Positions 1 to 64,000 of a stretch of DNA of 64,000 nucleotides are shown here, in pieces (positions within the stretch are counted from its first letter, which is position 1; every line of letters starts with the position of its first letter). Below the pieces are notes generated by a model. It was not told where the DNA came from. It saw only the letters and a list, made by a program, of their open reading frames with translations, and made no database searches. This DNA is from a phage. A program made the position numbers and the translations under genes. The stretch lies in NCBI GenBank assembly GCA_019338205.1, contig GCA_019338205.1_4761.1; one strand, 5' to 3'.

Positions 1-220
1 TGCAAGTTATACGATGATCATAATTAGAATAACTAAATTCAATACCCTGTTTCATCATCTCGTGCATTTCTTCGTATGTGTGCCATTGGTTATCATGTTT
101 ACAAAACCAATGAGTACCATAGAGTTTAGGATCTTGTGCACGTAGACCATAGTAATGCTTTTGCATTGGGAACTTAGCTTTATTCATTGTATAATGCAGT
201 TTAATATTTACGCGTGCCAT
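1..220 (-). CDS. hypothetical protein, N-terminal part only (ORF runs off window start)
   Basis: ATG at 218-220 on minus strand, open frame to position 1 (MARVNIKLHYTMNKAKF...); not in ORF track because no stop inside window. Confidence 0.3.
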   Translation of the reverse strand, partial: MARVNIKLHYTMNKAKFPMQKHYYGLRAQDPKLYGTHWFCKHDNQWHTYEEMHEMMKQGIEFSYSNYDHRITC

Positions 221-465
221 TTTCTAGTTCCCCACATACCGAAAGTTGGATTATACACAAAATAGATAGCTTCGTCGATAGTCTTGAATCGTTTAGTGTC
301 ATTCATGAAGTTGATACCCTCCCATAGTTCATCGGTGTAATCGGCTAGTGATGAATGAGTATGATCGATGATCTCTCCAATCTTTTCACCGTTCGCGATC
401 ACATCCCAACCGCAAGGGGATACCTGAATTGCTTCACAATTATCTGTAAATTTACGACGTGCCAT
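208..465 (-). CDS. hypothetical protein (85 aa) on a promoter cassette downstream of baseplate gene 8
   Basis: ORF track; SD GGAGGA about 6 nt before ATG; own TTGACA/TATAAT promoter just upstream. Confidence 0.5.
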   Translation of the reverse strand: MARRKFTDNCEAIQVSPCGWDVIANGEKIGEIIDHTHSSLADYTDELWEGINFMNDTKRFKTIDEAIYFVYNPTFGMWGTRKWHA

Positions 466-494
466 AATTTATCCTCCGTTGTTTAGATGTGTGT

Positions 495-522
495 ATTATA
501 CCTTACCAAATAAGATTGTCAA
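495..522 (-). promoter_or_regulatory. sigma70-like early-type promoter TTGACA-N16-TATAAT (minus strand)
   Basis: minus-strand TTGACA at 517-522 and TATAAT at 495-500, followed by SD and ATG of ORF 208-465. Confidence 0.5.
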
Positions 523-534
523 CACCAAAAATGG

Positions 535-559
535 AAAAAGCCAACTCTCTCGAATTGGC
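535..559 (-). terminator. putative intrinsic terminator after gene 8 (hairpin with flanking A/T runs)
   Basis: stem gccaa/ttggc (540-544 with 555-559) flanked by A5 and T4 runs. Confidence 0.4.
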
Positions 560-575
560 TTTTAAAATCATACAC

Positions 576-1571
576 TTAGAACTCAAACAATACAGAAACA
601 AGTTCTGTTTGATCTAATGACCGAACGATAGGTTGTCGGTTTTCCATGTAGATCATTTCGCCTGAGTGTGGCTCTAAGTCTTGCGGTCGGTACTTATCTT
701 TGACCGCTTTAACGTCTGGATCGCTAGGGCGTGCTTTCTTTTCCAATGGGTTAAGGATAATGCTTAACTGACGGAAACCAGTATTACCCACTAACGCGGT
801 AGTTGGGAATTGCGCAGAGTCCATATAAGCCTGAAAACGCAAAGTTACTACTTTCAGCCGATAAAGCAGATTATAGTCATTATACCAGGTGATCACATTG
901 TCATAGCCCCAACGCGCCGGATCTTGTCGCAGTTCATCGGGGAACGGTACAACAATATGTTCATTGGTGCAACGGTTGATCGCCGCATCAGGTGGAATTG
1001 TGTACAGATATTCCCAACGATACCCATCACCCATATCAATAGAATCGCCCTTTCCTACAGGTGGCGCAATTGATTCATGAGTAGGTGTCCACTTTCCGCC
1101 CAACTTCAAACACTCTACTTTAGCGTCAATGCTTGAAATCGAGCAGTAACCGCGATCAGGAACATCGGTTACGCGATACACCATCCAGCCGCTACCAACA
1201 TCAGTTCGGTTATATGGTGCTGAGTTTACGACAACAATGTCATTGATAAAGAACGTGCGCGGGTTATCCTGTCCGGTATCACCCCAGTCTTTACGAGGGA
1301 TAACCGCATCAAGAAGTGATTTGTTAATCTTAACCGCCCCCATCATATGGGTCCACATGTCAACAACACCAGCCGTTGAATCGGTCGGATAAGGTGGGGC
1401 AAAGCCCACCTCTTTTTCGTTTTCTGACCACGGCTCCGAACGTCCAAACGTTCCATAAATTGTAATTTGATTTGCTCCATCGCCTACAGAATTATAGAAA
1501 TTCAGAAGTTTTTCCGTTCTGAATTGACTAGTAATGATTGAGCGATAGATCACACTATTTTCATTAGCCAT
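576..1571 (-). CDS. 8: baseplate wedge protein gp8
   Basis: 331 aa versus T4 gp8 334 aa; position after gene 7 in conserved order 53-5-6-7-8; start overlaps gene 7 stop. Confidence 0.75.
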   Translation of the reverse strand: MANENSVIYRSIITSQFRTEKLLNFYNSVGDGANQITIYGTFGRSEPWSENEKEVGFAPPYPTDSTAGVVDMWTHMMGAVKINKSLLDAVIPRKDWGDTGQDNPRTFFINDIVVVNSAPYNRTDVGSGWMVYRVTDVPDRGYCSISSIDAKVECLKLGGKWTPTHESIAPPVGKGDSIDMGDGYRWEYLYTIPPDAAINRCTNEHIVVPFPDELRQDPARWGYDNVITWYNDYNLLYRLKVVTLRFQAYMDSAQFPTTALVGNTGFRQLSIILNPLEKKARPSDPDVKAVKDKYRPQDLEPHSGEMIYMENRQPIVRSLDQTELVSVLFEF

Positions 1572-4500
1572 TAATTTTCCTCTGTGTCGGATTCTTCGGA
1601 TCGCGTGGATTCCCTATATTATCCTTCAACCGTTTATCTACAAGTTCACGGAACATAGAGAATGTTACCGCCGACTGGTCAAACAGTGGACTCATTGCAA
1701 ATCTTCGTTCGCTTGCTTTAAGTCCGTGGAACAATTCGCTGTTCTCCTGATCATATTCAGGGGGAACCGGAAATTCTTCACCAATTAAAGGTGAAGTCAA
1801 ATATAATGCTTTTCCGGTAAGCGGGTCAATCTTAATATTTCCATCAACATCAAGATCAGCAACACGATCAGGATACACGCTAGGCAATCCGCTGTCAAAC
1901 TTATAATTTTTCAGAGATTGAATTATAGTCTCGGTGTGCTTCATGCTCAACCCGCTGTTAATGAACATCGTAAGCAGGGTAACACCGATAAACCCAAAGC
2001 CGACAGGATGAACGAATCGCATTACATCATTTGCATAGCGCGAAACTGGCAATGCGCTTTTAATCTTCATGGTGTATTGGCTTCGTGAGCGGTTGATATA
2101 GTCGATTGAACTACTCAACAACTCTTTACCACGCACACCAACAAGGATCATCCCTTCAAACGCTGTTTTCTCTGATTTGATCACTTGACCTTCTTCGAAC
2201 CGCCCGATCAGGTTATGAATGGTTACTCGCCAGCGTAGGCGACCACCTTCATATTCCCTTTCAAGATACGTCACGTTAGCCCGTCCGGTTGGAGTATAAA
2301 TCGTGCGACCTACGATATCCTCGTCAATGTTCGTTGAACTAACAACAATATCATACTCTAGTCCGGCTTGTGATTCAACCTCAATTTCCACATCTTCATT
2401 ATAAAGTAACTTAAACAAGAACTTATAAGAAGCCTCCACGCCCTTAGTGGAATAAAAATCTGATTTGCGGGATTCAAAGAATCTTACTACCGCATCTCGC
2501 TTGTTTTTATCTGCATAGATGTTTCGTTTGTTCATCTCTGACCAAAGATACTCATATGCATCTTGCTCGCGTGGATATTTGTTTTTAATCAGATTTTTTA
2601 GTTTATTATAATATGTTCCTGAACCATCACTTAAGAATTGCAGATAATATTCAGAGAATTTTCTGAAATTTTCGTTCTCAAGCAAAAAGCTATCCGGTGT
2701 CATCTTATTCAGTAAAGGCCGCAAATCTGGATCTTGCTCTCGATCGTAGTGAACCGGAACCCAGGGAACCTCTCGGACCTGATTTTGCAGTTCAGCAACA
2801 AATGCTACATTTGTAGGCTTCCAATATACACCAACCTGATCACGAACGCGATAGTTAAATTGATAGAATCCTATGATCTCTCCTGTGTTTTTATGGAACA
2901 TTACACCGGATGCATATTGTTTGAATCCTTCAAATTTAACATTGTTAAGATAACAGGTCACGGTCCCTTTATCATAAACTTCTCGGTTGACCCTATTTTG
3001 GTCAAGAATGCCAGATGTATCAACTTCTTGAGTGTAGATAACCTCTGGATAAACAACCAACGGGCGATTATCATTTGTGATCCACACACGGACACCGTTT
3101 CGACGCATCCATGTATAATCGGCCTCATTATAATACGCTTGCGGTCCTAACTCCCAAATACGCAAATCATCATAACTTGCTCTGAAAGTAGTTTGATGTA
3201 TTTTCTTATCAGTTAGATAAGTTGGCTCCTGAGAATATTTTACAGCTTCGCCCAATTCATATTTCGCGGCAGTTTCTGGATCAGGTAAAATGCTTTCGAA
3301 GTGATGATTATAATGGCTTATGAACACCTCATCACCATTGGTTGACATATTACTGAACCCATGCTGAATATATTCCCTTTCCTGCGGAGTGTTGCCAAAT
3401 ACTCTCTGAAAAGACAGACCATCACTCCCTATCAAGTATACACCCGCATCATCTGACGGAACAACGTTTTCTGGTTTAGTTGGATCTTGATAACGCTGTT
3501 TAACTTCACCAGTAACAAATACAAGCAATTTACCGTCGATCACATCCATTTTCTGAATGACAGCTTTATCATTTCCTGTTACTCGAATAACATCAGGATC
3601 GAATATTTTTTCGCCAAACGTAGGCGAACCCTGTACGGTATCAACTGGAGTATTCTTAAGACGAATCCGGCGAATAACATCCTTAGCACCAACCCACAAA
3701 TAGTCATCACTACATGCCATAGCTTCGGCGTATTTTGTGGTGTCCCCTGTTAATCTGGAAAATACACCAAAGACCTCAACGTCAAAGCCTAAATCGTTCT
3801 CGTCACCAACCTTTGCAAAAGTGATCGTATCATCACTAAATCGAACATCGTCCGCGCTCCATCGAGTATCGCTCGCTTGTCGTCCGTAAAAGATTCGATC
3901 ATATCCTAAAACGTAAGTAGTGGTTTTAGACTGATAAACGCATGTACGGGAAACCGGATTGCCTACACGGTCATTAAAAGCCTTGTATGCTTTCCATGAT
4001 TGGCCTTTATCGTTCGACACCTTCACAATCGGCTGGAACCGTTCGAAAAGGTACAAAACACCGTTCATTTCCGCTAACATAGTGCGGTTTATATCAGTAC
4101 AAACTTTTTCTATGTGGTCCTGTATTTCATGAAAGTTCTCATCAACTACAATGTAGTTTGAGATATTTGTCATGTTTGCATATTCAGGACTAAAGACAAA
4201 ATCTTCCTTCATCAATGATGCTTGAATCAGGTCAGTATTAAACTTGACATACTCTCGATTATCGTATGTAAATTTTTCCTTTATAAACTCGTTTGCAAGG
4301 TTGAACTCTCGCATCATAGAAAAATTATATGCGTTTGTTTTAAATGTCTGAAACTCTTCTGTCTCAACCCATTTACTTTGTTCAAATCCTTCTGCGGCTA
4401 CTGCTACACGAAACTTGTAATAATATTCTGGAAAAAGGTTTTTATCCTCAAACCAGTTTTGGTCGGCAGTATATCCCAGGTTTACCCAGCTTAACTCATC

Positions 4501-4650
4501 GACGGGGATGATCTCCCCGTCTCGTGTTCTGGTTTCGGCTAACTCCACAAAATAAAAGAAGTTTTCGCCTACGTCATCCCATGTGATATACGCCTGATTA
4601 GCAGACAATTTTTCTATTGTCAAGCTAGTTACACTAGGCGCTTTAATCAT
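1564..4650 (-). CDS. 7: baseplate wedge protein gp7
   Basis: 1028 aa versus T4 gp7 1032 aa; synteny between genes 6 and 8; overlapping stop/start. Confidence 0.8.
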   Translation of the reverse strand: MIKAPSVTSLTIEKLSANQAYITWDDVGENFFYFVELAETRTRDGEIIPVDELSWVNLGYTADQNWFEDKNLFPEYYYKFRVAVAAEGFEQSKWVETEEFQTFKTNAYNFSMMREFNLANEFIKEKFTYDNREYVKFNTDLIQASLMKEDFVFSPEYANMTNISNYIVVDENFHEIQDHIEKVCTDINRTMLAEMNGVLYLFERFQPIVKVSNDKGQSWKAYKAFNDRVGNPVSRTCVYQSKTTTYVLGYDRIFYGRQASDTRWSADDVRFSDDTITFAKVGDENDLGFDVEVFGVFSRLTGDTTKYAEAMACSDDYLWVGAKDVIRRIRLKNTPVDTVQGSPTFGEKIFDPDVIRVTGNDKAVIQKMDVIDGKLLVFVTGEVKQRYQDPTKPENVVPSDDAGVYLIGSDGLSFQRVFGNTPQEREYIQHGFSNMSTNGDEVFISHYNHHFESILPDPETAAKYELGEAVKYSQEPTYLTDKKIHQTTFRASYDDLRIWELGPQAYYNEADYTWMRRNGVRVWITNDNRPLVVYPEVIYTQEVDTSGILDQNRVNREVYDKGTVTCYLNNVKFEGFKQYASGVMFHKNTGEIIGFYQFNYRVRDQVGVYWKPTNVAFVAELQNQVREVPWVPVHYDREQDPDLRPLLNKMTPDSFLLENENFRKFSEYYLQFLSDGSGTYYNKLKNLIKNKYPREQDAYEYLWSEMNKRNIYADKNKRDAVVRFFESRKSDFYSTKGVEASYKFLFKLLYNEDVEIEVESQAGLEYDIVVSSTNIDEDIVGRTIYTPTGRANVTYLEREYEGGRLRWRVTIHNLIGRFEEGQVIKSEKTAFEGMILVGVRGKELLSSSIDYINRSRSQYTMKIKSALPVSRYANDVMRFVHPVGFGFIGVTLLTMFINSGLSMKHTETIIQSLKNYKFDSGLPSVYPDRVADLDVDGNIKIDPLTGKALYLTSPLIGEEFPVPPEYDQENSELFHGLKASERRFAMSPLFDQSAVTFSMFRELVDKRLKDNIGNPRDPKNPTQRKING

Positions 4651-6551
4651 TGAGCAATTGCCTCCAGACTAATAGTTGTGTACTGAGGACGGAGATCGTT
4701 TTCAAACACGATCAAAGAACCGTCTTTAGTAAAGATGTTATCAGCAATCGGTTTAGCTATCAACTCAATATATGAACCAGTAAAGCGATCGCTATTGATA
4801 TTCAGTTTACCCAGATCCCATGAAATAAGGTCTTCATAATGCTGAACCTCTCCAACCTCAAAGTATAGGTCCGCACCGTCGATAACCTCTTTATCAAAAT
4901 CAGTGCCGGAATAGTGCGGTAAAGCGATTGCAGAACCAACAGGGAAAGGTCCAACCAGCAATTTAGCTAAACCGGATTCTTTGTTCATTTCTGTACTTAC
5001 ATAATGGATCGGATATTGCTTGTCGTCCTTTTCGAAGTTGAACGAACTAGACTTGATTCCGCTCTTATACTGGTTTAAAAACTTGATTCCGGCCATAGGT
5101 GCTTTATAGAAGTTGTCGATCTCTCGAACCATCTCGATTTCTGCACTAGAACCTATCACAGATACATCAGCTTTGTCAATACGAGCAAGCATTTTAGACT
5201 TACTAAATGTCTGGTTAAAAATTTCCACTTCGTCGGTATAATATGCATCAATCTGATCAATAACCGCACCGCGCAACCACTGCTCTGATTCTGACAAGTC
5301 ATTGATTGAATAGGAAACTTTAATATTCTGTTTAATATACAGATAGTTAGGGTCAATGATGCTCGGCGTGATAGGGGCAAGATTATATTTTGCCAGATAA
5401 TCCCGCATATCTTCTTTTTGAACAGTTGTCAAACGCAAGCCAGATTTAGGCTTAACAGCAACAAAAGCATAACCCGGTTTTTCTCGGTCGGTGAAACATT
5501 GTACCGCCTGAACAATACTACCAAAACGGCTAGACACAAAAGCCTCATAGTCGGAAGCAGTTACACAACGACGCTGAGATTCACGCATTACCGGAGCAAG
5601 TTCACGGATACGTTCGATTGATTCAGGATCACCACCACCATCTGCACCGACATAATCACGATCATTTGTCGGATTCTCAATAATTTTAACAATAGAGATA
5701 GATGCAAGGGTATCCGCATATGTAAAATTAACTGAACCGTTTGCTTCCGCGCCCTTAGTGCTAATATATTCGATAACAATATTAGCACCAGTTGACGGCT
5801 TAAGTCCACCAATATAATTTGCTTCCAGCGCCCCGCCAGCAGCAGATAAAGTTGATTCACCTTCACCAAAGAAGATTTCTGTATGACCGTCTACGGTTTC
5901 ACGCATATAGAAAATATTACTAGCGCCAGTTGCATTAACAATACTTTCTCGCGTCCAGTCTTTCCATTCAGCACCGTCTACCCACAACTTAACCTGAGCG
6001 CGGTCAATATCTGGATCGCGGATCAGAATTTGTTTCTTCGGATCAAATAACATTTCTGTACGAACAATACGACCTTGCGCGACTTTAAGCATAGGAGTAT
6101 ATAAACCATTTGAACCTAAAACGCTCACAACGTCTTCTGTAGTAACAAACGGATAAGACGTCTGGTGGTCCACACTTGCAATAAATTTAGTTCCTCGTGG
6201 GATTCGAATACTTGCCGGATTTCGCGGATGTGTTACGTGCAACATAATTGTAGTCGATGCACTAGTTTTACTTGCTGGCAAATATCCTAAATCTTGCGCG
6301 GCTTGAACAACTGAACTACGCTTAATTGCCGTTCTGATAAAAGATTCATATAGAGCGGCGTTGGCGAATTGCTGAATATAAAGGGTATTATATGCGAGCA
6401 AGTCCATCAATACGTTAATACCAGCACCATTAAAATCAAAATCTTTAAATTCTTCCTGGTTTCTCATCCAGTCTGTTAATGTGCTTTTAATTTCATCAAA
6501 CGTAGCAGCATTAAAAATATCAGGAATTTGTGTAATCTTTTGCTTTGTCAT
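4647..6551 (-). CDS. 6: baseplate wedge protein gp6
   Basis: 634 aa versus T4 gp6 660 aa; synteny downstream of 5.4. Confidence 0.8.
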
Positions 6552-6862
6552 TTTATGAATACCTTCGGTGATGCCATAGCGACGGTATCGCCACAGCTAA
6601 TACGATCTGCCATTTGAATTGCTTTCTTTCCGGTAACAAATACTTTCGGGGTACTGGCGACCGTAGTTCCCCCGTGTGTATCATAAGGCTTTGTTGTTTT
6701 TGTATGTGGTGTAATTGGGTCTCCTTCGACTAATACAGGGATACCCTCAACAAATACCTTAGATTGAGTTGCATTAATTATTGTCGGACCGTAATTACCA
6801 TGTCCAGTAGTTTTTGCTTTGTCATATGATAAACCAGCCATCAAAACCCCATCTTCATACAT
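6548..6862 (-). CDS. 5.4: gp5.4-like PAAR-repeat tail spike tip protein
   Basis: 104 aa, small beta-rich protein with PAAR-like G/P/H-rich sequence directly upstream of gene 6, as for T4 gp5.4. Confidence 0.65.
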
Positions 6863-7418
6863 CGTTTAATTTGTTAACTTTTGAATCTCTAGATAATGCA
6901 GCGGTGTTATAGGCAATCGCAGCGTCAATTTCATTATCAAATAGACCTAAACGGATTCGTTTTCCATTGGCTCTAATTCTAGCTTCCCACTTTTTGGAAT
7001 TTTTATTCCAATTAACACCAATATATGAAGATGTGCAATCGGATTGTTTATTTTGGTTGTACATTTGTTGAGTAACGGTTGCTGGTCTTAAATTGCTAAC
7101 TCGGTCGTCAAGGGAGTTTGTGTTAATATGATCTATTTGTAGTGGTTTTCTCGGAGTGTGTCCGTGATGCATATGATAAACAACATGAGACCTCTGAAAC
7201 TCTTTACCATCAACAGCAAGTCTCCAATATCTATATCCACATGGATTTATCTTCAATCCACCAACTAGACTTCCGGCTTTAGAACGTCCACGAGAGAACC
7301 TTCTATAAACCTTTCCGTCAACTTCATAAAATAGTTCATGTAGTCTATTATATAAAATTTCATCTTCTTTGGTGTAATGAATTACTTCAATCATATTATC
7401 CCTCACTTCTTCTAACAT
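6855..7418 (-). CDS. HNH homing endonuclease with C-terminal AP2 DNA-binding domain
   Basis: HNH motif (HMHHGH...IDHIN.N..DDR.SNLR) and AP2-like segment ([43 protein letters not shown]); true start probably internal ATG near 7394. Confidence 0.8.
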
Positions 7419-7965
7419 AATCTCTTAACTGTTTACTCCACACATCCCAATTTCCAAAAACGGTTTGAGTATAAACTTTCTCTATTGTGTGTTCGGTTAC
7501 TACCGGAGGCGGATTAGTTTCACCAGCACCCTCTCGGCTACTGGAACCACCACTATTTCCTTCACCAGAACCACCAGAAGACTCTGAAACAGATTGGATA
7601 TAGGTTAGGGTTACTTTATAAGTATAAACCTCCTGTAGACGTGTAGGAGCGTTAAAATAATATAGATCTGCGGTAGTTGGATCTGGTAAATCATCAAAAC
7701 TTCCGGCAGATTTTTTAATTCTATCTTTCGTTATATATTTAAGAGAATCCGCGCCAAGCGAAAAACTATCCAGATACTCACCAGATATTTTAGTTTCTTC
7801 AACGGTAACGCCCTTATTAGGGCGATACTCGCTGATCTTAAACTCTTTAATCGTGTATGTGGTATTTGCATCTGGTGGCGTTGCTTTATAAGAGAACACC
7901 ACCTCAAAGATTTCTCGCTCGCTGATATCCTCCAATTTTGAACTCATCGGAAGAATTTCAACCAT
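7396..7965 (-). CDS. gp5.1-like hypothetical protein
   Basis: 189 aa ORF immediately downstream of gene 5 on same strand; position corresponds to T4 5.1. Confidence 0.45.
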   Translation of the reverse strand: MVEILPMSSKLEDISEREIFEVVFSYKATPPDANTTYTIKEFKISEYRPNKGVTVEETKISGEYLDSFSLGADSLKYITKDRIKKSAGSFDDLPDPTTADLYYFNAPTRLQEVYTYKVTLTYIQSVSESSGGSGEGNSGGSSSREGAGETNPPPVVTEHTIEKVYTQTVFGNWDVWSKQLRDYVRRSEG

Positions 7966-7973
7966 TAGTTACC

Positions 7974-9773
7974 TCACCCAAGATCAATACGGCTACCATC
8001 AATTTTAACTGTACCAGATGCAATATCTTTAACGCTTGCACCACAATTACGGGACCAGTCACCATTAACCTGATCTGATTTAGTGCCATTGACGGTCATA
8101 TTAAAATTACCCTCAACGGTTAAATCATAGTTACCTTTAATTGTTTCGGTAGTGTTACCCTCGATCATTAATTCAGCATTACCCTTGACGTTAGCCGTCA
8201 AATTGGCGTCAAGCTGCGCGGTAACATCACCTACAACATGCATATTTGCAGTACCTTCAACGGTCTGATTAACATTGCCACGAATAAATTCAGTGACGTT
8301 ACCATCAACGGTTTGCATCACATTACCCATATAATAAACTTGCGCGTCACCTTCAACAACAACTTGCAGATTGCCTTTAACGTTGACTTTGCGACCTTGC
8401 TTAACGATCAAATAATCATCACCTTCAATCTTTTCTACCCTCGTTCCGTCCGGTCTGGTTTCTTCAAATGTACCAGAAGGATGTTTACGATGATAACGCT
8501 CGTGAGAAGGAGTATCATCAATCTCGATAATATGACCGCTCTCTGACTCGTACACATGGTTATATGGATACCTTGCAGAATACGAACTCTTAGGCTCTTT
8601 AAACATGATTCGTGTGTCTTGTGGGGTAAACGGTGCTTCTGGGTCTTCTTCTGCTCTCTGCGTCTTATAGGCAGCAATACGGGCATTTCTCAAACGTGCT
8701 CTCGGATCATCTGAAACAGTTTCCTCTTTCTTAGGAGCAATTACGCCATATGATTCTAAGTTGCCAGTAAGAATAATTTTAGAAACACGGCTGGAGCGTC
8801 CTGGAGTTTGATTAGCCCATACTGATTGACGTAATCCATCATAGGCTTGTTTCCATTCTTCCGCTAACATCGCAGCAAGACTATTCTTAAATTTACCCAA
8901 TCCACCAACGCCCATTTGAAACGCCATATTTTCTAATGCCATACGACGTGAGGCATTACATTTATTATAGACAGGTGCAATTCGTGGATGTTTGCGCATA
9001 TCACGACGAGTCTTTTCTATATCGTCAGCAAATACTTTACTAACTTCTTCGGCGGTAAGTCTTCCGTTTGTAACTTCACGCCCTACCAGCTTAGAAAGTT
9101 CATTATTGATAATACCCAGATCACTGGTTTTCTTATAAATGATCAAATGCCCGATGCCTATTGTCGGATATCCTTCTGAATCAAGATACCATTTCTCGCG
9201 ATATCCCTCATCGCCCCGCAGCATTTTTTCTATTGTAAAATCAGGATTATCATCAACCGGAATTTGGTCTAATGGCTCGTCGTCTGGATTTACTGCAACT
9301 CCAGTGTTTTCATCTCGAATATAGACACTATCAGGTTTTGTTGTTTGTCCGGTTTCTGGGTTAATACCGCCACGAGCAAGAATATTAACATCATTACCAA
9401 TATAACGAGGATATGCACCAGAAGGGTCGCAAAAACCTTCTGTAGTGAGTGGTTTCTCTGTATATTGTCCGGCAATAGTACCCAGAATAACGCAGTTTAA
9501 ATAACGTTCATCTAAAGCCAAACCAAATACCATTGAACCTTCAACAATACCAGTAGGGCTTTGACCTATACCGGAGATCGCCGCGCTTGTAATATCTTGT
9601 ACTGGCGTAATCCATAATAGATCTTCGGTTGGAAGACCTTGAATGTCACCGTGTGCGGATAGCGAAGGATGTATACCATGAATCCTAACCTGAACACGCC
9701 CCAGCATTAATGGGTCTTCCCTGTTTTCTACAATTCCGGTAAACCATTTAACGGAGTTATTAAACATTAGCAT
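7974..9773 (-). CDS. 5: baseplate hub / tail-associated lysozyme gp5
   Basis: 599 aa; T4-lysozyme-like motif DSEGYPTIGIGHLI; C-terminal beta-helix repeats (VxGxxxxx); N-terminal OB-fold region; T4 gp5 is 575 aa. Confidence 0.9.
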   Translation of the reverse strand: MLMFNNSVKWFTGIVENREDPLMLGRVQVRIHGIHPSLSAHGDIQGLPTEDLLWITPVQDITSAAISGIGQSPTGIVEGSMVFGLALDERYLNCVILGTIAGQYTEKPLTTEGFCDPSGAYPRYIGNDVNILARGGINPETGQTTKPDSVYIRDENTGVAVNPDDEPLDQIPVDDNPDFTIEKMLRGDEGYREKWYLDSEGYPTIGIGHLIIYKKTSDLGIINNELSKLVGREVTNGRLTAEEVSKVFADDIEKTRRDMRKHPRIAPVYNKCNASRRMALENMAFQMGVGGLGKFKNSLAAMLAEEWKQAYDGLRQSVWANQTPGRSSRVSKIILTGNLESYGVIAPKKEETVSDDPRARLRNARIAAYKTQRAEEDPEAPFTPQDTRIMFKEPKSSYSARYPYNHVYESESGHIIEIDDTPSHERYHRKHPSGTFEETRPDGTRVEKIEGDDYLIVKQGRKVNVKGNLQVVVEGDAQVYYMGNVMQTVDGNVTEFIRGNVNQTVEGTANMHVVGDVTAQLDANLTANVKGNAELMIEGNTTETIKGNYDLTVEGNFNMTVNGTKSDQVNGDWSRNCGASVKDIASGTVKIDGSRIDLG

Positions 9774-9784
9774 AATTAATCACC

Positions 9785-10339
9785 TTACACATCAGCCTTT
9801 TCCATTTCTCGAATGAATGCGTTAATAAATTGTTTAATTTGTGTAGGGTCTATGATCTTGATCTTGCGTCGTTCCTCATTGCGGAGGATCGCATCTTCCA
9901 GTGTGTCTACCGCCGATAATGCACCTTGAAACTGCAAATGACGATGATGAATATCCCCTTTATCATACCAATTGCTTGATCCTTTCGGATATTCTGTAAG
10001 ATTCCAATACTTGTTTCCGTCAATATCAACATGGTATAATACTTGATTTCCTCCTACATTTGCATATCGTTGTTCGGCTGATTCATATGCTGTCTCTTGA
10101 TCGGTGATCCAGTCATGAAACGGATCGTATACGTCATTAAGCATCAGCAAGATCCAGTAAAGTTGTTGGTTTCCGTATACTTCATATGCAACTTGTTCCG
10201 GTCGTGGACTACCTTGAATGTAATATGTTTGTATGTTATAATCAGAAATTATTGCGTTGAAATATGCGCGGTAATTGCGCACAATGTCAGTAATCATCTT
10301 GCCGTTGTATTCAATGGCAGGGAAGAAAGAAAAGAGCAT
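9785..10339 (-). CDS. 53: baseplate wedge protein gp53
   Basis: 184 aa; N-terminus MLFSFFPAIEY resembles T4 gp53 (MLFTFFDPIEY); directly upstream of gene 5. Confidence 0.8.
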   Translation of the reverse strand: MLFSFFPAIEYNGKMITDIVRNYRAYFNAIISDYNIQTYYIQGSPRPEQVAYEVYGNQQLYWILLMLNDVYDPFHDWITDQETAYESAEQRYANVGGNQVLYHVDIDGNKYWNLTEYPKGSSNWYDKGDIHHRHLQFQGALSAVDTLEDAILRNEERRKIKIIDPTQIKQFINAFIREMEKADV

Positions 10340-10371
10340 TTTATCACCCTCAATTGATAAATAGTATTATG

Positions 10372-10379
10372 TATTTATA
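10372..10379 (-). promoter_or_regulatory. T4-type late promoter TATAAATA for the 53-5-6-7-8 operon
   Basis: exact TATAAATA on minus strand about 33 nt upstream of gp53 ATG. Confidence 0.6.
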
Positions 10380-10394
10380 ATAAAGGGTGCTAAA

Positions 10395-11090
10395 ATGGAC
10401 TATCAAAAACATTATGATCGATTAATTGAACGCGCAAAGCATAGAACGCTTGAAGGATATAAAGAAAAACATCATATTATTCCTCGTTGTATGGGAGGCG
10501 ATGATAGTCCAGAAAATATAGTTGAGTTAACGGGGTCTGAACATTTTGTTGCTCATCAACTTTTAGCAAAAATGCATCCAACACATCACGGAATTGTACA
10601 TGCGGCGAAAATATTGATGGGGTCTACCAACTATAACAATAAACAATTTGAGTGGGTAAGAAAACTTGCGGTCGAGACTTCAAGAAAATTTCATACAGGA
10701 AGAAAAAGATCCGAAGAGACTAGACGCAGAATATCAGAAGCAACTAAAGGAAAGAGAAAAGGAATTAAATTATCTGAGGAACATCGACAGAAATTATCTG
10801 CTTCATTAAAAGGTAGAGTGTTTACAGAAGAACATAAAAGAAATATTGCGTCAAGAGAAATTACACAAGAATGGAGAGACAACATCTCTAAAGCGGGTAA
10901 GGGTAGAAAGTTGTCACAAGAAAACGTAGAGAAATGGAAACGTATTCATAACACGCCAGAAATGAAACAAAAATATAGTGAATTGTCAAAGTCTCGTCCG
11001 TATTTCACCTGTCCTCATTGTGAAAAAACAGCCAATCAGGGAAATTATGTTAGATGGCATGGTGACAACTGCAAGAAGAAGGTGGTATAA
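10395..11090 (+). CDS. HNH homing endonuclease with NUMOD3-like repeats
   Basis: HHIIPRCMGGDDSPENIVELTGSEHFVAH HNH motif; repeated GRKRSEETRRRIS / GIKLSEEHRQKLS modules; C-terminal CxxC...CxxxxxC. Confidence 0.8.
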   Translation: MDYQKHYDRLIERAKHRTLEGYKEKHHIIPRCMGGDDSPENIVELTGSEHFVAHQLLAKMHPTHHGIVHAAKILMGSTNYNNKQFEWVRKLAVETSRKFHTGRKRSEETRRRISEATKGKRKGIKLSEEHRQKLSASLKGRVFTEEHKRNIASREITQEWRDNISKAGKGRKLSQENVEKWKRIHNTPEMKQKYSELSKSRPYFTCPHCEKTANQGNYVRWHGDNCKKKVV

Positions 11091-11563
11091 TGGGTAATTG
11101 CAACACATATAAGGGTAAATATAGACCTGAAAACCCGGAGAAGTATAAAGGCGACCTGAAAAAAATCGTCTACAGGTCAAGTTGGGAATTACATATAATG
11201 AAATTTTTAGACCGCAATCCTAGAGTTGCAAAATGGGGATCTGAGACCGTAGTAATTCCTTATGAGTCATCAACAGACGGAAAAAGACACAGATACTTTA
11301 TGGATTTTTACGTTAAGTTTGATGATGGCAAGGAGCATTTATGGGAAGTTAAACCAGCTAAAGAGACAAGGCCACCGGAAAAGCCAAAAAGAATGACCGC
11401 GAAGACAAAGCAACGATATATGCATGAAGTATGGACATACACAAAAAATACTGAAAAATGGTTAGCTGCCGTGAAATTATGCCAAAAGCATAACATGGAG
11501 TTTAAGATCATAACCGAACATGCATTAAAGAAAGTGTTTGGCTTTAAAGGGCTTAACAAATAG
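11090..11563 (+). CDS. 4: head completion protein gp4 (PD-(D/E)XK-like fold)
   Basis: 157 aa versus T4 gp4 150 aa; divergent from gene 53 as in T4; motif FMDFYV...LWEVKP. Confidence 0.55.
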   Translation: MGNCNTYKGKYRPENPEKYKGDLKKIVYRSSWELHIMKFLDRNPRVAKWGSETVVIPYESSTDGKRHRYFMDFYVKFDDGKEHLWEVKPAKETRPPEKPKRMTAKTKQRYMHEVWTYTKNTEKWLAAVKLCQKHNMEFKIITEHALKKVFGFKGLNK

Positions 11564-11574
11564 AGGATAATATT

Positions 11575-12396
11575 ATGAGCGTATTTGAAATAATCACAGA
11601 AGACGAAAAGCCGTCTCCCCAAAAACGAAAGTCTAAACAGTGGGTCGAATTGGGTGTAGAATTTGCGAAAGCAAAAGCCAAAGGCATGACAGCTAAAGCA
11701 TTTGCAGATTCTAAGGGAATAGCCTATGCGACTTTCACTAAAAGTATGTCTCGTTATGCCAGCGAAATTAAAACAGCAATAGAAGTTGAAAAACTAAAAG
11801 GGAAAAGTGCAAAGGGTCTCAATAAGCAGCAACGCGCAATGATGATGATTAATGATTTTCGTGCGTCTATGCGTGCTGTATCAAAGAGTCGTCCTAAAGA
11901 AAAATCACAGGAATGGTTTACTAAAACAATAAAAGCGGGAATAAAGGGACACCAGATTGTAAAACCGCAAGTAGGGCGAATCTATACCTTTATGTATGAT
12001 GCTAAGTATAAAGACACTTTGCCATATTGGGATGTTTTCCCACTGATCATTTGTCTGGGTGATTCTAAGACAAAGGCGGGTAATACTGTAATGCTGGGTC
12101 TTAACTTACACTATGTAACGCCTAAAGCCCGTCAGCAGTTTCTGGAAGCACTTTTAAAGCAATATGCATCTACTCCTACCTTGAGTAATAAAACACGCTT
12201 AAAAATCAAATGGAGCGATGTAAAAGGTATGCGTGGTAGTGACCACATGATCAAAGCATATCTACCGGGACACATTAAAACAAAACTTGTTGAGATTAGC
12301 CCGAAAGACTGGAGCAATATTATCTACCTTAACACATATAAATTTGTTTCTAAAGGTAAAAACTATGATGCAAGGAAGGTGTGGAAGGATGCTTAA
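11575..12396 (+). CDS. 2: DNA end protector protein gp2
   Basis: 273 aa versus T4 gp2 274 aa; synteny 4-2-3; SD GAGGAT. Confidence 0.55.
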   Translation: MSVFEIITEDEKPSPQKRKSKQWVELGVEFAKAKAKGMTAKAFADSKGIAYATFTKSMSRYASEIKTAIEVEKLKGKSAKGLNKQQRAMMMINDFRASMRAVSKSRPKEKSQEWFTKTIKAGIKGHQIVKPQVGRIYTFMYDAKYKDTLPYWDVFPLIICLGDSKTKAGNTVMLGLNLHYVTPKARQQFLEALLKQYASTPTLSNKTRLKIKWSDVKGMRGSDHMIKAYLPGHIKTKLVEISPKDWSNIIYLNTYKFVSKGKNYDARKVWKDA

Positions 12397-13417
12397 TATT
12401 AATTCCGTGGGGAGCAATCCCCACGTTTATTATCTTCGTCAACCGGAAGAAATAGAATACAGAGTAAACAAGGTAACAAAATCTCCTAGAGAATTTGCGG
12501 ATAAAGTTATTGAAAGGTGTAAACTTGTCGACCATACATTCTTAGGATTTTCTGGAGAATGGAAAGGAAAATTGACTAGATCTGTTATCCAATGCAATAA
12601 GCATGGAACTGTCTATGATGTTTCCAGTAATAGTTTCTATGCTAAAAAGGTTATTGTTGGTTGCCCTCAATGTAGGGGAGTTATGACAGAAGAGGAAGCA
12701 ACCAAATTCATTGAAGAAAAATGTAAAGATCTTGATTATGAATTTTTGGGATTTGTTGGTGGCTGGAAATCACAAATTACTAAGATGATTCTTAGATGCA
12801 AGAAACATGACCATATTTGGAAGAATACAAAGTTCTTTGATTTTAAAAATCATGGTACATGTGGTTGTAAGAAATGTGCGGCTGAACAATTTAAGACGGA
12901 ATATGTCGTTCCCGTGGAAGATGCACTATCTAGAATAGAAGATAAATGTAAAAAGTTAGGGTATGAATATATAGGTGTCGATGGTGAATGGATAGGTACT
13001 GCAAATTCATGGATAAAACTTAAATGTACAAAACATGACGCAGAATTTTCTGTAAGATATTGTACGTTCAACAGAAATGCTAAAGGGTGTCCGAAATGTA
13101 GTTCTTCTGGCTATCGTCCATCTGAGATGGGATATTTTTATATCCAGACGTTAGATGATAAATTTATAAAGTTTGGTGTAACCAATGAATTACCGGAAAC
13201 CAGAATGAAACAACATATGCAGAAATCTAAGTTTGTTCACAAACTTGTTTACGTCAAACAAAGTGTTGATGGCTGGATTCCGTGGGAACTTGAAAAGGAA
13301 ATAAAGAGAACTTATCATTGTGGCGTTGTTGATAAATCCATGTTGAAAGATGGATACACAGAAACTTTACCAATCACGGAACTTGATAACATAATTAAAT
13401 TAGCTGATACATATTAA
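12389..13417 (+). CDS. putative endonuclease: three tandem Zn-ribbon-like repeats plus C-terminal GIY-YIG/T5orf172-like domain
   Basis: three ~57-aa repeats each with CxKH...GCPxC; C-terminal GYFYIQ...KFGVT...R..QH; inserted between genes 2 and 3; start taken at ATG 12389. Confidence 0.55.
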   Translation: MLNINSVGSNPHVYYLRQPEEIEYRVNKVTKSPREFADKVIERCKLVDHTFLGFSGEWKGKLTRSVIQCNKHGTVYDVSSNSFYAKKVIVGCPQCRGVMTEEEATKFIEEKCKDLDYEFLGFVGGWKSQITKMILRCKKHDHIWKNTKFFDFKNHGTCGCKKCAAEQFKTEYVVPVEDALSRIEDKCKKLGYEYIGVDGEWIGTANSWIKLKCTKHDAEFSVRYCTFNRNAKGCPKCSSSGYRPSEMGYFYIQTLDDKFIKFGVTNELPETRMKQHMQKSKFVHKLVYVKQSVDGWIPWELEKEIKRTYHCGVVDKSMLKDGYTETLPITELDNIIKLADTY

Positions 13418-13423
13418 AATTAA

Positions 13424-13446
13424 GCCCGTCATTGACGGGCTTTTTA
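13424..13446. terminator. bidirectional intrinsic terminator
   Basis: stem gcccgtc/gacgggc with 3-nt loop followed by TTTTT; A/T-rich on the other side. Confidence 0.6.
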
Positions 13447-13701
13447 TTATAGATCGATAGCATGAGCATAACCATGTAAGAAGTCTTTTAATTCTTCCTT
13501 ATTGGTAACACGCTGTAAAATCTCTAATGCCTTGTCGCGATCACGTAATGCACCTGAAAGGGATTTTATTTGGTCATCCCTTTCTGCAATCTGCTTAAGC
13601 AGATCTGTATTGCATTTAGACAAATAGAGAACTTCACCCCGCAATGTTGCCAATTCGTTATCCAGACGATCATAGAGTTTTAACAAAATGTCTTCTGTCA
13701 T
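13447..13701 (-). CDS. hypothetical coiled-coil protein (84 aa)
   Basis: ORF track; heptad-like charged sequence; SD-like GAGGAC upstream; only minus-strand ORF in this block. Confidence 0.35.
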   Translation of the reverse strand: MTEDILLKLYDRLDNELATLRGEVLYLSKCNTDLLKQIAERDDQIKSLSGALRDRDKALEILQRVTNKEELKDFLHGYAHAIDL

Positions 13702-13862
13702 AAGAAGTCCTCGTATAGTACCCGTTTTATTTATTACTGTATAAAAATATAGTTATTGGTTAAAATATAACCAAAACGAAGAAAGATCTTTAGAATAATA
13801 GAAAATTTGTTTCGGTTAAAAAGTAGTCAGTGCCTCCGGCACGTCGCAAAGCGACAATTGTT

Positions 13863-13870
13863 AATAAATA
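13863..13870 (+). promoter_or_regulatory. late-promoter-like element AATAAATA (7/8 match to TATAAATA) upstream of gene 3
   Basis: about 22 nt upstream of ATG 13892; imperfect match. Confidence 0.3.
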
Positions 13871-13891
13871 TTTTCATTTGAGGAATCAGTA

Positions 13892-14482
13892 ATGTCTAAT
13901 CTCTTTAACTATGCTAACCCCAGCAACTGGCAGATCAATATTCCAGATGGACAACTAACAAAAGGCTTTACTTTAAATGCTCAAGGTGTTACACTTCCGG
14001 CTATAACCATTCCACCGACTAAGCAAGTTGCTGGTCAATATGGTTTGGCGGTCGCTGATTATCCGTCTAGTCATGTGGAGTTTGACCCGTTGGTAGTCCG
14101 GTTTATTGTCGATGAGCATTTGGAAAGCTATCTAAACCTTTACACATGGATGCTTTCTATAGTAGACTACAATAACGGTAACTCCACTGCGTGGAAGGAT
14201 TCAATGCCGGAAGCCGTTCAAGTTCACATGATGGACAACGAACGCCGTAACATTGTGTGCACTTTTAACTTTTATGGTTGTTGGTGTTCACAATTGGGGG
14301 AACTTGAGTTAACATACACCGATGATATGCATGAATCTCTGGTATGTACTGCAATTCTTCCATTTAAAACGATGAGCATTGAACGTGATGGTCAGCTGAT
14401 CGTTCCTCGCCCAGCAATTCAGGCGGCGGATCGTCAGAGGGTGGAAGGTATTAAAGCTATGCACCCTGCTTTTAGAAAGTAA
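13892..14482 (+). CDS. 3: tail completion and sheath stabiliser protein gp3
   Basis: 196 aa; position between gene 2 and gene 1 as in T4. Confidence 0.5.
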   Translation: MSNLFNYANPSNWQINIPDGQLTKGFTLNAQGVTLPAITIPPTKQVAGQYGLAVADYPSSHVEFDPLVVRFIVDEHLESYLNLYTWMLSIVDYNNGNSTAWKDSMPEAVQVHMMDNERRNIVCTFNFYGCWCSQLGELELTYTDDMHESLVCTAILPFKTMSIERDGQLIVPRPAIQAADRQRVEGIKAMHPAFRK

Positions 14483-14497
14483 TAAGAGGCTTATATA

Positions 14498-15154
14498 ATG
14501 AAATTGATTGCACTTTGTGGTAAAAAGCGAGTAGGAAAAGATACTGCCGCGTTAATCATTGATGGACACAGTTATCAACTGGCAGCACCGATCAAAGAAA
14601 TCTTATGCGAATGTCAACCAGACTTAGGTCTGACTTATCTTGACTTTGACGGGTTAGGTCGTGACAGAGAAGCCGATCTAGGTATTGATACCTATACCGC
14701 GCATAAGTGGTTTATTCAGTGTCTGCTTATGCTAGATTCGAAGTATGGCGGTAGTTCCTTTACTTGTGATCGTCTGGCTGAGATTTACAAGGTCGTTAAT
14801 GAGATCGGCGAAAAACATAATAACGTCTGGTCTATTCGTCTCATGTTAACCACTCTCGGTACTGATATAATGGTTAACTTGATCAATCCGCTTTATTGGT
14901 GTAATCTCTTCGTGAATGAGTTTATGAAGCGCAAAAATGAAGAAGGGTATTTTGTAGTGGTTGATGTGCGTCAGCCTATTGAAATTGCTCTTATGCGTGC
15001 TATGGGTGCTAAGGTGTTGCATATTCAGCGTGATACTGGTATTGTATCGACTCACTCCACCGAAAAAGGAATTTTGCCTATTGACGGTGAAACAGTTATC
15101 ATAAATAATGGCACATTAGAAGAATTTGAAAGCGAGATTCTCGCGAACATTTAA
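14498..15154 (+). CDS. 1: deoxynucleoside monophosphate kinase gp1
   Basis: P-loop CGKKRVGKDT; WSIRLMLTTLGTDIMVN matches T4 gp1 region WSVRRLMQALGTDLIVN. Confidence 0.9.
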   Translation: MKLIALCGKKRVGKDTAALIIDGHSYQLAAPIKEILCECQPDLGLTYLDFDGLGRDREADLGIDTYTAHKWFIQCLLMLDSKYGGSSFTCDRLAEIYKVVNEIGEKHNNVWSIRLMLTTLGTDIMVNLINPLYWCNLFVNEFMKRKNEEGYFVVVDVRQPIEIALMRAMGAKVLHIQRDTGIVSTHSTEKGILPIDGETVIINNGTLEEFESEILANI

Positions 15155-15186
15155 TAAAAAGTTATCAACAAGTAGGAGATGTGAAT

Positions 15187-15447
15187 ATGTCCAATCAGCA
15201 TGAACAAATGATTAATGTCCTGAAAGTACGTCTGTTTGACACTCAAGAAAAGGCCGCATTCTTAGAAGGCCAACTGAAAGATCGTGAGCGTGTATTGATG
15301 GAACTGGTACGCATTCTGGGTATTCAGCCAGACGAAAACGGGACTGTTTCCCTTGATGCTATTGTCGAAGAAGTGAAAGCACTTCTCCCTAAAGACGAAG
15401 CAGCGGAAGACGCAGAAGAGGAAGTAGAACTGATCACGGAGGCTTGA
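15187..15447 (+). CDS. 57A: tail fibre assembly chaperone gp57A
   Basis: small acidic coiled-coil protein; LKVRLFDTQEKAA resembles T4 gp57A; SD AGGAG 8 nt upstream. Confidence 0.7.
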   Translation: MSNQHEQMINVLKVRLFDTQEKAAFLEGQLKDRERVLMELVRILGIQPDENGTVSLDAIVEEVKALLPKDEAAEDAEEEVELITEA

Positions 15448-15449
15448 TT

Positions 15450-15914
15450 ATGACCCCGTTTAGAGAATCCGTTAAAGGTACATATGCGGCGGTTAAATTC
15501 ACTGAGGATACACTAGACCGCATTGAAAAATTGCAGGAGTTCTACGATCTGCCTAATGCCGTTCCTCGTGATAAACTGCATAGCACTATCTTATATTCTC
15601 GTGTCTATGTTCCGTTTATCCCAGAAGAAGGGGAGAAGTTCTTAGGCTCTCTATGCCATCTGAAAGTGTTTGAAACTCAATCCGGTACTAATGCGCTTGT
15701 GCTGGCATTTGAAAGCGACTACATGCAATTCAGACACGATATCGGCACTGCTTTAGGTGCGACGTGGGATTATCCTGAATATGTACCGCATATCACGCTT
15801 TCTTATGATGTTGGTGCGCGTAAATTTGGCACTGACCTAGAGTTCGATTTAGAGATTGTCCGATCTCATGAGTATGTCGAAGATCTGGATCTGGAGTGGA
15901 CGACCAAACTGTAA
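15450..15914 (+). CDS. 57B: gp57B-like 2H phosphoesterase (Acb1-like anti-CBASS cyclic-oligonucleotide phosphodiesterase)
   Basis: two H-x-T/S-x motifs (HSTI, HITL) ~75 aa apart; 154 aa; syntenic with T4 57B next to 57A. Confidence 0.7.
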   Translation: MTPFRESVKGTYAAVKFTEDTLDRIEKLQEFYDLPNAVPRDKLHSTILYSRVYVPFIPEEGEKFLGSLCHLKVFETQSGTNALVLAFESDYMQFRHDIGTALGATWDYPEYVPHITLSYDVGARKFGTDLEFDLEIVRSHEYVEDLDLEWTTKL

Positions 15915-15921
15915 TTCTATA

Positions 15922-15950
15922 CCCCGAAAATTTTTCGGGGTTTTTTGTTT
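15922..15950 (+). terminator. intrinsic terminator
   Basis: ccccgaaaa/ttttcgggg hairpin followed by T-run. Confidence 0.7.
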
Positions 15951-15957
15951 TTAGTTG

Positions 15958-15986
15958 TTGACAACCATAAACGACTATAGCATAAT
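15958..15986 (+). promoter_or_regulatory. early promoter cassette (PeSL-type) TTGACA-N17-CATAAT
   Basis: TTGACA 15958-15963, CATAAT 15981-15986, conserved leader catcgaaacgaaacacac and ggagaatcaaaATG. Confidence 0.6.
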
Positions 15987-16023
15987 GCACATATCGAAAC
16001 GAAACACACTTAGGAGAATCAAA

Positions 16024-16404
16024 ATGATGATGATGATGTTTAAAGATAAATTCGAATGTCACTACACCCGTAACTTTGACTTAGTATCCCGCTACTACAT
16101 TCATAAAGAAACTGGCACGCAAGTAGTTCTTGAATCTCACAGCGAAGTAGGATTCGATTCAACAAAAGTAGCAATTAGTGCTCGCTTCTGGGATAACGGC
16201 AAATTTGCTTATATCGCTTGGAACGACGACGAAAATATAATTACAGTAGCTTTCGGTGATGACTACTACACTAAAAAGACTTTCGATAGTAAGCCATCAA
16301 ATGAATACCTGAAAGCGTATGTGCAGCACATGTTCCAACGTGTTCTGACCGGAATGGAAATCAATGTCATGAAAGACATTGTAGACGAAGTAAAATATTC
16401 TTAA
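16024..16404 (+). CDS. hypothetical early protein (starts MMMMMFKD)
   Basis: ATG after conserved cassette leader; ORF track frame. Confidence 0.5.
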   Translation: MMMMMFKDKFECHYTRNFDLVSRYYIHKETGTQVVLESHSEVGFDSTKVAISARFWDNGKFAYIAWNDDENIITVAFGDDYYTKKTFDSKPSNEYLKAYVQHMFQRVLTGMEINVMKDIVDEVKYS

Positions 16405-16410
16405 AAATAG

Positions 16411-16445
16411 TTGACAACATGAAACGGGGGTAGTAAGATACCCCC
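16411..16445 (+). promoter_or_regulatory. early promoter cassette with hairpin enclosing -10 (TTGACA-N17-TAAGAT)
   Basis: TTGACA 16411-16416; stem gggggta/taccccc 16426-16432 with 16439-16445 around TAAGAT. Confidence 0.5.
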
Positions 16446-16470
16446 ACAAACAAACGAAAGGAGAATCAAA

Positions 16471-16629
16471 ATGAAATTCATCGGTAAAACTTTTATGTTC
16501 GTAGCTGGTACTCTGTTTACTGCAACTCTGTTAGCTGGTGGCTTAGATATCTTTACTGCCTTTGAAACTTTCGGGTATACTGTAGCATCGGGTGCTCTCT
16601 TCGGATTGGGTTTAGCGATTAGCAAATAA
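16471..16629 (+). CDS. small hydrophobic membrane protein (52 aa)
   Basis: ATG after ggagaatcaaa leader; below ORF-track size cut-off; G/A-rich TM-like sequence. Confidence 0.45.
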   Translation: MKFIGKTFMFVAGTLFTATLLAGGLDIFTAFETFGYTVASGALFGLGLAISK

Positions 16630-16638
16630 GGTGATAAT

Positions 16639-16842
16639 ATGGAATTGGATATGGTTAAAGCAAAATTTATGGGTAAGGATAAGAGCGGTAAAACATTTGT
16701 TATTAATAGAACATTGTTTAGCTCTGACCTTAAGTGGGTAACACAACAATTTGCGGAAGTCAACGAGGCAGTTGTGACATGCTTCGTTGATGGTAAAAAA
16801 GTTTTTGAAATTGATCGTCGTGGGGTGTCTAATGATCGCTAA
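16639..16842 (+). CDS. hypothetical small protein (67 aa)
   Basis: ORF track. Confidence 0.4.
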   Translation: MELDMVKAKFMGKDKSGKTFVINRTLFSSDLKWVTQQFAEVNEAVVTCFVDGKKVFEIDRRGVSNDR

Positions 16843-17029
16843 ACTGTTTAGCAATACTTTGTTTCTGATTGCATTTGTTTTCTTTCTGTGTCTGATCATC
16901 GGTGTGATTGCAGTCGGTAGTTATTCCGGTATTACAATAGATGATTTTTGTATGTTGGTTTTCTTTTCAAGTGTTCCTACACTCCTGATCGCTGTATGTG
17001 GTGCTTTTAGATGGATCTGTGATCTATGA
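16832..17029 (+). CDS. small two-helix membrane protein
   Basis: hydrophobic ORF; start taken at ATG 16832 overlapping previous stop. Confidence 0.4.
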   Translation: MIAKLFSNTLFLIAFVFFLCLIIGVIAVGSYSGITIDDFCMLVFFSSVPTLLIAVCGAFRWICDL

Positions 17030-17136
17030 CTGAACAGGAACGAATGATGTTGATAGGTGGACCTGAGTTCACTAAATTTGATGCAATTCTTATTGCGTTT
17101 GGTTTTCTTATGATCTGTTGTATGGTGGCGCTATGA
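17026..17136 (+). CDS. small membrane protein (36 aa)
   Basis: ATGA start/stop overlaps on both sides; hydrophobic C-terminus. Confidence 0.3.
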   Translation: MTEQERMMLIGGPEFTKFDAILIAFGFLMICCMVAL

Positions 17137-17357
17137 GTAGTATAAAATATTTCGCTTTCTTGTGCTTTATGATGTTCTTTACATTCTTTGCATGTGTTTT
17201 CTTTACCTGGCTTGCTCATGTTGATAATGCAACCGGACCGTTTTACTTCTTCTGTGTATTGTCTGTGTTGACTGGTGCTCTTGTTACGTGGATGATTCGA
17301 GATTGTTACGGAATGTATAAGTTTGAAAAGACTCGACCGAAATGGGGCAAACGATGA
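17133..17357 (+). CDS. small two-helix membrane protein
   Basis: ATGA overlap with upstream ORF; two hydrophobic segments. Confidence 0.4.
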   Translation: MSSIKYFAFLCFMMFFTFFACVFFTWLAHVDNATGPFYFFCVLSVLTGALVTWMIRDCYGMYKFEKTRPKWGKR

Positions 17358-17536
17358 AATTATTTGCGTGGCTAATTATTTTAAATGTAATTGTTAAGAC
17401 CTTTCTCGCTGGTCTGATGATGGCGCATAGCACGAAACCAGAAGAAGCATTAACGTATTTTGTTGCTTATGTGCTGGGATTCTTGCTTACTGCGTGGATG
17501 TGTGATGAATATCGAAGAATTGAGGTAAAACCATGA
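17354..17536 (+). CDS. small two-helix membrane protein
   Basis: ATGA overlap; two hydrophobic segments. Confidence 0.4.
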   Translation: MKLFAWLIILNVIVKTFLAGLMMAHSTKPEEALTYFVAYVLGFLLTAWMCDEYRRIEVKP

Positions 17537-17751
17537 AAATGACTTTTTATATCTTAGCAAGTATCATGCTTGTGATCTCTTCTGCATTATTTGCATTTCT
17601 TACCGTTTGGGGGATCTGTACTGATGCGAAGCCGTGGGATATCGTAGAAAATACGGTTATGTTTATTATTAGTGTCATGTGTCTTTTTGATGCATTTAAC
17701 TCTATCAAGGAAGAAGACCAAAAACGTCGCGATAGAAAGCGATATAAATAA
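17533..17751 (+). CDS. small membrane protein with basic C-terminus
   Basis: ATGA overlap; hydrophobic N-terminal two thirds, KRRDRKRYK tail. Confidence 0.4.
   Translation: MKMTFYILASIMLVISSALFAFLTVWGICTDAKPWDIVENTVMFIISVMCLFDAFNSIKEEDQKRRDRKRYK
17743..17750 (+). promoter_or_regulatory. T4-type late promoter TATAAATA
   Basis: exact TATAAATA overlapping the stop of ORF 17533-17751, facing a 150-nt ORF-free structured segment. Confidence 0.4.
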
Positions 17752-17756
17752 TAGTG

Positions 17757-17927
17757 AACTAAAGACAGCGCGGTTAGAATGATTTGGACGTCACCTAGCC
17801 GCATTTATTGCAGCGTATGGGCGATCCGGTACGCTAAAGCATTCACTTGCTAGGCCGCTAGCAGGTTGGAGACAAGGAAGATTCGCTACCTTCCCTATAA
17901 GCCACTCTTCGGAGTGGCTTTTTTATT
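17757..17927 (+). ncRNA. candidate small structured RNA (late-promoter to terminator unit)
   Basis: no ORF above 25 codons; hairpins agcgta/tacgct, gctag/ctagc, ggaag/cttcc; ends at strong terminator. Confidence 0.25.
17901..17927 (+). terminator. intrinsic terminator
   Basis: gccactc-ttcg-gagtggc hairpin followed by TTTTTTATT. Confidence 0.75.
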
Positions 17928-17952
17928 GCCTAAAATTTTTTTAAAAAAGTTG

Positions 17953-17981
17953 TTGACACCAGATCCGGCCTATAGCATAAT
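17953..17981 (+). promoter_or_regulatory. early promoter cassette TTGACA-N17-CATAAT
   Basis: TTGACA 17953-17958, CATAAT 17976-17981, conserved leader. Confidence 0.6.
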
Positions 17982-18027
17982 ACACCCATCGAAACGAAAC
18001 ACACTTTCTTAAACGGAGAATCAAATT

Positions 18028-18213
18028 ATGGCACGTCGCATCACTAAAGCACTGAAAGCAGTAAGCAAAGAAAACGTAGTAGCTATTCTGGTAATCTGGG
18101 GTTATAACGAAGAATCCGCTAAACAGAAAGTTGAAGCAGGGTTTGAACTGGCAGTAAAAGCAATGCCGAATGATGACTCTGTAGGACTGGCAAACTATAT
18201 TGCATATTTCTGA
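18028..18213 (+). CDS. hypothetical early protein (61 aa)
   Basis: ORF track; ATG after cassette leader. Confidence 0.45.
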   Translation: MARRITKALKAVSKENVVAILVIWGYNEESAKQKVEAGFELAVKAMPNDDSVGLANYIAYF

Positions 18214-18221
18214 TAAAAGTG

Positions 18222-18250
18222 TTGACAGGGGAGGATAACTCCCCTACAAT
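18222..18250 (+). promoter_or_regulatory. early promoter cassette with spacer hairpin (TTGACA-ggggag..ctcccc-TACAAT)
   Basis: TTGACA 18222-18227, inverted repeat in spacer, TACAAT 18245-18250. Confidence 0.55.
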
Positions 18251-18279
18251 ACAACCATCAACGAAACGGGAGAATCAAA

Positions 18280-18507
18280 ATGATTAACTTTAAAGACGCA
18301 GCAAAAGAAATTATCGACTTTGAGCGCGAACTGTTTGAGATTGAACCGCAGATGGGTAAAATGGAACTGGCTAACCAGATCTGGGCTACTAGACTGAATC
18401 CGACTGACCGCTTAGAGATCATGAACCTTGTAGGTGCAAGCGACATGAAAGGTGGTGCGATGGCTAAACTCCGTAAATGCACCGCATACATTGCAGAACA
18501 ACTTTAA
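18280..18507 (+). CDS. hypothetical early protein (75 aa)
   Basis: ORF track; cassette leader. Confidence 0.45.
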   Translation: MINFKDAAKEIIDFERELFEIEPQMGKMELANQIWATRLNPTDRLEIMNLVGASDMKGGAMAKLRKCTAYIAEQL

Positions 18508-26605: not shown

Positions 26606-26789
26606 AAATGATCTATATTCCGGTGATTGGGTGAAACGTCAGTCTGTGGAAAACGTAACATGTTTTCGTTGTTTCACTGAATACAATATAAAAACCGCTC
26701 CTGTTAGTGTTCCAACGACAGACGGGTATTATATTAAAGAACCGCATTGCCCTAAATGTAAATGTCGATTATATTGGAGTCATCTATGA
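26595..26789 (+). CDS. small Zn-ribbon protein (CxxC...CxxC)
   Basis: CFRCF...CPKCKC; ATG overlapping macro gene end. Confidence 0.4.
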   Translation: MTNKNDLYSGDWVKRQSVENVTCFRCFTEYNIKTAPVSVPTTDGYYIKEPHCPKCKCRLYWSHL

Positions 26790-27004
26790 AGAAGCCTAAT
26801 ACCGCTCACATGAAAGAAAACTGCCGATGTGTTAGATGTGGTTGGCCTATTATATTCACTTGCTGTAACGACGATATGCAGCGTTTACCGTGGGGAATGT
26901 GGGATTGGTGGATGTATTGCAGCAATAAAGGTTGCGACCATCATGAAGGTGAAGGAGTCTTTCAGGAAACACCTGATTGGGTGGAGGTGATAGAAAATGC
27001 TTGA
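26786..27004 (+). CDS. small Cys/Trp-rich protein
   Basis: CRCVRCGWPIIFTCCNDD...CSNKGCDHHEGEG. Confidence 0.4.
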   Translation: MKKPNTAHMKENCRCVRCGWPIIFTCCNDDMQRLPWGMWDWWMYCSNKGCDHHEGEGVFQETPDWVEVIENA

Positions 27005-27290
27005 GACTATCATTAATCTTGTTGTGTGGACTTTTATTTTCGTTATTGTTATTATGGCGGGTGTAGAGATTGTAAAACAATATCTATTGCAATCTCGAAA
27101 TAAACATGTTGTCGTTGATATGGACTCGCAAGGCAATAAGTTGATCCGGTTAGAAGATGGTCGGGAATATTGGGTCGGGTATCCCAAAACTCTGAAAGGG
27201 TTTATCCTTGCCATGAGCATTAACATCTTTTTCATTGGTATCTGGACTTATATCGGTTTAGGTCTTGTTGGATTTTTGGAGATTAATTAA
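26997..27290 (+). CDS. membrane protein (97 aa, two hydrophobic segments)
   Basis: ORF track; directly upstream of tk. Confidence 0.45.
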   Translation: MLETIINLVVWTFIFVIVIMAGVEIVKQYLLQSRNKHVVVDMDSQGNKLIRLEDGREYWVGYPKTLKGFILAMSINIFFIGIWTYIGLGLVGFLEIN

Positions 27291-27886
27291 TGGCGCAATT
27301 ATATTTCTACTATGCATCTATGAACGCTGGCAAATCAACTTCTCTGTTACAAAGTGCTTATAACTATACCGAACGTGATATGCGAGTATTAATTCTTAAG
27401 CCAGCGATTGATAATCGAGATTCAGAAAGTGAAGTCGTTTCCCGAATTGGCCTAAGTGCCCCAGCGATCACCTTCACTAAATCGGATGATCTTTTCGATT
27501 TGGTTTATCGTGAATCGTTAGGTAAGCGTAGACCGGATCGATGGCGTCCAGATGCAGTTTTTGTAGACGAAGCCCAATTTATGACTAAAGAGCATGTTTT
27601 AGGCTTGTGTGCGCTTGTTGATGATGCTAATATCCCTGTACTGTGCTATGGCCTTCGCACTGACTTTCAGGGCAATCTATTTGAAGGATCTGCGGCATTA
27701 ATGGCATTTGCTGATAAGCTGGTCGAAATGAAGGGTATTTGTCATTGTGGCAAGAAAGCGACTATGGTCCTTCGCGTAGATAAAGATGGTAATGTTATTC
27801 GCGATGGTGCTCAAATAGAAGTTGGTGCAGAGGATAAATATGTTTCGGTGTGCCGTAAACATTTTATTGACGGTACTACCAAATAA
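27290..27886 (+). CDS. tk: thymidine kinase
   Basis: MAQLYFYYASMNAGKSTSLLQSAYNY P-loop and C-terminal Cys cluster typical of Tdk. Confidence 0.95.
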   Translation: MAQLYFYYASMNAGKSTSLLQSAYNYTERDMRVLILKPAIDNRDSESEVVSRIGLSAPAITFTKSDDLFDLVYRESLGKRRPDRWRPDAVFVDEAQFMTKEHVLGLCALVDDANIPVLCYGLRTDFQGNLFEGSAALMAFADKLVEMKGICHCGKKATMVLRVDKDGNVIRDGAQIEVGAEDKYVSVCRKHFIDGTTK

Positions 27887-27913
27887 GAGTTAATCATAAA
27901 TAAAGCCCCAGAT

Positions 27914-27921
27914 TATAAATA
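27914..27921 (+). promoter_or_regulatory. T4-type late promoter TATAAATA (inside loop of 9-bp inverted repeat)
   Basis: exact TATAAATA; flanked by ccccagatt 27906-27914 and aatctgggg 27936-27944; 33 nt upstream of ATG 27954. Confidence 0.45.
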
Positions 27922-27953
27922 TAACTGAATATTTCAATCTGGGGGAATGACTT

Positions 27954-28256
27954 ATGTCATTTATTCGTAAAACTCTAACAGCGGCAATATGCTTGACTGC
28001 GGTCGGAAGTGTCAGTGCTGATCAATATGATCCAACTGGTGACTTTACTGATTATTTCGACGGCGCAATGATAGTATATGTAAACAAAATATCTCCTTCC
28101 ATTGAAACCAGCCAGAAATTTCATGCCCATATTATGAAGATGTATGCTCGTAGTAAATGTATGGATTCTAGGCAGTGTTTTATTATGGGTGGATATGCCG
28201 CACAACAATTTGTTCTGTTGCATAATATGGAGAATCGAGAACATGAAATTCAGTGA
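27954..28256 (+). CDS. secreted/periplasmic protein (100 aa)
   Basis: signal peptide ending VSA; downstream of late-promoter motif. Confidence 0.5.
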   Translation: MSFIRKTLTAAICLTAVGSVSADQYDPTGDFTDYFDGAMIVYVNKISPSIETSQKFHAHIMKMYARSKCMDSRQCFIMGGYAAQQFVLLHNMENREHEIQ

Positions 28257-28641
28257 TTTTCTAAAGACTTCCGAAGAGGGAAAGGCTAATAAAGTTGACC
28301 GCTTTATCGGTGAATGTCTGATGAGTGTTACTTATATGCATTCTGCGCATTTTGGGGTAACTGGTCCTGGATCTTATGCAAAACATAAGGCTCTAGAAGA
28401 GTTCTATCTTGAAATGCAAGAATTGGTTGATAATTTCACTGAAACCAATATTGGGATCACTGGTCGTTATCAGCCAAAGTTGGTCGTCCGCAAGGAGATT
28501 AGCGAAATTGCCTATTTGCAAGAGTTAACGCAAATGGCTAGTGAGATTTATAATGATGTTGATAGCTCGTTACAGAGTGTTTTAGACGATATCAAAGCTC
28601 TATGCTTTAAAACAATTTATAAACTCACTCGACTGGCTTAA
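28243..28641 (+). CDS. hypothetical protein (132 aa)
   Basis: ORF track frame; ATG 28243 with SD GGAG. Confidence 0.45.
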   Translation: MKFSDFLKTSEEGKANKVDRFIGECLMSVTYMHSAHFGVTGPGSYAKHKALEEFYLEMQELVDNFTETNIGITGRYQPKLVVRKEISEIAYLQELTQMASEIYNDVDSSLQSVLDDIKALCFKTIYKLTRLA

Positions 28642-28875
28642 TGTTAGTCACCGTGGGATGCATACCATAAGTAAAAGAATACTAGCATTAACACAACTAT
28701 TTGGCTTCCTCATACTTTCGCGTGTTCAATTACTGCCGAATCGGAAGACCCGTCTAAGACGAGGAAGGGTTATCATTGGAAAGGGATGGTGAATTGGTTA
28801 CTATGTTTAACTAGTTTAGCAAAGGTCGATTCAAACACTACTATACAAATGGACGTGAATAAAATATAATCAAAA

Positions 28876-28898
28876 GCCATCCGAAAGGGTGGCTTTTT
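28876..28898 (+). terminator. intrinsic terminator
   Basis: gccatcc-gaaa-gggtggc hairpin plus TTTTT. Confidence 0.65.
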
Positions 28899-28910
28899 CG
28901 TTTTTATGTG

Positions 28911-28939
28911 TTGACAACCGGAATAGGGTATAGCATAAT
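28911..28939 (+). promoter_or_regulatory. early promoter cassette TTGACA-N17-CATAAT
   Basis: TTGACA 28911-28916, CATAAT 28934-28939, conserved leader. Confidence 0.6.
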
Positions 28940-28968
28940 GCACACATCGACAACAAAGGAGAATCAAA

Positions 28969-29178
28969 ATGATTAATCCAGTAGCCGCAGCACTTGCTTC
29001 CGAAGAAACTTTGAAGTATATGGTAGAACATGCAGCAAAGAAAGGAGAAATTGTTACTGCCGATGAGATCGTAGAAACCATGCTCCGCGATCCGAATGGT
29101 AACACTGCAAAGTTTTTCGGTGATCATCTTAAACTGGCTTACAAAACAATTATGGAGACCGTGAAAAATGCAAAATGA
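28969..29178 (+). CDS. hypothetical early protein (69 aa)
   Basis: ORF track; cassette leader. Confidence 0.45.
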   Translation: MINPVAAALASEETLKYMVEHAAKKGEIVTADEIVETMLRDPNGNTAKFFGDHLKLAYKTIMETVKNAK

Positions 29179-29506
29179 TGTGATTGAAGTTATTATGAAT
29201 CAATACCGAAACCGGATTTGGTCTGGACGTATCAAAGAAGAAAAGGCAAAACGGATCATCGAAAAATATGCTGAAAAGACTAAGCAAGCGCCAACGGCTA
29301 ACAGAGTTATGATTCTTAAATGTCTGGTGCTTTCCGGTGACGATATGCCTATTGATGCAGAGACAGCCACCGATTTTCATAAGACCTATCGCCAGTGTGA
29401 TGTAATTTTTACTTCTGGCTTCGGTAGTTATGACTCTATTATGTGGAATTTAATGCACCTTGACGCAACGATCTGGGATGTACTTTCGGAGGAGGGTTAC
29501 AAATGA
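29168..29506 (+). CDS. hypothetical protein (112 aa)
   Basis: ORF track. Confidence 0.4.
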   Translation: MQNDVIEVIMNQYRNRIWSGRIKEEKAKRIIEKYAEKTKQAPTANRVMILKCLVLSGDDMPIDAETATDFHKTYRQCDVIFTSGFGSYDSIMWNLMHLDATIWDVLSEEGYK

Positions 29507-29853
29507 ACATTGACATTCAACGACTAATTGATCACCTTCACGCGGGAATACCTTATCATGGCGACGTTACCCGTGATATTCTTGATGTGTTGGAATATAC
29601 CCAGCAAGTGATCAACGAAAAGCAAGCATTAGAATCACGGATCGACGAGGCAATAGGAAACATTGCAACCGAAGATGAATTAGATAATCACTTTGGACCT
29701 GTTCTTGATGCTCTTATGGCTGCGCGTGATACCAAACTGAAACAGGATAAACAAGAATTTATCCTTGATGGTTTAGCTCGTTATCACAATGCAATTGATA
29801 TTATGAATAACCAGCATGATTATGCTATTAGTGTTTTGCGAGGTCTGGCATGA
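29503..29853 (+). CDS. hypothetical protein (116 aa)
   Basis: ORF track; ATGA overlap. Confidence 0.4.
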   Translation: MNIDIQRLIDHLHAGIPYHGDVTRDILDVLEYTQQVINEKQALESRIDEAIGNIATEDELDNHFGPVLDALMAARDTKLKQDKQEFILDGLARYHNAIDIMNNQHDYAISVLRGLA

Positions 29854-30134
29854 AAGACACAAACGAATTTAACTGTATTCAGGTAAGCCCGAATTTTATT
29901 GTTCCATCACTGGTGACTAAGCTGAATGGTCATATGGTCGCTTTGTCTTCCACACCGCCAGAATCAGGAAAGTTTATTACTATCGTAGTTTATGCGGGGC
30001 AAATTTTCTCTCATGATTGCTGCATGAAAAATGGTCAGTTGATGGTTGCAAATTATGACTACGGCGACCTTGAATGGGAAGTTTTAGGACTGGCTAAATG
30101 CGCTGAAATTCTGGGCTATATTCGATTAATTTAA
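29850..30134 (+). CDS. hypothetical protein (94 aa)
   Basis: ORF track; ATGA overlap. Confidence 0.4.
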   Translation: MKDTNEFNCIQVSPNFIVPSLVTKLNGHMVALSSTPPESGKFITIVVYAGQIFSHDCCMKNGQLMVANYDYGDLEWEVLGLAKCAEILGYIRLI

Positions 30135-30152
30135 ATTTTTTCTTAGAAAGTG

Positions 30153-30181
30153 TTGACAGCGATCCGGTGTCATTGCATAAT
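30153..30181 (+). promoter_or_regulatory. early promoter cassette TTGACA-N17-CATAAT
   Basis: TTGACA 30153-30158, CATAAT 30176-30181, conserved leader. Confidence 0.6.
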
Positions 30182-30222
30182 ACACCCATCGAAACGAGAT
30201 ACACTTTCTAGGAGAATCAAAA

Positions 30223-30444
30223 ATGGCAACTGTTAAAATTATCAAATCTTCCGCTGGTTTCGGTTTCATGCGTGGAGCTAAGTACCCGATGATTATTGAA
30301 AACGTTGCCATCGAAGATGGTATGGCTAAAGTGACCAGCCGTCAATTGTTCGAAGCTGGTGTTAAAACTGCTGAATCATGGGCGCTTCGTTACCCAAACA
30401 AAACTTGGTCTTTCTTCCTGAATGGAGAAGCAGAGGTCATCTAA
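30223..30444 (+). CDS. small protein, KIEIID-like paralog family
   Basis: VKIIKSSAGFGFMRGAKYPMIIE resembles ORFs at 32793, 33009, 33266. Confidence 0.45.
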   Translation: MATVKIIKSSAGFGFMRGAKYPMIIENVAIEDGMAKVTSRQLFEAGVKTAESWALRYPNKTWSFFLNGEAEVI

Positions 30445-30462
30445 GTAATATTATTAATCAAT

Positions 30463-30485
30463 GCCCCTTAAATGGGGCTTTTCTT
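30463..30485 (+). terminator. intrinsic terminator
   Basis: gcccc-ttaaat-ggggc hairpin plus TTTTCTT. Confidence 0.6.
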
Positions 30486-30498
30486 GTGAGGAAACTTT

Positions 30499-31278
30499 AT
30501 GGCAATATCTTCTGGATGGGTAGGATCATCTGCTGTGTCCGAGACTGGTCAACGGTGGATGAGCGCCGCAATGCAAGCTGTTCGCTTAGGTCGTCCGGCG
30601 TATATGTCGGCAATGGTCGGACGCTCTAAAGAGATTCATTATAGCATTGGCGCTAGTAATAGTTACAATAAAGATACGCTTATTAACTGGATGAAAGCAC
30701 AGTGATCTACTCCGGTAGTAATTACTATCACTGGTAATATTGTTTCCCAATCTACTGGCGTTCCTTGTCTTGACTTCCCTAGCTCGTTAACAAATGAATA
30801 TGTAACATTGATCATTAACTCCGGTGTTCATGTTTGGGGGCGTGGTGGTAATGGTGGCAATAACTCCGCTGGTGGTGCTGGTGGTAATGCAATAAATAAC
30901 GGAATTGGAACTAGATTACGTATTAACAACAATGGTGTTATCGCAGGCGGCGGTGGCGGTGGAGGTGGTGGGTATTATTCTCCTACGAAACCAATGAAAT
31001 TAACTTTTGGTGGTGGCGGCGGTCGTCCGTTTGGTGCTGCTGGTGGATCTGCCAACATGCAATCAGGCGCAACTGCTGGTACTATTTCCGCGCCAGGTAA
31101 AGGGTCTGTCAACGGTGTATATAATGGCGGTAACGGTGGTGATGCTGGCGGTGCTGGTGGTAAATGTAATATCCGTGGACAGGGATCGGAATATAATGGC
31201 GGTGCGGCTGGTAAGGCTGTTACTGGCAATGCCCCTCGCTGGGATAAAGTAGGCACGATCTACGGTGCTCGCGTGTAA
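30499..31278 (+). pseudogene. gp38-like glycine-rich tail fibre adhesin gene interrupted by in-frame TGA (pseudogene or readthrough)
   Basis: single 780-nt frame; stop TGA at 30703-30705; N-part GWVGSSAVSETGQRWM and Gly-rich C-part (GRGGNGG, GGGGGGGGG, FGGGGGRPFG) resemble T2-type gp38; downstream part has no ATG or SD. Confidence 0.5.
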
Positions 31279-31284
31279 TTTTAT

Positions 31285-31317
31285 GGGCTATCCTTCGGGA
31301 TAGCCTTTTTGTTTTTT
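31285..31317 (+). terminator. intrinsic terminator
   Basis: ggctatcc-ttcg-ggatagcc hairpin plus T-run. Confidence 0.75.
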
Positions 31318-31322
31318 GGGTG

Positions 31323-31350
31323 TTGACAATGAAAATCATAGTGCTATAAT
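31323..31350 (+). promoter_or_regulatory. early promoter cassette TTGACA-N16-TATAAT
   Basis: TTGACA 31323-31328, TATAAT 31345-31350. Confidence 0.6.
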
Positions 31351-31379
31351 GCACACATACCAACTAAGGAGAATCAAAG

Positions 31380-31670
31380 ATGACCGCTGAACAATTAATC
31401 AAACATATCCGCAACATTATTTGGGATCTGTCTGGTGATAAAGAGGAACAGGCTGAACGCATTTTAGCTAAACTCTATGAGCGCCGTGACCGTGGAGTAT
31501 CCGTAAAGAAAGTAGAAACTTTCAAAGAGTTATCTTTCATCGAAGCTAAAAAGGATGGATTAATTTATCAGTTGACAGATGGTTACTGGTGCTATGATAA
31601 TACTCGCTATGACACCGCGACTGATGCATTAAAAGCATGTAATGACCATCTTCGCAAAACTACCATTTGA
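31380..31670 (+). CDS. hypothetical early protein (96 aa)
   Basis: ORF track; cassette leader. Confidence 0.45.
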   Translation: MTAEQLIKHIRNIIWDLSGDKEEQAERILAKLYERRDRGVSVKKVETFKELSFIEAKKDGLIYQLTDGYWCYDNTRYDTATDALKACNDHLRKTTI

Positions 31671-31680
31671 GGATTATAAT

Positions 31681-31878
31681 ATGAGGGTTAAAACATTGGC
31701 TGATATGGATGAGATCGAGACTCAAGTACATGCGGCGCTAGTCGGTTATGAGTTCGGGCGATTCCTTAATAAGTTCCATGATTATAAATGCTTAAATTGT
31801 GGTGCTCATAACGTAATTGGTGCTTGCTGTATTAATCCTGTTATAGTACCATATAAAAGAAATGAAACAGAAGAGTGA
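31681..31878 (+). CDS. small Cys-containing protein
   Basis: ATG 31681 with SD GAGGAT; CLNCGAHNVIGACC. Confidence 0.4.
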   Translation: MRVKTLADMDEIETQVHAALVGYEFGRFLNKFHDYKCLNCGAHNVIGACCINPVIVPYKRNETEE

Positions 31879-31888
31879 GGAACATAGA

Positions 31889-32107
31889 ATGAAGACCAAC
31901 GAATCAGTAATACCGCCAGCTTTCGGTCGCATTCCTATAGTTATCACAAAGTCAAATATGTCTTTCGTTGAGGTTGGCGAGCGTACACACATAACAACGA
32001 TGCACGGAAAACAGTATATTTGGTCATCTTTCTGTAAATCGTATGAGCTTTTAAGCTGGGCGATTGATGTATGGAAAATTGAATATGAAGTAATTACAGA
32101 AGAGTGA
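31889..32107 (+). CDS. small protein, PAFG-ITKSN paralog family
   Basis: PAFGRIPIVITKSNMSFVEVGERTHITTM resembles C-terminus of next ORF. Confidence 0.45.
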   Translation: MKTNESVIPPAFGRIPIVITKSNMSFVEVGERTHITTMHGKQYIWSSFCKSYELLSWAIDVWKIEYEVITEE

Positions 32108-32117
32108 GGAATACAAA

Positions 32118-32552
32118 ATGAAAAAGTTGATGGCTACATTTCATGACATGCGAGATCTACCAGGTTTAGCACATATCGATTTTCCTGTTACTATGGAAGT
32201 GTCGGAATATGACGGTTATCATGATATTCTGTTCATTAAAAATACTGAGTTTATCCGCTTAGGCGCTAAACCTGCTGTGCTATACCCAGAAGGAAACCGG
32301 ACAGCGGTCAGAAAAACAAATTCTGTTAAATTGGCATTTAGTTCAGATGTTGACTTGGAACCAGCTTTCGGATATACTCCTGTCGAGATCACAAAATCGA
32401 ATACTTCTTTCGTGAAAGTAGGAGAGAAAACGCATATTTCAACTATGCAAGACGGTACACAATATCTATGGTCCGATTTCTGCCAGCGTTATGAGCGTTT
32501 ATCATGGGCTACCCGCTTATGGTGTGTTGAGTATAAGGAGATCACAAAATGA
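32118..32552 (+). CDS. protein with C-terminal PAFG-ITKSN domain
   Basis: C-terminal PAFGYTPVEITKSNTSFVKVGEKTHISTM...LSWA paralogous to previous ORF. Confidence 0.45.
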   Translation: MKKLMATFHDMRDLPGLAHIDFPVTMEVSEYDGYHDILFIKNTEFIRLGAKPAVLYPEGNRTAVRKTNSVKLAFSSDVDLEPAFGYTPVEITKSNTSFVKVGEKTHISTMQDGTQYLWSDFCQRYERLSWATRLWCVEYKEITK

Positions 32553-32803
32553 TCACCGGATATATTCCATATTCAACAACAAAACATATTGTCGGATTCG
32601 AAGACATAGAAAAGTCTTGCTTTCCTCTCAAGGTTGAAGTAGACTTTATTACAGCGAACGGGTGGGCTTATGTTACCGTAGAAGAAATGAAGCGCGTAGG
32701 GTGGGAAAACTGCATACACCTACCGCATCTTATCCTAGATGTTCGCGCTGGTGAAATTGATATTGCTGGAAAGATCTATGGAGACAATGTAAATGAAAAT
32801 TGA
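32549..32803 (+). CDS. hypothetical protein (84 aa)
   Basis: ORF track; ATGA overlap. Confidence 0.4.
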   Translation: MITGYIPYSTTKHIVGFEDIEKSCFPLKVEVDFITANGWAYVTVEEMKRVGWENCIHLPHLILDVRAGEIDIAGKIYGDNVNEN

Positions 32804-32990
32804 AATTATTGATGATGGTGGATTTTCTTTCATGAATGGCGTTAAACTTCCTATCATCGTGGAAGGTCGTCGTTATGGGCTTGATTATCTTGTAGAAACG
32901 CAGGAACTACAAAAAGCTGGCGTGCCAATTAAAGGTTATTTTCCTGAGTATGAATGGTGTTTTCGTGCAAATGAAGCCTGGGCGGTATAA
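32793..32990 (+). CDS. small protein, KIEIID paralog family
   Basis: MKIEIIDDGGFSFMNGVKLPIIVEG...YEWCF. Confidence 0.45.
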   Translation: MKIEIIDDGGFSFMNGVKLPIIVEGRRYGLDYLVETQELQKAGVPIKGYFPEYEWCFRANEAWAV

Positions 32991-33008
32991 CTAATTGAGG
33001 ATTATATT

Positions 33009-33266
33009 ATGAAGATTGAAATTATTGACCGTGCTGGGTATACTTTCATGGAAAAAGTTAAACTTCCTATCATTGTTGAAGGTCGACCCTTATGTCAAGG
33101 ATTCATGATAAAGACCAGAGAACTACGAAATGCGGGTGTTCCTGTTGAATCATGTTTCGGTGATGATTATGAATGGTGTTTCAGTGGTTTTCGTGCACAT
33201 AAAGTAAAAGAAGCACGAAAAGCGTCATGGTTTGCTCGCTTTAATAACTGGTTGAGGAATCTGTGA
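33009..33266 (+). CDS. small protein, KIEIID paralog family
   Basis: MKIEIIDRAGYTFMEKVKLPIIVEG...YEWCF. Confidence 0.45.
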   Translation: MKIEIIDRAGYTFMEKVKLPIIVEGRPLCQGFMIKTRELRNAGVPVESCFGDDYEWCFSGFRAHKVKEARKASWFARFNNWLRNL

Positions 33267-33604
33267 TGTGTGAAATGAAAAAGTATATGATTCTAAGTGA
33301 TTCAGGATACACCTTCTTACAAGGTATTGATAGTGACTCGCGTCCTATTGTATATGGAAAAGAACATCCGACCATTCTTGGGATCATTCTTGTTACGACA
33401 AGATCACTTCGTCGAGTGTCGGAAAGCCCATACCTACAAAACGTAAAGCAAGACCGAGAATGGGCTTTCGAGTTAGGTAAAGATCTTGTTGAGTGGGTAA
33501 ACTGTGAAGACAAGAACCAACGAAATCATGAAAGGAAGATTGCACGAAATGTACATAGAAAAAAACTTGATGAAATCAAAAACAGGATTCTACAATCAAT
33601 GTAA
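33266..33604 (+). CDS. protein with KIEIID-like N-domain and basic C-terminus
   Basis: YMILSDSGYTFLQGIDSDSRPIVYG; ATG 33266 with SD GAGGAA. Confidence 0.4.
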   Translation: MCEMKKYMILSDSGYTFLQGIDSDSRPIVYGKEHPTILGIILVTTRSLRRVSESPYLQNVKQDREWAFELGKDLVEWVNCEDKNQRNHERKIARNVHRKKLDEIKNRILQSM

Positions 33605-33824
33605 TAGGGTATTCATCGTCCTTCTGGATTCAGAAAACTATCCAGAACTCTCTAAAACGCGTTTTCCGTGCGTTGTTGAAGCACACAAGGCATATGCACC
33701 AGATAAACAGTTTATCGTTATGGCGAGCGAAATAGAGAGGTTAGGGGCGATCCCTAAACATGATGAATATGTGTTTCGTAAGGCGTTCTCTGTGCCTCAT
33801 TTTGGTGTAGAGTTAATTCACTAA
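33570..33824 (+). CDS. hypothetical protein (start uncertain)
   Basis: ORF track frame; overlaps previous gene; no clear SD. Confidence 0.3.
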   Translation: MKSKTGFYNQCNRVFIVLLDSENYPELSKTRFPCVVEAHKAYAPDKQFIVMASEIERLGAIPKHDEYVFRKAFSVPHFGVELIH

Positions 33825-33839
33825 AATCATAAAAAGTTG

Positions 33840-33868
33840 TTGACAGGGGATCGCGTATCCCCTATACT
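33840..33868 (+). promoter_or_regulatory. early promoter cassette with spacer hairpin (TTGACA-gggga.tcccc-TATACT)
   Basis: TTGACA 33840-33845; palindrome ggggatcgcgtatcccc fills the 17-nt spacer; TATACT 33863-33868. Confidence 0.55.
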
Positions 33869-33911
33869 ACACACATCAAAACGAAACACACTTTTCTTAA
33901 GGAGAATCAAA

Positions 33912-34190
33912 ATGAGCAACCTGTCTTTCGCTAAAGTAGAAATTTCCAAAACTCGCGGTGGCATCAAAATCAAAACTTCCAATATCACTTCCTGCCGTGG
34001 TTGCGTCCGGTTTGCGTTCGACTTGGCAGCGAAGCTGGGTATTAAAACCTTTACCGTTGAGAGCGGATCTAACTGGACCACTCTGATTGTTACTGCCGCT
34101 TGGATCAATGGTGAGTATGTAGAAAAGGCATACTTTGACATTTTCTATGACTACGAAGAAAAATGCTTTTATGCACTGCAAGACATGTAA
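33912..34190 (+). CDS. hypothetical early protein (92 aa)
   Basis: ATG after cassette leader. Confidence 0.45.
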   Translation: MSNLSFAKVEISKTRGGIKIKTSNITSCRGCVRFAFDLAAKLGIKTFTVESGSNWTTLIVTAAWINGEYVEKAYFDIFYDYEEKCFYALQDM

Positions 34191-34200
34191 GGAGGATAAT

Positions 34201-34509
34201 GTGACAACACAAGATATTGTTAATGTGCTTTATATCTGGACTACTGGTGCAATGATCTCGTATCTAGTATTCTGCTTGTACGCCAGATTCGACAAGGACA
34301 CCAAAGAGGTCGATACAGGAGCATTTTGTATTGCTGCAATCGTATGGCCTATAACGTGGACCGTGGTTGATATTGTTATGTGTTATAAGGGGCTGAAATG
34401 TTTTGGTTTGATGATTGCTGGTAAACCGGAAGCGAAGCCGCGCACGCATAAAGGATTCAGTCCAAAACCAGTCGATGACGGTCGATATAAACCGGAAGAA
34501 GATTTTTAA
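34201..34509 (+). CDS. membrane protein (GTG start)
   Basis: SD AGGAGG 5 nt before GTG 34201; hydrophobic core. Confidence 0.4.
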   Translation: MTTQDIVNVLYIWTTGAMISYLVFCLYARFDKDTKEVDTGAFCIAAIVWPITWTVVDIVMCYKGLKCFGLMIAGKPEAKPRTHKGFSPKPVDDGRYKPEEDF

Positions 34510-34516
34510 AAAACTG

Positions 34517-34545
34517 TTGACATGAAAATGCGGTTATCATATAAT
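34517..34545 (+). promoter_or_regulatory. early promoter cassette TTGACA-N17-TATAAT with hairpin around -10
   Basis: TTGACA 34517-34522, TATAAT 34540-34545, stem gcggt/accgc flanking. Confidence 0.55.
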
Positions 34546-34579
34546 GACCGCATCAAATGAACGATGTGAGGATTATATT

Positions 34580-34888
34580 ATGTTTATCTCTTCTGCTACT
34601 CCAGTTAAAGTTTACGGCGAAACTGTGTATCTTCCGGCTGGCTATCGCTATGTTATCGTTGACCGTCACGGTGTAGTGTATGCTTTTAAAGGCCGTCCGG
34701 TTGAGATTGATTCTGAATACGGTACATGGGGATATAAAGCCGCATACATGGATATTCCTGATTTGGGAGTACGTTTAGGAAGATTTGATAATGATGTTAA
34801 ACCATGCTTGATTAAGTATGCATCCTATGGTAAAACTGTTAAACCAAATAGCGTCGGCTGGATTGATGACGGCGTTAACGTGAAATAA
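34580..34888 (+). CDS. hypothetical protein (102 aa)
   Basis: ATG with SD GAGGAT. Confidence 0.45.
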   Translation: MFISSATPVKVYGETVYLPAGYRYVIVDRHGVVYAFKGRPVEIDSEYGTWGYKAAYMDIPDLGVRLGRFDNDVKPCLIKYASYGKTVKPNSVGWIDDGVNVK

Positions 34889-34902
34889 TGTGAGGTGAAT
34901 TT

Positions 34903-35196
34903 ATGCTGTCTACTCGTAAAATGGTTGTTGGTGTCGCTGAAAATGCTTTAGAAATCGCTGATGAGGCTTTGACCGTCGCTTATGTTCGACGTGAAGAATT
35001 GCTATTGAAACACGCGGATCTATTGGTTGAACGGAAAGAGACTATGAAAGCTGGTAAAAGCACGCTCGCGATTGCCATTAAACTATCTGATAGTGAAGAT
35101 GAGATCGTGGAGATCCACACTAAGATCAAGGAAGTAGAAAAATACTCTGAAATGCTGCGACATAATCTTGATGAATTAGGGGTAAATCATGGCTAA
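34903..35196 (+). CDS. hypothetical protein (97 aa)
   Basis: ORF track. Confidence 0.4.
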   Translation: MLSTRKMVVGVAENALEIADEALTVAYVRREELLLKHADLLVERKETMKAGKSTLAIAIKLSDSEDEIVEIHTKIKEVEKYSEMLRHNLDELGVNHG

Positions 35197-35410
35197 GTTA
35201 CGATCTGGACGAGTTTTAACGCTGGCTGAACTGAAAGAAAAAGGTTTAGACCCTGATTCTGTAGGTATTAGACCTATTAATTACATTCTGTTTCTAGAGG
35301 GTAAACTCTTTACTAATGCTCATCCAGCATTAAATGCACCACATTTTTATAAGTGCAATGACTTTAACGGCTATATCGTTCCAGAATATTTCTTAGAATT
35401 TGATGATTAG
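35189..35410 (+). CDS. hypothetical protein (73 aa)
   Basis: ORF track. Confidence 0.4.
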   Translation: MAKLRSGRVLTLAELKEKGLDPDSVGIRPINYILFLEGKLFTNAHPALNAPHFYKCNDFNGYIVPEYFLEFDD

Positions 35411-35696
35411 TATAAAACACTCACCGACCGGAAAGGGGTCGGTGATCTTCAATGATGATAAACCGTTAATCTTAATTCGAAATGGTGACTGGACATTACA
35501 TTATACCCGTGTTACTATCCATTCACCGCCTAAAGAGATTCAACGGGAATTGGTTAGGATTGCCCTAACCGATAAGCATAAAGAGGCGGTGGGCTATTCT
35601 CTTTTGAAGTTGGGTGTTGACTTTCCTTTCGAGTATACGCTAACATTCAGAGAGCAGTCAGTGAAGCTAACAGAGATTCTATTCTCTGAGATATGA
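35400..35696 (+). CDS. hypothetical protein (98 aa)
   Basis: ORF track. Confidence 0.4.
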   Translation: MMISIKHSPTGKGSVIFNDDKPLILIRNGDWTLHYTRVTIHSPPKEIQRELVRIALTDKHKEAVGYSLLKLGVDFPFEYTLTFREQSVKLTEILFSEI

Positions 35697-35706
35697 GGAT
35701 TATATA

Positions 35707-36138
35707 ATGGTTTATCCAACTCCTAGTAAGATTTACATTGACGATACTCATTTTCTTGTTGAAATTATGGGTATCAAGTTTAGCGGTAATGTTAAAATTG
35801 TAGAATGGGAATTACACGGTCAACCTGTAACCGATTATGACCATTATATCCCTTTCGGTGGCGATGATAACTTTGTTTCATTTGACCATGAAGGTTACAT
35901 GAACTTTGAGCAAGACGATGTACCTTTGTATCTGGCAATGATGGATATTCCTATTAAAACAGAATATACAGAGGGCGATTGCGATTGTTGCGGATACTAC
36001 AGCGTAACAGATATTAAGCTGCCATCCGGTAAAGAACTTTACAAAGAGGATCATTTCGGAAACTGCAATTTTCCTTGCGGCTGGCAAGAATTTTTCGAAC
36101 TTGTAGAGATTGAGCGAACTTATTTGAGGAAGGGATAA
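35707..36138 (+). CDS. hypothetical Cys-rich protein (143 aa)
   Basis: ORF track; SD GAGGAT. Confidence 0.45.
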   Translation: MVYPTPSKIYIDDTHFLVEIMGIKFSGNVKIVEWELHGQPVTDYDHYIPFGGDDNFVSFDHEGYMNFEQDDVPLYLAMMDIPIKTEYTEGDCDCCGYYSVTDIKLPSGKELYKEDHFGNCNFPCGWQEFFELVEIERTYLRKG

Positions 36139-36950
36139 TGAAGAAAGCATTAGGTTTAATTCCCTATACTGGCAATAAGGAAAAGCTATTGCCAGGTGTT
36201 AGTAAGTATTTCCCTAAGCACTATAACCGCTTTGTTGATGCCTTTTGTGGCGGCTTGAGCGTGTCTCTGTACGTCGAAGGTGATGTGCTAGCTAATGACT
36301 ATGACCATCGTTTAATTGACGCTTACAAGGCCATTGATGCGTGTCCTGATCCGGTTTCTACAATCAAGCGGATTATTTCCGAGAATGGTTTGTCTCGTGA
36401 TGATAAAGATGCTTACATGGCATTCCGTAAGAAGTATAACGAGAATCCAGATCCGCTATCGCTGTTTGTGTTGATTCAGCATAGTTTTAGCAACATTAAC
36501 CGCCATAATCGCAAAGGTGAATTTAATGCTAACTTTGGTCGCCGGACTTTTAACGAAAACGCGGTAGAGCGTGTCCTGAATTTTAAAGAAGAAAACAAAG
36601 ATGGTCGAATCAATTTTACTTCTGGACGATATGACGAGATCGAGATCTTGCCAGGTGATTTCGTTTATTTGGACCCGCCGTACCTTATCACTTCTGCTGA
36701 ATATAATAAGTTCTGGAGTGACGAGGAAGAGATTAAATTCTATCGGTGGGTAGAATCTATTATGGCGCGTGGTTTTCAGTTTGGTATCAGTAATGTCACG
36801 CATCATAAGGGAAATGTAAATGATCATCTTCTTGACTTTATCAAGCGGAATGATTTAAACTGCGTCCTGTTGAATAAGACCTATTGCCTAGACCGTTCAG
36901 GCGGCAAGTCTTCTGATACGCAAGAAGTTTATGTAACTAACGTAGATTGA
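36138..36950 (+). CDS. dam: DNA adenine methyltransferase (Dam, N6-adenine)
   Basis: FCGGLSV SAM-binding motif and DPPY catalytic motif. Confidence 0.9.
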   Translation: MKKALGLIPYTGNKEKLLPGVSKYFPKHYNRFVDAFCGGLSVSLYVEGDVLANDYDHRLIDAYKAIDACPDPVSTIKRIISENGLSRDDKDAYMAFRKKYNENPDPLSLFVLIQHSFSNINRHNRKGEFNANFGRRTFNENAVERVLNFKEENKDGRINFTSGRYDEIEILPGDFVYLDPPYLITSAEYNKFWSDEEEIKFYRWVESIMARGFQFGISNVTHHKGNVNDHLLDFIKRNDLNCVLLNKTYCLDRSGGKSSDTQEVYVTNVD

Positions 36951-36958
36951 GGTATAAT

Positions 36959-37240
36959 ATGGTAGAAATTTTTGGTTTTGAAGGTTACAACTGTAAGTAT
37001 TGCCAGAATGCAAAGCGCCTTTGTGAATCGCGTAAGATCCCTTACATCTACATTCCGGTTAATGATGGTGTGGACGAAAACGGTCGCCCTGTAAAGATTG
37101 ATTCTATCATTGCCGATATTCAGGATCGCGCAGGGGTAGAAGTTATTGCCACCATGCCGCAGATTTTCTATGATGGTGATTATATTGGTGGCTTTGATGA
37201 GTTCCGATCCTTTGTAGTCAAAAACAAGATTCATGGTTAA
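36959..37240 (+). CDS. nrdC: glutaredoxin-like protein NrdC
   Basis: CKYC active site; MPQIFYDGDYIGGFDEF glutaredoxin motif. Confidence 0.8.
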   Translation: MVEIFGFEGYNCKYCQNAKRLCESRKIPYIYIPVNDGVDENGRPVKIDSIIADIQDRAGVEVIATMPQIFYDGDYIGGFDEFRSFVVKNKIHG

Positions 37241-37264
37241 ATACCTTCTTTGGAGGGTGAATTT

Positions 37265-37738
37265 ATGTTACTGACTGCTAAGAGTGCTAAAGAGTACAAA
37301 CAAGAACTATTCGAAAAACAGGGGGGCATTTGCCCCCTTTGTCAATTGCCACTTTTTGAGGATATGAGCAAAAACCATCTTGACCACGACCACGATCTAG
37401 ATGGTAAAGGTCAAGGCCGCGTAAGAGGATTGCTTCATTCGTGTTGTAACCGCTTAGAAGGATCGTTGACCGGAGACTTTAAACGGTTTGGTGTTGGTGC
37501 TTTAGGTGCTGACTTCGTTGTTTGGGCTACAAACTATGTTAATTACATCAAAGGAGACTACACCAACAATCATTTACATCCTCAATATGCTGTTGATAAA
37601 GTAAAACGATTTTCACGCTTGACACGCGCGGAGATGGTTGCTATTATGGACGCAGAAGGTTTCGATTACTGCGACGCTGATACACGAGAAGAGATCACGA
37701 AGAAGTATAAGAAACAATTTATACAAAGATTAAGATAG
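37265..37738 (+). CDS. 49: endonuclease VII (Holliday junction resolvase, gp49)
   Basis: MLLTAKS...CPLCQ...NHLDHDHDLDG...VRGLLHSCCN matches T4 endo VII. Confidence 0.9.
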   Translation: MLLTAKSAKEYKQELFEKQGGICPLCQLPLFEDMSKNHLDHDHDLDGKGQGRVRGLLHSCCNRLEGSLTGDFKRFGVGALGADFVVWATNYVNYIKGDYTNNHLHPQYAVDKVKRFSRLTRAEMVAIMDAEGFDYCDADTREEITKKYKKQFIQRLR

Positions 37739-37741
37739 TAG

Positions 37742-37770
37742 TTGACAATAAGAAATGGGAGTAGTAAAAT
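37742..37770 (+). promoter_or_regulatory. early promoter cassette with hairpin enclosing -10 (TTGACA-N17-TAAAAT)
   Basis: TTGACA 37742-37747; gggagt/actccc stem around TAAAAT 37765-37770. Confidence 0.5.
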
Positions 37771-37801
37771 ACTCCCATCTAATCAAGAAGGAGAATCAAC
37801 A

Positions 37802-38074
37802 ATGCGTAAGATGTTTAAATCCGGTGTGGCCTATGTTTTTAAATCTGAGCAAGCACGTAAAGACTTCCTAGAGGATGACTACGAAGGATTGAAAGATACC
37901 TACGAAGTCATCAAGAATGGGTTTACTGTTCTTAAAGTGTCACCTATTGGTTATGTAAGTGAAATCTCGGTTGATGGGAAAACATATACCGCTAAAGACT
38001 TTGATCCGCGTTGGGAATTTATGCTTCTTCCGTGTGACCGCATTCTGTTTCGTGCTGTTCAATTAGTGAAATGA
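37802..38074 (+). CDS. single-domain member of nrdD-flanking multigene family
   Basis: GFTVLKV...W...DRILFRAV module shared with ORFs 38089-46583. Confidence 0.5.
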   Translation: MRKMFKSGVAYVFKSEQARKDFLEDDYEGLKDTYEVIKNGFTVLKVSPIGYVSEISVDGKTYTAKDFDPRWEFMLLPCDRILFRAVQLVK

Positions 38075-38088
38075 TAGAGGATTATATT

Positions 38089-38649
38089 ATGGTACAGAAA
38101 ACATACAAAGTATATTCGGTTAAGTCACCCAATGACGCTGTTTTTGAACGAGGTCGTTACTATACTTTCCGTAGTGCAGAAACAGTCGCAGAATTTATCA
38201 AACGATGTCCGCAACATAATAAGTTCTTGTATGACGTGCTTTGTAACGGCTTTAAAGTTCTCACTGTTGATGCGATGGGGCGTGTGTATCTGGTAGAAAC
38301 TCATGAGTATGAAGGTGCATCTGTTCTGATTGCTGCAAACGAGCGAAAATACTTTAAACGCATCACTAAAAAGCAGTTTGAAGAAATGAAACCAATTAAG
38401 AAAGAAGAATCTCTGGAAGATCTGATTAACTTGTTTGCGAAGTCTTCTTTGGTATCATTGACGCTGGAAGATTTTAGCTTTGATAATCAGCTATACTTTA
38501 AAAATGCCGATGACTTGAAAGATTTTCTGATTGAGAATAAACCTAAGCTAGAAACCTATATCAAAGGTGAGATTAAGCGCATGGAACATCAAGCAAAATA
38601 TAGCGCAGATAAAGTAGCTGAACTGAAAGAGATCCAAAGGTCACTTTAA
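38089..38649 (+). CDS. nrdD-flanking multigene family protein (beta-module plus helical tail)
   Basis: GFKVLTVD...ERKYFKRI module; C-terminal LKDFL...PKL helical segment. Confidence 0.5.
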   Translation: MVQKTYKVYSVKSPNDAVFERGRYYTFRSAETVAEFIKRCPQHNKFLYDVLCNGFKVLTVDAMGRVYLVETHEYEGASVLIAANERKYFKRITKKQFEEMKPIKKEESLEDLINLFAKSSLVSLTLEDFSFDNQLYFKNADDLKDFLIENKPKLETYIKGEIKRMEHQAKYSADKVAELKEIQRSL

Positions 38650-38652
38650 CGC

Positions 38653-38681
38653 TTGACATGATGAAACGGGAGTAGTAAGAT
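38653..38681 (+). promoter_or_regulatory. early promoter cassette with hairpin enclosing -10 (TTGACA-N17-TAAGAT)
   Basis: TTGACA 38653-38658; gggagt/actccc stem around TAAGAT 38676-38681. Confidence 0.5.
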
Positions 38682-38712
38682 ACTCCCATCTAAACAACGA
38701 GAGGATTATATT

Positions 38713-39891
38713 ATGGCTAAATTCTTTGAAGGGCATTACTACGCATTCCGTGAAGGCGGTAAAGATGAGTTTCTAGACTTTTCTCGCTATTCAATTACTC
38801 TGACCGATACTTCGCGCCGTGGTCATATTCGGGTTGCTGAAATTGTAGAAAAGGGCTTTAAAGTATTAGAAAAAGATGACCACGGTCATGTTGTTACTAT
38901 TGAAGCTGGAGATGTAGTTTATTCCGCTGAGGATATCGTTTATTATTGGGCTACTATGATTATGCACAATGAGCGCAAATACTTTAAACGCATCTCAAAA
39001 GAGGCATACGAAGCGATGAACAAGAAAGAGGATGCAATGCCGACTTACTTTGAAAAAGGTAAATGTTATTCGTTTACCCCGGAAGGTTTGCAAGAATTTA
39101 AGCGATTCTGGGGAGAGCATGATCCAGAGCACAAAGAAGCCATGAAACTTGTTGATTTTGTCGAATATGGCTTTTTAGTTGAAGAAGAATTGCACGGATC
39201 GGCTACCATGATCACCGCGAAAGGTGAAACTGTTAAGGCGGATCGTTTTTGTGACCAATGGAATTGCTTGTTTGACGGTAGCGAATTTGAATACTTCGCG
39301 GAAATCACGCGAGTTGAATATGTCCGTATGCAAGAGCGTGGTCAGAGATTTAAAGTAGGCGAACGATACAAGCCAAATCCACATAATTTGCCTCATTGGT
39401 TTAATACTGAAACCGTATCCAGTCATGTTATTGAAATTATTAAAACGCTGGAACATGGATTTAAGGTAACTAAAGTAGATTCTTTCGGAAGTGTTGACGC
39501 TGTTGAAGTTGATGGTGTAGAATATACTCCTAAATCTTTCGGGCTTTGCTGGTATCACCTGATCAGCAATGATGAACGTTATTACTTTGTTGAACTGCCA
39601 TCTGAACCGGAAGAAGCACTAGAAGATCATGATCATCTGTCTGAACTGGTTAAGCTGTTTGGTGATCTGCCGGATGGTGTAGGGGTGGCGGTAATGGGTG
39701 AAGGTGCTGTTATCCGAAACCTGAAAGACTTTAAAAAGTTCTTGATTGACATGCTGCCTAAACTTGATGATAATCTCGATAAAGATATTCAGAATCGCAA
39801 AGAAATTGTTAAAGATACTGAAAAAGAGATCGAAGAGATTCGAGCAATTCGCCAGAAGGTGAAAGCAGTAAAGAAAAAAGTTAGTTCTTGA
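38713..39891 (+). CDS. nrdD-flanking multigene family protein with three tandem modules
   Basis: three internal repeats each ending (E/D)R(K/Y)YF..(I/L) plus C-terminal LKDFKKFL...PKL helical tail. Confidence 0.5.
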   Translation: MAKFFEGHYYAFREGGKDEFLDFSRYSITLTDTSRRGHIRVAEIVEKGFKVLEKDDHGHVVTIEAGDVVYSAEDIVYYWATMIMHNERKYFKRISKEAYEAMNKKEDAMPTYFEKGKCYSFTPEGLQEFKRFWGEHDPEHKEAMKLVDFVEYGFLVEEELHGSATMITAKGETVKADRFCDQWNCLFDGSEFEYFAEITRVEYVRMQERGQRFKVGERYKPNPHNLPHWFNTETVSSHVIEIIKTLEHGFKVTKVDSFGSVDAVEVDGVEYTPKSFGLCWYHLISNDERYYFVELPSEPEEALEDHDHLSELVKLFGDLPDGVGVAVMGEGAVIRNLKDFKKFLIDMLPKLDDNLDKDIQNRKEIVKDTEKEIEEIRAIRQKVKAVKKKVSS

Positions 39892-39915
39892 CATGCGAAG
39901 GGAGTATGCTATAAT
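39888..39915 (+). promoter_or_regulatory. early promoter cassette TTGACA-N16-TATAAT flanked by gggagt/actccc
   Basis: TTGACA 39888-39893 overlaps upstream stop; TATAAT 39910-39915 inside hairpin loop. Confidence 0.55.
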
Positions 39916-39945
39916 ACTCCCACTTAACAACGAGAGGATTATATT

Positions 39946-40440
39946 ATGTGGGTACAAGATGTTTGGTATACTGTAACTAAAGAAAACCTTGACGCATTCA
40001 GCGACCAATCTTGCGCTAATAGCTCAATTGCTGATATTCTTGAAGATGTGTTTGGTGGTGTAGATAAAATTCGTTTTAAAGTTGTTGTTAATTCTATGGG
40101 GTGTGTAAAAGACCTATATACCGATGATAAAGACCTTGATCTTAAACTTCATCTTCGTATTGATAATGCAAGTCTAGGTTATTGGTTTGAAGATAACGAG
40201 TATGAATACTTCACACCAGCAATTAAAGTTTTTGCAACTAAACTGGAAGCTGTACTAAATCTCCGACCAATTAATGTTGACGGTTACATTATCAAAAATA
40301 TTCAGGAGTGGGATTCATATCTAGATCAGATTATCCGAAATAGTAAGCAGGAAGCCGCTAATAAGAAGCGACAAGAGATCAAACAACTGAAAGCTGAACT
40401 GGAAGCGGCGGAAAAAGAATTAGCAGAACTGGTAAAATAA
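39946..40440 (+). CDS. hypothetical protein with C-terminal coiled coil (possible family member)
   Basis: ORF track; C-terminal helical/coiled-coil segment similar to family tails. Confidence 0.4.
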   Translation: MWVQDVWYTVTKENLDAFSDQSCANSSIADILEDVFGGVDKIRFKVVVNSMGCVKDLYTDDKDLDLKLHLRIDNASLGYWFEDNEYEYFTPAIKVFATKLEAVLNLRPINVDGYIIKNIQEWDSYLDQIIRNSKQEAANKKRQEIKQLKAELEAAEKELAELVK

Positions 40441-40450
40441 CTATCAACGA

Positions 40451-40471
40451 GCGGGAGAAATCCCGCTTTTT
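40451..40471 (+). terminator. intrinsic terminator
   Basis: gcggga-gaaa-tcccgc hairpin plus TTTTT. Confidence 0.7.
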
Positions 40472-40484
40472 CATAGGTGATACA

Positions 40485-42347
40485 ATGGAAAAACTAATCA
40501 AAGACATTACAGAGATCGCAACGGGTAAAGAAAACGAAGTAAGCAAAGAGAACGCGAACAAAGACGCGCGAACATTCCCGACACGTCGAGATCTGATTGC
40601 TGGTGCTGTGTCTAAACAGATTGCTAAAACCGTGTTACCTGAGCACATCTATAAAGCGCATGTAGACGGTGATATTCATTATCATGATATGGATTATGCA
40701 CCCGCTATGCCGTTTACTAACTGCTGTCTTGTTAATCTAAAAGACATGTTAGAGAATGGTTTTAAATTGGGTAGCGCACAAATCGAAAGTCCGAAATCAA
40801 TCGGCGTTGCTTGTGCTGTAACCGCTCAAATTATCGCACAGGTGGCAAGTCATCAATATGGCGGGACCACAATTGCAAATATCGATCAGGTGTTAGCGCC
40901 GTATGTTGAGAAAACATATCATAAACACCTTGCTGATGCCGAAACCTACGGAATCAAAGCTAATACTCTCTATGCACAAGAGAAGACAGAAAAAGAAACG
41001 CTAGACGGATATCAGGCGTTGGAATATGAGATCAACACTTTGTTCTCTACCAACGGTCAAACACCTTTTGTGACTTTAACCTTTGGTATGGGTACTAGCT
41101 GGGAAGAAAAACTGATTCAGAAAGCGATCTTGAAAGTTAGAATTAAAGGTTTAGGTAAAGATGGTATAACTCCGGTGTTTCCTAAGCTGGTGATGTTCTT
41201 AGAAGAAGGATTAAACCTTAAACCGGAAGATCCGAACTACGACATTAAGCAACTTGCATTGGAATGTTCTAGTAAGCGTCTTTACCCTGATTATATCTCT
41301 GCGAAGAATAACCGTAGTATCACCGGATCTAGTGTTCCGGTTAGCCCGATGGGTTGTCGTAGCTTCCTGGGTGTGTGGCATAATGAGAAAGACGAGGAAG
41401 TATTAGACGGACGTAATAACTTAGGTGTTGTGACTCTGAATCTTCCGCGTATTGCCCTTATTGCCTCGCGTCGTGCTGGTAAAGCGTCTGTAATGCGCAG
41501 AATTGAGCTATTCGAACAAGAGCTAGCTAATCGTATGCCTATTTGCTTTGATGCGCTCATGAGTCGCGTAGACGCTTTAAAAGGGGCTAAAGCCAATGTT
41601 GCTCCGGTGCTGTATACAGAAGGTGCATTTTTCCGTATTCATCAAAACGATGAAATTTTGGAAGTGCTGAAAGATGGTCGCGCTAGTATCTCTCTTGGAT
41701 ATATTGGTTTACATGAGGTATTGAGCGTCCTGTTTGGTGTTCATCCGTTTGATTCGGAAGATGCGCAGCGATACGGTAAACATATTCTTAAGATCTTGCG
41801 TCATTATACTGAAAAATGGAAGGATGAAACCGGACTTGGGTTTAGTCTTTACGGTACGCCAGCCGAGAGCCTTTGCTATCGATTTAATCGACTGGATCGA
41901 GAGCAATTTGGTATTGTTAAGGGTGCTACCGATAAAGACTGGTACACTAACTCATTCCACCTTGACGTAGACCGGAAAGTCACACCATTTGAGAAAATCG
42001 ACTTTGAGAAAGATTATCACTGGCTGGCGTCCGGTGGCATGATCTCTTATGTTGAGTTCCCAGACATGAAAAACAACCTGAAAGGTCTTGAAACTGTAGT
42101 AGACTATGCAATGGATAAATTGCACTACTTCGGTGTTAATACTCCTTCTGATGTATGTCATGTATGCGGATCTAATAAGGAAATGAGAGCGACCGAGTCT
42201 GGTTTTGTTTGCCCTGATTGCGGCAATGACAATCTGGAAAAGATGAATGTTATCCGTCGCGTTAGTGGATATCTTGGATCTGTTGATCTGCGTCCATTTA
42301 ACCACGGGAAACATTCCGAGATGGTAAACCGCGTTAAGCACATGTAA
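40485..42347 (+). CDS. nrdD: anaerobic ribonucleoside-triphosphate reductase NrdD (intron-less)
   Basis: 620 aa; C-terminal Zn ribbon CHVCG...CPDCG and glycyl radical motif RVSGYLG. Confidence 0.93.
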   Translation: MEKLIKDITEIATGKENEVSKENANKDARTFPTRRDLIAGAVSKQIAKTVLPEHIYKAHVDGDIHYHDMDYAPAMPFTNCCLVNLKDMLENGFKLGSAQIESPKSIGVACAVTAQIIAQVASHQYGGTTIANIDQVLAPYVEKTYHKHLADAETYGIKANTLYAQEKTEKETLDGYQALEYEINTLFSTNGQTPFVTLTFGMGTSWEEKLIQKAILKVRIKGLGKDGITPVFPKLVMFLEEGLNLKPEDPNYDIKQLALECSSKRLYPDYISAKNNRSITGSSVPVSPMGCRSFLGVWHNEKDEEVLDGRNNLGVVTLNLPRIALIASRRAGKASVMRRIELFEQELANRMPICFDALMSRVDALKGAKANVAPVLYTEGAFFRIHQNDEILEVLKDGRASISLGYIGLHEVLSVLFGVHPFDSEDAQRYGKHILKILRHYTEKWKDETGLGFSLYGTPAESLCYRFNRLDREQFGIVKGATDKDWYTNSFHLDVDRKVTPFEKIDFEKDYHWLASGGMISYVEFPDMKNNLKGLETVVDYAMDKLHYFGVNTPSDVCHVCGSNKEMRATESGFVCPDCGNDNLEKMNVIRRVSGYLGSVDLRPFNHGKHSEMVNRVKHM

Positions 42348-42353
42348 TTTTCA

Positions 42354-42384
42354 GCCGATCCGAAAGGGTCGGCTTTTTCGTTTT
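42354..42384 (+). terminator. intrinsic terminator
   Basis: gccgatcc-gaaag-ggtcggc hairpin plus TTTTTCGTTTT. Confidence 0.7.
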
Positions 42385-42390
42385 GGGGTG

Positions 42391-42418
42391 TTGACAACCT
42401 GATTAGCTAATGTATAAT
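42391..42418 (+). promoter_or_regulatory. early promoter cassette TTGACA-N16-TATAAT
   Basis: TTGACA 42391-42396, TATAAT 42413-42418, leader tcacatcgaaaacaacgagagg. Confidence 0.6.
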
Positions 42419-42447
42419 GCTCACATCGAAAACAACGAGAGGACAAC

Positions 42448-42990
42448 ATGATGATGATGTTTTGTGTACTGAGCAAAGAAGTTAAACTTCGTAAACTGGA
42501 AATTGGCGATGGTGTTGTTGTTAAAATGCACGCTAGCACATTGGCTAGTTTTAATTTAAAGGAAAGTTTTTTTATTAGAGGAACGGTGGTTAATATCTGC
42601 TGGAGTCAATGCGAAGGAATCCGTAGCTTTTGCGTAATTGACGATGATAATAACCTGTATGTGATTCGCTATCATAATAATTCTGTATTGGTCTATACCG
42701 ACAATTCACGAGAATTATATACTCTTGAATTTGTTAAGCGTACTGATTGCGACCTATTTGTTCGTGCTTATGAAGAAGATGGCTGTTTTGCGACTGAAAC
42801 AGAAACAAATGAATATGTTCCTATGGAAGTAGGGGCAGAAATTAAACACAAGATCACGGATCGTATTTTTAAGGTTGTGGCGGTTGCTCATACTCAATTT
42901 GTAGCGCAAGCGCCGGATGAAGAATTTATTATCTACAATATTGGTAATGCAAGTTCTCATTTTCATAATGTACTATATCGCGACCTTTGA
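42448..42990 (+). CDS. hypothetical early protein (starts MMMMFCVL)
   Basis: ORF track; cassette leader. Confidence 0.5.
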   Translation: MMMMFCVLSKEVKLRKLEIGDGVVVKMHASTLASFNLKESFFIRGTVVNICWSQCEGIRSFCVIDDDNNLYVIRYHNNSVLVYTDNSRELYTLEFVKRTDCDLFVRAYEEDGCFATETETNEYVPMEVGAEIKHKITDRIFKVVAVAHTQFVAQAPDEEFIIYNIGNASSHFHNVLYRDL

Positions 42991-43007
42991 TAATGTGTGA
43001 GGTGAAT

Positions 43008-43529
43008 ATGAAATCATTAAACCGTAAGCGTAAAGCACAACGACACAAAGAACGAGCTAAAAAGATTGCTATTGAACTCTGTGAGCGTGAGGATAGCTAT
43101 TTGTCTACTGGTCGTTTGTATACATTCCATGCATTGATTGATGGTAAGCCAGTGTTGCATAATCATGATTGCTTGGCACTGTTTCACGAGATCGAACCAA
43201 TCCATCGTGAATGTGATGACAACAAAGCAAAAGGTCAATATTTCCTTACGTGTTCGTGTGGTCATGCTGGTTGTGCTGGATATTGGGAACCTGTTACTAT
43301 CCGTGAGAAAAATGATACCATTCAATGGGTCGCCCGTACCCGCGATGGTTATGATAAAGGTGCTGATGGTACTGGCGATAACGTAGTTTACTTTAATCGT
43401 GATTGGTATTATATGGCGCGATGTATGATCCTGTTTTATCTTGACTCGATGCCGTATGAATATTTCAGTTTCCAGAATGGGACCGAACTGACAGGGAAGG
43501 AATGGTCTGAATACATTCGAAAAATTTAA
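43008..43529 (+). CDS. hypothetical Cys/His-rich protein (173 aa)
   Basis: ORF track frame; ATG 43008. Confidence 0.45.
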   Translation: MKSLNRKRKAQRHKERAKKIAIELCEREDSYLSTGRLYTFHALIDGKPVLHNHDCLALFHEIEPIHRECDDNKAKGQYFLTCSCGHAGCAGYWEPVTIREKNDTIQWVARTRDGYDKGADGTGDNVVYFNRDWYYMARCMILFYLDSMPYEYFSFQNGTELTGKEWSEYIRKI

Positions 43530-43538
43530 AATAAATGC

Positions 43539-43567
43539 TTGACGGGGATCGCGAGATCCCCTATACT
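43539..43567 (+). promoter_or_regulatory. early promoter cassette with spacer palindrome (TTGACG-gggatcgcgagatccc-TATACT)
   Basis: TTGACG 43539-43544; spacer palindrome; TATACT 43562-43567. Confidence 0.55.
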
Positions 43568-43609
43568 ATATTCATCAAGACGAGATACAACTTTACAGGA
43601 GAATCAAAT

Positions 43610-43762
43610 ATGTGGACTTTACTGATTTGGGAAACTGAAAACGCACAAGTAGAAATCCGTGAATACGAATACCTAAGCCCAGCTTATCTATTAGCATCTC
43701 GCGGTGGTTACTATAAAGCGCAGATTGTAAACGAGTTCGGGGTGATTGAATATGAGTTCTGA
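43610..43762 (+). CDS. small protein (50 aa)
   Basis: ATG after ggagaatcaaat leader. Confidence 0.4.
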   Translation: MWTLLIWETENAQVEIREYEYLSPAYLLASRGGYYKAQIVNEFGVIEYEF

Positions 43763-44255
43763 TACATACGGCAAACTACGCTATGCCGATATTAAAGATT
43801 GTGATATGGTTAACGGTGAGGGAGTGAGAGTCTCCCTTTACGTTACCGGATGTTCACACGCATGTGATGGTTGCTTTAATGCTAGCCTACTCAATCCTAA
43901 GAACGGGGAACCATTCACCGATGATACAATGGGATTGATTCTGGATCTGCTTAGACCTGATTTTATTCAGGGGCTAACATTCTTAGGTGGCGATCCACTG
44001 TATAAACGCAATTTAAAGGGTGTACAGCGGATCATCGATGAAGTAAAATCATGGATGCCAAATAAAGATATTTGGCTATGGTCTGGTTATACCCTTGACC
44101 AATTGAATGATGAGCAAAGAAAAATTGTAGAATCAGTTGACATGTTCATTGATGGGCGTTATATTAAAGATATGCCAACGAAGAAGCCGTGGCGGGGGTC
44201 TGACAATCAAGTACAATACAAGATTGTTAATAGTATTCCAGTGAAAATTATTTGA
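43752..44255 (+). CDS. nrdG: anaerobic ribonucleotide reductase activating protein NrdG (radical SAM)
   Basis: CSHACDGC (C-x3-C-x2-C) radical-SAM cluster motif; 167 aa. Confidence 0.9.
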   Translation: MSSDTYGKLRYADIKDCDMVNGEGVRVSLYVTGCSHACDGCFNASLLNPKNGEPFTDDTMGLILDLLRPDFIQGLTFLGGDPLYKRNLKGVQRIIDEVKSWMPNKDIWLWSGYTLDQLNDEQRKIVESVDMFIDGRYIKDMPTKKPWRGSDNQVQYKIVNSIPVKII

Positions 44256-44265
44256 GGTGATTATT

Positions 44266-44793
44266 ATGAAATGGGAAGTTGGTAAAACTTACAAGATTGA
44301 ATGCGAAGCGTCGAAAGCCGAACTAACTAAATTTTCGTCGTCTATTAACAGATGTATTGTTGACTTGTTGGCTGGTCGCCCGTTTAGGGTAGAAGACCTT
44401 GACGATGATGGTGATGTTAGAGAAATTACTGTTATTGGTAGTAATTTCGACTCTATGACGTTAAAAGAATCCCCTATTGGCTGTTCCGGCGTGTGGTTTT
44501 GGTCGGGTGAGCGTCGTTTCTTTACCGAAGTTACTATTGAACCTAAGATTCCAGATTCGGAAGAAAAAGAAGAAGACCTAACTTTAGAACGCCTGGGTCT
44601 GCTTATGGAAGCCTACGACATTCAGTTGATCGATAAGATGGGGTTACATAATAGCATTGCCAAAATTACTACCCTAGAAGGTATTAAGAGCGTACTGGAT
44701 GGTATGCCTAGCCGGATCGGTGCTATCCGAGAATACAAACAAACGCGCGACCGTATGATCCAATTAGAATCACGTATCAAAAATGAGAGATGA
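44266..44793 (+). CDS. KWEVGKTY-family protein (nrdD-flanking multigene family)
   Basis: MKWEVGKTY...RPFRV...WFWSGERRFFTEV plus helical tail. Confidence 0.5.
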   Translation: MKWEVGKTYKIECEASKAELTKFSSSINRCIVDLLAGRPFRVEDLDDDGDVREITVIGSNFDSMTLKESPIGCSGVWFWSGERRFFTEVTIEPKIPDSEEKEEDLTLERLGLLMEAYDIQLIDKMGLHNSIAKITTLEGIKSVLDGMPSRIGAIREYKQTRDRMIQLESRIKNER

Positions 44794-44797
44794 TATT

Positions 44798-45262
44798 ATG
44801 AAATGGGAAGTTGGTAAAACCTATGCGTGGAAAGATGTAAAAGATGCAAACCAATTTTTTAAATGGTATGATGTTGATTATTTGAAATATCTGAGATTAC
44901 CGTTTAAAGTTGCGTCGGTTGATGCGAAAAAAGGATACGTGCGGTCTGTATATCTTCATGATGGAACTTATATGAGTTCAACCGATGTAGGTCTATCTTG
45001 TTGGTTTCTGGATCATGACCGTAGCAGATTTGAAGAAATTATTATTCCAGAAGAATCTAAATTAATTGATCTTCTCAAGTTGGCGATGGATAATTATAAA
45101 ATCCGCTTTGAATGCAAATCACATGCGGCTATCGGTGCTAACGCATTGCGTCATATCTCCAGTTTTGAAGAGTTGAAAGATTTTCTTGACAAAATGCCGG
45201 AAAGAGTGCAAGCTATACAGGAAGCAGAGAAAGCATTAAACGAACTTGATAAAATCGGTTAA
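44798..45262 (+). CDS. KWEVGKTY-family protein
   Basis: MKWEVGKTYAWKD...CWFLDHDRSRFEEI plus tail ELKDFLDKMPERV. Confidence 0.5.
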   Translation: MKWEVGKTYAWKDVKDANQFFKWYDVDYLKYLRLPFKVASVDAKKGYVRSVYLHDGTYMSSTDVGLSCWFLDHDRSRFEEIIIPEESKLIDLLKLAMDNYKIRFECKSHAAIGANALRHISSFEELKDFLDKMPERVQAIQEAEKALNELDKIG

Positions 45263-45274
45263 GGGGAATATATT

Positions 45275-46099
45275 ATGAAATGGGAAATTGGTAAAACTTA
45301 CACCTGGAAAGACGAAAACGCTAAAACTGAGTTTATTACTAACGGAGAAGGTGTTCTTTCTCCACTTAACAGCGATATTAGTGCAGCTATTGGTGACAAG
45401 CCATTTACCATCATCGAGATCGAGGGTAACGGTTGGATTGATGCAATAGAGCTAGACGGTGTTTATCATACGGCGAAAACTGCTACAGGAAAAGACATTT
45501 GGACTGCAACATATTTCTTTAGTCCATTCGATAGAAAATTCTTTCGTGAAGTTGAAGAAGTTCCCCAGAAATGGGAAGTTGGTAAAACTTATACTTGGAA
45601 AGATGTGAATGCTATGACAGACTTCTGCCATTATGCTGAAAACGCATCTAACCTTAATTATGTTATTGCACGAGCAATAAATTATAGACCTTTTACTGTT
45701 AAAAATGTTCGTCCATGTGGGCAAATTGATGTAATTGAAATTGATGGTAAAGACCATACTCTAATGAGCGCAACCGAAGATAGAGACCATAAAGGAACTA
45801 GCTGGTTTATTGATTCTGATAGAAAATTCTTTCGTGAAGTAGAAGAATTGGAAGTTATAACCACTGATTCTAAGATCGTTGGACAGTTGAAACGTCTGTT
45901 TAGTAGTCGTTACGGCCTGACAATGGTTAAATTTGGCGAAGCAAATGAAGGTAAAACCTTTGAACGTTTCGATGATTTCATTGCGGCACTTGACAAGATG
46001 GATGAAATCATGCAAGATCGCCAGAAGATTAAAGACCTTCAAGAAGACATTAAACGTCGTGAAGTTGAATTTTTGATTGGTAAAGAGCGAGGTTGGTAA
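45275..46099 (+). CDS. KWEVGKTY-family protein with two tandem modules
   Basis: two copies of KWE(I/V)GKTYTWKD...DRKFFREVEE module plus helical tail. Confidence 0.5.
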   Translation: MKWEIGKTYTWKDENAKTEFITNGEGVLSPLNSDISAAIGDKPFTIIEIEGNGWIDAIELDGVYHTAKTATGKDIWTATYFFSPFDRKFFREVEEVPQKWEVGKTYTWKDVNAMTDFCHYAENASNLNYVIARAINYRPFTVKNVRPCGQIDVIEIDGKDHTLMSATEDRDHKGTSWFIDSDRKFFREVEELEVITTDSKIVGQLKRLFSSRYGLTMVKFGEANEGKTFERFDDFIAALDKMDEIMQDRQKIKDLQEDIKRREVEFLIGKERGW

Positions 46100-46100
46100 T

Positions 46101-46583
46101 ATGTTTGTTGCTGGCGTGACCTATCAGTGGAAAGATAAGAAAACGAGAGAAGATTTTGCAAACTTTAGCGTTGCAAATGATGCAATAGCAGAGTTTATAG
46201 GCGACCGTCCATTTAAAGTTATCGCATTTGATCACCATGCATCGGATGTTGATTATGTTTCTGCGATTGAAATTGATGGCACGGTATACACCTGCTGCAA
46301 TGTTGATGATGTACGGGAATACGCGCACAACTGGTTTTTGCAATCAGAAGAACGTCATTTTAAAGTGGTATCGGCAGAACTGACCACTGATGCAATGTTG
46401 GAACAATTTTTCAACAACTACGAAGTTTCTGTACGTCGATACGGTGAAGAGGAAGTATTTAAAATTGATGACTATAATCAGTTTAAACGAGTATTCGCCA
46501 CTAAGATCCAACGTGATATTGAACGCGAGAAGCGCATTAAGGAACTGGAAGAAGAACTAGAAAGATTAAAGGCTGAGAAATGA
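46101..46583 (+). CDS. KWEVGKTY-family protein (divergent)
   Basis: GVTYQWKD...RPFKV...NWFLQSEERHFKVV plus coiled-coil tail. Confidence 0.5.
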   Translation: MFVAGVTYQWKDKKTREDFANFSVANDAIAEFIGDRPFKVIAFDHHASDVDYVSAIEIDGTVYTCCNVDDVREYAHNWFLQSEERHFKVVSAELTTDAMLEQFFNNYEVSVRRYGEEEVFKIDDYNQFKRVFATKIQRDIEREKRIKELEEELERLKAEK

Positions 46584-46849
46584 TCGAGATATACGGTATA
46601 CCGAAAGAGGCTTATCATTGTTATGGTTGTATTAGTGCAATGAAGCTACTGGATGATCTGGGTATTCCGTATACACTTAAACCAGTATTCAAGCCGGTCG
46701 GGGTTGACATTATTCCCGACCGTGATATGATTGAAGAACTGGCGGGGAGGCTAAACTCAAAGAGCCTCCGGTTTGTATACCCCCAGATATTCATTGACAA
46801 CGAGCACATTGGAGGCTATAAAGAACTGAGGGCGATTTATGATTATTGA
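46580..46849 (+). CDS. nrdH: glutaredoxin-like protein NrdH
   Basis: CYGC active site; PQIFIDNEHIGGY glutaredoxin motif. Confidence 0.8.
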   Translation: MIEIYGIPKEAYHCYGCISAMKLLDDLGIPYTLKPVFKPVGVDIIPDRDMIEELAGRLNSKSLRFVYPQIFIDNEHIGGYKELRAIYDY

Positions 46850-46997
46850 GAATTTAGTTTCGGTGTTCATTATTGCTTTATTTGCTATAATGACTTTACC
46901 GTTGAAGAAGTGTAAGCACTGTAACGGAACAGGATTGCGTGGTGATGGGTGTTGCGCTCATTGTCATGGATCTGGTAAAGTAAGTATCATTAAGTAA
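46839..46997 (+). CDS. small membrane-anchored protein with DnaJ-type CxxCxGxG zinc-finger repeats (52 aa)
   Basis: ATG overlapping nrdH end; TM helix then CKHCNGTG...CAHCHGSG; below ORF-track cut-off. Confidence 0.35.
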   Translation: MIIENLVSVFIIALFAIMTLPLKKCKHCNGTGLRGDGCCAHCHGSGKVSIIK

Positions 46998-47018
46998 TTC
47001 TTGAGTGAGGAATATATT

Positions 47019-47306
47019 ATGTTAGTACACAATGCAATCGCACACATGGTTTATTCTCGATTTGGGCGCATGGAAGAAATCAATATTACCGACGCAGATT
47101 TAGATCTGATGCAAGTCGAAGGCCAGACATATCTGAAAAATAACGGCGTGAATATCGGTAAAGCGCGTGTGCGTGAATTGTTAGTTGAATATATTCTCTC
47201 TGAATTTGGCATTAGTGCTTTCGGTGTGAAAGAGATTGCACCTAAGCGCGAAATTTCTGATAAAATGATCAAGAAATGCCAGAAAGCACGACGTAAGGGT
47301 TTCTAA
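47019..47306 (+). CDS. hypothetical protein (95 aa)
   Basis: ATG 47019 with SD GAGGAA. Confidence 0.45.
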   Translation: MLVHNAIAHMVYSRFGRMEEINITDADLDLMQVEGQTYLKNNGVNIGKARVRELLVEYILSEFGISAFGVKEIAPKREISDKMIKKCQKARRKGF

Positions 47307-48775
47307 TGAAGATTGAAACATTAATTGCATTGCCAGCGGCGGGGAAAACTGATGCTATACTTTCCCACGTCCTAGAGACAAAAGAAAAAGCGGTTATTGC
47401 TTCGCCATCTCGTGTTTTAAGTGAACAATCTTACAATAAGTTTAAAAGAATGGGCGGTCGTGCTGTCTTGATTGATAGCACAAGACTAAGAAGCCTTAAG
47501 ACAGTGCAAGCGTCGATAATGCAATCAGTTAAAGACGGTGCTGATGTGATATTCATTACACATACAGCGTTATCTAATATGGAACGTTCAAAAATGTTTG
47601 GTGAATATGCTCTTTACATTGATGAAGTTCCTCAACTGGTTGAATTTAATGAGTATCCGTTTAAGTCTAATCTTGAACTTATCACGAAGCATTGCGAACC
47701 AATCGCCGACGAATCGGAATGCCTACAGAACTTAGTTCTAAAAGACTCTGAGAAGGCCGTTATCAAAGAAAAGATAGAAAGTGCAAAGGATGGTACTGAT
47801 ATGATCGATTCTTCTCTTAGAGGGCTTTATGAGGCGTTATTAGAGAAGAAAATCAACGTTATGGTAAAACATAACGAAGGACACCGGAAGAATGGGTCGA
47901 AAATTGTTTTCTTGAACGATAACAAACACGGTACGTGGGGAGACTTTAAAAAGGTTACGATAGCATGTGCAAATCTCTTTGATACATATAGCGGGAAGTA
48001 TCTACGATACTATGCAAATTGCGATTTTGTTCCGAGTGCGCTAGAATCCAGACTATATTTCAAAGAGTATAAAAATACAGATAGAGTTAATATCATCCTT
48101 ATGACGGACTCTGAACGATGGTCGCGTCACCAGTCAGAAACAAACAATACCTTTGAACGTCTTGTTGATATGGTTAAAAATGAATGTGGCGATGACTTCA
48201 TTTATACCGTGAATCGGGACCGAGAAGCGTGTACAAATGGTATTGGTGAGCGGATACCTTACGGATCTTATGGTCTTAACTCTTACATTCATCATAAAAA
48301 TGTTGCTGTGATGTTCAGCTTTAACCCGCAACGATGGGAGATTGATATTTTAAAAGGTCTTGCTAATAGTTGTGATCTCCCGACAAACGAGTTTTTGAAA
48401 GCGCGTCATGTGTCTGATTATCTGGAACCAGCATTTCAATTATGTTTGCGTTGTAACCTGAGAGACAACGAGAGCAAGGAGAATGTTAATCTATATGTTC
48501 CTGATTTGGCGTTGGTAGATTATCTAAAAACGTTTCTACCTGATGCCAATGTAATAACAGACCGAATGATTCCGCTAGAATGTGGTGAGCGTAAAGGGCG
48601 AAAATCATTTAAAAAGATGTTCGATTTTAACGAGCAAGAGAATGCAAGATTTAACGGATTTAAGTACCGCATGAAGAAAAAGGGAAAAACTCTTGATCCG
48701 TCTGACGGTGAATCTGTAGAGATGGTTAGAGTGTGGATAACTAAGCAAAGAAAGTATAATGGTAATGGGGAATAG
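47306..48775 (+). CDS. P-loop NTPase of unknown function (489 aa)
   Basis: Walker A LPAAGKTDA and Walker B ALYIDEVP; no counterpart recognised at this position in T4. Confidence 0.55.
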   Translation: MKIETLIALPAAGKTDAILSHVLETKEKAVIASPSRVLSEQSYNKFKRMGGRAVLIDSTRLRSLKTVQASIMQSVKDGADVIFITHTALSNMERSKMFGEYALYIDEVPQLVEFNEYPFKSNLELITKHCEPIADESECLQNLVLKDSEKAVIKEKIESAKDGTDMIDSSLRGLYEALLEKKINVMVKHNEGHRKNGSKIVFLNDNKHGTWGDFKKVTIACANLFDTYSGKYLRYYANCDFVPSALESRLYFKEYKNTDRVNIILMTDSERWSRHQSETNNTFERLVDMVKNECGDDFIYTVNRDREACTNGIGERIPYGSYGLNSYIHHKNVAVMFSFNPQRWEIDILKGLANSCDLPTNEFLKARHVSDYLEPAFQLCLRCNLRDNESKENVNLYVPDLALVDYLKTFLPDANVITDRMIPLECGERKGRKSFKKMFDFNEQENARFNGFKYRMKKKGKTLDPSDGESVEMVRVWITKQRKYNGNGE

Positions 48776-48815
48776 CCCGAAAGGGTTATTTCCTAAATAA
48801 TAGCGAGGGTGCGAA

Positions 48816-49349
48816 GTGTCTGATTATGTAAACAATAAAGAGCTTTACGAAGAAATTTGCCGTTGGAAACAACAAATTGCAGCAGAAGGTCGGCAAGTTC
48901 CAATGAGCGATCAAATCGGCCTAGCAATTATGCAAATCTCTAAAAATCTATCACGTCGTTTTAACTTTTCTGGTTATAGTCAAACATGGCGCGAAGAAAT
49001 GATCGACGACGGAATCGAAGCGGCGGTCAAGGGTTTGATTAATTTTGACGAGACAAAGTATAAAAATCCTCATGCTTACATCACGCAAGCGTGCTTTAAT
49101 GCTTTTGTACAGCGCATTAAAAAAGAGAGAACAGCGACAGCCGCAAAATACAAATATTTTGTGCATCATGTATATGACGAACGCGACGCTGATATGTGCC
49201 AGATTGCTGATGAGGCATTCATACAGGACATTTACGATAAAATCAACAACTACGAGGAATCGGTCAATAAACCGAAAGCGCCAAAGGTTGAAGATGTATT
49301 GACCGAGGAATTGCCTAGCCTGGACCAATTTTATGAGATTGAAAATTAA
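48816..49349 (+). CDS. 55: late transcription sigma factor gp55
   Basis: 177 aa; [16 protein letters not shown]-terminus typical of gp55; position between nrdH and gene 47. Confidence 0.85.
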
Positions 49350-49566
49350 CATTTCCCGTTTGCTGGAAGAAGCAGAGTTTGAAACTGACCTTGTGCCGTA
49401 TTTCGCCAAATTATTTTTGAGAGATTGCGGCGTTCCGGTGATTATCGATCCGTGCAATATCAAATCACCGGATCTTGAGGTCTTTACGGGTACAATCTCA
49501 CATAGCTATAATGTATCAGAAGATGAATTTTCTTTAATAATTGATTATATCCCAGAAGGAAAATAA
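49333..49566 (+). CDS. hypothetical protein (77 aa)
   Basis: ORF track. Confidence 0.4.
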
Positions 49567-49567
49567 C

Positions 49568-49855
49568 ATGACTTACGATGAACAGCATGACCAGATTGCA
49601 GTGAATGAAGTAGACAAAGTACAAGCAGAACTAGAGGCTAAAGCCGCTAAGAAAGCGGAAAAGATCTTGCGTAAGAACTCGCGAGAGATTGCACGCCTTA
49701 AGCGGTGGGCTGAACAAGCTATCATCGATGATAACCGTGATGCGTATATCTACGCTATCGGAAAGTTACGTGATATCTATAAACAGCCACACACGCCAGA
49801 ACTGCTTTCTGCTATGTGGATTAGTACACGGCAAACGGTATTAAGTATGCTGTAA
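49568..49855 (+). CDS. hypothetical protein (95 aa)
   Basis: ORF track frame; ATG 49568. Confidence 0.4.
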   Translation: MTYDEQHDQIAVNEVDKVQAELEAKAAKKAEKILRKNSREIARLKRWAEQAIIDDNRDAYIYAIGKLRDIYKQPHTPELLSAMWISTRQTVLSML

Positions 49856-49866
49856 TGGCTTTATAA

Positions 49867-49900
49867 GGGAGACTCCGAAAGGGGTTTCCCTTTTTATTTT
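49867..49900 (+). terminator. intrinsic terminator
   Basis: gggagac/gtttccc stem with one G-U pair, then TTTTTATTTT. Confidence 0.6.
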
Positions 49901-49945
49901 TCTATGATATAGTGAGAGCATCGAAAACGAAGAGAGGAAGAGACT

Positions 49946-50971
49946 ATGAAAATTTTGCTTTTAGGTGATCTGCATACTGGCATCGGTGGCGATGATCCGT
50001 GGGTGCATGAATATATTTTAGACACGATCAAGAAAGCGGTTGATTATTCTAAAGAAAACGGTATTAAGATATGGATTCAAACAGGGGATTGGTTTGATTG
50101 TCGCAAGGCTATCACACATGAAACCATGAAATTTAACCGTACTAAGGTCATCCCATTACTGGAAGAGGCAGGAATCACCTGTTATATCACGGTCGGGAAT
50201 CATGATATGTTTAAGCGCAATAAGATCCAGCCTAACTCGCCGCGTGAAGTGTTAAGCCAGTATGATTGCATTAAGGTTATTGATAAGCCGGAAACAGTTA
50301 CCTTTGATGGGGTATCATTCGACCTGTTCCCGTGGTTTTGTGATGACAATAAATCCGAGGTTTTAGAGTTTATTCAAAATTCATTCAGCGAATATTGTGT
50401 AGGCCATTGGGAGTTGTCCGGCTACTATTTCTATAAAGGGTTAAAATCCGAAGGTTATAGCGCGGACTTCCTCAAGAAATACCGTGAAGTGTTTTCCGGT
50501 CACTTTCATACTATCAGTGATGGCGGTAACGTAACGTATATAGGTACACCATACACACTAACGGCGGGTGACGAAAACGATCCGCGTGGTTTTTGGGTAT
50601 TCGATACAGATACACACAAAAAGGAGTTTATCCAGAATGACAAAACTTATCATGTGCGTATCACTTACCCGTCAGATGATAAAATCGATGTAGAACGCTT
50701 TAAAGGGCTTAGTGTGCGCCTAATTGCAACGGTCGCTGATAATGGGTTAACTAAGTTAGAAAGCGCGTTAGAGGCCGTTGTACACAAGCTAAAAGTGGTC
50801 CATAAGCTGGAGAGTAGCGCATCACAGGAAACAGGTGTTATTGAAGTTAAAAGCACTATTCAGATGGTCTATGAATATCTGGAAGAACAAAACCTAGAAC
50901 CGGAAGAACTTGCGGCAGTTAAGCGTATCTCTGATGAACTTTTAGCCGAAGTAAATAGCGCAAAAAGTTAG
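49946..50971 (+). CDS. 47: recombination endonuclease subunit gp47 (Mre11/SbcD-like)
   Basis: phosphoesterase motifs GDLH, GNHD, GHFH; 341 aa versus T4 339 aa. Confidence 0.93.
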   Translation: MKILLLGDLHTGIGGDDPWVHEYILDTIKKAVDYSKENGIKIWIQTGDWFDCRKAITHETMKFNRTKVIPLLEEAGITCYITVGNHDMFKRNKIQPNSPREVLSQYDCIKVIDKPETVTFDGVSFDLFPWFCDDNKSEVLEFIQNSFSEYCVGHWELSGYYFYKGLKSEGYSADFLKKYREVFSGHFHTISDGGNVTYIGTPYTLTAGDENDPRGFWVFDTDTHKKEFIQNDKTYHVRITYPSDDKIDVERFKGLSVRLIATVADNGLTKLESALEAVVHKLKVVHKLESSASQETGVIEVKSTIQMVYEYLEEQNLEPEELAAVKRISDELLAEVNSAKS

Positions 50972-51000
50972 TTGACGCGGGGAGAAATCCCCGTTATACT
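50972..51000 (+). promoter_or_regulatory. early promoter cassette with spacer hairpin (TTGACG-cgggga.tccccg-TATACT)
   Basis: TTGACG 50972-50977, TATACT 50995-51000. Confidence 0.55.
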
Positions 51001-51025
51001 CTCTAAAAATTGATGGGAGGTTATT

Positions 51026-51277
51026 ATGATTACTGACACACTGAAAGAATTTAACGCAAGTTTAGAGAAGTTTACTAAGATCCGAGTTTTTGAGGTTGTT
51101 CGGAATGGTCAACATATGCTATCCTTCCGTTCTAATTACGGGATGTGGACACATGATGAAATTCCTTTCGACCGAGACAATATCACTAGACTGGAACTAG
51201 CAACCATCGTATCCCGTAAGGTTGCTGATATTACCCAGAATGTTATTGCTCGTGGGTCTATGGAGTCTGTACGATGA
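51026..51277 (+). CDS. hypothetical protein (83 aa)
   Basis: ORF track. Confidence 0.45.
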   Translation: MITDTLKEFNASLEKFTKIRVFEVVRNGQHMLSFRSNYGMWTHDEIPFDRDNITRLELATIVSRKVADITQNVIARGSMESVR

Positions 51278-51591
51278 AAACACTTGCACAAAAAGTAATG
51301 GAATTTAATGCAGCGTTGCCTATGTTTGCTCGCCGTAAGGGGATCTCCGTTGATGTATGGTATTCCAAAGAGCATGAAGAAGTTCGGATGATGCTCGAAA
51401 AGCGACTCACTGACACTACCGTTAAGTGTAAGTTTCGCTCTATTCCTCGCGATGAAATAGAATTTGATGAAAGCTATTACTTTACGCTGCGTCATGTGCT
51501 GAAACAAGCAATGGATGAACTTTTAGAAGACCTGAAACAATATGAGATTGAAGGGGGAACATATTATGAATACGACTATGGTCGCGGCTGA
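51274..51591 (+). CDS. hypothetical protein (105 aa)
   Basis: ORF track; ATGA overlap. Confidence 0.45.
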   Translation: MKTLAQKVMEFNAALPMFARRKGISVDVWYSKEHEEVRMMLEKRLTDTTVKCKFRSIPRDEIEFDESYYFTLRHVLKQAMDELLEDLKQYEIEGGTYYEYDYGRG

Positions 51592-52138
51592 TCCAGATAA
51601 ATTGGTAATGCAACATTTTATTACGCTGTTGCATAACTACACGATAAAACAATCACATTACAAGAATCCGATTTATGGTTATCTGAAAGCGAATATTTCA
51701 TCTACGTGGGGTCAGCCAGTGGTTAAGCTGTATTATGATGATGGTTATCATCGTTATCTTAAAGTGATACATCCACAAGAATTGATGATCAATATGGATA
51801 TGGGCGTATTTGTAAAAGACAAAGTAGAATCCATTATTAAGAGTGTGGTTGGTGAATATAATCCGATTGTATATGGTGCTTTCGTACAGTGGAAACAATC
51901 CAGCAAGTATTATTTTCCGAATACTCCATTGACGTTAACAGGTTGGATCTCTGTCATGCATAGTGGGGTATTCCTGGAAGCGTCAGAGACAATGTATAAA
52001 GGGTATATTCTCCCACATCGACTGGTGAAGTGTGATTATCGCTTGACTGTAGGTGAATTTCGCGATATTCTGGAACAACAAGCGGAAGACCTGCAAGGTG
52101 AAATTGAAGAATTTTTAGAGGAACATAAACTAAAATGA
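51566..52138 (+). CDS. hypothetical protein (190 aa)
   Basis: ORF track frame; ATG 51566. Confidence 0.45.
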   Translation: MNTTMVAADPDKLVMQHFITLLHNYTIKQSHYKNPIYGYLKANISSTWGQPVVKLYYDDGYHRYLKVIHPQELMINMDMGVFVKDKVESIIKSVVGEYNPIVYGAFVQWKQSSKYYFPNTPLTLTGWISVMHSGVFLEASETMYKGYILPHRLVKCDYRLTVGEFRDILEQQAEDLQGEIEEFLEEHKLK

Positions 52139-52398
52139 TTCTATCGATGACCTACCTTAGACACAGGGTTATAGAAGGTCTTCGCGAATATCTGGCATTG
52201 AATAAAGGGATTTATGTTGATCCCTTTATGACATATGATCCTGCGACACTGGATTATGTGATCATGTTGCCAGATCGCAGAGACACATTAGTTAAAGTGA
52301 AGGCGGCAAGTGTTTACAACATTGATGAAGATGTGTTAGCATTTAATATTATGGAATGTGTGATTGCGGAGTGGATTAATGGCAAAGTTAAATTTTAA
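52135..52398 (+). CDS. hypothetical protein (87 aa)
   Basis: ORF track; ATGA overlap. Confidence 0.4.
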   Translation: MILSMTYLRHRVIEGLREYLALNKGIYVDPFMTYDPATLDYVIMLPDRRDTLVKVKAASVYNIDEDVLAFNIMECVIAEWINGKVKF

Positions 52399-54061
52399 AA
52401 CCTTGCGCTATCAAAATATAATGAGCGTTGGTGCTGAACCTGTAGAGATTCAGCTAGACGGATTCAAAAAGACACTAATCACTGGCGTTAACGGTGCTGG
52501 TAAATCAACAATGATCGAGGCGCTTTGCTTTGTGTTGTTCGGTAAACCGTTTCGTAGTATCAAGAAAGGCCAATTGATTAACAGCGTCAACAAAAAGAAA
52601 CTGTTAGTCGAAGTCTGGTTTGAACTGGACGGGAAAGAGTTTTATATCAAACGTGGTCAAAAGCCGGAAGTATTCGAAGTGCATCGCGACGGTCAAAAGA
52701 TCGACGAGAGCGCAAGCACCAAAGACTTTCAGGAATATTTTGAAGGTATCATAGGCATGAACCTAGCCAGCTTCAAACAGATCGTTGTTTTAGGCACTGC
52801 TGGTTATGTTCCGTTTATGAGTCTTCCGGCAGCGGGTCGCCGTAAACTGGTCGAGGATTTGCTTGATATTGCTACGCTAGGCGAAATGGATAAACTGAAT
52901 AAAGCGTATGTGCGCGAGATTACCCAGAATATCCAAATGCAGGAAATGAAAGCTAATCACGTTCAGCAACAAATCAACACTCATAAAAAGTACATAGAAG
53001 ACGCTAGCAAGGCGAGTGCCGAGAATCTCCAGCGTTTACAGAATATGTATGATAAAGAGGTGGAATCGGCTAAAGCATTTAAAGCCGAAGAAACTCGCTT
53101 GACCGATGAGCTATTGGCTGTTGTTATGCCGGAAGATCCTAGCGCGGCATTGGCTAAAATTAATACGGCTATCGCACAGATTGGTGCGCAGATCCAGAAC
53201 TTTGACCGTGTTATTCATATGCATGAGAAAGGAGGGATCTGTCCTACGTGCACACAACCGATCATTCAGGGTAATGATCAAGCGGTGCGCGAGCAAAAAG
53301 CACAAGCAGAACATAAGCTGTCTCTGATTGACGAGAAGCGCGTAGAATACGCAGAGAAAGCCAATTCTTTCCAGACAGCACAAACTAAGGTCTTGGAAAT
53401 TAAACGCGCTATAGAGTCACAGAGAGCTAATTTAACGGCATCTGTAGGTCGGGCTAAACAGATCCAGAAAGCAATTCAGGAATTACAAAAAGAAAGGGTT
53501 GACAATTCCGAAGAACTTGCTAAACTGGAACACGAACTGGTAGAGATCACTAATGAAAAATCAAAACTAGTTCTTGAAAAATATCACCGTGGATTTGTAA
53601 CAGAAATGTTGAAGGATTCCGGTGTTAAGGCGTCTATCGTCAAGAAATATATTCCATATTTCAATGATCGGATTGCGTATTATCTTGATATCATGGAAGC
53701 GGATTATATCTTTACGCTAGATGAAGAGTTTAACGAAACAATCAAATCACGGGGGCGTGAATCGTTTTCGTATACATCGTTCAGTCAAGGCGAAAAGGCA
53801 CGTATTGACCTTGCGATGCTCTTTACATGGCGTGATGTTGCTGGTAAAGTATCTGGTACTAATATTTCTTTGTTGGTACTCGACGAAATTTATGATGGGG
53901 CTACTGACGTTCAGGGCGTAAAAGCACTTGATTCCATCATTGACAAGTTAGATGATAACGTGTATATTATCAGCCATCGTGACCATAACCCTGATGATTT
54001 TAGCCGTCATCTCAAGATGGTTAAACGTGGGCGATTCACTGAAATGAATGTTAACATTTGA
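52379..54061 (+). CDS. 46: recombination endonuclease subunit gp46 (Rad50/SbcC-like ATPase)
   Basis: Walker A GVNGAGKST, CPTC zinc hook, Walker B LLVLDE; about 560 aa. Confidence 0.93.
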   Translation: MAKLNFKTLRYQNIMSVGAEPVEIQLDGFKKTLITGVNGAGKSTMIEALCFVLFGKPFRSIKKGQLINSVNKKKLLVEVWFELDGKEFYIKRGQKPEVFEVHRDGQKIDESASTKDFQEYFEGIIGMNLASFKQIVVLGTAGYVPFMSLPAAGRRKLVEDLLDIATLGEMDKLNKAYVREITQNIQMQEMKANHVQQQINTHKKYIEDASKASAENLQRLQNMYDKEVESAKAFKAEETRLTDELLAVVMPEDPSAALAKINTAIAQIGAQIQNFDRVIHMHEKGGICPTCTQPIIQGNDQAVREQKAQAEHKLSLIDEKRVEYAEKANSFQTAQTKVLEIKRAIESQRANLTASVGRAKQIQKAIQELQKERVDNSEELAKLEHELVEITNEKSKLVLEKYHRGFVTEMLKDSGVKASIVKKYIPYFNDRIAYYLDIMEADYIFTLDEEFNETIKSRGRESFSYTSFSQGEKARIDLAMLFTWRDVAGKVSGTNISLLVLDEIYDGATDVQGVKALDSIIDKLDDNVYIISHRDHNPDDFSRHLKMVKRGRFTEMNVNI

Positions 54062-54278
54062 CAGAGTAACGCAGCCGGAGTTAGAATTGTATACCTTAAT
54101 CAATCTATATTCCGGTGAAGAATATGTAGTTAGTATGGGGGATATGAAAAACAGCATATACAGCGATGCAGACATAACAAAAATGTTGTCTTGTCGTCAT
54201 CATGAGTTTATGCTGGTCCCCAACTTTGATAAACTCGATTACCCTGATGCTGGGGTTGCAACAAACTTTAGAACGTGA
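54048..54278 (+). CDS. hypothetical small protein (start uncertain)
   Basis: ORF track only. Confidence 0.25.
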   Translation: MLTFDRVTQPELELYTLINLYSGEEYVVSMGDMKNSIYSDADITKMLSCRHHEFMLVPNFDKLDYPDAGVATNFRT

Positions 54279-54308
54279 TATACTGATTTTATTTTGGAGA
54301 TTAATATT

Positions 54309-54686
54309 ATGACTACTTCCGCAAACCTGGCTAAAATTACTGTAGCAGACATTCAGAACAAGAAAACCAGTCTCGAATTTGACCGAGCAATGAACAAGAT
54401 CCGTAAAGCGTGGGTACTACAAATGCCGGAAAGCGAGAAAGCTAAAATGAAGGTTATCCCACAGCAAGCACGCTTTGAACTGTACGCGCATATTGATGAT
54501 ATGGTGCAAAAAGAATGGATCGCGGCAATGCGCAAGTATTACGATGATTCAATTGCTAAAGGTGCTAAAACTATTCGAGGTAAAGATATTCTCGAAAAAG
54601 GTTATCAGATTGACACTGATGAACTGCTGATTGAAGCCGCTAGCGTAGTAGTAACTCGTCTGATCGCAATTGCTGATGGGAAGTGA
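54309..54686 (+). CDS. hypothetical protein, possibly RpbA-like
   Basis: 125 aa between genes 46 and 45 where T4 has rpbA/45.2; no motif support. Confidence 0.35.
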   Translation: MTTSANLAKITVADIQNKKTSLEFDRAMNKIRKAWVLQMPESEKAKMKVIPQQARFELYAHIDDMVQKEWIAAMRKYYDDSIAKGAKTIRGKDILEKGYQIDTDELLIEAASVVVTRLIAIADGK

Positions 54687-54690
54687 TAGA

Positions 54691-55068
54691 ATGAAACGTA
54701 TGAGCTTAAAAGAACAAATGCTATTCATCCTACAAAATAGTAAATTATGTCATATTCCGTTTGACTATATCAAAGATAATGATGTAATGAACTACCGTCA
54801 CAGGATAGAGTGTATTGAGTGGTATTTTGTCCTAGATAAATTTGTTGATGATGTGATTCGTCGTAAACTTGCGTTTGATGTTCGTGGTGATCTGGTATAT
54901 CTCGACGGAAAAAAGACCGCAAAGAATCCTGTTACTGTCTATGCTCTGCAACAATACTTGACAGCTTACATTGGATTGAAGTATACTCACTCATCCGATA
55001 AGGAAGCCGAGAAAAAATTTATCGAAAGAATGCTAAAGATTCAAAATGAGCACGAAGTAAACCCATAA
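54691..55068 (+). CDS. hypothetical protein (125 aa)
   Basis: ORF track frame; ATG 54691. Confidence 0.35.
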   Translation: MKRMSLKEQMLFILQNSKLCHIPFDYIKDNDVMNYRHRIECIEWYFVLDKFVDDVIRRKLAFDVRGDLVYLDGKKTAKNPVTVYALQQYLTAYIGLKYTHSSDKEAEKKFIERMLKIQNEHEVNP

Positions 55069-55098
55069 TTAATTGATTAACATGATAAAGGTGATTTG

Positions 55099-55785
55099 AT
55101 GAAACTGACTAAAGAAACCATTGCTACCCTGAAAAACTTTTCCGCTATTAACCCAGGTATCATCCTGAAAAAAGGAAACGTCCTGATCACCAAAAACATG
55201 ACAAACGTTGTATATGGTGAAGCGACTCTGAATCAAGAACTGGAACACGAAATTGGGATCTATGATCTTAACTCTTTCTTGGGTATTCTGAATCTGGTAG
55301 GCGATGAAGCAGATATTACGGTTGATGACCGCACCGGAAACATTCGTGTGTCTAATGATCGTCTGAAAATTAATTATCCTGGTGCTAGTGCTGCCGCCAT
55401 CGTATCACCGAAAGGCCGAGTTACTCCACCTGCAAGCGATGTAGATTACGAACTGAGCAACGACGATCTGAAACAGCTTATGAAAATGAGCAATCAGCTT
55501 AAAGTGGATCGCCTTGAATTTCTTCCGATTGATGGTCGTCTGATGATCAAAGGCTGGGAAGAGATTGACAAAAATAATCCGAATGAGATGTTTTGTCTTG
55601 ATATGGGCGAATATACCGGAACCGCAGACTTCCATTTCTTTATTCGTAAAGATAACATGAAACTGGTTGCTACTGACTTCGGCGATTACAAACTTAGCTT
55701 CACTCGCCGTAAGGCTGTATGGCTGGCAAGTGAAACCGTATCTTATATGATCGCGTGTGACCTTGACTCCAGCTACACCGACTAA
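55099..55785 (+). CDS. 45: sliding clamp gp45
   Basis: MKLTKETIATLKNFSAINPGIILK matches T4 gp45 N-terminus. Confidence 0.95.
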   Translation: MKLTKETIATLKNFSAINPGIILKKGNVLITKNMTNVVYGEATLNQELEHEIGIYDLNSFLGILNLVGDEADITVDDRTGNIRVSNDRLKINYPGASAAAIVSPKGRVTPPASDVDYELSNDDLKQLMKMSNQLKVDRLEFLPIDGRLMIKGWEEIDKNNPNEMFCLDMGEYTGTADFHFFIRKDNMKLVATDFGDYKLSFTRRKAVWLASETVSYMIACDLDSSYTD

Positions 55786-55797
55786 TATAATGATTGT

Positions 55798-55817
55798 GGG
55801 GAGTGTAAATACTCCCC
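55798..55817 (+). other. stem-loop between genes 45 and 44 (ggggagt-gtaaat-actcccc)
   Basis: perfect 7-bp stem, weak GTTTT tail; same gggagt/actccc arms as promoter cassette hairpins. Confidence 0.4.
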
Positions 55818-55850
55818 GTTTTAATGATGTAATTTGTGAGAGGTGATTAT

Positions 55851-56825
55851 ATGCTGAGTGTTAATGAAAATGAGTTTCAGTGGGAACAGAAATACCGTCC
55901 GAAATCAATTTCTGAATGTATTCTGCCGGAAGCAGATAAAAAGATCTTCGCGCAGATTGTTAAGCAAGGCCGAATCCCTTCTATGATCCTGCATAGCCCA
56001 TCGCCAGGTACTGGTAAAACAACCGTTGCTAAGGCGCTTTGCGAAGATGTGGGTGTTGATTATCTGTTTGTTAACGGCGCAGATTGTAAGATTGATTTTA
56101 TCCGCGATGAGATTACACGCTTTGCGCAGAGTGTATCACTCGATGAAGAAAAAAGAGAAAAAGGCAAAGTTGTTATTATCGATGAGTATGACCGAGCGGG
56201 GCTAGCTGATGCTCAAAGACACTTGCGTAGTTTCTCTGAGGCATACTCAAACAACGTGACATTCATTATCACAGCAAACGATCTAGAAGGTATTATCCCA
56301 GCGTTACGATCTCGATTTGACCCCATCACGTTTGGATCTCCGACTAAAGATGATCAGCTTCGCATGATGAAAGAAATGATCGTCCGGTGTAAAGCAATTC
56401 TTGATAAAGAAGGTGTACCAGTAGAAGAAATGCGCGTATTAGCGGAATTGGTTAAGCAGAACTTCCCAGACTTCCGGCGCGTAATGAAACTTTTGGACCG
56501 CTACGCTAAACACGGTAAAATTGATGCTGGCGTATTGAGTATGGTTATCGAAAGTAGCAATACCGAAGTAACCGATGTGGTGGAAGCACTTAAAACTAAA
56601 CAGTTTGCTAATGTGCGTAAACTTGCACCACGCTATACCAATACATACGCTCAATTTGTCAAGAAACTTTATAATGAGTTGTATACTCAAGTTAAGCCAG
56701 CTTCTATTATTCGTCTGACCGAGATTATCGGTGAAAATAATCAGATGTTTGCGCACGCGGCTGATAAAGAGATTCACATTGTCTTTTTGTTAATGCAATT
56801 AATGGTTGAATTGGAGTTCGTATAA
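55851..56825 (+). CDS. 44: clamp loader large subunit gp44 (AAA+)
   Basis: Walker A PSPGTGKTT, Walker B VIIIDEYD. Confidence 0.95.
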   Translation: MLSVNENEFQWEQKYRPKSISECILPEADKKIFAQIVKQGRIPSMILHSPSPGTGKTTVAKALCEDVGVDYLFVNGADCKIDFIRDEITRFAQSVSLDEEKREKGKVVIIDEYDRAGLADAQRHLRSFSEAYSNNVTFIITANDLEGIIPALRSRFDPITFGSPTKDDQLRMMKEMIVRCKAILDKEGVPVEEMRVLAELVKQNFPDFRRVMKLLDRYAKHGKIDAGVLSMVIESSNTEVTDVVEALKTKQFANVRKLAPRYTNTYAQFVKKLYNELYTQVKPASIIRLTEIIGENNQMFAHAADKEIHIVFLLMQLMVELEFV

Positions 56826-57403
56826 TGTTAGGTCAATTTTTCGGTGAAGATGATACACAATTAAACGAGCATGAAATTGCATGGCGCTCTCGTGATTGGG
56901 AAAAGGTGTCTGAATTAGCGGATACATTCACCGAGAAAACCGACAATGCATTATTTGCTCTGATGGATCATATCACCTTAGATAAACAGCGCGTTAATGT
57001 TGGGAACAATTCTGCATACAATCAGAGATGGATTAATACCGCTCTTTCCCAGCACGCAGATTGTCTATATAGCGCGTATGTGATGAATTTAATCGGTCAT
57101 GGCCTCCCAGATCAAATGCATTTTGATTATCTCTTACAGAGTATTTCTAAGGGGAAACGATACGGTAAATGGGCTAAAATAACAGAAGAATTGGACCAAA
57201 AATTGGTTTTAATGGCAGTGGCGAAAGCATATTGTGTAAATATGGATGACGCCCGGTTTTATCTCGATTTGGCTAATGAAAAGGGATATATGGACAAGTT
57301 ATTGAAGCACATTAAACCGTATGCGACCGATGAACTTTTGGCGGGTGTTACTAAGAATCAGACAGAAAGGAAACGACTTAAAAAGATTATAGAAAGGTGG
57401 TAA
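56825..57403 (+). CDS. 62: clamp loader small subunit gp62
   Basis: 192 aa directly after gene 44 with ATGA-type coupling. Confidence 0.85.
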   Translation: MLGQFFGEDDTQLNEHEIAWRSRDWEKVSELADTFTEKTDNALFALMDHITLDKQRVNVGNNSAYNQRWINTALSQHADCLYSAYVMNLIGHGLPDQMHFDYLLQSISKGKRYGKWAKITEELDQKLVLMAVAKAYCVNMDDARFYLDLANEKGYMDKLLKHIKPYATDELLAGVTKNQTERKRLKKIIERW

Positions 57404-57404
57404 A

Positions 57405-57767
57405 ATGATTGAAATTAATTTGATTAGTCCTGAAAACTTCCTTAAAATTAAGGAAACTTTAACCCGCTGCGGCATTGCCAACAATCGTGACAAGACACTG
57501 TATCAGTCTTGTCATATTCTCCAGAAGAAAGGGCGCTATTACATCGTTCATTTCAAGGAGTTGTTGAAATTAGATGGTCGTAGTGTTAAAATGACGTGGG
57601 AAGATGAATTGCGCCGTAATAACATTGCAAAACTTCTTGCGCAGTGGAATCTATGCACCCTGATTGATAGTGATTTTGAAACTACCGAAGTTAATAATTT
57701 CCGTGTACTGTCTTTTAAACAGAAAGAAGAGTGGACGCTGATCGAGAAATATCAGATCGGGCGATAA
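57405..57767 (+). CDS. regA: translational repressor RegA
   Basis: MIEINLISPENFLKIKETLTRCGIANNRDKTLYQSCHILQKKGRYYIVHFKE close to T4 RegA. Confidence 0.95.
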   Translation: MIEINLISPENFLKIKETLTRCGIANNRDKTLYQSCHILQKKGRYYIVHFKELLKLDGRSVKMTWEDELRRNNIAKLLAQWNLCTLIDSDFETTEVNNFRVLSFKQKEEWTLIEKYQIGR

Positions 57768-57788
57768 GATACTGATGGGATAGGGGTA

Positions 57789-57817
57789 TTGACAAACTAA
57801 GTCGATTCCCCTATAAT
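57789..57817 (+). promoter_or_regulatory. sigma70-like promoter TTGACA-N17-TATAAT upstream of gene 43
   Basis: TTGACA 57789-57794, TATAAT 57812-57817. Confidence 0.55.
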
Positions 57818-57849
57818 GAGTGTCTTTCGTAAGTGAAGGAGTTTATATT

Positions 57850-60528
57850 ATGTATTTTCTGTCATGTGAGCGAGTAGGTGATAAGATCTACGAGCGTTAT
57901 ATTGATTATGCTGGACAAGAACAAGAGCGTTACGTTGAATATACGCCAACATTATTTCATCATGCCGCGCCTGGTATGGTTACGAATTATAAAGATATCT
58001 ATGGCAAGCCTTGCATTGCTAAAAAATTCCCATCTATGAACGAGGCCAACAAATGGCGTAAAAAGATGGGAGAAATGGGGCAAGAGGCACTAGGGATGGA
58101 TGATTTTATCATCTCCTATCTGTCCGATACATATAAAGGCGAGATTCGATATGACCGAAATAAAATCCGTGTAGCGTGGGTTGATATTGAGGTCACTGCC
58201 CCAGAATTTCCTAAACCAGAAGAAGCGAAATATCCTATCGATGCAATTACGCATTATGATTCCGTACATGATCGTTTCTTTGTATTTGATTTGAAAGGAA
58301 AAAACGGTGAAATCTGGGAAGCAAGCAAGTCTATTCTTCGACCTGATATTGTGGAGCGCGTTGTTTATAACGTTTATGACACAGAAGATGAATTGCTGTT
58401 AGAATACATCCGATTCTTTGAGGAAAACCGACCCGTTGGTTTCACTGGCTGGAACACAGAAACATTCGATATTCCATATATCATTAAGCGTATCAGCAAT
58501 AAGTTTGGAAGTCGAACGGCAAACCGTTTAAGCCCGTGCGGTAAGATTAAATCCCGAATCTCACAGGATGATTTTGGCAACGAGCGTGAAGCATTTACGA
58601 TCATGGGGATCGAAAGCCTTGATTATATTGACCTGTACAAGAAATTTAGCTTTACGACTCAACCAACATATGCGTTAGATTATGTTGCTGAATATGAGAC
58701 AGGAATCGGTAAGGTTGATTATGATGGTCCGTTAAAGAAATTGCGTGATGACAATCATCAACTTTACATCGATTATAACATCGGCGACGTTGATCGTGTG
58801 CTGGCGATTGATAAAAAGCGTGGATTTATCGATCTTGTGTATAGTCTATGTTTCTATGCAAAGATTAAATTTAACCATGTTTATAACCCGATGAAAGTAT
58901 GGGATGCTATCATCTTCGGATCTCTGAAAGCTGAGGGTAAAGTAGTACCGGAAAATAAGATACAGCCTAAGCAGACTTATCCGGGCGCATTCGTAAAAGA
59001 ACCTGTGCCGAATGCTTACCGTTGGATGATGAGCTTTGACTTAACAAGTCTGTACCCATCTATTATTCGACAGGTTAATATTTCTCCTGAAACAATCGCT
59101 GGATCTTTTGATGCTGCACCGATGCACGAGTATATCAATAAAACTGCACCACGTCCGAGTGATGAGTATTCTTGCTCGCCTAACGGATGGATGTATAGAA
59201 AAGATATTCATGGTATCGTACCGATTGAGATTAAAAAGGTATTCGATCAGCGTAAGCAGTACAAAAACATGATGTTGGCATGTGATCGCAATGCTGAACT
59301 ATGTAAAGCGATTCTACACGATGAAAATCATGTTTATGGGGGAACCATTAGCTATAGCGTTGAAGTGCGTCACGACTTTGATGAAGCGTTTAAATCGATG
59401 CTTTCTGAATTAAGTAAAGATGCCTTAGAGAAATTGCTGGAAGAATGTAAAGACGAGTCGATCTTGTGCAATACAAACCAGCTTTCTCGAAAAGTTTTGA
59501 TTAACTCCCTTTATGGTGCGTTGGGGAATCCTAAATTCCGTTTTTATGATCTCCGTAACGCTAGTGCGATCACCTTGTTTGGTCAGCTTGCAATTCAGTG
59601 GATTGAGCGTAAGATTAACGAATACTTAAACGAGCTTTGCGGAACAACCGATTTTGCATATGTTCGTTATTGTGATACTGACTCCGTTTATGTGCTGGTT
59701 AACAATGTTGTTGATAAGGTTGGCGGGGAAGACCGTTTCGACGATACCGAAAAACTTGTTGACTTCCTTGATAATTTCGGTAAACATCGAATGGAACCGA
59801 TTATCGACAAAGGATATCGCGAGTTATGCGAGTACATGAACAACTACGAGCACTTGATGTTTATGGACCGCGAGGCAATTGCTGGTCCTCCGTTGAAATC
59901 TGCGGGTATCGGTGGATTCTGGACTGGTAAAAAGCGTTATGCTCTTAATGTTTGGGATATGGAAGGAACGCGCTTTGCTGAACCTAAGCTAAAAATCATG
60001 GGCTTGGAAACGCAACGTAGCTCTACACCTAAAGCATGTCAGAAATCACTGAAAGAATGTATTCGCCGTATGTTGCAGGAAGGGGAAGAATCGCTACAGA
60101 AATACTACGGTATTTTTGAGCAAGAATTTAGAAAACTTGACTATCTTGAGGTTGCTGCGGTATCATCTGCAAACAACCTACAGAAATACAGCGATTCAAA
60201 CGGGTATCCGATTAAGGGTTGTCCGTATGCGGTTAAGAGTGTATTGTGTTATAATCGTAATGCTCGAAAATTCGGACTAGATCCGATTCGTGAAGGCGAG
60301 AAGGTTATGATTGTACCGCTTAAAGATCGAAATCCGTTTGGAGAAATCTGTTTTGGTTGGTTGTCTGGTACTCGTATTCCTCCAGAAATTGAATCAGAGG
60401 TGTTGAAGTGGTTGGACTGGCCTTTGTTGTTTAATAAGACTTTCGTCAAACCACTGGAGAACATTACCACGGCTGCAAAGCTGCAATATGAAAAGGTGGC
60501 ATCGCTCACGGACCTGTTTGACATTTAA
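57850..60528 (+). CDS. 43: DNA polymerase gp43 (family B)
   Basis: N-terminus and exo/pol motifs (FDIEV, YNIGDVD, SLYPSII, YCDTDS) align with T4 gp43; SD AAGGAG. Confidence 0.97.
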   Translation: MYFLSCERVGDKIYERYIDYAGQEQERYVEYTPTLFHHAAPGMVTNYKDIYGKPCIAKKFPSMNEANKWRKKMGEMGQEALGMDDFIISYLSDTYKGEIRYDRNKIRVAWVDIEVTAPEFPKPEEAKYPIDAITHYDSVHDRFFVFDLKGKNGEIWEASKSILRPDIVERVVYNVYDTEDELLLEYIRFFEENRPVGFTGWNTETFDIPYIIKRISNKFGSRTANRLSPCGKIKSRISQDDFGNEREAFTIMGIESLDYIDLYKKFSFTTQPTYALDYVAEYETGIGKVDYDGPLKKLRDDNHQLYIDYNIGDVDRVLAIDKKRGFIDLVYSLCFYAKIKFNHVYNPMKVWDAIIFGSLKAEGKVVPENKIQPKQTYPGAFVKEPVPNAYRWMMSFDLTSLYPSIIRQVNISPETIAGSFDAAPMHEYINKTAPRPSDEYSCSPNGWMYRKDIHGIVPIEIKKVFDQRKQYKNMMLACDRNAELCKAILHDENHVYGGTISYSVEVRHDFDEAFKSMLSELSKDALEKLLEECKDESILCNTNQLSRKVLINSLYGALGNPKFRFYDLRNASAITLFGQLAIQWIERKINEYLNELCGTTDFAYVRYCDTDSVYVLVNNVVDKVGGEDRFDDTEKLVDFLDNFGKHRMEPIIDKGYRELCEYMNNYEHLMFMDREAIAGPPLKSAGIGGFWTGKKRYALNVWDMEGTRFAEPKLKIMGLETQRSSTPKACQKSLKECIRRMLQEGEESLQKYYGIFEQEFRKLDYLEVAAVSSANNLQKYSDSNGYPIKGCPYAVKSVLCYNRNARKFGLDPIREGEKVMIVPLKDRNPFGEICFGWLSGTRIPPEIESEVLKWLDWPLLFNKTFVKPLENITTAAKLQYEKVASLTDLFDI

Positions 60529-60545
60529 GATAAAGTGTGTATAAT
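60518..60545 (+). promoter_or_regulatory. sigma70-like promoter TTGACA-N16-TATAAT overlapping gene 43 stop
   Basis: TTGACA 60518-60523, TATAAT 60540-60545, followed by short hairpin. Confidence 0.5.
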
Positions 60546-60589
60546 GGCGGGTGTTGGGTTACGATACCCACCAATGTGAGAAATATATT

Positions 60590-60778
60590 ATGAGAGACAT
60601 TGAAAAGATTAAACGTGAACGTGAGGAAGGCATAGAGCATTTCAAGAAAGTTCACGGAAATCACAGCAACGAAGTATTTGTGACGATCAATGTTGATGCG
60701 ATGAAAAAGTTAATTCAAGAGCACTACAAAGATCGAATAACAATGAAGCAATTAAAGTATTACGGATTAACTGAATAG
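60590..60778 (+). CDS. hypothetical small protein (62 aa)
   Basis: ORF track frame; ATG 60590. Confidence 0.4.
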   Translation: MRDIEKIKREREEGIEHFKKVHGNHSNEVFVTINVDAMKKLIQEHYKDRITMKQLKYYGLTE

Positions 60779-60789
60779 AGGTATTAATA

Positions 60790-61860
60790 ATGTCTGTACT
60801 GGAAAAACTGAAAAAGAACTCTACCCTGAAAACTACTGCGGTACTGTCTAAATCCAGCTTCTTTAACGAAAAAACAAATACTCGCACTAAGATCCCGATG
60901 CTGAATATTGCGTTTTCAGGTGATCTTAAAAAGGGCTTTCAATCTGGTCTGATTTTCTTTGCTGGTCCGTCTAAGCACTTTAAATCAAACATGGGATTAA
61001 CTTGTGTTAGTGCATACATGAAACAGAATCCTGATGCGGCGTGTTTGTTCTTTGATTCTGAGTTCGGTATTACACCCGCTTATCTTGAATCTATGGGTGT
61101 AGATCCTGATCGCGTGGTGCATGTTCCAATCAAGAACATCGAAGAACTTAAATTTGAAATCATGAACCAGCTTGAGCAAATTACCCGTGAAGATAAAGTG
61201 ATCATCTTTATTGACTCAATCGGTAACTTAGCAAGTAAAAAAGAAGTTGAAGACGCGATTAATGAGAAATCCGCACAGGATATGACGCGAGCGAAAGCAC
61301 TTAAAGGCTTGTTCCGTATGGTTACGCCGTATCTGACTATGAATGATATCCCGTGCATCGCTATTAACCACACTTACGAAACGCAAGAAATGTTTAGTAA
61401 GACCGTTATGTCCGGCGGTACGGGCGCGATGTATTCAGCCAATGAAGTTTTCATTATTGGTCGTCGTCAGCAGAAAGAAGGAACCGAAATTACTGGTTAT
61501 GATTTTATCCTGAATGCGGAAAAATCACGAACCGTTAAAGAAAAATCGAAGTTCCCGATTAGCGTAACATTTAGCGGTGGCATCGATCCTTATTCTGGCT
61601 TGCTGGAATTGGCTGTAGAGTTAGGTTGGGTAGTGAAACCGTCAAACGGCTGGTATTCTCGTTCCATCCTGAATACTGAGACCGGAGAGATGGAAACCGA
61701 AGAACGCAAGTTCCGTGCTAAAGAAACCAATAGCATTGAGTTCTGGAAACCACTTCTGACAAACGATAAGTTTAACGAAGCAATCAACGATCATTATAAG
61801 CTGGGGCAAGTGATCAGCGACGAAGCAGTTGACAAAGAAATCGAAGATATGTTAGCATAA
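60790..61860 (+). CDS. uvsX: RecA-like recombinase UvsX
   Basis: FFNEKTNTRTKIPMLNIAFSG...GPSKHFKSN...CIAINHTYETQEMFSKTVM aligns with T4 UvsX. Confidence 0.97.
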   Translation: MSVLEKLKKNSTLKTTAVLSKSSFFNEKTNTRTKIPMLNIAFSGDLKKGFQSGLIFFAGPSKHFKSNMGLTCVSAYMKQNPDAACLFFDSEFGITPAYLESMGVDPDRVVHVPIKNIEELKFEIMNQLEQITREDKVIIFIDSIGNLASKKEVEDAINEKSAQDMTRAKALKGLFRMVTPYLTMNDIPCIAINHTYETQEMFSKTVMSGGTGAMYSANEVFIIGRRQQKEGTEITGYDFILNAEKSRTVKEKSKFPISVTFSGGIDPYSGLLELAVELGWVVKPSNGWYSRSILNTETGEMETEERKFRAKETNSIEFWKPLLTNDKFNEAINDHYKLGQVISDEAVDKEIEDMLA

Positions 61861-61915
61861 CAATGGTAGTAAAGGGGCTACGTGCCCCTTTTTCATATCT
61901 AGAGAGGATTATATT

Positions 61916-62233
61916 ATGGATAAGAAACCAACAAGTTTAGAAGAAGCACACAGCTTGATTCAAGAAGCAATGAAGACAGTTATTCAGGAATTGATAATTG
62001 TTGATGAAGAGGGAGAACATCATATTGTCTATATTCATAATGTTGAATACGATCCAGACACTAAAGGTATTATGGTCGACTACTCCACGCCGTCAGATCG
62101 TGATGTGGTATATCCACACGTCATTAAGGCGTTAACCGCGCAGATCAAAGAAGCAGAAGAAAAGTTGAAAAAAGAAACTTTCTGGTATAAACTCAAGACC
62201 TTTGTTATGCGTGTAGTTGGGGGCTATGTATGA
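61916..62233 (+). CDS. 40: gp40-like head vertex assembly chaperone
   Basis: 105 aa between uvsX and gene 41 as in T4; hydrophobic C-terminus. Confidence 0.45.
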   Translation: MDKKPTSLEEAHSLIQEAMKTVIQELIIVDEEGEHHIVYIHNVEYDPDTKGIMVDYSTPSDRDVVYPHVIKALTAQIKEAEEKLKKETFWYKLKTFVMRVVGGYV

Positions 62234-63642
62234 TTAAAACTATCTTTTCACAGTTGATTTACAATGGCGCATTCTTTACGAATGTATGGCCTCACCTTAA
62301 AGCGGACTACTTCACCGAAGACGAAGAAAAACTGATTTATAAGCTGATTAAAAAGCACGTAGACGAATATTCCAATATTCCTACGCCAACTGCATTACAG
62401 ATTGCTTTAGACAAGGAGAGAGGCAATCAGACAACATATGAAGGGGCTAAAACTCTTCTTGATTCGCTTGAGAATACACCGGAAGACCTTGATTGGTTAA
62501 TGAAGGAAACCGAAAAATTTATTCGTGACCGCGCTATGTATAATGCAATGTCACGGGCGCTAGAGATTCAGGCGAACGCACAACTACCAAAAGAGAAACA
62601 GAATAAGAAATTGCCGAGTGAGGGTGCTATCCCTGAGATCATGCAGGAAGCACTATCCATTACGTTTGATTCTGATGTAGGTCATGACTGGTTTAATGAC
62701 TTTGAAAAACGATTCTTGCTATATCAGACTAAGGCGAATAAGATCCCGTTTAAGCTGCCGATGTTGAATAAAATCACGAAAGGAGGGGCGGAAAGAAAAA
62801 CGCTAAATGTGTTGCTTGCTGGTGTAAACGTTGGTAAATCGCTTGGCTTGTGTTCTCTTGCTGCGGATTATATGGAATGTGGTTATGATGTATTGTATAT
62901 CTCAATGGAGATGGCAGAGCATGTCGTAGCCAAACGTATCGACGCAAACTTGCTTGACATTACATTAGATGAATTGGATAATGGTAATGTTTCTTTTGCG
63001 GAATATTCCGCACGTATGAAGCGTGTTAAGAATAAGAAGATCGGGGATCGTCCGGTTGGAAAATTGATGATCAAGCAGTATCCGACTGGTGGCGCAAACT
63101 CCAATCACTTTGAGGCGTTAATGAATGAATTGCGACTCAAGAAACAGTTTAAACCTGATGTTGTGATTGTTGACTATCTGGGGATTTGCGCATCGTCTCG
63201 CTTGCGTGTATACTCTGAAAATAGTTACACACTAGTTAAGGCGATTGCGGAAGAACTGCGAGGATTTTTTGTTAAGTGGGATGTTGTTGGTTGGACTGCG
63301 GCACAGACTACCCGCGAGGGTTGGGATGCTTCCGACCTTAACATGAGTGATACCGCTGAATCAGCAGGTCTTCCGGCTACTGCCGACTTTATGTTGGGTG
63401 TTATCGAAACCGAAGACCTGGCTAAAATGGGCGTCCAACTCATGAAGCAGATCAAGTCTCGTTACGGTGATAAGAACTATTATTCACGGTTTAACGTTGG
63501 TGTGAAGAAAGGCAATCAGCGTTGGTATGAAGTACCAAACCAGATCGCAGATCAGGAGAATGCACAAGTTAAACCACAAAGCGCACAGCAAGCCGAGAAA
63601 CGAGAAAAACTCGACGAGCTAGCAAATAACATGACTTTCTAA
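62230..63642 (+). CDS. 41: replicative DNA helicase gp41 (DnaB-like)
   Basis: Walker A GVNVGKSLG, Walker B VVIVDYLG; 470 aa versus T4 475. Confidence 0.95.
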   Translation: MIKTIFSQLIYNGAFFTNVWPHLKADYFTEDEEKLIYKLIKKHVDEYSNIPTPTALQIALDKERGNQTTYEGAKTLLDSLENTPEDLDWLMKETEKFIRDRAMYNAMSRALEIQANAQLPKEKQNKKLPSEGAIPEIMQEALSITFDSDVGHDWFNDFEKRFLLYQTKANKIPFKLPMLNKITKGGAERKTLNVLLAGVNVGKSLGLCSLAADYMECGYDVLYISMEMAEHVVAKRIDANLLDITLDELDNGNVSFAEYSARMKRVKNKKIGDRPVGKLMIKQYPTGGANSNHFEALMNELRLKKQFKPDVVIVDYLGICASSRLRVYSENSYTLVKAIAEELRGFFVKWDVVGWTAAQTTREGWDASDLNMSDTAESAGLPATADFMLGVIETEDLAKMGVQLMKQIKSRYGDKNYYSRFNVGVKKGNQRWYEVPNQIADQENAQVKPQSAQQAEKREKLDELANNMTF

Positions 63643-63648
63643 TAAAAT

Positions 63649-63664
63649 GCGCCCTACGGGGCGC
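63649..63664 (+). other. GC hairpin after gene 41 (gcgccc-tacg-gggcgc)
   Basis: perfect 6-bp stem immediately after stop, no U tract. Confidence 0.3.
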
Positions 63665-63692
63665 TGGTGAATGATTTGATAGGAGATATAAC

Positions 63693-64000
63693 ATGATCGC
63701 TAATGCTTTACCGCCAAAATGGATCGTAAGTCGCTTTTATACTCTCAAGGAAGGTAACGCACCTGATGGTCGTCCGATCCGAGATCTGTTTCTGGAGATG
63801 ACTACAGCCGAAGCACAGTTTTATAATGATCTGACAGACGATAAGCCATTTCTCGTAAATTCGGTGGACCTTGATGGCAATGTCACATCAATCATCACAC
63901 ATGGTGGGGGAGTGAAAAATATTACTTCTCTGCGTGATCACGGTTGGGAAATTGCTTGTGTATTTCCTGCGGATGTACGCGGATTCTTTGATGAGGTATC
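63693..64000 (+). CDS. hypothetical protein, N-terminal part (runs off window end)
   Basis: ATG 63693 with SD AGGAG; open to window end. Confidence 0.4.
   Translation, partial: MIANALPPKWIVSRFYTLKEGNAPDGRPIRDLFLEMTTAEAQFYNDLTDDKPFLVNSVDLDGNVTSIITHGGGVKNITSLRDHGWEIACVFPADVRGFFDEV

What the first reader, a model, noticed from the sequence alone, without database searches (positions are those of the whole stretch)
208..576. Early-type promoter cassette inside the late baseplate operon
Downstream of gene 8 (minus strand) there is a terminator-like hairpin, then TTGACA-N16-TATAAT, an SD and an 85-aa ORF, followed by a second ORF that runs off the window. T4 has gene 9 directly after gene 8, so this looks like a mobile cassette inserted between them.
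Basis: partly seen in the sequence, partly recalled or inferred. Interest (0 to 1): 0.45.

Follow-up and report, generated by a model that had tools for sequence, protein, structure and literature searches.

The report
Known early promoter–terminator cassette (PeSL)
This is a real but already published feature of RB49-like coliphages: a terminator-plus-strong-promoter unit (a "PeSL") heading a small early accessory operon (two unknown small proteins and a methyltransferase) that sits between baseplate genes 8 and 9.

Summary
The window is a Krischvirus (RB49/phi1/JSE group, ~98% identity). After gene 8 on the minus strand come a stable hairpin with a T-run (563..536), a perfect TTGACA-N16-TATAAT (522..495), GGAGG, an 85-aa ORF (465..208) and a second ORF from 220 that runs off the window.

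In phi1 that second ORF (110 aa) is followed by a 279-aa methyltransferase, a second terminator, a late promoter and gene 9. Gene 9 follows gene 8 directly in four other Straboviridae genera, so this is a ~1.6-kb insertion. Counts from separate searches suggest every Krischvirus record (~59) carries it.

The promoter unit belongs to the repeated "promoter-early stem-loop" (PeSL) family of Arbiol et al. 2010. A profile built from 13 other copies in the window hits it at E=9e-11. Nolan et al. 2006 already list this promoter in RB49 (Pe:73830, their only early promoter on the late strand) and both terminators.

ORF140 is a real gene (dN/dS 0.13–0.24) of unknown function. It and ORF142 also occur, adjacent, in Vequintavirus FV3 behind a similar terminator–promoter. 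Early expression of this copy is inferred, not measured.

Verdict: real, ordinary, already known.

The parts
576..1571 (-). Gene 8 (gp8 baseplate wedge subunit, 331 aa), the upstream late gene; its stop codon is at 578..576.
   Evidence: ORF list. Annotated as gp8 in phi1 and RB49. 99% identical in Krischvirus records.
526..563 (-). Stem-loop part of the PeSL: an intrinsic-terminator-like hairpin (12-bp stem at 563..536, GAGA loop) followed by a T-rich tail.
   Evidence: Terminator scan. RNA fold dG -17.3, z -4.2. Invariant in six Krischvirus genomes. Listed by TransTerm as '8-->RB49ORF140w' in Nolan 2006, Additional File 6.
495..522 (-). Sigma-70 early promoter: -35 TTGACA (522..517), 16-nt spacer, -10 TATAAT (500..495). 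The transcription start is inferred near 488.
   Evidence: 12/12 match. PeSL-profile hit at E=8.6e-11. Corresponds to RB49 Pe:73830 in Nolan 2006, Additional File 3.
466..575 (-). The whole PeSL unit, from the gene 8 stop to the ORF140 start codon: hairpin, T-rich tract, GTG-TTGACAA, TATAAT-ACACACATC-AAAC leader, and SD GGAGG at 477..473.
   Evidence: Alignment with 13 other window copies. nhmmer profile hit. Definition of the family in PMC2839356.
208..465 (-). ORF140 (85 aa): a small accessory protein of unknown function and the first gene of the early operon.
   Evidence: ORF list. phrog_16603, unknown function. dN/dS 0.13-0.24 within the genus. Homologues in Vequintavirus FV3 and in two unrelated phage contigs. 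AlphaFold2 pLDDT 85, beta-sheet plus C-terminal helix, with no informative fold match.
1..220 (-). 5' part of ORF142 (110 aa in phi1), second gene of the operon. Its ATG at 220..218 overlaps the ORF140 stop by 13 nt, and the ORF continues beyond the window.
   Evidence: Sequence. Full ORF in phi1, L001 11784-12116. phrog_12630, unknown function. Homologues in roughly 50 non-Krischvirus records, the listed ones being Vequintavirus or similarly sized myoviruses.

Best explanation
The feature is one copy of the PeSL (promoter-early stem-loop) family of RB49-like phages. It heads a three-gene early accessory operon, moron-like in layout, inserted between baseplate genes 8 and 9.

Proposed mechanism:
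1. The hairpin just after gene 8 ends the late transcript of genes 53-8 and blocks any other upstream transcription.
2. The consensus sigma-70 promoter behind it is read by unmodified host RNA polymerase right after infection.
3. The resulting mRNA carries ORF140 (85 aa), ORF142 (110 aa) and ORF143 (279 aa), joined by overlapping stop and start codons. ORF143 is an NPPF-motif amino-methyltransferase, most probably acting on DNA adenine.
4. A second hairpin after ORF143 ends this unit.
5. Gene 9 restarts from its own late promoter (TATAAATA).

The payload is accessory, most plausibly for host takeover or anti-restriction.

Shown here: the anatomy, family membership by sequence, the insertion relative to other genera, conservation across the genus, and coding constraint on ORF140.

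Inferred: early timing, terminator efficiency, the methyltransferase's substrate, the roles of ORF140 and ORF142, and whether PeSL-type recombination was how the cassette arrived.
For: - Anatomy.
- Perfect promoters: 7 in the window against 0.06 expected.
- Family membership: it shares GTG-TTGACAA...TATAAT-RCACACATC-AAAC...GGAG with 13 other intergenic units, and a profile built without it scores E=8.6e-11 over its full length.
- Family definition: PMC2839356 defines PeSLs in phi1 and RB49. It reports promoter and terminator activity for other copies, and says a few lie in virion modules next to genes of unknown function.
- Prior prediction: Nolan 2006 lists Pe:73830 (+ strand), terminators on both sides of the cassette, and late promoter Pl:75319 before gene 9 in RB49.
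- Cassette content in phi1 and RB49. Right-hand terminator dG -15.9.
- Genes 8 and 9 are adjacent in four other genera.
- Distribution: separate searches each return ~59 Krischvirus-level records for gp8 (>=95%), ORF140 (>=90%) and the methyltransferase (>=90%).
- The hairpin and -10 are invariant and most changes lie in the spacer.
- ORF140 dN/dS is 0.13-0.24.
- Methyltransferase assignment: Pfam MTS and Eco57I, PHROG 'DNA methyltransferase', PADLOC mad2 and type II MTases.
- Homologues of the methyltransferase lie in the early gene 41-61 region of KP27 and at prophage edges in Citrobacter and Salmonella.
Against: - No transcript data exist for this copy. The literature found gives class-level evidence only: 5'-end mapping and reporter assays on other copies.
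- The right end of the cassette is a terminator plus a late promoter, not a second PeSL. The profile finds only one hit in the phi1 locus, so the two-PeSL mini-circle model does not fit literally.
- The cassette looks fixed across the genus, so no current mobility is seen.
- Its GC content (39.1%) lies within the range of the late region (41.1 +/- 1.6%), so composition gives no sign of foreign origin.
- The methyltransferase's substrate is uncertain. NCBIfam's best hits, all far below cut-off, are to PrmC, RsmC and L3 glutamine methyltransferases.
- HPLC/MS found no modified nucleosides in Krischvirus TB34 DNA (PMC13390438). That study focused on cytosine modifications.
- Nolan 2006 also lists a weak late promoter (Pl:74451) just before ORF143, so the methyltransferase may also be made late.
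Confidence: 0.85

Rival explanations
1. The regulatory unit is real, but it is a static terminator-plus-promoter pair. The cassette arrived once by illegitimate or microhomology recombination, and its PeSL-like sequence played no part in moving it.
For: - Only the left end is a PeSL by profile.
- The cassette looks fixed at one site in ~59 Krischvirus records.
- No long terminal repeats flank it. There is only a weak 20-nt, 75% direct repeat, plus similar AAGCC...GGCTTTTT hairpins at both ends.
- In Vequintavirus the ORF140 indel lies between two short ...ACGGA...AAAATG start contexts, not between promoter units.
Against: - The unit shares about 75 nt of extended similarity with the other PeSLs. 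That is the substrate Arbiol et al. proposed for homologous exchange.
- The ORF140-ORF142 pair in FV3 also sits directly behind a terminator-promoter unit.
- phi1 and RB49 differ by a local divergence island within the cassette, which shows continuing recombination there.
Confidence: 0.3
2. The small ORFs are late or structural genes, expressed by read-through from gene 8. The sigma-70 match is then not used as an early promoter.
For: - The cassette points the same way as the late genes.
- Intrinsic terminators are rarely 100% efficient.
- Nolan 2006 lists a weak late promoter inside the cassette (Pl:74451).
Against: - There is no TATAAATA upstream of ORF140.
- A strong hairpin separates it from gene 8.
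- The promoter is a perfect consensus and a full-length member of the early-promoter family.
- The genes are absent from the four other Straboviridae genera checked, which build the same baseplate.
- ORF140 carries an 11-bp frameshifting deletion in the RB49 reference record.
- One of the three products is a methyltransferase, not a structural protein.
Confidence: 0.05
3. The cassette is an autonomous selfish element of the homing-endonuclease or transposon type.
For: T4-type genomes carry many homing-endonuclease genes. A segC gene lies about 7.6 kb downstream in phi1.
Against: - None of the three proteins has an endonuclease, integrase or transposase domain.
- No terminal inverted repeats or target-site duplication are present.
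- No presence/absence polymorphism shows up among ~59 genomes.
Confidence: 0.03

Closest known systems
PeSL (promoter-early stem-loop) cassettes of coliphages phi1 and RB49 (Arbiol et al. 2010, PMC2839356; Comeau et al. 2014, PMC4122927)
   Same: Same phage group and same composite layout: upstream stop codon, T-rich tract, stem-loop, consensus sigma-70 promoter, SD and start codon of a gene of unknown function. It also shares extended sequence with the other copies. The stem-loop lies upstream of the -35, which is one of the five described arrangements.
   Different: It lies in the virion (late) module rather than a hyperplastic region, and it points in the late direction. It heads three genes rather than one ORFan. 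The far end of the cassette is not a second PeSL. I could not check whether this copy is on their map, because figures and supplements are not held.
Predicted early promoter Pe:73830 and the flanking TransTerm terminators of RB49 (Nolan et al. 2006, PMC1524935, Additional Files 3, 5 and 6)
   Same: It is the same locus in the reference phage: promoter 73830-73879 between gene 8 (ends 73792) and ORF140 (starts 73902), terminators '8-->ORF140w' and 'ORF143w-->9', and late promoter Pl:75319 before gene 9.
   Different: In the window the -35 and -10 are both perfect. The spacer differs from RB49's by a few bases.
Morons of lambdoid phages: a gene with its own promoter and terminator inserted between two late genes (from my own knowledge of Juhala/Hendrix et al. 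2000; not checked here)
   Same: It is an autonomous transcription unit with a promoter in front and a terminator behind. It sits between two genes that are adjacent in relatives and carries accessory cargo.
   Different: It is in a lytic T4-type phage, so there is no expression from a prophage. Its composition does not differ from its surroundings. It has three genes.
The gene 8|9 junction of T4-type phages (RB32)
   Same: A terminator hairpin followed by a TATAAATA late promoter precedes gene 9, as at the right end of the Krischvirus cassette.
   Different: The RB32 gap is 63 bp and holds no genes and no sigma-70 promoter.

Membership tests
PeSL (Arbiol et al. 2010) | Sequence matching the E. 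coli sigma-70 consensus (-35 and -10). | tested here: met
   TTGACA-16-TATAAT, 12 of 12.
PeSL (Arbiol et al. 2010) | A stable stem-loop within or next to the promoter, in one of five positions, able to act as a terminator or attenuator. | tested here: met
   12-bp stem at 563..536 upstream of the -35, with a T-run. dG -17.3, z -4.2. Termination activity itself was not tested.
PeSL (Arbiol et al. 2010) | AT-rich tract upstream of the -35. The unit is intergenic, running from the upstream stop codon to the SD and start codon of the downstream gene. | tested here: met
   The unit spans 575..466 between the gene 8 stop and the ORF140 ATG. It has a T-rich tract at 535..523 and GGAGG at 477..473.
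PeSL (Arbiol et al. 2010) | Repeated motif: sequence conservation with the other copies in the genome over roughly 100 bp. | tested here: met
   nhmmer profile from 13 other window copies gives E=8.6e-11 and 37 bits, covering profile positions 4-79. Alignment.
PeSL (Arbiol et al. 2010) | Placed immediately upstream of an ORFan or a gene of unknown function. | tested here: met
   ORF140 has no Pfam or NCBIfam family and falls in a PHROG of unknown function.
PeSL (Arbiol et al. 2010) | Measured promoter and terminator activity. | not testable with these tools
   The paper tested only other copies (193/192, 206/205, 211/210).
PeSL-mediated mobile module (mini-circle model) | The module is flanked by PeSLs on both sides and is present or absent between close relatives. 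| tested here: not met
   The phi1 locus has one profile hit only, at the left end. The right end is a terminator plus a late promoter. The cassette appears present in all ~59 Krischvirus records.
Moron-type insertion | Own promoter and terminator, inserted between genes that are adjacent in related phages. | tested here: met
   Promoter in front and terminator behind. Genes 8 and 9 are adjacent in four other genera.
Moron-type insertion | Base composition different from the surrounding genome. | tested here: not met
   Cassette GC is 39.1% against 41.1 +/- 1.6% for windows of the same size in the late region.
Homing-endonuclease or transposon cassette | Encodes an endonuclease, transposase or integrase, and has terminal repeats or a target-site duplication. 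| tested here: not met
   No such domains. No terminal repeats.
N6-adenine DNA methyltransferase (for ORF143, outside the window) | SAM-binding motif I followed by motif IV (D/N)PP(Y/F), and DNA as the substrate. | tested here: inconclusive
   Motifs VLDLCAGIGRLS and NPPF are present. The protein hits Pfam MTS and Eco57I, a PHROG DNA methyltransferase family, and PADLOC mad2. The same motifs occur in PrmC- and RsmC-type enzymes, which are NCBIfam's best hits, all below cut-off. The substrate is untested.

The most novel reading that the evidence does not exclude
The three genes may form one early counter-defence module in which ORF140 and/or ORF142 act together with the methyltransferase, for example as a specificity or activating partner or as an inhibitor of a host restriction or defence system. 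Alternatively the methyltransferase may not modify DNA at all and may instead modify a host translation component (PrmC- or RsmC-like chemistry) as a takeover step. The data do not exclude either reading: the genes are translationally coupled, conserved across the whole genus, and of unknown function.
Probability: 0.15. Interest if true: 0.45.

Novelty: already known. Interest (0 to 1): 0.15.

Why it matters
It matters little as a discovery. The locus illustrates how T4-type phages hold accessory early genes inside an otherwise rigid late structural module: the unit is insulated by a terminator on each side and the next late gene gets its own promoter.

Three small points may be useful.
- In the published RB49 list this is the only early promoter that points in the late direction.
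- The ORF140-ORF142 pair is shared with the unrelated Vequintavirus FV3, behind a similar terminator-promoter unit.
- The cargo is three uncharacterised genes kept in apparently every Krischvirus, which makes them reasonable candidates for anti-defence screens in therapeutic RB49-like phages.

Tried and rejected
- ORF140 function from sequence: no Pfam, NCBIfam or PADLOC hits. The 5.8-billion-protein search found one cluster.
- The exhaustive HMMER search found only two real distant homologues, P0008 and P0010 (60 aa). It also found a 39-aa fragment of the same protein (P0007) and two repeat-protein matches that I judge spurious (P0009, P0011).
- Context of the distant ORF140 homologues: they sit in arrays of small ORFs in unrelated phage contigs. 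A methyltransferase lies a few kb away in both, but methyltransferases are too common in phages for that to mean much.
- Rfam scan of positions 1-1200: one hit, far below its gathering score (BTnc231, 24 against 80 bits). I treat it as chance.
- Terminal repeats around the cassette: nothing convincing.
- Composition: no anomaly.
- Literature: Desplats et al. 2002, which mapped RB49 early 5' ends, is not held. The supplements of Arbiol 2010 are not held. No Krischvirus transcriptome paper was found.

Full report
**What the window is.** Positions 1-3000 match about 59 Krischvirus genomes (RB49, phi1, JSE and relatives) at 97-99% identity. The late baseplate genes lie on the minus strand: gene 7 at 4650..1564 and gene 8 at 1571..576.

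**Checking the observation.** Reading the minus strand downstream of the gene 8 stop codon:
- A 12-bp hairpin AAAAGCCAATTC-GAGA-GAGTTGGCTTTT at 563..536, followed by a T-rich tail.
- TTGACA (522..517), a 16-nt spacer, TATAAT (500..495).
- GGAGG at 477..473, then ATG at 465.
- An 85-aa ORF ending at 208.
- A second ORF whose ATG (220) overlaps the first ORF's end and which runs off the window.

As RNA the hairpin folds at -17.3 kcal/mol, with z = -4.2 and no shuffle doing as well. The promoter is the only 12/12 match in the first 8 kb. The whole window has 7 perfect TTGACA-N16-18-TATAAT sites against 0.06 expected.

**What lies beyond the window.** I used the annotated phi1 genome (locus L001) as the extension. 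The order there is:
1. gene 8
2. hairpin and promoter
3. ORF140 (85 aa, identical to the window's ORF)
4. ORF142 (110 aa)
5. ORF143 (279 aa)
6. a second hairpin (dG -15.9)
7. a TATAAATA late promoter
8. gene 9

The three ORFs are joined by overlapping stop and start codons. ORF143 has SAM-binding motif I and an NPPF motif IV. It hits Pfam MTS and Eco57I, a PHROG family named DNA methyltransferase, and PADLOC methyltransferase models. NCBIfam's best hits, all far below cut-off, are to PrmC- and RsmC-type enzymes, so its substrate is not settled.

**Is it an insertion?** Gene 9 follows gene 8 after 9-63 bp in Tulanevirus 60AhydR15PP, Tequatrovirus RB32, Pseudotevenvirus Lw1 and the Slopekvirus-like Klebsiella phage Roth27. 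The ~1.6-kb block is therefore specific to Krischvirus.

It also looks universal there. Separate searches give gp8 at >=95% identity in 59 records, ORF140 at >=90% in 59, and the methyltransferase at >=90% in 59. I did not match these lists record by record.

In RB32 the 63-bp gap already holds a terminator hairpin and TATAAATA. At least in T4-type phages, then, the site is a boundary between late transcription units.

**What the promoter unit is.** All other strong sigma-70 sites of the window that sit in front of genes are on the plus strand, the early direction. They share more than the hexamers with this one. Several also have an upstream AAGCC...GGCTTTTT-type hairpin. The shared sequence runs GTG-TTGACAA...TATAAT-RCACACATC-AAAC...GGAG. 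An nhmmer profile built from 13 of those units, leaving this one out, hits 544..470(-) at E=8.6e-11 over its full length. That is the only minus-strand hit.

This is the PeSL (promoter-early stem-loop) family that Arbiol et al. (PMC2839356) described for phi1 and RB49:
- They found about 50 copies per genome.
- Each combines a consensus sigma-70 promoter, an AT-rich tract and a stem-loop.
- Most lie in hyperplastic regions in front of ORFans, with 'a few' in the replication and virion modules next to genes of unknown function.
- Promoter and terminator activity was shown for other copies.

The exact locus is also listed in Nolan et al. 2006 (PMC1524935). Their supplements give early promoter Pe:73830 (73830-73879, + strand) between RB49 gene 8 and ORF140. 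They also give TransTerm terminators '8-->RB49ORF140w' and 'RB49ORF143w-->9', and late promoter Pl:75319 in front of gene 9. Of their 51 predicted RB49 early promoters, this is the only one on the late-gene strand.

**Conservation.** In six Krischvirus genomes the hairpin and the -10 are invariant. The -35 is TTGACA in five and TTTACA with a 17-nt spacer in phi1. Most changes fall in the spacer, the two positions after the -10, and a few bases between the hairpin and the -35. That pattern fits a working promoter.

**The ORFs.** ORF140 is under purifying selection: dN/dS is 0.13-0.24 against SFHK24, JK32 and Brandy. Against FV3, synonymous sites are saturated while dN is 0.16.

ORF140 belongs to a very small family:
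- one cluster in the 5.8-billion-protein search;
- two 60-aa distant homologues (about 48% identity) found by exhaustive HMMER, each lying among small ORFs in an unrelated phage contig.

A model built from a four-sequence alignment (pLDDT 85) shows a small beta-sheet with a C-terminal helix. No fold match is informative. ORF142 is likewise unknown.

**Evidence on mobility.** ORF140 and ORF142 occur side by side, in the same order, in Vequintavirus FV3, at 70% and 60% amino-acid identity. They are again preceded there by a hairpin and TTGACA-17-TATTCT, and no methyltransferase follows.

Only three non-Krischvirus records have ORF140, the two listed being FV3 and HMD-6. Roughly 50 have ORF142. 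In Vequintavirus MaxBurger the same terminator-promoter-SD is followed directly by the ORF142 homologue. The ORF140 homologue is thus a clean ~243-bp indel between two ...ACGGA...AAAATG start contexts.

The methyltransferase has a different distribution:
- 45-50% identical copies in other T4-type phages; in KP27 the copy lies in the early gene 41-61 region;
- 53-61% identical copies at prophage edges in Citrobacter and Salmonella.

The cassette is therefore composite and its parts have moved between phage types. Against active mobility, the cassette as a whole looks fixed in Krischvirus. It has no endonuclease or transposase domain, no terminal repeats, no unusual composition, and a PeSL at one end only.

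**Mechanism and confidence.** I put 0.85 on this being a PeSL-headed early accessory operon, insulated by terminators on both sides, with gene 9 restarted from its own late promoter.

Shown: the anatomy, family membership, the insertion, conservation, and coding constraint.

Inferred: early timing (class-level evidence only), terminator efficiency, the methyltransferase's target, and any counter-defence role.

One cautionary note: HPLC/MS found no modified nucleosides in Krischvirus TB34 DNA (PMC13390438). That study was aimed at cytosine modifications.

**Novelty.** Already known. The promoter and terminators were predicted in 2006, and the element class was described and tested in 2010. Interest is low (0.15).

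Noticed in passing
window 15937-57844, + strand (for example 15937-16011, 17932-18009, 28890-28966, 31301-31376, 42369-42443): At least 13 further PeSL-type promoter units lie on the opposite (early) strand, several with the same upstream AAGCC...GGCTTTTT-type hairpin. The copy at 544..470 is the only one on the minus strand.
   Followed up: partly
L001 11690-12050 (phi1; 3' end of ORF140 and most of ORF142), corresponding to window ~1-310: phi1 and RB49 are 98-100% identical across genes 8 and 9 but only 58-87% identical here. ORF142 exists as two alleles about 73% identical in protein, which points to a recombinational replacement inside the cassette.
   Followed up: partly
L008 2501-2750 (RB49 NC_005066) compared with L016 154-411 (RB49 assembly OZ035808): The RB49 reference record has an 11-bp deletion that splits ORF140 into 'ORF140' and 'ORF141'. 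A newer RB49 assembly has the intact 85-aa ORF. This is either an old sequencing error or a stock mutation showing the gene is dispensable.
   Followed up: yes
L002 3755-4258 (FV3 ORF023): FV3 ORF023 is annotated as 167 aa and overlaps a terminator and a sigma-70 promoter. The homology and the promoter-SD layout indicate that the real gene is the 85-aa ORF starting at L002 4001.
   Followed up: partly
window 465, window 220, and L001 12116: All three cassette genes begin with ATGGCACG (Met-Ala-Arg). AATGGCAC occurs only 4 times in the 64-kb window (1.9 expected), so this is not the phage's usual start context. Gene 9 starts with ATGGCACA. The cause is unknown.
   Followed up: partly
L001 11411-11470 and 12941-12985: Both ends of the cassette read 'TTGTTTGA....TAA' followed by an AAGCC...GGCTTTTT hairpin (20 nt at 75% identity, plus similar hairpins). 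This could be a footprint of recombination at a terminator, or it could be chance.
   Followed up: no
L017-L022 (Citrobacter and Salmonella contigs), gene at 6001-6717/6726: The closest cellular homologues of the cassette's methyltransferase (53-61% identity, about 238 aa) sit at prophage edges beside host genes (yliH/bssR, mipA-gapA), like cargo genes.
   Followed up: partly
window 60518-60545 (+), and several 11/12 sites such as 46704-46731 and 53940-53968: Some consensus or near-consensus sigma-70 sites lack the PeSL flanks and gave no PeSL-profile hit. From their flanking sequence they may lie inside coding sequence. Whether they are internal promoters was not examined.
   Followed up: no
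literature (PMC13390438): Krischvirus phages TB34 and SAP are 99.96% identical, yet SAP DNA carries glucosylated hydroxymethyl-cytosine-type modifications and TB34 DNA does not. No known synthesis genes are present. The authors leave this unexplained, and it is unrelated to this locus as far as I can tell.
   Followed up: no

Follow-up and report, generated by a model that had tools for sequence, protein, structure and literature searches.

Between gp5.1 and gp5.4 of the phage analyzed here lies an additional gene, X, in a late baseplate operon with the order gp53-gp5-gp5.1-X-gp5.4-gp6-gp7, which raises the question of what X encodes and whether it is a resident of this operon or a mobile element. 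The DNA examined (the window, a stretch of 64,000 nucleotides) belongs to a Krischvirus, an RB49-like coliphage, with no identical record; the closest match, at 98.2% over 24 kb, is FL37. A preceding sequence-only reading had placed an HNH-AP2 homing endonuclease at this position and regarded it as a probable mobile insertion. The placement is confirmed by the identity of the neighbors (gp5.1, PHROG 1168; gp5.4, a PAAR protein), and our analysis suggests that X, called HEG-A here, is very probably a free-standing homing endonuclease gene (HEG) of the HNH-AP2 class.

Reading frame and domain architecture of HEG-A

The ORF listing gives 6855..7418 on the minus strand as the longest frame, of 187 aa. 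The real coding sequence is probably the shorter frame at 6855-7394 (Table 1), encoding an HNH-AP2 homing endonuclease of 179 aa, because three features converge on the ATG at 7394: the paralog HEG-C, which starts MKENVIHYTEED..., aligns from the Met encoded there; a Shine-Dalgarno sequence, GAGGGA (7399-7404), lies 6 nt upstream, at optimal spacing; and the annotated CDS is 540 nt in five other carrier phages. The ATG at 7418 lies within ancestral gp5.1 sequence (GATTATGT) that is also found in empty-site phages, and the extension it opens is probably not translated within HEG-A. Downstream, gp5.4 has a conserved start at 6841 (MAGLSYDK, as in RB49) and a CDS of 294 nt in RB49 and others. With these starts, 1 nt separates the gp5.1 stop from the HEG-A start, and 13 nt separate the HEG-A stop from the gp5.4 start. 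The overlaps with both neighbors that had been read from the sequence (23 nt and 8 nt) arise only if each gene is given its longest possible ORF, and are thus an artefact of longest-ORF calling. As regards annotation, the inserted cassette alone accounts for the differences between carriers and non-carriers in the C-terminus of gp5.1 and in the called start of gp5.4; these differences should not be taken as baseplate structural variation.

Owing to the 13-nt spacer, the window and KFS-EC also have an upstream ATG that is in frame with gp5.4 (window 6842-6862, minus strand), and the resulting 104-aa gp5.4 ORF is annotated in the KFS-EC records. The remaining HEG-A carriers have a 15-nt spacer, with the extension out of frame; the 104-aa reading is therefore probably an annotation artefact.

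Table 1. Coordinates of the features discussed; positions refer to the window unless a phage locus or an allele span is given
Feature	Position or span	Strand	Basis or remarks
HEG-A CDS (probable)	6855..7394	(-)	179 aa + stop; ORF, carrier annotations, HEG-C alignment, Shine-Dalgarno sequence
Upstream extension of longest ORF (MLEEVRDN)	7395..7418	(-)	Overlaps gp5.1 3' end
N-terminal helix + beta-sheet, residues 1-69	7188..7394	(-)	AF2, profile, Foldseek
HNH (beta-beta-alpha-metal) motif	7062..7187	(-)	Pfam HNH_3, alignments
D88-H89	7128-7133	(-)	Within HNH motif; structural N101 after
Q110	7065-7067	(-)	At position of I-HmuI metal ligand N96
AP2-type DNA-binding domain, residues 123-168 of 179 aa	6891..7028	(-)	Pfam, WRI1, Foldseek
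gp5.1, upstream neighbor	7396..7965	(-)	PHROG 1168; last codons rewritten by insertion
gp5.4 PAAR spike-tip protein, downstream neighbor	6548..6841	(-)	97 aa; Pfam PAAR_motif
Inserted cassette	6851..7414	(-)	Replaces 5 nt, coding sense ACATA, of ancestral gp5.1 3' end
New gp5.1 C-terminal tail, cassette-supplied	7396..7414	(-)	RRSEG* for HRGV*; holds Shine-Dalgarno GAGGGA
HEG-B relic GGGGTTTTGA	6841..6850	(-)	Equals last 10 nt of HEG-B (E-G-F-stop); HEG-B C-terminus ...YKEGF*
Recoded gp5.4 5' block, codons 3-21	6779..6835	(-)	In public records: HEG-B carriers and KFS-EC only
T4-type late promoter TATAAATA	10372..10379	(-)	Upstream of gp53 (9785-10339)
Empty allele	span 1941-1943 bp		45 records: RB49, Phi1, JSE, FL37, ELT3, kaaroe and others
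HEG-A allele	span 2501-2503 bp		7 records: KFS-EC (two), MIZ4, MIZ5, G37-3, G5211, Makalu_003
HEG-B allele (246-aa HNH-AP2)	2750 bp		6 records: GEC-3S (two), W115, JEP8, Skers, G2494
HEG-B + HEG-C allele	3314 bp		1 record: Whisky
HEG-B cassette	W115, GEC-3S, G2494 loci 3342-4148; Whisky locus 3906-4712		Locus coordinates
HEG-C, 184-aa HNH-AP2	Whisky locus 3054-3608		Between gp5.4 and gp6; only Whisky among 59 records

The HNH-AP2 architecture proposed from the sequence proved right. Pfam HNH_3 matches residues 78-119 of the 187-aa ORF (E 2.4e-9; 37.1 bits against a cut-off of 24.8), Pfam AP2 matches residues 131-176 of the same ORF at 32.6 bits, just below the 33.3-bit cut-off, and PHROG 99, 'HNH endonuclease', is matched at E 1.6e-45. 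A phmmer comparison of HEG-A with Arabidopsis WRI1 gave 5.6e-6, and a family profile built from 21 sequences matched WRI1 (1e-16), TEM1 (2.3e-8) and ERF1 (3.6e-6), as well as I-HmuI (E 1.4e-12), residues 21-121 of which correspond to profile positions 28-122. The AlphaFold2 model of HEG-A has a mean pLDDT of 93.3. When it was compared with the PDB by Foldseek, the top match was I-HmuI (1u3e; probability 1.00, 89 columns), and AP2/ERF structures were matched as well, with 1gcc (AtERF1) superposing at a TM score of 0.77 and an rmsd of 1.9 Å over 61 columns, alongside 7et5 and 7wq5. Within the model, the beta-beta-alpha-metal fold is present as a strand-strand-helix arrangement at residues 86-112, and the AP2 sheet and helix as strands at 127-130, 135-142 and 145-152 followed by a helix at 155-169; residues 1-69 of the model resemble the N-terminal DNA-contacting region of I-HmuI. 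I-HmuI, a nicking enzyme of Bacillus phage SPO1, is the best match for residues ~28-120, and differs from HEG-A in being intron-encoded and in having a C-terminal helix-turn-helix/NUMOD region in place of AP2.

The putative active site is conserved with one exception. D88, H89, N101, L102 and R103 are invariant in the 21-homolog alignment, and the D-H...N-L-R pattern of HEG-A aligns with VVDH...TNLR of I-HmuI at the same spacing. In the HNH_3 class, an Asn (or His) metal ligand lies 21 residues after the catalytic His; in the I-HmuI structure, Asp74 and Asn96 reportedly bind the metal and His75 is said to act as the general base. The equivalent of Asn96 is Gln110 in every HEG-A copy. This substitution, at a position where I-HmuI and 130 of 135 related HNH motifs have Asn, counts toward a rival explanation, in which HEG-A is an inactive relic that once homed, is now catalytically dead, and moves by hitch-hiking on homologous recombination among co-infecting Krischviruses. 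We consider this unlikely. In the position tally, which covers 135 HNH motifs in 170 relatives, the other five motifs have Gln and no other residue occurs; these five include four other clusters, each less than 50% identical. Because Gln is thus the sole alternative to Asn and recurs in four other clusters, Gln110 looks like a tolerated variant that could provide an amide ligand, rather than decay.

On sequence and model evidence, HEG-A combines an HNH nuclease of the I-HmuI type with an AP2 domain, with cleavage activity presumed from its family. Among 1.84 billion protein representatives, no other cluster reaches 50% identity to its lineage, and HEG-A is 39-42% identical to paralogs elsewhere in Krischvirus genomes. 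A chance ORF or annotation artefact with no protein product draws on the start-codon ambiguity and nothing else; its probability is negligible, and it is already refuted by the strong domain matches, the high-confidence two-domain fold, the codon-aware substitutions described below, and a wider family of 110,728 library representatives at E<=1e-3.

The class of HNH-AP2 HEGs is well established: its definition goes back to Magnani et al. 2004 (as cited in PMC1524935, PMC2993671 and PMC10448857), members have been recorded for RB49 (ORF040c), JSE, RB43 and RB16 (PMC1524935, PMC2993671), and the class is placed alongside I-HmuI in group 2 of the His-Me fingers (PMC5714182) and treated for ICP1-like phages as well (PMC10448857). 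The HEGs of RB49, JSE, RB43 and RB16 share with HEG-A a free-standing organization, an N-terminal I-HmuI-type HNH_3 domain, a C-terminal AP2 domain, an uneven distribution even among closest relatives, and the phage genus. HEG-A differs from them in its insertion at gp5.1/gp5.4 and in having Gln for Asn at the metal-ligand position. Our literature search found no paper on HEG-A itself or on Krischvirus gp5.1/gp5.4 polymorphism; the Makalu paper remarks only on a varying number of HNH genes. HEG-A adds an uncharacterized lineage to the selfish phage genes of this class, which is well known and very large. A packaging-associated HNH protein, of the kind found beside terminases in HK97-like phages, was also considered for HEG-A, and is ruled out by location, by the HNH_3/I-HmuI subtype, and by presence and absence among relatives.

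Insertion junction and distribution of alleles

To define the insertion, junctions were read from a MAFFT alignment of the window with 18 loci (19 sequences). The empty allele reads, in coding sense, ...GAT TAT GTA CAT AGG GGT GTT TAA TGG CTG G..., with the gp5.1 stop and the gp5.4 start overlapping as TAATG and no intergenic gap; gp5.1 and gp5.4 are separate ORFs in the empty alleles. Across the nine empty-site loci aligned, the 36 nt spanning the insertion point are identical in 9/9. The cassette has clean ends relative to empty-site phages and substitutes for the last four codons of gp5.1. The description of HEG-A as inserted between conserved genes therefore holds as to the gp5.1/gp5.4 junction, and needs amending in that there is no gap at this junction and the cassette replaces the end of gp5.1. 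In MIZ4-type carriers, the ancestral GGGGTGTTTAATGGCTGG, comprising the gp5.4 ribosome-binding site and start, is kept downstream of the HEG-A stop. An Rfam scan of 6000-8500 (E<=1) returned no match, and no group I intron RNA; together with the separate flanking ORFs of the empty alleles, this places HEG-A outside an intron or intein.

A divergence in the 3' end of gp5.1 (AGTAAACAGTTA versus GCGCAGCAACTA) was at one stage taken as HEG-linked, from a comparison with RB49 only, and was rejected. This haplotype also occurs in the empty phages FL20, PTE-Eco09 and ECD7, and was therefore dropped as evidence for co-conversion or immunity.

The comparison with related phages that the earlier reading had proposed was carried out by megablast of 6000-8500, which retrieved 60 records at 95-99% identity, 59 of which span the gp5.1/gp5.4 junction and could be classed by span. 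Far from being universally present, HEG-A was found in 7/59 of these full-length Krischvirus records, and the site is empty in 45/59, including the nearest overall relatives of the window phage (FL37, ELT3 and kaaroe). A second HNH-AP2 gene, HEG-B, occurs in 7/59 records in total, at an insertion point ~25 nt from that of HEG-A. Both HEG-B (GEC-3S, W115, JEP8, Skers, G2494, Whisky) and HEG-C belong to the same family as HEG-A and occupy the same small operon region, with identities to HEG-A of 31% and 41%, respectively. Searching other genera for the junction with a 'distant' DNA comparison was of no help in classifying alleles. For one carrier, G37-3, the gp6 annotation consists of two CDS that overlap, 1150-1440 and 1403-3052 (locus 1150-3052), which suggests a frameshift or sequencing error in that record.

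Expression, mobility and selection

The late promoter motif upstream of gp53 (Table 1) is the only such motif upstream of HEG-A in the operon, with three matches in the window, and a scan of 6400-10500 for sigma-70 promoters and intrinsic terminators found nothing above shuffles. Since the sole late promoter precedes gp53 and no sigma-70-like promoter stands out, HEG-A is, as judged from these signals, a cassette that lacks a promoter and is read as part of the late structural transcript; its translation is probably coupled to that of gp5.1. Promoter-less organization has a precedent in T4 segC and six other T4 HEGs (PMC2988022). Moreover, segC, located between genes 5.1 and 5.3, resembles HEG-A in lying directly downstream of gp5.1 in the baseplate operon, in relying on an upstream transcript, and in having a start region that overlaps or is coupled to gp5.1 (PMC2988022). 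Unlike HEG-A, SegC belongs to the GIY-YIG family and has an activity shown experimentally, whereas that of HEG-A is assumed from its family. The presence of different nuclease families at the equivalent spot points to convergent use of this junction.

An RNA hairpin is predicted at 7365-7445 (minus strand; -13 kcal/mol, z -2.2, 5/200 shuffles), pairing GAUUAUGUUA with UAAUAUGAUU such that the HEG-A AUG lies in the stem and the Shine-Dalgarno sequence in the loop. Its significance is modest; it might conceivably damp HEG-A translation. No RNA structure was found in the HEG-A/gp5.4 spacer.

These features fit a homing cycle that can be proposed as follows. Late in infection, HEG-A would be transcribed by read-through of the gp53-gp5-gp5.1 transcript, and the 179-aa protein would be translated via coupling to the gp5.1 stop (TAA-T-ATG, with GAGGGA as Shine-Dalgarno sequence). 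The AP2 domain and N-terminal sheet would then bind the uninterrupted gp5.1/gp5.4 junction (coding sense ...GATTATGTACATAGGGGTGTTTAATGGCTGG...) of a co-infecting Krischvirus that lacks the HEG, and the I-HmuI-like HNH site (D88/H89/N101/Q110) would nick or cut near the junction. T4-type recombinational repair would copy the cassette, with adjacent flanks, into the broken genome (intronless homing with co-conversion), and the carrier would be immune, since the cassette splits the target site. Cleavage activity, target-site position and biased inheritance are here inferred by analogy.

Several observations bear on mobility. The carriers come from Korea, Russia, Germany and Nepal, and are scattered in neighbor-joining trees of both the left and the right flank. 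Between the window and KFS-EC, 87 positions differ over 5200-9200, with 0 differences over 6729-7491 (763 nt), one over 6502-7491, and 2-4.6% divergence outside the identical tract; at the 2.2% average divergence of the region, the chance of a 763-nt run with zero differences is ~5e-8. The precise junctions, the mosaic distribution in the flank trees and the local identity tract thus lend support to the earlier view of HEG-A as a mobile insertion. The left and right flank trees are incongruent, and recombination is pervasive in Krischvirus, so that general recombination alone could scatter an inert insert. This pervasive recombination, together with the low database frequency (7/59 records), also speaks for the inactive relic introduced above, as does a further observation: identity among carriers is 98.9% for HEG-A DNA, as against 98.8% for gp5.1, 98.3% for gp53 and 97.1-98.8% for the flanks, a marginal difference that gives no strong sign of a recent sweep. 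Because HEG-A identity is not clearly above that of the flanks, we claim spread, and not a recent sweep. Against the relic stands the tight zero-difference tract centered on HEG-A between genomes that otherwise diverge, as well as the state of the gene itself. All six HEG-A copies, including that of the window, are intact, with unchanged catalytic residues, and their 14 variable sites comprise 10 synonymous and 4 non-synonymous changes (pN/pS ~0.1, an estimate based on these 14 sites, with 6-7 carrier genomes in all). From this pattern of substitution, HEG-A is under purifying selection.

Purifying selection on the ORF would also be expected of a domesticated gene, acting in competitor exclusion, in cutting of satellite or host DNA, or as an AP2-mediated late-gene regulator. 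Co-option of HEG-derived domains is described both for conflicts between phages and satellites and for AP2 transcription factors (PMC10448857), and HEG-A is embedded in a late structural operon. We nevertheless regard domestication as highly improbable: most Krischviruses, the nearest relatives included, are without HEG-A; a different HEG sits at the same junction in other phages; a split site and a recoded flank belong to the anatomy of homing, as opposed to that of a conserved accessory gene; and marker exclusion is a by-product of homing in any case (PMC2988022). Free-standing homing therefore remains the reading that we prefer for HEG-A.

HEG-B, a chimeric allele and neighboring nuclease-like genes

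HEG-B encodes a protein with two AP2-like segments and is inserted 8 nt into gp5.4. Upstream of the gene, its cassette carries a GC-rich stem-loop (GGCGGGTGTCGATGCCCCGCC) and a late-promoter-like CATAAATA; at the other end, the HEG-B stop overlaps a rebuilt gp5.4 start (TGATG). In the HEG-B allele, 14 codons of gp5.4 are changed within codons 3-21, 12 of them synonymously, compared with one change in the other 76 codons. This recoding is probably HEG-B's own immunity or co-conversion footprint. A block search recovered the recoded block at >=98% identity in exactly the seven HEG-B and two KFS-EC records; in the five remaining HEG-A records and in every empty record, identity was <=84%.

The HEG-A stop is followed, in both the window and KFS-EC, by the spacer GGGGTTTTGA and then by the recoded gp5.4. 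HEG-A is thus found in two flank contexts, with either a wild-type gp5.4, or the HEG-B-linked recoded gp5.4 and a relic of HEG-B. Because this relic and the recoded gp5.4 lie next to HEG-A, the window/KFS-EC allele is, on alignment evidence, a fusion of HEG-A with the 3' end of a HEG-B allele, the join lying within a G-run, and the chimera implies recombination between HEG-A and HEG-B alleles. The identity tract, the scatter of carriers in the flank trees and the chimera with its HEG-B relic are footprints of gene conversion at the HEG-A locus. HEG-B phages retain the ancestral junction intact upstream of HEG-B, and MIZ4-type HEG-A phages retain an intact wild-type gp5.4 start; since the presumed site of each enzyme is intact in carriers of the other, either could in principle have initiated the exchange.

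Whether the window/KFS-EC allele is the footprint of one HEG superseding another at the same homing site seems to us evenly balanced. An allele of this kind is predicted to be immune to both enzymes, because the HEG-A site is split and the HEG-B site recoded. The occurrence of HEG-B and HEG-A at one locus parallels the replacement of mobC/mobE by SegH and Hef in T4 relatives (Sandegren et al. 2005, as cited in PMC2988022). If the supersession reading is true, the locus would provide a natural, tractable system for HEG-versus-HEG competition, and a natural test of Gln replacing Asn as an HNH metal ligand. Taken alone, HEG-A is of modest importance; the interest lies in the three-allele system and the HEG-A/HEG-B chimera. 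The gp5.1/gp5.4 junction appears as a recurrent landing pad, used by T4 segC (GIY-YIG), HEG-A and HEG-B, and public genomes hold every state of it: empty, HEG-A, HEG-B and the HEG-A/HEG-B chimera. As all of these states exist in public isolates, HEG competition and the evolution of a doubly immune allele are testable with existing phages.

Further nuclease-like genes were observed in the same part of the window. Between gp53 and gp4, a 231-aa ORF at 10395-11090 (plus strand) features an HNH motif (HHIIPRCMGGDD...ENIVELT..H) and a NUMOD3 repeat (Pfam 7.8e-7). In the alignment, PTE-Eco09 and MIZ2 share this insert, under the annotation 'endonuclease' or 'homing endonuclease', and RB49, FL20, KFS-EC and others lack it. 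By its sequence features, this ORF is a second polymorphic free-standing HEG, ~3 kb from HEG-A. Downstream of gp2, a 376-aa ORF at 12287-13417 (plus strand), the start of which overlaps the gp2 end, comprises repeated CapR-homology domains (PF21817, 8.7e-15) and a C-terminal GYFYIQ...FGVTN motif, and resembles T5orf172-type HEGs as described in PMC10448857. The gp4 head-completion protein (11090-11563, plus strand) is matched strongly by Pfam PF08722, the N-terminal domain of TnsA-like endonucleases (4.2e-21); here, a fold resembling that of nucleases occurs in a protein of structure or assembly.

Follow-up and report, generated by a model that had tools for sequence, protein, structure and literature searches.

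A predicted Mob-family HNH homing endonuclease gene at the start of gene 4 in a Krischvirus phage

T4-like phages are rich in genes for homing endonucleases of the Mob and Seg families. MobA, MobE and I-HmuI each nick one strand of DNA, and to our knowledge nicks have so far been mapped for MobA and MobE only. The terminase-associated HNH endonucleases of cos phages are short proteins, and their gene lies beside the terminase genes and the cos site. For HNH enzymes of the I-HmuI and I-TevIII type, strand-specific nicking is the expected chemistry (PMC2988022). Intronless homing is known for SegF, SegG and MobE (PMC2988022; PMC2790892); in particular, the nick made by MobE falls in the 5' region of nrdB, just past the site where mobE itself is inserted, and MobE drives co-conversion (PMC2790892; PMC2988022).

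In this study, we analyzed a 64,000-nucleotide stretch of phage DNA, hereafter called the window, which was identified as Krischvirus (an RB49/Phi1/GEC-3S-like coliphage) by a megablast of positions 9000-13500 that matched 60 records. We consider it likely that the ORF lying between genes 53 and 4 of the window (Table 1) is a free-standing T4 Mob (HNH) homing endonuclease gene that was recombined into Krischvirus along with ~113 nt from the beginning of a foreign gene 4 allele. The gene is an uncharacterised member of the Mob family, and its annotation as such is routine; near-identical or identical copies in GenBank (MIZ6, ELT4) are already labelled "homing endonuclease". No description of the Krischvirus gene-4 HNH gene was found in the open-access literature that we searched.

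Table 1. Positions of the gene, its domains, its neighbours and its putative expression signals in the window
Feature	Position	Strand	Description
gp53, divergent, upstream	9785-10339	-	Pfam PF11246 (Phage_gp53), E 1e-58; ATG at 10339
Late-promoter-like GATAAATA, directed towards the HNH ORF and genes 4 and 2	10356-10363	+	predicted function
Late-promoter consensus TATAAATA facing gene 53	10379-10372	-	exact match, 33 nt upstream of the gene 53 ATG
Mob-family HNH homing endonuclease gene (predicted), free-standing	10395-11090	+	231 aa, ATG start; ORF call, PHROG 655
N-terminal nuclease domain (predicted), aa 1-95	10395-10679	+	beta-beta-alpha HNH core aa 22-54 with H26/H27, N41, H50
NUMOD3-type helical repeats, aa ~100-200, presumed DNA-binding arm	10692-10994	+	Pfam score, homologues, model
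C-terminal CCHC zinc-finger-like module (C206, C209, H222, C226)	11001-11075	+	invariance in the 60-sequence alignment
New initiation region for gene 4 translation, located in the 3' end of the HNH gene	11079-11092	+	AAGGTGG, 4 nt, ATG overlapping TAA; read from sequence
Gene 4 (head completion nuclease)	11090-11563	+	intact, 157 aa; PHROG 218 head closure, E 4e-61; Pfam PF08722 (TnsA-like nuclease N domain), E 4e-21
HNH-linked diverged patch in gene 4	11095-11207	+	41 mismatches/113 nt vs insert-less Krischvirus
gp2 (DNA-end protector)	11575-12396		downstream of gp4

Family, domains and fold of the encoded protein

A sequence-only reading of the window had described the product as an HNH nuclease with NUMOD3-like repeats, and this description was borne out by profile searches of the protein and its homologues and by the predicted beta-beta-alpha fold. 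With the single sequence, NUMOD3 (Pfam PF07460) scored 29.4 bits against a gathering threshold of 20.4, with its best stretch at residues 102-120, and three Pfam HNH models scored just under their cut-offs (E 0.018-0.07). PHROG 655, "homing endonuclease", matched the protein end to end with an E-value of 5e-64, and 1675 homologues were present in a large protein database. Sixty homologues were aligned for the analysis of conservation and for the construction of a profile. Upon searching with this profile, we found a match to the HNH domain of EcoKMcrA (6ghc) with an E-value of 3e-4, in which the HH, N and H residues were aligned, and weaker matches to the HNH domains of group II intron maturase and Cas8f-HNH; an HNH fold was thus recovered by profile search. 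When the 60 homologues were scanned singly, Pfam HNH (PF01844) was matched by 42 of them, with a best E-value of 2.8e-6, and NUMOD3 by 52.

The residues invariant in the 60-sequence alignment fell into two groups, the first comprising E24, H26, H27, C32, G35, N41, L45, E49, H50, A53 and L57 and the second, near the C-terminus, comprising C206, C209, H222 and C226; every one of these residues is kept in the window protein. The window copy carries one private substitution, G210E, inside the CPHC[G]K sequence and next to the second zinc-finger cysteine, which is probably harmless because the position varies in the family. The AlphaFold2 model (mean pLDDT 92.4) revealed two strands (residues 24-27 and 42-45) and a helix (residues 47-60) forming a beta-beta-alpha element with H26/H27, N41 and H50, followed by six short helices between residues 107 and 199. 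Around the CCHC residues the model contained a small beta hairpin and a helix, and this module gave weak profile matches to the zinc-ribbon protein eL43.

Structural comparison of the full model and of the N-terminal domain model against the PDB with Foldseek placed HNH domains at the top (Cas8f-HNH, McrA, Gme HNH and Cas9 HNH), all with non-significant E-values of at least 0.6. Among the predicted viral structures of BFVD, phage HNH homing endonucleases matched with E-values down to 3e-19, and T4 MobB and MobC matched with E-values of 6e-9 and 1e-8, respectively. In a BLASTP comparison, T6 MobE was 41% identical to the window protein over residues 1-229 (E 1e-44), and the three-part architecture aligned throughout, including the CPHC...RWH...C finger. 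A phmmer search of the PDB sequences with the single sequence returned no HNH match, and the collagen-adhesin repeat that it did return was rejected as spurious; a search of NCBIfam with the protein gave no match.

Rfam at gathering thresholds detected no family, and hence no group I intron, anywhere in the window, from which we take the HNH gene to be free-standing. An intron-encoded origin of the I-HmuI or I-TevIII type was rejected on the same Rfam result and on the location of the ORF upstream of an uninterrupted gene 4. We also rejected the terminase-associated HNH class of cos phages, as the neighbours are gp53, gp4 and gp2, the protein has a long NUMOD3/CCHC extension and most close relatives have no such gene. 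The HNH motif, full-length homology, a free-standing ORF and presence/absence polymorphism, which are the sequence-level marks of Mob genes, were all found. Judged by these marks, the window protein is a Mob-family HNH homing endonuclease, and its nuclease activity is predicted.

The insertion at the gene 4 start and its expression signals

The same reading had located the ORF in the divergent 53/4 late-promoter region, where it was said to displace gene 4 by 700 bp and to overlap the gene 4 start with its stop codon, and had suggested a comparison of synteny. All of this held, with a small correction of the length. To this reading the present analysis adds a rightward late-promoter-like element that would drive the nuclease gene, the inclusion of the first ~113 nt of gene 4, in diverged form, in the mobile block, and the C-terminal CCHC finger. 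The ORF is flanked by gp53 and gp4, a late-promoter consensus faces gene 53, and gp5 is the further upstream neighbour, beside gp53. The stop codon TAA (11088-11090) and the gene 4 ATG (11090-11092) have their last and first A in common, as read directly from the TAATG at 11088-11092. We compared the insert-less loci of GEC-3S, Skers, Phi1 and JEP8 with the insert-carrying loci of MIZ6, ELT4 and PTE-Eco09 and found that the HNH ORF is an insertion relative to most close relatives. The 53/4 intergenic region of 55 nt is the same across the Krischvirus loci compared, and the HNH ATG of the window stands at the position of the gene 4 ATG in insert-less relatives; identity with the insert-less genomes continues through ATGG and then breaks. 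The gain amounts to exactly 695 bp from the position of the gene 4 start codon, and gene 4 is shifted downstream by the same 695 bp.

Across the genus, the gene was absent from ~55 Krischvirus records and present in six (ELT4, MIZ2, MIZ3, MIZ6, Brandy and PTE-Eco09) at no less than 98.7% amino acid identity, and copies in different genomic backgrounds were 98.7-99.6% identical to each other. Four states of the locus were observed: no extra gene (GEC-3S, JEP8), the HNH gene alone (MIZ6, ELT4), only a second kind of nuclease-like gene, located after gene 2 (Skers, Phi1), and both genes, as in the window. Near-identical copies in the same context were also found on 24 contigs, and the 8 places listed for them include several ENA and Logan samples; these contig-index counts refer to the cluster representative, the exact window protein having no record there owing to its private G210E. 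The carriers did not cluster in gp5/gp53 or in gene 2. In particular, the window was closest to the insert-less GEC-3S, JEP8 and Phi1 in gp5/gp53 and grouped with Skers and Cognac in gene 2, where MIZ6 and ELT4 grouped with GEC-3S and JEP8 and PTE-Eco09 was very different.

Because the HNH ATG occupies the site of the gene 4 ATG, the nuclease gene has inherited the promoter region and the Shine-Dalgarno sequence of gene 4. The latter is found in AAAGGGTG, just before the ORF, as a GGGTG core located 5 nt from the ATG. The ATAAATA core of the late-promoter-like GATAAATA lies at 10357-10363 (+), 32 nt before the HNH ATG at 10395. The first position of this octamer is G, not T or A; in late promoters of the RB49 type, the first (-13) T is reported to show little conservation (PMC1524935). 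The exact TATAAATA octamer was not enriched in the window (3 found vs 5.8 expected), and the ATAAATA core was depleted (10 found vs 24.6 +/- 4.6 expected). Four of the ten ATAAATA copies are located 22-33 nt upstream of late-gene starts, namely those of gene 53, HNH/gene 4, an 84-aa ORF at 13701 and gene 3; our late-promoter call relies on position and on the depletion of ATAAATA, not on enrichment of the octamer. The nuclease gene is thus likely transcribed late, as the first cistron of a 4-2 operon, as far as these signals allow a prediction.

A sigma-70-like TTGATA-16-TATAAT element (10354-10381) was considered as an early promoter of the nuclease and rejected, as transcription from it would start within the Shine-Dalgarno sequence, only ~7 nt ahead of the ATG. 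Elements of this kind are also frequent in AT-rich DNA, the window having 22 where 14.5 were expected. Unlike mobE, the HNH ORF was found to contain no terminator-like hairpin.

The diverged gene 4 patch and the same site in other genera

Gene 4 is continuous in the window, as is evident from its alignment with gp4 of relatives, and carries the diverged patch listed in Table 1. The sequences on both sides of the insert and patch are only ~1% diverged from insert-less RB49-type genomes, differing at ~5 positions over 400 nt to the left of the insert and at ~4 over ~690 nt beyond 11207. Of the codon changes in the patch, 14 are synonymous and 11 non-synonymous, and they leave gp4 at full length. 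At an identity of at least 98%, the patch was limited to the six HNH-carrying records, and the other matching Krischvirus records showed 71-77% identity in a sensitive search; the linkage between patch and HNH gene was complete across 65 records, which is a population pattern. At gene 4 positions 6-12, 18, 27, 30, 79-81 and 93, the insert-less alleles of the RB49, Cognac and JEP8 types all have one sequence and the HNH-linked allele has another, and one uninterrupted junction sequence is common to all three insert-less types.

By its position and linkage, the patch resembles either a tract acquired by co-conversion or an allele immune to cleavage. A near-invariant nuclease gene joined to a foreign piece of gene 4 in varied backgrounds is, as a sequence pattern, the signature of intronless homing. 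The gene 4 alleles of JEP8 and Cognac are diverged across gene 4 without any HNH gene, and therefore part of the patch linkage could reflect ordinary mosaicism; judged from these alignments, gene 4 is a recombination hot spot in Krischvirus with or without the HNH gene. No donor of the HNH gene and patch was found, the best non-Krischvirus protein being 61% identical, and the best match to the patch outside the linked group was another Krischvirus allele with 77% identity.

The next-closest homologues of the protein (52-61% amino acid identity) were found in the Yersinia phages TG1 and phiR1-RT (Tegunavirus), Escherichia phage UPEC07 (Gaprivervirus), the Aeromonas phages 25 (PHG25p128nc; Tulanevirus) and avDM5 (Biquartavirus), and Klebsiella phage KP182 (Jiaodavirus). 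The closest homologues of these five other genera were all located directly upstream of gene 4, and they are annotated solely as putative homing endonucleases. In the Aeromonas phages, the upstream neighbour of the HNH gene is 5.1, in the same orientation, and not the divergent gene 53. Identities between the HNH proteins of different genera ranged from 49 to 66%, a range flatter than those of gp2, gp4 and gp53 and not clearly higher. Such values agree both with a spread of the lineage between genera and with vertical inheritance accompanied by many losses.

To locate the stretch associated with the insert, carriers and insert-less relatives were compared in two further genera. UPEC07 and the insert-less ECML-359 were ~100% identical in gene 53 and gene 2 and only 70-88% identical throughout gene 4, and KP182 diverged from the insert-less Mineola from the intergenic region through nt ~1-168 of gene 4. 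The diverged regions of the three genera overlap in the first ~120 nt of gene 4. Judging from these polymorphism patterns, the recognition or nick site is probably within the 5' ~120 nt of the insert-less gene 4, a placement that parallels MobE, whose gene lies upstream of nrdB and which nicks the 5' part of nrdB. A more specific proposal is that the HNH lineage is specialised on the 5' end of gene 4, at the same locus in at least six T4-like genera, with its recognition or nick site around codons ~28-40 (window ~11170-11210); this proposal is tentative, and we regard it as rather unlikely to hold in full.

A separate observation concerns TG1 and KP182, whose HNH-linked gene 4 is interrupted by a +1 frameshift at TTT C. 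This spot corresponds to the part in which the patch of the window, where gene 4 is intact, is most diverged. The split may have been selected as an immunity to cleavage. Alternatively, ribosomes may slip by +1 on UUU_C and so bypass the split, in which case gp4 would be made at exactly its normal length; otherwise the products would be a 37-aa peptide and a 118-aa protein.

Proposed mechanism, rival explanations and comparison with known systems

If the gene is indeed a mobile Mob gene, its transcription would be late, from the own promoter of gene 4 (GATAAATA, 10356-10363), and its translation would use the former ribosome-binding site of gene 4. Gene 4 itself would now be translated from the Shine-Dalgarno sequence in the 3' end of the nuclease gene or by coupling at the TAATG. 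When a carrier and an insert-less relative infect the same cell, the enzyme would bind DNA through its NUMOD3 repeats and CCHC finger and would nick or cut the naive gene 4 within roughly the first 120 nt, and through recombination-dependent repair from the donor the recipient would then acquire the nuclease gene along with the patch beside it. Protection of the donor would come from its substitutions in 11095-11207 and from the interruption of the junction at the start of its gene 4.

We weighed this reading against three others. The gene could be an inactive or decaying remnant of the Mob family that has been kept since it carries the gene 4 initiation region between gene 4 and its promoter, which would make deletion costly. 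The location of the gene 4 Shine-Dalgarno sequence inside the HNH 3' end agrees with such a history, as do the private G210E in the zinc finger of the window copy and the presence of the gene in only 6 of ~61 Krischvirus records, and host regulatory signals embedded in homing endonuclease genes are known to favour their retention (PMC2988022). However, the ORF is full length with all family-invariant residues intact, its copies remain 98.7-99.6% identical in different backgrounds and recur nearly unchanged on the 24 contigs from several samples, and recombination with insert-less relatives would make a precise loss easy; we therefore regard a remnant as unlikely. Even less probable, in fact very unlikely, is that the gene is ancestral at this site in Krischvirus and that the insert-less state arose from repeated deletion. 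In favour of this account are the orthologues at the same site in six genera, whose 52-61% amino acid identity is close to the 51-60% of the core proteins encoded nearby. Against it, the carriers are not monophyletic in the flanking genes, and the uninterrupted junction is common to all three insert-less allele types. Moreover, the flanks are ~1% diverged whereas the linked patch is 36% diverged, and a patch of this kind between such flanks argues that the patch and the HNH gene were imported from a distant donor and not lost in situ.

The remaining explanation is that the nuclease has been co-opted, either for marker exclusion of competing Krischvirus or for DNA-end processing with gp4 and gp2, and that mobility is secondary. 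T4 homing endonucleases partially exclude T2 markers (PMC2993671; PMC2988022), a homing endonuclease is reported to help immune evasion (PMC13096335), and the gene, with its predicted late expression, adjoins gp4 and gp2. Most Krischvirus genomes are nevertheless without the gene, which is hence not needed for morphogenesis, and the protein has no sequence relation to terminase-associated HNH proteins. Exclusion would be a by-product of homing and not an alternative to it, and the occurrence of unrelated nuclease genes in the same region suggests a place where such genes tend to land and not a module with a joint function. We thus consider co-option improbable, less so than ancestral presence and more so than decay, and we retain the reading of an imported homing endonuclease gene.

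With regard to its wider meaning, the occupation of the gene 4 start by related HNH genes in six genera yields a testable target prediction for an uncharacterised Mob lineage. The 53-4-2 region appears as a hot spot at which several nuclease genes of unrelated kinds have landed; such a hot spot explains why the essential genes 4 and 2 are locally mosaic and is relevant to the engineering and comparison of Krischvirus therapeutic phages.

Upon comparison with described systems, we found that the window protein resembles I-HmuI and I-TevIII in combining an HNH motif with modular DNA-binding repeats; unlike theirs, its gene is not intron-encoded, and as a single sequence it had no significant match to solved structures. 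The UPEC07 HNH gene overlaps gene 4 by 23 nt, in contrast to the TAATG of the window. T4 MobA, MobB, MobC and MobD and the Mob-like genes of other T4-related phages have the same fold and architecture, as indicated by predicted-structure comparison for MobB and MobC, and they too are polymorphic free-standing ORFs between core genes, although their insertion sites differ and identity is only ~30-40%.

The closest parallel was MobE of T4/T6, located between nrdA and nrdB (PMC2790892), which has the same HNH core, NUMOD3-type repeats and C-terminal CPHC...H...C finger as the window protein. Both genes are free-standing and lie immediately upstream of a conserved gene with endonuclease-linked 5' polymorphisms, and both use host-gene transcription signals and overlap a neighbour at a start/stop codon. 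The two differ in arrangement and presumed target: mobE is promoterless and coupled to the end of nrdA, whereas the window gene is the first cistron behind a predicted late promoter and uses the ribosome-binding site of its host gene, and the presumed target is the late gene 4 in the window and the early/middle gene nrdB for MobE.

The second nuclease-like gene and the alleles of gene 2

The 53-4-2-3 region of these phages is a landing hot spot. Downstream of the HNH gene, the window carries a second nuclease-like gene that is polymorphic among Krischvirus genomes: Skers, Phi1, ECD7 and Cognac have it, and GEC-3S, MIZ6 and ELT4 lack it. Its product was found to contain CapR-homology repeats (Pfam PF21817, E 9e-15) and to match PHROG 681, "endonuclease" (E 4e-80); in the annotation of phage Skers, it is a GIY-YIG family nuclease. 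The HNH gene and this second gene together, as in the window, were found in none of the phage records and none of the eight metagenome contigs examined. Additional insertions were observed both between genes 4 and 2 and on the 3' side of gene 2 in other phages (see the table), and metagenome contig L022 contained an ORF of the same position and length as the 380-aa ORF of PTE-Eco09, with a faint CapR match.

Comparison of gene 2 (11575-12396) revealed that its allele type goes with the downstream nuclease-like gene and not with the HNH gene. In particular, the window copy differed by 10-14 nt from those of Skers and Cognac, which both have the downstream gene, and by 27-33 nt from those of MIZ6, ELT4, GEC-3S and JEP8. 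The association was incomplete, because Phi1 differed by 44 nt although it carries the nuclease-like gene. As judged from these sequence comparisons, the pattern suggests a second co-conversion tract that reaches into gene 2 from its 3' side.

Allele types and split forms of gene 4

Comparison of window gene 4 (11090-11563) with the JEP8 (L012) and Cognac (L010) loci showed that Krischvirus has at least four types of gene 4 allele. Divergence in the JEP8 type spanned nt ~6-390, with one additional codon, and that in the Cognac type covered nearly the whole gene. The upstream HNH gene was absent from both types of locus, and these alleles may have been left behind by earlier rounds of invasion and loss.

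We also observed that one additional base directly after the codons ...SWEQF splits gene 4 in HNH-carrying Tegunavirus and Jiaodavirus genomes. At the split, the sequence was TGG GAA CAG TTT C GTA ATG CGT TGG in TG1 and TTT C ATG ATG in KP182 and KEN22; the insert-less Mineola gene was in frame there, reading CAG TAC ATG ATG. From the sequence, a +1 slip on UUU_C would exactly regain the normal gp4 length. KpV477 gene 4 contained a second, compensating shift, as a result of which 14 conserved codons are scrambled. In KEN22, which has the split too, the same site is occupied by a different Mob-like HNH (41-46% identity). Among the annotation rows compared, all those with "head closure protein (x2)" or "head completion protein (x2)" were HNH-carrying. 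The gene 4 product was annotated only once in some other HNH-carrying rows, which indicates that annotation pipelines differ.

HNH codon 210, promoter-like motifs and terminators

Codon 210 of the HNH ORF (11021-11023), in the zinc-finger turn CPHC[G]K, encoded Glu in the window copy and Gly in every other near-identical copy, namely those of MIZ6, ELT4 and PTE-Eco09 and of two metagenome contigs; because of this Glu, the exact window protein had no entry in the contig index.

The late-promoter core ATAAATA was rarer than expected in the whole window, with 10 copies vs 24.6 +/- 4.6 in shuffles, and divergent pairs were located in two intergenic regions. Two sigma-70-like matches near the HNH gene, each near consensus at 11/12 positions, are probably due to chance in AT-rich DNA.

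Features of the 53-4-2-3 region in the window and in compared loci
Feature	Sequence	Position	Strand	Remark
Late-promoter-like pair	window	10357, 10372	+, -	ATAAATA, divergent, 53/4 intergenic
Late-promoter-like pair	window	13728, 13864	-, +	ATAAATA, divergent, ORF84/gene 3 intergenic
Sigma-70-like match	window	10354-10381	+	just 5' of HNH ATG, overlaps late-promoter pair
Sigma-70-like match	window	11062-11091	+	in HNH 3' end; -10 hexamer overlaps gene 4 ATG
Second nuclease-like gene	window	12389-13417	+	3' of gene 2, overlapping its end
Terminator-like hairpin	window	12406-12425	+	CGTGGGGAGCAATCCCCACG then T-run
Original bidirectional terminator	window	13422-13442		3' of second nuclease-like insert
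Gene 4 split	L005 (Yersinia phage TG1)	~2575-2585		compare window 11170-11210
Gene 4 split	L008 (Klebsiella phage KP182)	~2575-2585		compare window 11170-11210
Gene 4 split	L019 (KEN22)
Gene 4 split	L020 (KpV477; with compensating shift)
340-aa ORF	L010 (Cognac)	2158-3180	-	reverse-oriented, genes 4/2 interval
Different 380-aa ORF	L011 (PTE-Eco09)	3754-4896		3' of gene 2
Homing endonuclease	L015 (Yersinia phage P8)	1404-2051		genes 4/2 interval
Another homing endonuclease	L006 (UPEC07)	from 3741 onward		3' of gene 2

The second nuclease-like gene contains the terminator-like hairpin within its initial codons; the hairpin was found in three of the seven loci checked (Skers, Phi1 and Cognac), the only ones with this gene. 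The 5' coding regions of T4 mobE and segF likewise contain terminators (PMC2988022).

Follow-up and report, generated by a model that had tools for sequence, protein, structure and literature searches.

A probable free-standing homing endonuclease gene with CapR-type zinc fingers at the gene 2 junction of a Krischvirus phage

Arrays of CapR, DUF723 or DUF4379 fingers followed by a C-terminal T5orf172 domain define a large and widespread family of phage homing endonucleases (Netter 2021, PMC8096241; Barth 2023, PMC10448857). Such fingers occur in 200 of 229 T5orf172 genes, many of which carry several, and homing has been demonstrated experimentally for no member of the family, a point that counts against the reading we favor below (PMC10448857). 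In ICP1 Gp53, Gp121, Gp130, Gp165 and Gp174 (Barth, Dunham & Seed 2023, PMC10448857), repeated fingers are arranged like beads on a string ahead of the nuclease domain, and the genes adjoin essential genes, vary among close isolates and show evidence of DNA-binding-module exchange. According to the same paper T5orf172 genes are absent from T4; Krischvirus is not mentioned there. The finger family (PF21817) was founded on CapR, a repressor from Vibrio cholerae PLE satellites that has a single domain and no nuclease; the four zinc-ligand cysteines of CapR are needed for DNA binding, and sequence-specific binding has been shown for CapR itself only (Netter et al. 2021, PMC8096241). Odn (ICP1 Gp88) is the one T5orf172 nuclease for which in vitro cleavage data exist, with E180 experimentally essential; it carries a RepA_N DNA-binding domain and serves as a defence nuclease against satellites, not as a homing element (Barth et al. 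2021, PMC8263062). In T4-type genomes, the T4 Seg proteins and I-TevI are free-standing or intron-borne elements inserted between essential genes. They combine the GIY-YIG catalytic fold with a modular DNA-binding region and co-conversion of flanking markers, and I-TevI also carries a zinc finger.

We analyzed a 64,000-nucleotide stretch of phage DNA (the window) that belongs to a Krischvirus, an RB49-like T4-type coliphage. Directly downstream of gene 2, and ahead of the terminator of that gene, lies a gene here called HEG-A (homing endonuclease gene). It is likely a free-standing member of the CapR-zinc-finger/T5orf172 family of homing endonucleases, and the genes on either side, 2 and 3, are essential. 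The features of the locus are as follows.

11575 to 12396, plus strand: gene 2 (DNA end protector), from the annotation of orthologous genes; its 3' end bears the linked tract
12327 to 12393, plus strand: HEG-linked 3' tail variant of gene 2, differing from the empty-site allele by 19 substitutions over 67 bp; a candidate for the target or for a co-conversion tract
12389 to 13417, plus strand: HEG-A, an open reading frame (342 aa and a stop) orthologous to Phi1 ORF130.1
12394 to 12402, plus strand: left junction TAATATTAA, including the gene 2 stop; its 9 bp recur imperfectly, in direct orientation, at the right junction
12406 to 12435, plus strand: terminator-like hairpin, CGTGGGGA-GCAA-TCCCCACG plus TTTATTATCT, in HEG-A codons 6-16 and 10 nt past the gene 2 stop
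13415 to 13423, plus strand: right junction TAAAATTAA, including the HEG-A stop
13422 to 13442, either strand: bidirectional intrinsic terminator, common to gene 2/HEG-A (plus strand) and the ORF130 homologue (minus strand)
13447 to 13701, minus strand: small ORF (ORF130 homologue), between HEG-A and gene 3
13892 to 14482: gene 3, downstream of the small minus-strand ORF

This order bears out the initial annotation, which had placed an insert between genes 2 and 3 with a bidirectional terminator behind it. That annotation had also proposed comparing the gene 2/gene 3 junction in relatives lacking the insert, and the comparison identified HEG-A as an insertion: most relatives have a clean empty site, which is exact in RB49, MIZ6 and others. 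HEG-A DNA was present in 11 of 58 Krischvirus records (~9 of ~45 phages), always at the same site, with 98.7-99.9% nucleotide identity between the window and the genes of ELT3, ECD7, Skers, Cognac, FL37/38, pEJ01 and G2248 and 84% identity to the Phi1 gene. That one exact site is occupied in some close relatives and empty in others is as expected of a homing endonuclease gene, and the comparison argues strongly that the gene is mobile. A role as a conserved structural component is ruled out because the gene is missing from RB49 and most relatives.

Several features of the insert ends raise the alternative of a passive cassette, gained and lost through homologous or illegitimate recombination of flanking short repeats and stem-loops with the nuclease uninvolved. 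The PeSL model was developed for flanked ORFan cassettes in Phi1 and RB49, and Phi1 unique genes in conserved regions were treated there as ORFans (PMC2839356). Consistent with such a cassette, there are hairpins at both ends, and the single TAA(C/G)ATTAA of the empty site is replaced in the occupied site by imperfect 9-bp TAAnATTAA direct repeats at both junctions. MIZ4 and MIZ5, moreover, have a clean empty site beside an HEG-linked gene 2 tail, as excision between repeats would give. We nevertheless consider a passive cassette very unlikely. In a PeSL, a stem-loop accompanies a strong sigma-70 early promoter (PMC2839356), whereas at this locus the stem-loops at both ends have no adjoining promoter; no sigma-70 promoter element was found beside the hairpins, and promoter-like matches were at chance level (10 against 9.2 expected). 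Extended homology between the insert ends (hairpin plus T-run) was considered and rejected, as the ~16 bp that align reach a score attained by 6% of shuffles (p ~0.06, not significant). Passive recombination would also leave unexplained why two members of a single nuclease family, though they look unrelated, sit at the same nucleotide, as well as the sharply bounded 28%-divergent tract in gene 2. The two hairpins themselves differ in origin. The one at 13422-13442 (fold energy -18.1 kcal/mol, z = -5.1) is identical in empty sites and is therefore host sequence, outside the insert. The one at 12406-12435 lies within HEG-A and may function as a terminator; its stem is kept in Phi1 and in a metagenomic contig (L009), and HEG homologues from other hosts begin ~13 aa further in, past this hairpin.

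The gene 2 tract fits better with a homing endonuclease gene, which would be expected to show linked divergence of its flank through co-conversion or target immunity. Divergence in the gene 2 tail reaches 28% (19/67 nt) next to the insert versus ~1% elsewhere, the 67-bp tract is identical in all carriers of the window-type allele, and each occupant of the site is tied to its own version of the tail, linked wherever the gene is present. The tail also occurs without the gene in three phages (MIZ4, MIZ5 and kvi), and linkage is therefore not absolute. The divergent flank, which lies on the left side only, could alternatively record import from a diverged donor instead of marking the target site.

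A second occupant of the same site was found in JSE, G37-3, PTE-Eco09 and AV108, which carry a 27%-identical paralogue of HEG-A together with their own gene 2 tail allele. This JSE-type occupant (JSE EpJSE_00134, PTE-Eco09_023; 380 aa) resembles HEG-A in family, junction and right boundary (TAACATTAA followed by GCCCGTC) and, like HEG-A, comes with a hairpin immediately behind the gene 2 stop. It differs in having four fingers rather than three, in being tied to a far longer run of divergent gene 2 sequence (~500 bp), and in starting at an ATG of its own, which lies 57 nt past gene 2 and follows TATAAAAATA, whereas the HEG-A ATG overlaps the gene 2 stop (ATGCTTAA). Its match to Pfam T5orf172 is weak (E 0.0075; 17.2 bits, under the 20-bit cutoff). 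At least three lineages compete for the gene 2 junction site. In the window itself, tblastn identified no further HEG paralogues; a weak match at 3673-3897 is a chance one, inside a 1028-aa baseplate gene.

The HEG-A protein consists of an N-terminal array of three repeats and a C-terminal nuclease-like domain. The repeats were delimited by Pfam CapR, repeat alignment and AlphaFold2 (AF2) secondary structure.

12491 to 12673, plus strand: repeat 1, aa 35-95; ligands C69/H72/C92/C95
12695 to 12877, plus strand: repeat 2, aa 103-163; ligands C137/H140/C160/C163
12920 to 13099, plus strand: repeat 3, aa 178-237; ligands C213/H216/C234/C237
13106 to 13414, plus strand: GIY-YIG-like (T5orf172/MUG113-type) nuclease domain, aa 240-342

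The three repeats are mutually homologous (pairwise BLASTP E-values 7e-15, 1e-13 and 2e-10), and the protein passes Pfam CapR (PF21817) over three stretches with 55.7 bits against a cutoff of 24.2 bits (E 5.8e-15), the best stretch, aa 108-161, falling within repeat 2. In the AF2 model, repeat 1 forms a helix and three strands. CapR domains are recognized by four ligands on two knuckles spaced ~22-26 residues apart (CxxC...CxC in CapR), and every HEG-A repeat has a CxKH followed 22-23 residues later by a GCxxC, which together are predicted to ligate zinc: C69-N-K-H72...G-C92-P-Q-C95, C137-K-K-H140...G-C160-K-K-C163 and C213-T-K-H216...G-C234-P-K-C237. The second ligand is thus His, not Cys, as in many close homologues. 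Three tandem, putatively zinc-binding repeats with CxKH had been proposed from inspection of the sequence, and this proposal is confirmed, with two corrections. The repeat length is not ~57 aa, as had been given, but a core of ~61 aa with a period of 68-76 aa, and the GCPxC motif ascribed to each repeat holds for repeats 1 and 3 (GCPQC and GCPKC) while repeat 2 reads GCKKC.

The C-terminal domain carries the GIY-YIG/T5orf172-like signature noted initially (GYFYIQ at 248-253, KFGVT at 261-265, R272 and Q275-H276), and its predicted structure has the GIY-YIG alpha/beta fold, with BFVD matches (TM 0.8-0.95) that include phage proteins named for CapR homology, GIY-YIG, T5 Orf172 and homing endonuclease. 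Searching with the C-terminal 103 aa alone retrieved 136 proteins (E <= 1.6e-7), among which CapR was found in 83, DUF4379 in 49 and DUF723 in 29; at E <= 1e-3, 29 of the 136 matched MUG113 and 13 matched T5orf172. Judged through these intermediate sequences, the tail of HEG-A belongs to the T5orf172/MUG113 branch (PF10544, PF13455) of the GIY-YIG superfamily. Y251, K261, G263, E302 and E325 are invariant across the 136 relatives and R272 is kept in at least 90%, such that the Tyr of the first strand, the K/Y-x-G of the second strand and the catalytic Arg and Glu are all accounted for. E302 aligns with E180 of Odn, though the alignment is weak (hhalign probability 3%, 95 columns). Counting against a homing endonuclease gene, neither the HEG-A protein nor its C-terminal domain gave a direct Pfam match to T5orf172, MUG113 or GIY-YIG, even at E <= 1. 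An NCBIfam scan of both likewise gave no match. Residue equivalence to I-TevI was not established by sequence, as hhalign found no significant alignment between the C-terminal family profile and the catalytic domain of I-TevI on its own. phmmer and profile searches of PDB sequences returned chance matches only, and Foldseek found no significant PDB match for the full-length model, as expected because that model is itself beads on a string (pTM 0.38).

The initial annotation had suggested that HEG-A may represent a new homing endonuclease architecture. A homing endonuclease remains the best explanation, but the novelty does not stand, as the CapR-finger/T5orf172 family is already described. HEG-A shares with the ICP1 proteins its domain order, its bead-like array of repeated fingers, its place beside essential genes, its variable presence in close isolates and its signs of module exchange, and a tblastn search links it to ICP1 'tcgB putative homing endonuclease' with 26% identity. 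It differs from the ICP1-type enzymes in its T4-type coliphage host, in a first knuckle of CxxH rather than CxxC, and in a nuclease domain too diverged for Pfam T5orf172 alone. From CapR it differs in combining three copies of the domain with a nuclease, and in its C-H-C-C ligand set; its similarity to the C-terminal domain of Odn is weak. It resembles the T4 Seg proteins and I-TevI in the traits given above; the order of its parts is the reverse of that in Seg-type enzymes, in which an N-terminal GIY-YIG domain precedes the DNA-binding region.

Comparison of alleles indicates that the array is mosaic. Between Phi1 and the window-type allele, nucleotide identity is 71% in repeat 2 and 59% in repeat 3 against 93-99% over the rest of the gene, so that the Phi1 allele represents a swap of zinc-finger repeats 2-3, with a different gene 2 tail for each version. 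Synonymous sites in repeats 2-3 are saturated between the two alleles, and both are under purifying selection (dN/dS 0.06-0.17). The reading frame is intact in all 11 records, free of frameshifts and truncations. These observations bear on the possibility that HEG-A is an inactive relic, a former homing endonuclease that is decaying while carried by linkage to essential genes. The protein does fall under the Pfam thresholds for T5orf172 and MUG113, and degeneration after fixation is expected for homing endonuclease genes. Such a relic is the least probable explanation we weighed, however, given the intact frames, the retention of all family-invariant residues, a dN/dS well under 1 between such diverged alleles, and a gene far from fixed in the genus.

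The same intact frames and purifying selection would be compatible with a domesticated derivative, a non-homing, sequence-specific DNA binder or nuclease serving the phage, such as a CapR-like repressor or an Odn-like weapon against competitors or satellites; both CapR and Odn are domesticated relatives of the family (PMC8096241, PMC8263062). We regard domestication as improbable. HEG-A is patchy among near-identical phages, occupies a single exact site that a distant paralogue can also occupy, and has a linked flank tract, all of which would be expected of a selfish element that is active or was so recently. The window, moreover, gives no hint of any target besides the homologous locus.

For HEG-A as a homing endonuclease gene, we infer DNA binding, cleavage, target location, homing and mode of expression along the following lines. 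The three CapR-type modules, with C-H-C-C ligands and strung like beads, would read a long site at or near the gene 2 3' end and the intergenic junction in phages lacking the gene. In a mixed infection the C-terminal GIY-YIG-like domain (Y251, K261-F-G263, R272, E302 and E325) would cut the gene-less DNA, and recombinational repair templated by the HEG-carrying genome would bring in the gene along with the ~67 bp of gene 2 next to it. The gene is probably expressed at a low level, being coupled to gene 2 by the ATG/stop overlap and read through a terminator-like hairpin; no exact match to the T4-type late promoter TATAAATA was found nearby upstream.

A more tentative and on balance unlikely idea is that the exchange of repeats 2-3 represents natural re-targeting, in which a modular CapR-finger array shifts its specificity to follow or escape target variation. 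If so, the gene-less phages with a 'resistant' tail (MIZ4, MIZ5 and kvi) would be the next substrate, the gene 2 junction would be a compact natural setting in which to study DNA recognition by CapR fingers, and an arms race between homing endonuclease and target would be observable there in Krischvirus.

HEG-A leaves the general picture of homing endonucleases unchanged, being of a described type. It shows that T4-type coliphages, too, are colonized by CapR-finger/T5orf172 elements at core structural-gene junctions; discussion of these elements has so far centered on ICP1, T5-like and Aeromonas phages. The many sequenced Krischvirus genomes form a ready panel on which homing and target recognition could be tested directly for the first time in the family; the panel comprises sites that are empty, occupied, paralogue-occupied, resistant but empty, and finger-swapped.

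The gene entered GenBank with the Phi1 genome and is not discussed as an endonuclease in Edgell et al. 2010 (PMC2988022) or Arbiol et al. 2010 (PMC2839356). The RefSeq name for Phi1 ORF130.1 is "endonuclease", and PHROG 681 'endonuclease' matches the HEG-A protein with an E of 2e-79. At this locus 'hypothetical protein' could become 'putative homing endonuclease (CapR zinc fingers, T5orf172/GIY-YIG domain)'. Database entry P0001 starts instead at 12365, another in-frame ATG 24 nt upstream.

A megablast search with positions 11000-15200 matched 59 phage records at 94-99% identity, all of them RB49-like T4-type coliphages of the genus Krischvirus. We read the local gene order in the window from the annotation of related Krischvirus records.

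Local gene order in the window (position, strand, feature)
7974-9773, minus strand, gene 5
9785-10339, minus strand, gene 53
10395-11090, plus strand, HNH/NUMOD3 gene
11090-11563, plus strand, gene 4
11575-12396, plus strand, gene 2
12389-13417, plus strand, HEG, the open reading frame in question
13447-13701, minus strand, small conserved ORF, homologue of RB49 ORF130
13892-14482, plus strand, gene 3
14498-15154, plus strand, gene 1

The open reading frame at 12389-13417 (plus strand), referred to here as HEG, is real, and the coordinates initially assigned to it are exact. Its ATG overlaps the gene 2 stop codon (ATGCTTAA), and an alternative in-frame ATG 24 nt upstream is the start in one database entry (P0001). 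The protein contains three mutually homologous repeats (aa 35-95, 103-163 and 178-237; BLASTP E values of 7e-15, 1e-13 and 2e-10), each with a CxKH motif followed 22-23 residues later by GCxxC. The initial annotation had correctly described three such repeats and the motifs of the C-terminal domain, which are present, and was otherwise accurate except that the repeat period is 68-76 aa rather than ~57 aa and that repeat 2 carries GCKKC, so that GCPxC does not hold throughout. In Pfam, three stretches matched PF21817, the CapR homology domain (55.7 bits; cutoff 24.2 bits), and the whole protein matched phrog_681, 'endonuclease', in PHROGs (E 2e-79). In an AlphaFold2 model built with 32 homologues, each repeat folds as a helix, three strands and a short helix; because the full-length model has a mean pLDDT of 83.9 but a pTM of 0.38, the protein is predicted to consist of well-folded modules with no fixed mutual arrangement.

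The HEG protein itself reached no nuclease profile in the Pfam scan. Modelled separately, its C-terminal 103 aa adopt a beta-beta-alpha-beta-alpha topology (pLDDT 96.3, pTM 0.88) that resembles many phage proteins in a search of predicted viral structures (TM 0.8-0.95), among them proteins named 'CapR homology domain-containing', 'GIY-YIG domain-containing', 'Bacteriophage T5 Orf172 DNA-binding domain-containing' and 'homing endonuclease'. Exhaustive phmmer searching found 416 representative relatives of this domain, 136 of which we scanned for Pfam families, identifying CapR in 83, DUF4379 in 49, MUG113 and DUF723 in 29 each, and T5orf172 in 13. Residues Y251, K261, G263, E302, G322, E325 and T326 are invariant across the scanned relatives, with R272 nearly so, and in a weak but full-length alignment E302 lies opposite E180 of the ICP1 anti-satellite nuclease Odn, a residue that is experimentally essential (PMC8263062). 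From the structural matches, the relatives' Pfam families, the invariant residues and the Odn alignment, we place the C-terminal domain in the GIY-YIG superfamily, as a diverged representative of its T5orf172/MUG113 branch that has kept its catalytic-type residues.

This combination of domains had been suggested as a possible new homing endonuclease architecture. The novelty is not supported, since zinc fingers joined to T5orf172 are the defining architecture of a published family. Netter et al. (2021) defined CapR, showed that it requires its four cysteines to bind DNA, and described ICP1 proteins that fuse CapR-like N-termini to a C-terminal T5orf172 domain (PMC8096241). Barth et al. (2023) found CapR, DUF723 or DUF4379 zinc fingers in 87% of 229 T5orf172 genes, many with several fingers in tandem as 'beads on a string', and documented both exchange of DNA-binding modules and clustering beside essential genes; in their account T4 is without T5orf172 genes and Krischvirus is unmentioned (PMC10448857). 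A 2010 comparison of Phi1 and RB49 listed segC and one HNH gene as the only homing endonucleases, classing the remaining unique genes as ORFans (PMC2839356). In RefSeq, the genes of Phi1, ECD7 and JSE now carry the label 'endonuclease'. By tblastn, relatives were found in 454 phage records, among them T5, ICP1 ('tcgB putative homing endonuclease') and phages of Aeromonas, Klebsiella and Salmonella. Interpretation as a homing endonuclease is supported by the domains and by comparative evidence of mobility, making HEG a new, uncharacterised and putative homing endonuclease of the CapR-finger/T5orf172 family in a genus where that family had not been discussed.

Further paralogues occur at other loci of Krischvirus genomes, including one directly downstream of a gene 32 homologue in FL04 (L014, 2228-3442); BFVD matches include proteins of phages kaaroe (414 aa) and JEP8 (541 aa), and T5 gene T5.141 has a noted similarity to RB49 ORF239c. 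The family seems to have expanded within Krischvirus. Salmonella homologues of 360 aa, named 'GIY-YIG nuclease family protein' (Salmonella enterica contig L011, 8001-9083), have a GpA-type large terminase and a pRha gene in their vicinity; they probably belong to prophages and not to host core DNA.

The comparative evidence for mobility is unusually clear. HEG DNA is present in 11 of 58 records, always at the same locus (ELT3, ECD7 in two records, Skers, Cognac, FL37, FL38, pEJ01, G2248 and Phi1 in two records). Empty sites read ...GGATGCATAA(C/G)ATTAA|GCCCGTCAATGACGGGCTTTTTT and occupied sites ...GGATGCTTAATATTAA|TTCCGTGG...(about 1 kb)...CATATTAAAATTAA|GCCCGTCATTGACGGGC, placing the insert between the gene 2 stop and a pre-existing terminator with TAAnATTAA at each end. 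In the flanks (1.3 kb on the left, 1.7 kb on the right), comparison of the window with RB49 and MIZ6 shows 0-4 differences per 50 nt, with one exception: the final 67 bp of gene 2 (12327-12393) contain 19 differences. ELT3 and G2248, both carriers, show no difference from the window in this stretch. Identity to the window in this tail is 99.3-100% in all carriers of the window-type allele and 83-88% in most empty genomes. At the protein level the replacements (YMPTYQFMSKGKK to YLNTYKFVSKGKN) are conservative, so gp2 with the linked tail is predicted to stay functional. It is possible that HEG is instead a domesticated regulator or defence nuclease, as CapR or Odn is, but such a role fits poorly with its patchy, site-specific distribution; nor is HEG likely to be a decaying relic, given that every copy is intact and under constraint.

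Three genomes, MIZ4 (L007, 1540-1720), MIZ5 and kvi, combine the linked tail (98-99.3% identity to the window) with a clean empty site, a state that fits either precise loss of HEG or co-conversion that stopped before the gene; these may be resistant-but-empty alleles. The PeSL model of PMC2839356, in which cassettes shuffle passively between the stem-loops that flank them, could also explain loss in MIZ4-type genomes, but the promoter elements of that model are missing at the HEG stem-loops and the likeness between the two HEG ends is not significant. At the same junction, JSE, G37-3, PTE-Eco09 and AV108 carry a 380-aa paralogue (27% identity, four fingers, a weak, sub-threshold match to T5orf172) associated with a third allele of gene 2, divergent across about 500 bp. 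Phi1 and the metagenomic contig L009, which is similar to Phi1 in its gene 2 tail, have yet another tail allele.

Nucleotide identity between the window and Phi1 is 93-98% in the N-terminus and repeat 1 and 99% in the nuclease domain, but 71% in repeat 2 and 59% in repeat 3. Across repeats 2-3, synonymous sites are saturated (dS 1.8-2.5) and dN/dS is 0.14-0.17. This pattern reflects a module exchange inside the DNA-binding array with both versions under selection, like that described in Vibrio phages by Barth et al. (PMC10448857). The swap of repeats 2-3 goes together with a change of gene 2 tail, which suggests altered specificity, in a comparison of two lineages only.

Features bearing on HEG expression were inferred from sequence. 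The overlap of its start codon with the gene 2 stop, together with AAGGTG 7 nt upstream of the ATG, suggests that its translation is coupled to that of gene 2, a late structural gene. A strong hairpin with a terminator-like score lies in HEG codons 6-16 (12406-12435), followed by TTTATTATCT, and is kept in Phi1 and L009; homologues from other hosts start about 13 residues further in, which places the hairpin in a lineage-specific 5' extension. In the JSE-type cassette a hairpin directly follows gene 2, ahead of the cassette's own ATG. Expression of T4 homing endonuclease genes is kept low, and it is plausible that both cassettes likewise limit nuclease expression and maintain termination downstream of gene 2. 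The proposed bidirectional terminator after HEG was confirmed as a terminator-like hairpin at 13422-13442 that scores on both strands and folds far better than shuffled sequence (z = -5.1). No exact T4-type late promoter was found upstream of HEG. At 12337-12344 the linked tail reads TATAAATT, where the empty-site allele of RB49 has TATCAGTT; this octamer, which agrees with the T4-type late promoter TATAAATA at 7 of 8 positions and lies about 45 nt before the HEG ATG, may be a chance match in A+T-rich DNA.

Between genes 53 and 4 lies a second mobile endonuclease gene (10395-11090, plus strand; 231 aa) with an HHIIPR motif and a NUMOD3 match; the MIZ6 annotation calls it 'homing endonuclease'. 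MIZ6 and PTE-Eco09 carry this gene; RB49, Phi1, ELT3 and G2248 lack it. Over its first 150 bp (11090-11240), gene 4 shows about 40 differences from genomes without the endonuclease gene and 0-2 from carriers. Genes 4 and 2 therefore have an endonuclease gene on either side, an arrangement similar to the 'HEG island' described by Barth et al. (2023). ELT3 (L005) has 77 substitutions in mid-gene 4 (about positions 150-400 of the left-flank alignment) that are unshared by the other compared genomes, suggesting another local recombination tract.

Follow-up and report, generated by a model that had tools for sequence, protein, structure and literature searches.

An Acb1-family 2H phosphodiesterase gene at the 57B position of a Krischvirus (RB49-like) phage genome

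The DNA analyzed here, hereafter the window, is a stretch of 64,000 nucleotides from a phage (assembly GCA_019338205.1, contig GCA_019338205.1_4761.1). In the region under study, the genes 3, 1, 57A and 57B follow one another and are succeeded by a terminator-like hairpin and a candidate promoter; the positions of these features are summarized in Table 1. The ORF listing opens the 57B frame at a TTG at position 15444, and the GenBank record of phage RB49 uses the ATG equivalent to 15450, giving the same 465 nt as in Table 1. The stop codon of 57A (TGA) occupies 15445-15447, and the close spacing of 57A and 57B suggests that the two genes are co-transcribed, possibly with coupled translation. 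An earlier note on this DNA had pointed to two HxT/SxT motifs (HSTI and HITL) in a protein of 154 aa at the position of T4 57B. Both motifs are present as described in the intact ORF, with HSTI (H44-I47) encoded by 15579-15590 and HITL (H114-L117) by 15789-15800, and the gene order 3 - 1 - 57A - 57B is that of T4.

Table 1. Position of genes, motifs and putative expression signals at the acb1 (57B) locus of the window.
Feature	Position	Strand	Description
Gene 3	13892-14482		
Second candidate sigma-70-like promoter	14471-14499		Upstream of gene 1; consensus match
Gene 1, dNMP kinase	14498-15154		PF21448
Candidate sigma-70-like promoter	15081..15109	+	TTGACG-17-AATAAT, 10/12; at the 3' end of gene 1 and ahead of 57A-57B; consensus match
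57A	15181-15447		PF17594; immediately before 57B
Shine-Dalgarno sequence GGAGG	15438..15442	+	7 nt before the ATG, within the last 57A codons; sequence read directly
acb1 (57B) CDS	15450..15914	+	Intact ORF, 154 aa and stop codon, 465 nt
First catalytic motif, H44-S45-T46	15579..15587	+	CAT AGC ACT; aligns with T4 H44/T46 and FBB1 H44/T46
Second catalytic motif, H114-I115-T116	15789..15797	+	CAT ATC ACG; aligns with T4 H113/T115
C-terminal segment, residues 144-154	15879..15911	+	EDLDLEWTTKL; contains E144 and W150; from the alignment
Intrinsic-terminator-like hairpin	15921..15951	+	ACCCCGAAAATTTTTCGGGGT then TTTTTGTTTT; 7 nt past the 57B stop; 9-bp stem with 5 GC pairs
Sigma-70-like promoter	15958-15986	+	11/12; after the acb1 terminator, would serve the next gene; consensus match

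The hairpin behind 57B, a strong one with a T-run, is the probable end of a gene 1-57A-57B transcription unit. Terminator-like sites, which were called by consensus match only, numbered six in the region as compared with 1.9 expected. Neither T4-type late promoters (TATAAATA) nor MotA-box motifs were found between 13600 and 15450. In T4, 57B is followed by the promoter PE2 and then by ipI (X03016), and the succession of 57B, hairpin and promoter in the window represents the same arrangement. Beyond the acb1 terminator, an ORF of 126 aa without a significant family match (16024-16404) and a hydrophobic ORF of 52 aa (16471-16629) precede a gene for Dmd (16639-16842; PF17587, E=1.9e-14), all on the plus strand. 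Dmd is known from work on T4 as an antitoxin against RnlA/LsoA. It is possible that acb1, the small uncharacterized genes and Dmd form a small anti-defense cluster in the location that ipI occupies in T4.

The window is a Krischvirus genome. A region of 2.1 kb around acb1 shares 98-99% identity with 59 phage records, all of them from RB49-like phages (genus Krischvirus) and including KFS-EC, RB49, JSE, Phi1, GEC-3S and ECD7, the hosts being E. coli or Shigella. The order 3-1-57A-57B is common to the window, T4 (X03016 and NC_000866) and RB49; searching the window with T4 proteins by tblastn returned the same order, and the identity of the neighbors was confirmed by Pfam. In the RB49 record the gene is labeled '57B: gp57B conserved hypothetical protein' and is likewise preceded by 57A, gene 1 and gene 3.

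An ORF of at most 376 aa is located at 12287-13417 (plus strand), between gene 2 and a homolog of RB49ORF130w, and combines two CapR homology domains (PF21817, E=6.5e-15) with a GIY-YIG/T5orf172-like C-terminus. RB49 has no gene in this slot, and 80% or more of the stretch is covered in only 11 of the 59 Krischvirus records, some of which label it 'endonuclease', 'GIY-YIG nuclease' or 'homing endonuclease'. Insertion of a free-standing homing endonuclease probably accounts for the ORF. A 75-aa stretch at 10395-10604 (plus strand) shows 49% identity to the HNH homing endonuclease MobD of T4 and corresponds to only part of that 259-aa protein. A homolog of the T4 lysozyme e is located upstream of gene 4 at 8748-9233 on the minus strand, unlike T4 in both location and orientation.

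The window protein is 100% identical to gp57B of RB49, and all ten nucleotide differences between the two genes are synonymous, which fits purifying selection. In Pfam it matched PF23474, 'Anti-CBASS protein Acb1', with 174.4 bits (cut-off 27; E=1.5e-51), the alignment running end to end from protein residues 9-152 on positions 1-143 of the 144 in the profile. All 64 homologs retrieved from a collection of 5.8 billion proteins carry PF23474 and no other domain, and the UniRef name for the exact sequence is 'Anti-CBASS protein Acb1 n=16 Tax=Krischvirus RepID=Q7Y455_BPRB4'. No model in PADLOC or NCBIfam matched the protein. The only solved structure reached by sequence search (phmmer against the PDB) is Acb1 from Erwinia phage FBB1 (7T26/7T27; E=1.8e-43, 53% identity over 142 aligned residues). 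Identity to T4 57B (NP_049750.1), the protein purified by its activity and named Acb1 by Hobbs et al. (2022; PMC9117128), is 47-48% over the full length. The family is characterized and widespread (273 phage Acb1 proteins were counted by Hobbs et al., PMC9117128), and the gene is a member that was known and named before.

The residues that define Acb1 were compared by alignment. In T4 Acb1, the HxT/HxT tetrad consists of H44, T46, H113 and T115, the bases of the ligand are stacked by Y12, W74, F107 and W147, and E141 contacts the adenine N6, which is the basis of the need for at least one AMP; residues 145-152 form the C-terminal lid (PMC9117128). The residue numbering of that paper fits NP_049750.1, whereas the older translation from X03016 has one residue fewer, and this was corrected for. 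Y12, H44, T46, F74, Y108, H114, T116, E144 and W150 of the window protein correspond to T4 Y12, H44, T46, W74, F107, H113, T115, E141 and W147. Both catalytic histidines and both threonines, whose loss on proper alignment to T4 Acb1 would have spoken against the assignment, are thus retained along with the contact residues. Differences from T4 at contact positions are limited to F74 and Y108, which are still aromatic and identical to those of FBB1 Acb1, a protein crystallized with hydrolyzed 3'3'-cGAMP in the active site (PMC9117128). Across 62 homologs the tetrad is invariant, Y12 occurs in 61, position 74 is F or W only, and at position 108 F occurs in 42, Y in 15, H in 4 and W in 1; E144 is found in 56 of the 62 and W150 in 47 of 53 occupied positions. 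A two-residue insertion relative to T4 and FBB1 was considered as a special feature of the window protein and rejected, as positions 130-132 are filled in 57-59 of the 62 homologs; this is the majority state, and it is T4 and FBB1 that carry a deletion. The description of the protein in the earlier note as a divergent homolog holds in a relative sense only: its identity to the two characterized enzymes is about half, and the two contact residues that set it apart from T4 are those of FBB1.

The AlphaFold2 model, built from the homolog alignment, had a mean pLDDT of 91.6. Confidence was low only at the two ends (residues 1-5 and 151-154), and the drop at 151-154 is as expected for a mobile lid. 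The predicted structure is a compact 2H fold with a flexible C-terminal lid. In Foldseek searches against the PDB, the best match was apo FBB1 Acb1 (7T26; TM 0.97, rmsd 0.9 Å), and FBB1 Acb1 with product (7T27) matched with TM 0.93 and rmsd 2.0 Å. The 2H phosphodiesterase of Burkholderia phage BCSR5 was recovered at TM ~0.7 and 16-18% identity. Pfam score, conserved residues, predicted fold and the T4 57B position all support the proposal in the earlier note that the protein is a 57B-like 2H phosphoesterase of the Acb1 family.

What the analysis documents for this gene is homology, residue conservation, a predicted Acb1 fold, synteny and purifying selection. Very probably the gene is the Krischvirus (RB49-type) ortholog of acb1, with a function as anti-CBASS nuclease in infection that is transferred from T4 and FBB1. 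By the same transfer, which extends to the chemistry, the substrate list and the role in vivo, Acb1 would be expressed in infection as part of the gene 1-57A-57B transcription unit and would act as a small metal-independent 2H phosphodiesterase that captures CBASS second messengers. The predicted substrates are 3'3' cyclic di- and trinucleotides with at least one AMP (3'3'-cGAMP, cUA, cAAA and cAAG), and cGG and cA4 should escape cleavage. The ligand would be held in a U-shaped pocket between the aromatic residues Y12, F74 and Y108, beneath the C-terminal lid with W150, and E144 would read the adenine N6. H44/T46 and H114/T116 are the putative acid-base catalysts, with the adenosine 2'-OH attacking the 3'-5' phosphodiester; the cut would fall 3' of adenosine and lead through a 2',3'-cyclic phosphate intermediate to a linear 3'-phosphate product. 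Once the signal is destroyed, the CBASS effectors would stay silent and the host cell would not abort the infection.

Hobbs et al. assayed nine further Acb1 homologs, all of which cleaved 3'3'-cGAMP and cAAA, and the lysates screened in the same study included the RB49-type phage vB_EcoM-G2494 (PMC9117128), the acb1 of which has 99.1% nucleotide identity to the window gene. Literature searches pairing Acb1 with RB49 or Krischvirus brought up no experiment, biochemical or genetic, on the Krischvirus protein. MM02 gp156, identified as Acb1 (PMC12657230), was considered as a Krischvirus Acb1 and rejected, as Bas46/47 ('MM02-like') are the closest relatives of RB69 (PMC11825919); MM02 and the BASEL phages are all absent from the 59 near-identical Krischvirus records.

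We also searched the 64-kb window for Acb2 and IpI. The T4 proteins (vs.4 and IpI) gave chance-level matches only in tblastn. T4 carries vs.5, vs.4 (acb2) and vs.3 between vs.6 and regB, whereas the corresponding slot of the window (23025-24675, plus strand) has a different content, and no Acb2 homolog was detectable in this syntenic vs.3-vs.5 slot. The slot harbors an RlaP-family nucleotidyltransferase (23115-23813; PF10127, E=2.3e-14) and three tandem small ORFs (23835-24029, 24011-24271 and 24329-24664). The three share the motif ..K[LM]Y.FTP...GYIKDD.GY...C..L....W and resemble paralogs of no known family.

Recent work has added 2'3'-c-di-AMP and cA3 to the signals degraded by T4 Acb1, which can thereby trigger Panoptes guard systems; phages escape from these through acb1 mutation. 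An alternative reading is that the window protein is an Acb1-family enzyme with a substrate profile shifted relative to that of T4 Acb1, which may spare the 2'3'-c-di-AMP/cA3 decoys of Panoptes-type guards or reach additional signals. The divergence of about 50% from both T4 and FBB1 leaves room for quantitative differences in preference, and the ability of T4 Acb1 to activate type I and type II Panoptes implies selective pressure on specificity. There is also a precedent in PDE-9, a 2H enzyme of the T4 Acb1 structural group that degrades 3'3'-cGAMP, leaves 2'3'-c-di-AMP largely intact and gives no Panoptes activation, its specificity residing in the enzyme core. With no Acb2 homolog in the window or the syntenic slot, Acb1 may moreover carry more of the anti-CBASS load. 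Against this, each of the nine named positions for ligand contact and catalysis is preserved, F74 and Y108, which set the protein apart from T4, are shared with FBB1 Acb1, an enzyme that binds and cleaves 3'3'-cGAMP, the protein agrees with the family consensus along its whole length, the 130-132 segment included, and nothing in its sequence gives a positive signal for an altered pocket. A shifted profile is unlikely, and a Krischvirus Acb1 that is tuned relative to T4 Acb1 and might also be the main anti-CBASS factor of the phage is an equally doubtful proposition. If true, an acb1 deletion mutant of an RB49-type phage would allow cleaner genetic work on nuclease-based CBASS evasion than T4 does.

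It is less probable still that the gene encodes a LigT-like 2'-5' RNA ligase or 2',3'-cyclic phosphodiesterase acting in RNA or tRNA repair instead of an immune-signal nuclease. This reading draws on the description of PHROG 755 as 'RNA ligase', on the same tag in RefSeq for 57B of RB49, JSE, KFS-EC and even T4, and on weak Pfam matches to 2_5_RNA_ligase2 and LigT_PEase, along with LigT structures among the fold-search matches. The Pfam matches remain below their cut-offs (19.4 as compared with 27 bits for PF13563 and 14.1 as compared with 23.3 for PF02834), in contrast to the score for Acb1, and E. coli LigT (5LDI) and other cellular 2H enzymes were recovered only at TM ~0.5, rmsd 6-7 Å and 11-12% identity, far from the match to Acb1. 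LigT-type 2H enzymes (PF02834 and PF13563) share the superfamily fold and the two HxT/S motifs but lack the Acb1-type aromatic cage and C-terminal lid, whereas the residues contacting the bases of the cyclic nucleotide are conserved in the window protein. As T4 57B has been shown to be a cyclic-oligonucleotide nuclease under the same 'RNA ligase' label (PMC9117128), the label is a carry-over at the level of the superfamily, and the LigT family is the source of this misleading annotation.

That acb1 is an inactive relic or a decaying gene, kept only by its operon position behind 57A, is the least credible reading and can be set aside: frameshifted copies in two of the 59 Krischvirus records (Cognac and TB34) and the dispensability and natural disruption of acb1 in the T4-like phage Bas43 are outweighed by an intact window copy with all catalytic residues, a protein that keeps 99% identity or more across 56 phage records with nucleotide identity dropping to 97%, the ten synonymous and zero non-synonymous differences from RB49, and the resemblance of both frameshifts to assembly errors. 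In Cognac (MZ504877.1), a 1-nt deletion in a T-run splits acb1 into ORFs of 64 and 82 aa, and in TB34 (OX001802.1), the record of which has 547 annotated features on 165 kb, acb1 contains two 1-nt insertions. A nonsense mutation in acb1 of Bas43 escapes Panoptes. The Cognac and TB34 frameshifts could be natural loss-of-function alleles, like that of Bas43; the pattern also fits assembly error.

The practical value lies in annotation. Relatives of the protein were recovered by tblastn from T4-like phages with many different hosts (1476 phage records), and public assemblies contain the exact protein on 316 contigs. The gene is not labeled Acb1 or anti-CBASS in any of the 59 Krischvirus GenBank/RefSeq records, the labels in those with an annotation including 'hypothetical protein', 'gp57B conserved hypothetical protein', 'RNA ligase' and 'putative RNA 2...'; it should be labeled anti-CBASS nuclease Acb1. 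For phage therapy and host range, acb1 in RB49-type phages predicts resistance to CBASS with AMP-containing signals, and it may also predict sensitivity to Panoptes-type guards that sense cyclic-nucleotide depletion.

Of the known systems, T4 Acb1 (152 aa as compared with 154 aa) has in common with the window protein the position after 57A and gene 1, the catalytic tetrad, Y12, the adenine-reading Glu and the lid Trp. The window protein differs by F74 in place of W74, Y108 in place of F107 and two extra residues near 130-132, and the downstream neighbor is ipI in T4 and another gene in the window. In FBB1 Acb1 (7T26, apo; 7T27, with cleaved 3'3'-cGAMP) all nine named residues are identical to those of the window protein, the differences being another host and phage genus and two residues in length before the last strand. 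PDE-9 from Burkholderia phage BCSR5 (9Q2G and 9Q2Y) has the 2H fold, belongs to the T4 Acb1 structural group and degrades 3'3'-cGAMP, but its lid is N-terminal instead of C-terminal, it spares 2'3'-c-di-AMP, and it falls in a different clade from the window Acb1.
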